In this document: one piece after another, positions 1 through 13,176 of the stretch
How the letters are laid out: every line of letters starts with the position of its first letter
How positions within the stretch are numbered: the first letter of the stretch is position 1
NCBI GenBank assembly: GCA_043228905.1
Contig: JBHGNT010000987.1
Span: 1 to 13,176, forward strand
Length of the DNA: 13,176 nucleotides
Direction of reading: 5' to 3'
Origin: Azolla caroliniana
Lineage: Eukaryota > Plantae > Polypodiophyta
The notes under the pieces: model-generated
Databases searched by the model: none
What the model saw: the letters and a program-made list of their open reading frames with translations, nothing else
What the model was told of the DNA's origin: nothing
Translations under genes and position numbers: made by a program

Positions 1-1211
1 AAACATATAGGAAAATATTAATGTGAATTGGAGGAGTATGGGGGATTTTCATTTGTGATAAGTGAGGATTGACATTGATCAAGTTGTCCAGTTATAATGT
101 CTCATATATTGTCAAGTTAACTTTTAATAAGGCAAAAGTTCAGCATTTTATTGAAAGCATAGAAATGCATTTGGAATTATAGAATTTAGAAAATGTAATG
201 TAGATAGTTTGTTAAATGACGGAAGACAAAATGAAAGCAATGTATACAAAAACACCAACCTCTACCTAATTCACCCTCCCCTCCGTTGTTTTTTCCTATC
301 CAGAATACAACAAATGATCTACTTCATTATATGTACCTTTGTGTCTAGAAAGACATTGCTACATTTCTTTTCCTTCTTTCTCACACACAGTGCATACACA
401 TGCAAAAAAGCATATAAAAAGTACATTGTAAAAATGAAAACGGTTAAAAGATAAGTGATTTTGATTGTTTGATCTATTGAAATCCTTAACACTCAATGGA
501 TAAAAATGGAAGTCCGACTTTTTACCTTGAACACAAAGCAATTTGATTGGTTACATGCTTTGAGAGAGACAACAATGACAATGATGATATATTCACTCTA
601 ATGGGGGTCAACTTGGCCCATGGGACCAACAATCGTTATAAAGAACTATCCTAGAGCAAAAAGAAAATGTAAAAGCTTAAATAAAAAGCAAAGATAGTTT
701 GTGGCCGAATGCATGAGCATAGAGCATGCCTAGTGTCATTTATTGTTTTCTATGGTCTCAAAGACAAATTGATTGAAATCCATGCCTAACATCCTAAAAT
801 GTGAGGCACTCCAAAGTGACATGTTCTTGTGTTTATCATACACTGACACGACATTGGTCACAATCTTTTGTTCTCCTCAAATTACACCTAACTGGAGGTT
901 CTCTTTTGAATGTTTATGTGTGTGCAACAATGTTAATGTGATTGAAGGTGTTGCCCTCTTTGCTATGAGTTTTTGAGTGTGAGATTTATGTTACTGCCTT
1001 ATACTCAAAAGCTCTCATGTGCATGCATAGTGGGAAGCATATTGCTCACAGATGTTCATTCTTCATGTATAGTTGCTCCACATATATCGAGATTTCACTA
1101 TTGGAGAAATCATCCCATTTCTTCCATGCACTCAAATTCGATAGTTCTCCATACCTTTGTAAATTTCTCGGACGGCAAGAGTCAAAGCCGGAGTCCGATG
1201 AGGAGAAGGAA

Positions 1212-1419
1212 AAACTTAAAATTTTGAGGAATTTCAATTCCTCAAATGATGAAAATTTTAGAACTTTTGAGGAATTTCAATTCCTTGAGTGATGTGGGCA
1301 AACTTAGAATTTTGAGAAATTTCAAATCCTCAAGTTATGTTAACCTCAAGGAAATTTCCTTGACAACCATATCAGCATTGTAAAAAATTCCTCGAGTGCC
1401 ACATGGCAATCGAGGAATT
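1212..1419. repeat. Array of palindromic GAGGAATT/AATTCCTC repeats
   Basis: Three 43-45-bp units contain TTTGAGGAATT-TC-AATTCCTCAAA or variants. Perfect palindrome at 1346-1363 and hairpin at 1386-1419. Confidence 0.85.
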
Positions 1420-1765
1420 CCCTCTTTCAAGTTTGTTGCTCAATATCGTCACCATTGCTATAATCGTTCATTGTTGTTGAACATGTTGTCCTATGTTGCC
1501 ACCTACTACCAACCGTTGGTAGTTACAGTCTCCGACCTCATCATTTTGTCGTAGTAGTTGTTGTTGCCCATCACCTTGTATTGTTGTTGTTGCTAGACAT
1601 TCCACATTTTCTGACCTTTTATTTTTTTACCCTTTTAATTAGACCTAAATCAAAACAAACAAAAGAAGACCTACCCGCACATAGACAAATTTTTTTCATC
1701 AAATACCCCTCCCCTTCCTACCAACACAATTTGCATACTTATATACATATATCCTTTTTTTGGGA

Positions 1766-1883
1766 CTACCCATTGTGCCTCAAAGTTGGGGAAAACCATG
1801 GGGACGTGCCTATTAGGAGTGGAACTAGTCAGTCTGGTGCGTTCCAGTCAGTTTTGGGACAATCTATAGGTTGGGACCAATTG
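1766..1883 (+). repeat. Diverged direct repeat of about 120 bp, copy A
   Basis: Shares GCCTCAAAGTT, ACCATG, CTATT, ACTAGTC, AGTTTTGGGA and TATAGGTT in the same order with 2332-2456. Confidence 0.8.
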
Positions 1884-1944
1884 AGGGCACCACATTCATT
1901 CATGCATGCTAGAGCTAGAGCCCCAATCAAGCTTACAAGACCAC

Positions 1945-2214
1945 GTTAAGAACCCTTTTGTCGAATCTGGGTGGTCGTTGCATGTTGTCTCCTGCCAAGG
2001 GGTTCGAGTGAGTAAGTCATTTGCTCACCTTGTTTCCACTTGCGGTGCTTGAGACTTCGTTCCTTGCTTGATGGTAAGGCCATGAGGTGTCTATTTTCTC
2101 CATCGAGTCTTGCTTTTATTGCAAGCTCTCCGAATTGGCCAATTGCTCCACTATGTGGATCACATCCTCCAAGCTTCCCAGTTCAAGTTTGTCCACCTCC
2201 TCTCAGCGAAGGTC
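1945..2214 (-). pseudogene. Possible Gypsy gag C-terminal fragment
   Basis: DLR*EEVDKLELGSLEDVIHIVEQLANSE resembles the LR-EV----P-SL-EAI--AE helix that follows the Gag major homology region. Three stops in 90 codons. Confidence 0.35.
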
Positions 2215-2331
2215 GCAATCCAAAAAGGAACCCATGCAACCTCTCAAAAATGATCCACATTAGTGATTTACAACATAATCCTTCTTTTAGAAATATGTTC
2301 TTATATATGGCTATTGGGACTAGTCACCGGG

Positions 2332-2456
2332 GTAGTCCATTAGGCCTCAAAGTTAGAACTAACCATACCATGAGGGCATGACTATTGGGATTGGGACTAG
2401 TCTGTCTAGTGATTCCTAGTTAGTTTTGGGATAGTTTATAGGTTCAGGACAAACTG
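2332..2456 (+). repeat. Diverged direct repeat of about 120 bp, copy B
   Basis: Collinear with 1766-1883. Confidence 0.8.
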
Positions 2457-2617
2457 CACACATATACAACATTTACATATACGCATTCTAGCACTCTTAC
2501 ATACTACCACTTAACAAATAAATTGAAACTTGCCTTATTAGAATTAAAAAATGTAACATCGACATCCCTTTACATACTCATACTTGAACTTGAACACACA
2601 CGTATACTCACTCACTG

Positions 2618-2620
<3 letters not shown>

Positions 2621-2654
<34 letters not shown>
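2621..2654. repeat. (CA)17 microsatellite
   Basis: Read directly from the sequence. Confidence 0.95.
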
Positions 2655-2658
<4 letters not shown>

Positions 2659-2810
2659 CACAAGCATGTTTAAATATGTTTTTAACATATACGCCCACGG
2701 ATCACGAAAGCTTACACTCAATCGCTAAAAAACCAGGAAAATGAATCCTACTCTTTGAGAAAATGTTGACAACCTTGAGCACTCTATCCTCAAAGTCTCA
2801 ACATTCCCAT

Positions 2811-3011
2811 CCTCTTTGGTTTAGGTCCCCAATGGTCCCGCTCACATGTTCACACTAGCTCAACATTCAACACTCAACACTAGCTCCATGTTTTCATGGC
2901 AACATCAATGAAGTTGAGTGTTGAGCTAGTGTGAATTTGCAGGCCCCACTTGTGAATATGTGGGTGCCTATGAAAGTTTAGCAAGATAAGCAAGGACCTA
3001 AACTAGAGAAG
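2811..3011. mobile_element. Foldback / MITE-like inverted-repeat element
   Basis: 23-bp arms 2849-2871 and 2913-2935 (1 mismatch). Outer arms 2839-2854/2951-2966 match 13 of 16, and 2811-2828/2994-3011 match 15 of 18. No TSD identified. Confidence 0.5.
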
Positions 3012-3646
3012 ACGCTGTCATCGATGAAGGATTGTAGAATATGTCAATACAAGTTAAAGCATACAATCAAATCTTCCCTTTTCTTCTTGTACGAGTGCAC
3101 TCGTAGGTGCATCCGTTGTATGGAAAATATATGATGTAGTAGGCCCCTTTATGTGCAAATGTCTGTAATAATAATAATGCTTTTGTAATAATAATAGTGT
3201 GTGGGCGATTATTGTGTCTAATCATATTTCTCCAGAATGTATGATTATTTTGTTTTATGTGAATGTGCATGTAGGTACATATGTGAGTGTATACATGTGA
3301 TTGTCTAAATGTGTGCTATGTTTTATGTGCTAGAAGTTTTAGATGCTTCAATGAGTATATGTGTGTAAGTGTATTTGTGAATGTATAAAAATGTAGGTGT
3401 GTGTTTGTTATATTTTCTCTTTAAGTGCGCTCATGCATGCATGTCGTGAATATGTGTAAAAGGGTGTGCGCGTAAATGTGTGAATCTGTTCTAAGATGTG
3501 TATGTGTCAAGGAGATAATTATAAGAAAAGATGAATAGTCAAGTGGTTAAGGCTATATAGGGAAGGATTTGAAATTTATTATAAAGGTGAAATGGCTAAA
3601 TGGTTAAGGTAATTCATTGTGTGGGGCAAGATTCAAACTCGAATGA

Positions 3647-3737
3647 TGGTTGTGCCACAATTAGGTTTAGAAAAACAAGTAGCCACTAAGGTGGTTGAGC
3701 CACAATTAGATTTAGAAAAACAAGTAGCCACTAAGGT
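3647..3737. repeat. 45-bp tandem duplication
   Basis: TGGTTG(T/A)GCCACAATTAG(G/A)TTTAGAAAAACAAGTAGCCACTAAGG at 3647 and 3692, with two mismatches. Confidence 0.95.
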
Positions 3738-3739
3738 TA

Positions 3740-4179
3740 TGCACCTCCTTGTGTTCCTAGTTTTACGATTGTATCTTTCATACCGTCCATTATAATCCCG
3801 GTACCAATCATATCTATCATACCGGTCATAGTTGTCCCTGTACCGGACATCTTGTGCCGGTCGGTATCTCTCTTCTCTCCTCCAACGTTCTTCTTCCTCT
3901 TCCTTGGTACTCCGTGGTTCGATTTGCCAAACCGGTGGTGCTTGGTGATTCAACAAATTGTACTTGCACTGCTCCATTGTGTGGTTCCTGGAATGGCACA
4001 GTAGACATTGCGACCGCATGGTACATTCTAGTGCTGAGTGTCCGGCATTTAGACATGTTGTGCATTGAATGGCCTGTCGAAACCAGAGATCCTCATCGGT
4101 TGGTAACGCTCGTTGGAGTGCTCCCATTGTTAGCCAAGAGCTTGTTTTCTCCATTTCTCTAATCCGGTCGATGACCTGG
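3740..4179 (-). pseudogene. gag: Fragment of a different retroelement Gag with two CCHC zinc knuckles and an R/Y/D-rich tail
   Basis: ORF 3633-4232 contains CTTCLNAGHSALEC and CLLCHSRNHTMEQC (both CX2CX4HX4C), then YRDNYDRYDRYDWYRDY. Confidence 0.7.
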
Positions 4180-4788
4180 TAGAGTAGAAGGGTTGAAGGA
4201 TTTGTACCCCTTTCTCTCAAATGAGAACCCAATGATGATGCATTTCTCTAATTTTTCGATCAAGCTTTTGTTGCTTCTCATCAGGAATGTGCACGAATGC
4301 AATTGAGCCAAATATCATAACGTGAGATAAGTTTGACTTCTTCCCAATAATGGTGGGGGTTAAAGTCATGCACTCCGGATGTTGTGCATCAATTCATTAG
4401 GTAAACAATTGTGCATTCTACTTCGGCTCAATATGATTTTGATATGTGCTCCTCATTCAGCATAACTCTTGCTACCTTGAGGATGTACTGATTCTTCTGT
4501 TCAGCTACACTGTTCTATTGTAGTGTATCTCAACACGTAAATTCTTGACTAATTCCTTCTTGCCAGAGATAAGTTGTGAAATCGTTGGAAAAGTACTCTT
4601 TTCCTCTGTTTGATTGAAGGCGCCGAACATGTCAACTCGTTTCTTTTTCGACTCTGCTTTTAAGATTTAGGAAGTTTGAGAACACTTTAGTGACTATTCT
4701 ATTGCATATAAGGGACGATCTAGGTGTGTCTAGTGAAATCGTCGATGAAGGTCACATAATATCGGCATCCTCTGAATGCTACCGTTTG
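4180..4788 (-). pseudogene. pol: Copia integrase core and C-terminal part
   Basis: Hand translation: GCRYYVTFIDDFTRHT*, LQSNRGKEYFSNDF, TLQ*NSVAEQKN, Y*AEV...VYLMN, IFGSIAFVHIPDEKQQKLD, KGYKSFNPST. Confidence 0.9.
4784..4788. repeat. Left 5-bp target site duplication GTTTG of the Gypsy insertion
   Basis: Identical to 10811-10815. Removing the element plus one copy restores the in-frame Copia integrase WGPTQT-VAFRGCRYYVTFIDD. Confidence 0.9.
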
Positions 4789-4819
4789 TGTCATAGACAT
4801 ATGCCACGCCACGATGAAA

Positions 4820-4888
4820 GGTAAGGATTGAACCCAAGACCTCCTCTCCTGGTCTCCATTGGGCAACCCTACCAACTAAACTACATCC
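4820..4888 (-). promoter_or_regulatory. tRNA-like Pol III A-box/B-box module in Gypsy 5' LTR (antisense)
   Basis: Minus strand reads GGATG-TAGTTTAGTTGG-TAGGG...GAGGTCTTG-GGTTCAATCC. A box at 4872-4883, B box at 4825-4834. Confidence 0.6.
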
Positions 4889-4945
4889 ATCTATGCATCT
4901 TTATATAAAATCCAACTTCATGTATGGTAGATTAAATATTGGAAG

Positions 4946-5065
4946 TTCCTAGCTTGCATGCATCCTCATGCATTCTCTATTCCTAGCTTGCATACATCCT
5001 CATGCATTCTCTATTCCTAGCTTGCATGCATCCTCATGCATTCTCTATTTCTAGCTAGCATACAT
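4946..5065 (+). repeat. 34-bp tandem repeat (3 copies plus a partial) in U3 of the Gypsy 5' LTR
   Basis: TTCCTAGCTTGCATGCATCCTCATGCATTCTCTA at 4946, 4980 and 5014, partial at 5048. Only one copy plus a partial in the 3' LTR (10604-10637). Confidence 0.95.
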
Positions 5066-5222
5066 ACCTCTACCTTCTTGTATAAATACTCAAGTGCACC
5101 TTGATTCTAATCCAGGTGAACAACACCAATTACAGAATCATAAGTTAAGTTCTTGTTCTTTCTCTCTCTCCTAGTTCTTAGTCTCGTCTTGGTTCTACTC
5201 TATTATACTCATCTGTATTAGT

Positions 5223-5233
5223 TTGTTCACCTT
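5223..5233 (+). promoter_or_regulatory. Putative self-priming primer binding site TTGTTCACCTT
   Basis: Lies 2 nt after the 5' LTR and has no TGG tRNA-type PBS. Reverse complement AAGGTGAACAA is in the LTR 32 nt after the TATA start (10703-10713 perfect; 5114-5123 matches 10 of 11). Confidence 0.75.
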
Positions 5234-5250
5234 CTCCTCTTCTTGCTACC

Positions 5251-6293
5251 ATGTCCGACTCCATCGACAACCTAAACCAAGTAATGGTAGCCTTGCAACA
5301 ACTTCAACTTGAAAATGAAATCCTTAGGAATCATTATGAGAGCTTCAATCCCGCACATCAAGAAACCCACCACCTGCTGAGCCACAACCGCCGTCGGCAC
5401 CTAGCCCAACAACTTCCTCTTTCCATCCATATGTCCTCGAACCAACCATCAGCCTACCCGACAAAGTCAATGGCATGAGGGGGTATCTTCACGGCTTCAT
5501 CAATCAAATTCAGCTTATCATCTATTTACAATCCCAACAGTATGCTAGTTCGACTTTTCTTGGGTCGACCTCGTCGACTCCCTTCTCTCCGGGCCGGCGC
5601 AAGTGTAGTTTGCACTTCTGGTCGAGACCTCATCCCCTCTCTTAGAAAACTTCATCGCTTTCCTTGATGAGCTCGAAGCTACGTTCCGTGAGACCATCCG
5701 GCAACGAACAACACTCACAAAACTCTATTCCTTCCAACAAGGCTCACGTCCAGCCTTTGTCTACACTTCAAAGTTCCGTCAGATTGCCTACGATGTCAGT
5801 TGGGATGACCAAGACTTATGCAACCATTTTCATCGCGATCTCCGAAAAGATGTCAAGACTCTTCTCTTAAACTTTCCAGAGCCCACATCATTGTCTTAAT
5901 CTCCCAAGCCGTCCAATGTGATAATTATCTGTTCAAACTTCGTCATGAAGAATGTGGGACTCGTGGGTTTCAGCCTTCCTCCCAAAATGCATCAATAGCC
6001 AGGCCTTACATCTCAGTTTCACCCCCCCACGCCAACCTTACCATCACCTAGTGATACTCATACTATGATGGAGGTCGATTCCCATACCCCGATGGAGATC
6101 AATCACGTTCGGTTCCAACCAATAACTAATGCCCAACACCAGCATCATCATGACAATGACCTCTGTCTCTATTGTGGTAACCCCGGCCATGTCATCCTTC
6201 ACTACCCGATGTGGGGCCATCAACACTAATTCGACTGTGCACGTCTTGCGGAGGTTCCTTGACAACAGGAAAAACGACCAAGTCCAACTGTAG
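5251..6293 (+). pseudogene. gag: Gypsy Gag (retrotransposon capsid plus CCHC knuckle), frameshifted
   Basis: Hand translation across frames: MSDSIDNL..., EPTISLPDK, GFINQIQLI, KLYSFQQGSRPAFVYTSKFRQIAYDVSWDD, LRKDVK, PMEINH, and CLYCGNPGHVILHY (6164-6205, last Cys decayed). Confidence 0.85.
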
Positions 6294-6301
6294 TACGAGC
6301 C

Positions 6302-6700
6302 ATGTCATTGAACGCCTCTCATTACCTACCTTCTCCATGCTCCCACAAGTCCGTTCCACCATTAGGAGGGTTTGCTTTGCAAGTACACTCTCATGCTTTG
6401 ATCGACTTCAGACCATCTACGTGTTTTATCAATATATCGTTTGTCCGAGCACATAACATCCCCACCGTCCGCACATCGCAACCCATATCCATTGAGGCGA
6501 TCGACGACCGGGTTCTCTCTTCGAGGGTGATTACAGAACTCACTATCCCATTGGTACTTCAAGTCAGGCCCCACCATAAGGTACTAACGTTCTACCTCAT
6601 TGCAACCCCCCGACATCTGATTGTTTTGGGGCTATCTTGGTTGGAGACACACAATCCAATAGTGGATTGGGGCAACCGCACCATCACTTTTCCAGTGCGG
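6302..6700 (+). pseudogene. pol: Gypsy aspartic protease
   Basis: ORF 6302-6820 has ALIDFRPSTCFI (decayed ALIDSGAS), and IVLGLSWLETHNPIVDW is typical of Ty3/Gypsy proteases. Confidence 0.85.
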
Positions 6701-6884
6701 ACGATTCTGGTTGGGTCACAATACTCTCTTGATTCGATTGCGGCCGATTCCGGTTTGGTCACTACACTGGCTGTTTTGTCATGGGACATCTCTGTTCCTA
6801 TCAAAAAATTTCCCCCATGATAATAGTGACTTTTTGGATATATTTGAGAAGCGAAATGCAAATCGGTTACGGGTCGGTTACCGG

Positions 6885-7654
6885 CACATCACCTCGATGA
6901 TTGCCCAATCGAACTCCAAGTTGGCGAGCATCCACCATTCGGCCCTATTTATGGACTATTTGAACCTGAACTTGAGGCTCTCCGCACATATCTGGCTGAC
7001 AACCTCGCTAAGGGCTTCATTCAACCCTCCAAATCACCGGTCGGGGCCCCAATTTTATTTGTCAAGAAGAAGGACGGTTAATTACGCCTATGTGTGGATT
7101 ATCGGGGTCTCAACAAAGTTACAGTGCGTAATTGTTATTCCTTGCCCTTAATTCCAGCGCTCCTCGATCGACTCCAAACCGGGCGTATCTTCTCCAAAAT
7201 CAACCTGCGGGGAGCCTACAATCTGGTGCGCATCAAGGCTAGGAACAAGTGGAAAACGGCCTTTCAGACACACTATGGGCATTTCGAGTACAAGGTGATG
7301 CCTTTTGGTCTTACCAACGCCCTAACAGTCTTCCAGCACATGATGAACGATATATTTCAAGAGTACCTCGATCAATTCGTGGTAATCTACCTTGACGACA
7401 TCCAAGTTTTTTCTTCCAACTTAGAGAAGCACACACAACACGTATGGTTGGTTCTAACCAAACTTCGGGAATATGGGCTTTACGCCAAAAGTGAGAAATG
7501 TGAATTCAATCGAACCTCTATCGAATTCCTGGGTTACATGATCTCACCCACTGGGATCACAATGGATGAGCGCAAGGTAGTGGCAATCACCGATTGGCCT
7601 CTCCCGACTCGACTGAAAGAGGTAATCATTTCTTGGTTTCGCAAATTTCTATAG
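6885..7654 (+). pseudogene. pol: Gypsy reverse transcriptase
   Basis: [57 protein letters not shown], YLDD (7388-7399), FLGYMIS. In-frame TAA at 7079-7081. Confidence 0.95.
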
Positions 7655-7865
7655 ACGATTTATAAACGGGTTTTCTTCCCTTGTGCAATCTCTCATCCAA
7701 CTTACTCAAAAAGATACTCTATTTCTCTGGACCCCCGTGGCACAAAATGCTTTTGATTCCCTCAAAGCAGCTTTTCTCTCACCCCTTGTGTTGATCCACC
7801 CCGATCCCACGAGACCCTTCCAGGTTGAAACCGACGCCTCCGACTTTGCCATTGGCGCAATTTTG
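7655..7865 (+). pseudogene. pol: Gypsy RT connection and RNase H N-terminal part (interrupted by solo LTR)
   Basis: AFDSLKAAFLSPLVLIHPDPTRPFQVETDASDFAIGAIL, then an abrupt switch to non-coding sequence at 7866. Confidence 0.9.
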
Positions 7866-8561
7866 TGTTGGGAACACGACGTTCCTTATGTCCGACGCTC
7901 GGCCACAACCGAGATTCTTTTCATACACAGAAAAACAGGTAATGAAACGCGACACAAAAGAAAAAGAAGAGGAGAAATGGTACACAGGAGGTATACGTGG
8001 AAAACCCCAAAATAGGGGAAAAACCACGGCAGCCCACGAACTGCAAACTGTCACTATGCCGAAATATACAACAGTAAGATCACTGAGGCAACGACCTCGT
8101 GTTCTCAGATCTTCGCCACAGGCGGCGGTTACAACAGAGGCAACGACCTCATCTCTCTCTCTCTCTTTCTCTTTCTCTATCTCACACTCTGTACAGTTAC
8201 ACGCTCTAATTTCTTCTTGCACCAACAAGAAAGAATAACAACAAGAATGACAACGGTAACTAAAAGTTTTCCCTAAGTCATATTTATACTAATATGACTT
8301 TTCGGCTATTTACAAAAGTAGCCTCGATGGGCTCCATCCGGCTCTCCGCAGTCGGGTACTCCTCATCCGGTTCATACCGGGCCTACACCATCCGACTCTC
8401 CGTAGTCGGGTACTCCTCATCCGGTTCATACCGGGCCTACACCATCCGACTCTCCGAAGTCGGGTTCTCCCCATCCGGTTCATACTGTTTCGGCCTCGGC
8501 CGAGTTTGCTCGTCGGCACTGTTCTTCTCCCTTCCCATCCGGAGGGACCTGTCTTCCAACA
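7866..8561 (-). mobile_element. Solo LTR (696 bp), probably Copia-derived, inserted in the Gypsy RNase H
   Basis: TGTTGG...CCAACA inverted termini. Flanks are TTTTG and TTTTTG (5-bp TSD plus one extra T). Host reading GAIL|SQPNDDG resumes after it. Minus-strand TATAAATA at 8281-8288. No internal coding domains, PBS or PPT. Confidence 0.85.
8334..8485. repeat. 54-bp GC-rich tandem repeat (about 2.8 copies) in solo-LTR U3
   Basis: CCATCCGACTCTCCGTAGTCGGGTACTCCTCATCCGGTTCATACCGGGCCTACA units start at 8334, 8388 and 8442. Confidence 0.95.
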
Positions 8562-8564
8562 TTT

Positions 8565-8890
8565 TTGTCCCAACCAAACGACGATGGCACACTACATTGG
8601 GTCGCTTTCTACTCCCAGAACTTTACAGCCCCGGAAATCAATTATCCAGTCTATGACAAGGAGCTTGCAGTTATCATCTCTACCTTCGTCGAATGGCAAC
8701 CCTATCTCGTTGGGGGCCCGTTACATATCCAGGTGTGGACCGACCACAAGAAACTCATCTACTTCACCACCAGTCATACATTGAATCGAAGGCAAGCTCA
8801 TTGGTCATCTTTTCTCCCTAACTACGACTTCGAAATCTTGTTTTGACCCGACGTTCAACATGGGAAAGCGGATGCCCTCTCTTGGCAATC
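8565..8890 (+). pseudogene. pol: Gypsy RNase H C-terminal part
   Basis: SQPNDDGTLHWVAFYSQNFTAPEINYPVYDKELAVII...WTDHKKL...LNRRQAHW...GKADALS. Confidence 0.92.
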
Positions 8891-8965
8891 ACATTTTGCG
8901 TACGCCTAGGTGACGACGTATATTCTCAGGAATCACATTGTTTATTGTGGCCCGATCAACTATAG

Positions 8966-10200
8966 ATGTTCGCAACCTACATGTTGCATGATGATTCCTT
9001 GCTCAACGAAATCTCTCAAGCCACCATGTCAGACCCATTCGTTACCAACATCCTGGCGCGCATCAATTACCCATTCCAAGGAATGCAAACCTTGGATCTC
9101 AGTCACTTTACAACTCGGGATGGGCTACTTTATCATAATCACCTCGTTTACATACTAGCCGGAGCATGTCATACTCGAGTCCTAACAAATTGCTACGATG
9201 ATCCTCTTGTCGGCCACTTTGGGGTCATGAAAACATTGGAGTTGCTATCTCGGGGGTTTTGGTGGCCCCAACCTAGGAAATTTGTCAAAGAAGTTATCAA
9301 GATGTGTGACGTTTGTGCCCGCTCCAAAGTAGCTCACCATCGTCCATATGGCCTTCTCCACCCGCTTCCACTTCCTAGTCAACCCTAGGCCTCTCTCTTG
9401 ATGGACTTCATAACCAACCTCCCTCACATCAATGGTCATGACACAAAGATGGGCTCACTTTGTCCCATGCTCAAAAACCATTTCGGGGGAGGAGACAACG
9501 GACCTTTTTTTGAAAAATGTCGTTCATCCACATGGCTTATCCGAGGATGTCACTTCTGATCAAGGTCCTCAATTTATCTCCCCTTCTGGCGACAACTTCC
9601 GCAAACATTCTGGACTTCTATGAACTTGTCAACAACGTACCACACTCAAACTGATGGCCAAACCGAAAGTATCAACCAAATCCTCGAACTATACCTTCGG
9701 TGTACAGTCAGCTACCAACAAGAGGATTGGGTGGACTTCCTTGCCATGACAGAATTTTCCTACAATAATAGTATCCATGCCTCAACTAAGGTTTCCCCAC
9801 TCTTTGTAAATTATGGGTTCCACCCTCATTTCAGCATTTCCATTCCTGCGATTTTTGTCAATCAGTCGGCAGAGATGCGTGCCACCACTTTACAAGATGT
9901 CCATCGTGACCTCTCCCTTGAGCTCCATTTCGTTGGCAAACAATATAAGGATCACACTAACCTTCATCGCTTGGCCGTGCCAACCTTCGCAGTCGGTGAC
10001 ATGGTTTGGTTGTTACATCGCCACATCACCACCACCCGTCCTTGTGCGAAGCTAGACTACAAAAAGCTAGGCAACTTCCCTATCATCAAGTGAAACAACC
10101 CAATCACATTCCGGATAGCGCTTCCCCCAACATTCAAGATTCACAATGTTTTCTACGTCTCTCTCCTTGAACTATACCATCCTTCTCAAATTCCGGGACG
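8966..10200 (+). pseudogene. pol: Gypsy integrase (HHCC, core, GPY/F region)
   Basis: YDDPLVGHFGVMKT...CDVCARSK, MDFI, SDQGPQF, STTYHTQTDGQTE, KLDYKKLGNF, IHNVFYVSLL. Contains stops and frameshifts. Confidence 0.92.
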
Positions 10201-10240
10201 ACAACCTCCTCCACCGACACCCGTAGAATTATCAACAAGG

Positions 10241-10405
10241 GAGGAGTACGAGGTTGAGCAAATCCTCGACTCCCGCTTGCATTGACAAAAACTTCAATAC
10301 TTGGTCTTATGGAAAGGTTACCCCATTTCGGATGCCACGTAAGAACTGGTTACACCTTTACAAAAGGCTCCCAAGACCACTCGAGCTTTTTTTCAAGGGT
10401 ACACA
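10241..10405 (+). pseudogene. Chromodomain at the integrase C-terminus
   Basis: EEYEVEQILDSRLH*QKLQYLVLWKGYPISDAT*E matches the canonical YEVE-I...YLV-WKGY...WE chromo motif. Confidence 0.9.
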
Positions 10406-10438
10406 CAGAAGCCAGTCATGGATCTTCGGAGGCAACTT

Positions 10439-10448
10439 AGGGGGAGGA
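10439..10448 (+). promoter_or_regulatory. Polypurine tract
   Basis: AGGGGGAGGA, 3 nt before the 3' LTR TG. Confidence 0.85.
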
Positions 10449-10451
10449 TAA

Positions 10452-10810
10452 TGTCATAGACATATGTCATGCAACAGTGAAAGGTAGGGATTGAACCCAA
10501 GACCTCTTGGTCTCCATTGGGCAACCCTACCAACTAATCTACATCCATCAATGCATCCTTATATAAAATCTAACATCATGTATGGTAGATTAAACATTGG
10601 AAGTTCCTAGCTTGCATGCATTCTCATGCATTCTCTATTTCTAGCTGGCATACATACCTCTACCTTCTTGTATAAATACTCAGGTGCACCTTGATTCTAA
10701 TCAAGGTGAACAACACCAGTTACGGAATCATAAGTTATGTTCTTGTTTTTTCTCTCTCTCCTAGTTCTTAGTTTCGTGTTGGTTCTACTCTATTATATTC
10801 ATTCGTGATA
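10452..10810 (+). repeat. Gypsy 3' LTR (359 bp)
   Basis: TGTCA...GTGATA (decayed TGACA), preceded by the PPT and followed by TSD GTTTG. TATAAATA at 10671-10678. Confidence 0.92.
10483..10546 (-). promoter_or_regulatory. tRNA-like Pol III A-box/B-box module in Gypsy 3' LTR (antisense)
   Basis: Minus strand reads GGATG-TAGATTAGTTGG-TAGGG...GAGGTCTTG-GGTTCAATCC-CTA. A box at 10530-10541, B box at 10488-10497. Confidence 0.6.
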
Positions 10811-10815
10811 GTTTG
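10811..10815. repeat. Right 5-bp target site duplication GTTTG of the Gypsy insertion
   Basis: Matches 4784-4788. Confidence 0.9.
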
Positions 10816-12411
10816 CGTTGGACCCCACACATATGAGTGAATTACGTCCATGAGGCCTTTGCTTACGTTTCTCTCCTTCGAAAATGGATGCCAATGTTGT
10901 TTGCCGATTTGGCAAACTTCACACACTCCAATACTGTCCTTCTCTATCAATTTTGGGAGTCCGATGAAGACTCCTTTCGTCTGGAGGCTTTTGAGCTTTT
11001 GGAGGTTGATGTGTCTGATTCTTTTGTGCCACAATTCTATGTCCATGTCGGCTTTCAGACCTTTTGCAAACATGATAGATTTCAACTTGTATGAGTCAAG
11101 AATGAACATTCGGCCCTCTCTTCGTCCGTGAGCAATGACTCGGCCTTCTTCCTCAATGAAAGAACTTGCGTGGTTGAAACGGATTTGCATGCCTTGTTCC
11201 ATAATTTGCCTGACTGAGACCAAATTCTTCGTTATGGTCAGAACATGCAACACGTTTTTGATATATAGGTTTGGTTGCTAACATGTCGTATCGGGTGAGT
11301 GGTGTCATCTCCAGGCTCAACATAGTCGGGCCGATCCGGGCTCCCTCAAGCCTCAAAACCAGTCTTAATGAGATGTCATATTGTTTAGGGCATCGGAGTC
11401 AACAAATCACACATCTTCTGCATTGGACGTCTCAGTCGGATTGGAGGCCGACATAGAATTTGCGTTATGTCTTATTACGAACATCCCTCCATGATTGTCG
11501 TGGTTAGAGTTATTGGCATGATTGGTGAGTTGTCGGCTTGTGCAGGCCGACTCACGTTTCTTCTTTCAGCACTCTACCTCATGGTGGCCGATTTTGCCAC
11601 AATACCCACATTTGGTGGGATTATTTTGTTAGCGCAATCCAGCATGAAAGCTCCCCCTCCTGCCGAATGTTCCTCGAGTGTTTCCAACATCTTGCCTATA
11701 GTAGAAATTATGTTCATGCAATGATTCTCTATCGTTTCAGCCTTGGCCGAATCGGCCTCTTTTTCCACGATCACGTCCTCTTCCTCCGTCCGAGTGTGAA
11801 TAGGGCATGTGACCTTCTGATGCATTGCTCCTCGTTCGGATGTGATTTTCTTCAACCAATAGCATCGACTGGAGATCAAAGAAGGAGGGAGGATTCTCTC
11901 ATACGAGGACGGCTAATTTTATTGTGCTAAAACGGGGTGCTAGGCCATCGAGGCATATTTACACCATTTCATCGTCGTCAATGTTAACATTGATCGAGTC
12001 GAATGAGTCACACAACTCCTTGAGCTTCAAGGTATAGCTTGTGATTGACATATCCCTCTATTGGATGTTATTCAACTCTTGACGAAGTTGAAGTTTTTGT
12101 GTGGTTGTGTTGGCTACAAAAATCTTCATTAGGTTCACCCATGCTTCCTTCGTCATCTTAGGCTTCCGAATGAAGCCGAGCATGTGGTCGTGGACACATG
12201 ACGCCAAACAGTACAACACTCGACTTGCCGCTTGCTCCCATGTTGGGTAGTCAGCGTGTGTTGGGTTGGGTTTCATTTCTTGTGCTCCCTCAATATAGCA
12301 GCTCCAATAACCTTGACCGACAAGGTGTTGGTGCATCTTGTATTCCCAATAGGCAAAGTTATTTCTATCCAGCTTTTCGCTAGGGAGAGAGTTGCCTATC
12401 TGACTGTTCAT
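10811..12411 (-). pseudogene. gag-pol: Copia polyprotein 5' part: Gag, zinc knuckle, protease, GAG-pre-integrase and start of integrase
   Basis: MNSQIG..KLDRNNFAYWEYKM, KLQLRQELNNIQ, CGYCGKIGHHEVEC (11610-11569), *FVDSDALNNMT (decayed WFVDSGASNHMT, near 11400), NLVSVRQI, LWHKRIRH...CEVCQIGKQH, VIHSYVWGP. Confidence 0.92.
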
Positions 12412-12530
12412 GATGGTCGATTGGTTAAAGTTGTTTTCCTTTTTCTTCTTCTCTGCTTGATGAACCAATTCTTCTTGATCGTCGGTGTATAACACAACAC
12501 GGGTGAATGGGTTGGATCAGAATACCAATC

Positions 12531-12542
12531 GCTCTAATACCA
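12531..12542 (-). promoter_or_regulatory. Copia primer binding site (initiator Met tRNA)
   Basis: Minus strand TGGTATTAGAGC, one mismatch from canonical TGGTATCAGAGC. Confidence 0.85.
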
Positions 12543-12576
12543 CATTAAGAATCAAGTATGATTCAATGCAGTGGAA

Positions 12577-12623
<47 letters not shown>

Positions 12624-12820
12624 TAGTCGACACAAGATAGACAGAAACTAATAAAACTGTATTCACAAGAATGACAACCAATAACGATACAAAGGAGAAG
12701 AGAAGGTGCTTATATGGTCACCTTCTCTCTACACCCTCTTACTACAACTATCTCTTAGGAAAGAGGAGGGAAATTAACTACCTACTAACTATGTGCCATA
12801 GAAGTTTAGTCTTTATGACA
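12543..12820 (-). repeat. Probable Copia 5' LTR (outer boundary tentative)
   Basis: Immediately upstream of the PBS. TATA-like ATATAAG near 12709-12715 on the minus strand. Candidate TG start (TGTCATAAAG) at 12820. No second copy in the window to confirm it. Confidence 0.55.
12581..12622. repeat. Compound microsatellite (TG)14(AG)7
   Basis: Read directly from the sequence. Confidence 0.95.
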
Positions 12821-13176
12821 CATTAGTTACGTTACATAGTGGTAGTGGTGTGTCCACACACTTGTAGTCTTAGGATGTGTTCACACCATAGGGAAGTTGA
12901 GTTTGATCCTCCATAGGAACAATCCACATTTGTTCTTAAGCAAACCTTTTTTACTCATTCTCATGTACATGGACCTTCAAGGCAATGAGAGGCTTGGATC
13001 TTTCCATATGAAATTGCTCAATTTGCACTACAATGATGTAATCACCTTGATATAGATGGGTCCCTCCAGAATTTCTAGAATATTCTTCCCTAATTCATGT
13101 GAAACTTTTGGCTTATCTTTAGCTCTAGAGCTCACATTGAAGTAAAACTTCTCGTAACATCAGCGAGGGCCTACAT

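What the first reader, a model, noticed from the sequence alone, without database searches (positions are those of the whole stretch)
5081..5233. tRNA-independent self-priming signature (Tf1-like) in a plant-type retrotransposon
Seen: after the 5' LTR there is no TGG tRNA-type PBS. Instead TTGTTCACCTT (5223-5233) is the exact reverse complement of AAGGTGAACAA, which starts 32 nt after the TATAAATA start (perfect at 10703-10713; 10 of 11 at 5113-5123). Established: S. pombe Tf1 primes reverse transcription with the first 11 nt of its own mRNA annealed just downstream of the 5' LTR, and TATA-to-TSS spacing is about 30 nt. Inference: this element self-primes. That is atypical for seed-plant chromoviruses and points to the fungal-related Tcn1-like lineage found in non-seed plants.
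Basis: partly seen in the sequence, partly recalled or inferred. Interest (0 to 1): 0.75.

Follow-up and report, generated by a model that had tools for sequence, protein, structure and literature searches.

The report
Self-priming plant retrotransposon, known kind
This decayed plant jumping gene has no tRNA primer site but carries an 11-base site that pairs with the predicted first bases of its own RNA, so it likely started copying itself with its own RNA end, a trick proven in fission yeast and already predicted in print for this group of non-seed-plant elements.

Summary
The window holds an aged Ty3/gypsy chromovirus (4789-10810, 5-bp target duplication). Two bases after the 5' LTR lies an 11-mer (5223-5233) that is exactly complementary to a stretch starting 32 nt after TATA in the 3' LTR; the 5' LTR matches 10 of 11, and family contigs carry the matching A there. 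Only 2 of 5000 shuffles match as well. Nine different primer/PBS sequence pairs occur among relatives, each matching its own LTR, mostly 31-35 nt after TATA and at a pyrimidine-A start. Tf1-type self-priming is therefore likely (about 0.9), though no RNA start was seen. It is not new: Neumann et al. 2019 predicted self-priming for 83% of 1500 plant Tcn1 elements, a 2026 paper lists Tcn1 in ferns, and this scan has noted the same layout on other DNA. One extra: a U3 arm between TATA and the start site folds over the primer copy in three close families and may mask the 3' copy. That role is untested, and the scan has also noted it before. Host and formal Tcn1 membership were not established here.

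The parts
4784..4788 (+). Left target-site duplication GTTTG
   Evidence: Same 5-mer at 10811-10815
4789..5220 (+). 5' LTR (432 bp; has two more 34-bp tandem units than the 3' LTR)
   Evidence: LTR alignment; family contigs end in TGACA at 5216-5220
5081..5088 (+). TATA box
   Evidence: Sequence; invariant in the close relatives L001 and L002
5094..5105 (+). U3 arm, an inverted copy of the primer region; predicted hairpin with 5110-5121 across the predicted start site
   Evidence: Fold z -2.6 here, -3.9 in the 3' LTR, -7.5 in L002; 12-bp stem in L001
5113..5123 (+). Predicted RNA 5' end and 11-nt self-primer (first base mutated in this copy)
   Evidence: the start is inferred from TATA spacing and the pyrimidine-A rule
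5131..5136 (+). R-side arm of a predicted side stem with 5212-5217 (one of the 'pretzel'-type flanking duplexes)
   Evidence: Fold of 5113-5240; duplexes of -4.7 to -7.8 kcal/mol in window, L002 and L005, with no shuffle control
5223..5233 (+). Primer-binding site complementary to the element's own predicted 5' end, after a 2-nt GT spacer
5251..6290 (+). gag, broken by frameshift and stops (end approximate)
   Evidence: Pfam Retrotrans_gag; tblastn with L002 Gag over 5439-6217 in two frames
6302..10435 (+). pol (protease, RT, RNase H, integrase, chromodomain), broken
   Evidence: Pfam; tblastn with P0007, 66-79% identity in pieces
7866..8561 (.). Solo LTR of another family (TG..CA ends, TTTTG-type flanks) nested in the RNase H domain
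   Evidence: Flanks printed; RNase H split at 7880/8565
10241..10345 (+). Chromodomain with the Y-W-Y aromatic-cage residues (group I type), two in-frame stops; limits approximate
   Evidence: Translation; Chromo PF00385 in intact relatives
10439..10448 (+). Polypurine tract, 3 nt before the 3' LTR
   Evidence: Sequence
10452..10810 (+). 3' LTR (359 bp): TATA 10671-10678, U3 arm 10684-10695, perfect primer copy 10703-10713
10811..10815 (+). Right target-site duplication GTTTG

Best explanation
This is a dead copy of a Ty3/gypsy chromovirus, likely of the Tf1/sushi (Tcn1) group, whose primer-binding site is complementary to its own LTR 32 nt after TATA, so the family likely primed reverse transcription with the first 11 nt of its own RNA. 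Steps: (1) Transcription starts at the A 32 nt after TATA (inferred from spacing and the pyrimidine-A rule, not mapped). (2) Nucleotides 1-11 anneal to the PBS 2 nt past the 5' LTR, stacked on a short R/U5 stem (complementarity shown, fold predicted). (3) RNase H of the element's RT cuts after nucleotide 11 and frees a 3' end (inferred from Tf1). (4) Minus-strand DNA is extended through U5 and R and jumps to the 3' R (general LTR biology). A U3 arm is predicted to fold over the second primer copy at the RNA's 3' end and may keep it from competing for the PBS (speculative).
For: The perfect 11-mer is reached by 2 of 5000 shuffles. The natural 5' leader folds with the primer/PBS duplex: z -3.5, 0 of 200 shuffles, mean pair probability 0.88. 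In family contigs of four runs, A stands at 5113, and none of the 40 rows shown falls in 5114-5128 or 5220-5232; 15 rows were not shown. L001 and L002 keep the same primer at TATA+32 and TATA+31, and the TATA-to-primer block is the only part of the L002 LTR that aligns with this one. Nine primer types each match their own LTR at 9-11 of 11 (mean 9.9) against a non-cognate mean of 6.5; 1 of 200,000 permutations reached the cognate sum. Eight of 9 types begin at pyrimidine-A and 7 of 9 lie 31-35 nt after TATA. In print, 83% of 1500 plant Tcn1 elements are predicted to self-prime (PMC6317226, supplement), and the Tf1 mechanism is summarised in PMC7175516.
Against: No transcription start or cleavage product was observed. 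Eleven of the 24 relatives tabulated were found by an inverted-repeat scan, so the matrix is partly circular. Among the 12 relatives with an LTR pair, 8 show the signature; 4 (one long-branch family) show only an 8-nt match with no TATA nearby. The third pretzel duplex was weak in the window and L002 (-5.9 and -3.4 kcal/mol). The lowest-energy folds of L013 and of the decayed L005 5' copy do not form the full duplex. Novikova 2010 saw no self-priming signal in Selaginella SM-Tcn1. Without the solo LTR the element is about 5.3 kb, just below the published Tcn1 range of 5466-9444 bp.
Confidence: 0.9

Rival explanations
1. The PBS is read by a host tRNA, a half-tRNA or another small RNA, and the match to the LTR is incidental.
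For: Half-tRNA and unidentified PBS types exist in plant elements, and 5% of Tcn1 elements have a tRNA-Met PBS. The host tRNA set could not be examined.
Against: There is no TGG at the LTR edge. The PBS differs among nine types and each tracks its own LTR, which a fixed host RNA would not explain.
Confidence: 0.04
2. The duplex is a structural 5'-UTR stem (translation, packaging or dimer control) and priming happens some other way.
For: The duplex is part of a longer predicted stem with R/U5 pairing. Novikova 2010 left the priming of SM-Tcn1 open.
Against: The 3' arm starts 0-2 nt after the LTR end, exactly the PBS position, and no other PBS is present. Complementarity stops at a pyrimidine-A start in 8 of 9 types.
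Confidence: 0.05
3. The complementarity is a chance inverted repeat in an old, decayed copy.
For: The copy is old (LTR distance 0.083) and its 5' LTR matches only 10 of 11.
Against: Shuffle control 2 of 5000; conservation in family contigs and in L001/L002.
Confidence: 0.01

Closest known systems
Plant Tcn1-clade chromoviruses (REXdb; Neumann et al. 2019, PMC6317226; Novikova et al. 2010, PMC2864245)
   Same: No tRNA PBS and an LTR-complementary tract of 10 nt or more starting 0-5 nt after the 5' LTR (their criterion). 5-bp target duplication, aromatic-cage chromodomain, gag and pol in different frames.
   Different: A different, unnamed family, slightly shorter than their size range. Reported hosts are mosses and club-mosses and ferns (PMC13477047, one passage); this host was not identified here.
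Tf1/Tf2 of Schizosaccharomyces pombe, with Tj1, Tosmo1-3, Tcry1 (Tf1/sushi group)
   Same: 11-nt self-primer at the predicted RNA 5' end pairing with a PBS just past the 5' LTR; a flanking R/U5 stem; a chromodomain integrase.
   Different: The mechanism is proven for Tf1 and only predicted here. Tf1 has a single ORF (recalled; consistent), whereas this clade has a -1 frameshift signal (clear in L002). Only two of the three pretzel duplexes were found. A U3 arm over the start site is not mentioned in the passages I read.
TAR lineage of Ty1/copia (Houba, Osr-1)
   Same: Predicted self-priming in plants (89% of 203 elements).
   Different: A different superfamily, with copia domain order, and it occurs in seed plants.
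Seed-plant chromoviruses Tekay, Reina, CRM, Galadriel
   Same: Ty3/gypsy domain order with a C-terminal chromodomain.
   Different: They mostly use tRNA-Met (48-90%), and in seed plants they lack the aromatic cage.

Membership tests
Tcn1 clade (REXdb chromovirus|Tcn1) | RT/RH/INT cluster with named Tcn1 references | tested here: inconclusive
   No named Tcn1, Tf1, Reina, Tekay or CRM sequence was available. In an RT tree of 93 sequences the window sits in a clade of unnamed metagenome elements (local support 0.97). The only named neighbours are one fungal and several amphibian and fish elements.
Tcn1 clade (REXdb chromovirus|Tcn1) | Chromodomain with aromatic cage (95% of the clade) | tested here: met
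   Y, W and Y are present at the cage positions (positions recalled from HP1-type chromodomains). Not exclusive to Tcn1.
Tcn1 clade (REXdb chromovirus|Tcn1) | No tRNA PBS; LTR-complementary tract of 10 nt or more starting 0-5 nt after the 5' LTR | tested here: met
   11 nt, offset 2
Tcn1 clade (REXdb chromovirus|Tcn1) | 5-bp target-site duplication | tested here: met
   GTTTG on both sides
Tcn1 clade (REXdb chromovirus|Tcn1) | gag and pol in different, overlapping frames | tested here: inconclusive
   This copy is too decayed to fix the frames. The close relative L002 has a GGGAAAC slippery site followed by a 13-bp stem at the end of gag.
Tcn1 clade (REXdb chromovirus|Tcn1) | Non-seed-plant (or fungal) host | not testable with these tools
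   No genome is held, run labels are coded, and homologues of flanking elements carry no organism names.
Tf1-type self-priming | Primer sequence is the true 5' end of the RNA | not testable with these tools
   Indirect only: TATA+32 and a pyrimidine-A start.
Tf1-type self-priming | Primer and PBS change together among relatives | tested here: met
   Nine types, cognate 9-11 of 11 against a non-cognate mean of 6.5; partly circular selection.
Tf1-type self-priming | Three-duplex 'pretzel' leader | tested here: inconclusive
   Central duplex and an R/U5 stem are predicted; the third duplex is weak.
Tf1-type self-priming | RNase H cleavage after the primer and extension from it | not testable with these tools
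   Needs a bench assay.
tRNA-primed chromoviruses (Tekay, Reina, CRM, Galadriel) | PBS beginning with TGG, complementary to a tRNA 3' end | tested here: not met
   The sequence after the LTR begins GTTTG.

The most novel reading that the evidence does not exclude
In this clade, self-priming has a fourth structural element: a U3 arm between TATA and the start site that is a second PBS-like copy. It is in the RNA only at the 3' end (or in transcripts started further upstream), where it would fold over the primer copy. Only the correctly started 5' end could then reach the PBS, giving a built-in check on which RNA end and which transcript can prime.
Probability: 0.3. Interest if true: 0.5.

Novelty: new member of a known kind. 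Interest (0 to 1): 0.2.

Why it matters
As a finding it is ordinary: one more family showing what is already the published hallmark of plant Tcn1 elements. It adds modest comparative support (matched primer/PBS changes, fixed promoter register) to a prediction that, in the papers I read, rests on sequence complementarity alone for plants. The U3 arm would matter more if functional: it would explain how a self-primed element avoids using the identical primer copy at its 3' end, and would tie start-site choice to priming, as nucleosome-controlled start choice does for Tf2 (PMC5341516, passages).

Tried and rejected
No whole genome is held, so intact copies and host tRNAs could not be searched. 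Sequencing-run search: no RNA holder listed; the one run guessed as RNA was relabelled probably DNA, and all runs laid were contigs, which cannot show an RNA start. Viral-contig scans gave 0 loci and 3 distant loci. ARAGORN and Rfam found nothing in the window. The Atlas look-ups returned nothing. Host identity from homologue names failed. A search of the 81 loci for tRNA-Met-type PBS motifs, to use as tRNA-primed controls, gave 4 partial hits, none checked against an LTR end and none used. Two primary Tf1 papers were not held. Considered and rejected: (a) a range extension of Tcn1 to ferns as a novelty, since it is already stated in PMC13477047 and the host is unverified; (b) the paired differences at 5134/5214 as compensatory, since both fit CpG decay; (c) the U3 arm as a general feature of self-priming elements, since it is absent in several distant types; (d) the single double-sided change in the U3 stem as proof, since 134 of 500 shuffles reach it.

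Full report
What is there. The window is a patchwork of decayed retroelements. The element in question runs from 4789 to 10810, with LTRs of 432 and 359 bp and GTTTG on both flanks. The LTRs differ by 20 transitions and 8 transversions over 359 aligned bases (K2P 0.083). Pfam finds gag, protease, RT, RNase H and integrase zinc-finger pieces in gypsy order. An intact relative (P0007) aligns over 6302-10435 at 66-79% identity. The chromodomain keeps the Y-W-Y cage residues despite two stops (cage positions recalled). A 696-bp solo LTR of another family splits the RNase H domain. A purine tract lies at 10439-10448.

The observation. The 11-mer after the 5' LTR is the exact reverse complement of 10703-10713 and matches 10 of 11 at 5113-5123, 32 nt after the TATA start. 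In 5000 dinucleotide shuffles of the 3' LTR, 2 gave a match of 11 or more and 8 gave 10 or more. Contigs of public runs show that this copy's C at 5113 is private: in four runs from 3 studies, 52-73 contigs per run with over 99% of depth read A (one search agrees). They also show that the family's LTR ends in TGACA at 5220, leaving a 2-nt spacer before the PBS. Among the 40 variant rows shown none falls in 5114-5128 or 5220-5232, while the region between varies freely; 15 rows were not shown. The natural leader 5113-5240 folds with the primer/PBS duplex and a short R/U5 stem (z -3.5, 0 of 200 shuffles; mean pair probability 0.88).

Relatives. A scan of metagenome contigs with a pol alignment kept the best 80 of 566 confirmed stretches (78 loci); viral contigs added 3. 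I scanned 55 of these 81 loci, chosen for having sequence upstream of pol, for inverted repeats. I tabulated 24 loci in which a 5' LTR end could be placed: 12 with an LTR pair (ends of L005, L051 and L053 set by hand at the terminal motif), 1 on a permuted contig (L002), and 11 found by the inverted-repeat scan itself. Of the 12 paired loci, 6 have a perfect match of 9-12 nt, 2 have 10 of 11 (one mismatch or one G-U), and 4, all one long-branch family, have only an 8-nt match with no TATA upstream. Collapsed to nine primer types, each PBS matches its own LTR start at 9-11 of 11 (mean 9.9) against a mean of 6.5 for other types (maximum 10, between two related types); 1 of 200,000 permutations reached the cognate sum. 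This is partly circular for the scan-found loci and ignores relatedness. Eight of 9 types begin at an A preceded by a pyrimidine, and 7 of 9 lie 31-35 nt after TATA (one at 40, one with no TATA found). This fits the plant TATA window and YR rule (PMC1832190, passages). The closest relatives L001 and L002 (71% and 68% pol identity to P0007) keep the identical primer, and the TATA-to-primer block is the only part of the L002 LTR that aligns with this one. L001 lacks its 5' end, so its PBS was not seen.

How it likely works. By analogy with Tf1 (PMC7175516, passages; bioRxiv 10.1101/2022.12.06.519325, passages), the RNA starts at the primer's first base, nucleotides 1-11 anneal to the PBS, RNase H cuts after base 11, and RT extends from that end. 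Complementarity, conservation and matched changes are shown. The start site, the fold and the cut are inferred. Matched changes could come from selection or from the PBS being recopied from the primer in each cycle (my inference); either implies priming. Against a perfect fit: the third pretzel duplex is weak in the window and L002, and two relatives do not give the full duplex as lowest-energy fold.

Comparison with what is known. Neumann et al. 2019 (PMC6317226; passages; Additional file 5; Additional files 1 and 3 too large to read) state that most Tcn1 elements lack a tRNA PBS and are predicted to self-prime: 83% of 1500, all with 5-bp duplications and a chromodomain. Their criterion is met here. 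Novikova et al. 2010 (PMC2864245; passages and section 7) found Tcn1 in mosses and Selaginella but not in ferns by PCR, and saw no priming signal in SM-Tcn1. A 2026 paper says ferns contain Tcn1 (PMC13477047, one passage). Other papers were seen as passages only: PMC3350952, PMC4600332, PMC3601003, PMC8282616, PMC13469084, PMC5341516. Formal membership is not proven. Of the best 120 of 3731 RT homologues, 11 carry an organism name, 10 amphibian or fish and 1 fungal, at 49-61% identity, and none is a seed plant; the closest hits (67-81%) are unnamed. The RT tree (93 of 202 extracted sequences, FastTree, rooted on a distant locus) places the window among these unnamed elements, with weak deep nodes and no named Tcn1 reference. 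Earlier AI notes call this genome likely a fern; I could not test that.

An extra feature. Between TATA and the predicted start lies an arm (5094-5105; 10684-10695) complementary to the primer region. The TATA-to-primer segment folds as a hairpin with z -3.9 (3' LTR), -2.6 (5' LTR) and -7.5 (L002), and L001 has a 12-bp version. Over four rows, 91.7% of cells pair against 23-44% for slid controls, with one double-sided change that 134 of 500 shuffles also reach. In family contigs the loop positions 5107-5108 vary while no arm position is among the rows shown. L005, L010, L053 and L079 fold similarly with other sequences (z -2.1 to -3.7), but L013, the L019 type, L033, L038 and L066 do not, and a longest-perfect-match control was clear only for the window's 3' LTR, L002 and L079, 3 of 14 rows. 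Since U3 is in the RNA only at the 3' end, masking of the 3' primer copy is my best guess (about 0.3). I did not find it in the passages read or in the listing of one search (self-primer, Tf1, hairpin, self-primed, sushi; 15 of 22 papers listed), but the primary Tf1 structure papers were not available, so this is weak. The scan has noted such an arm on other DNA; I saw those notes after finding the arm here.

Verdict. A real and well-supported self-priming signature in a new family of a known kind, already predicted in print and already noted by this scan in other genomes. Interest 0.2.

Noticed in passing
window 5094-5121 and 10684-10711; L001 4409-4436; L002 1968-1994: U3 arm that is an inverted copy of the self-primer and is predicted to fold over the start site; conserved in three close families, patchy in distant ones.
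   Followed up: partly
window 7866-8561: Solo LTR of another family, with three 54-bp tandem units at 8334-8495, inserted in the RNase H domain; TG..CA ends and TTTTG-type flanks.
   Followed up: partly
window 4946-5078: 34-bp tandem repeat in U3, with two more units in the 5' LTR than in the 3' LTR, so the two LTRs differ by 68 bp after insertion or by template slippage.
   Followed up: no
window 4784-4788, 5221-5225, 10811-10815: The target duplication GTTTG equals the first five bases after the 5' LTR, which makes LTR alignments overrun by 5 nt; likely a coincidence.
   Followed up: partly
window 10768-12516 (minus strand): The element is inserted into a decayed Ty1/copia element (copia gag and gag-pre-integrase domains).
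   Followed up: partly
window 3636-4247 (minus strand): Fragment of another retroelement gag with two CCHC-like motifs; homologues only in unnamed metagenome proteins.
   Followed up: partly
L002 3131-3185: GGGAAAC slippery site followed by a 13-bp stem at the gag/pol junction, a likely -1 frameshift signal; decayed in the window near 6268-6300.
   Followed up: partly
L055, L060, L063, L078 (just after the 5' LTR end): A long-branch family with no TGG PBS and only an interrupted match to a stretch roughly 85-95 nt upstream of the LTR end, with no TATA at about 32 nt; its priming mode is unclear.
   Followed up: no
window 2849-2935: 23-bp inverted repeat, 96% complementary, 41 nt apart; possibly a small transposon remnant.
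   Followed up: no
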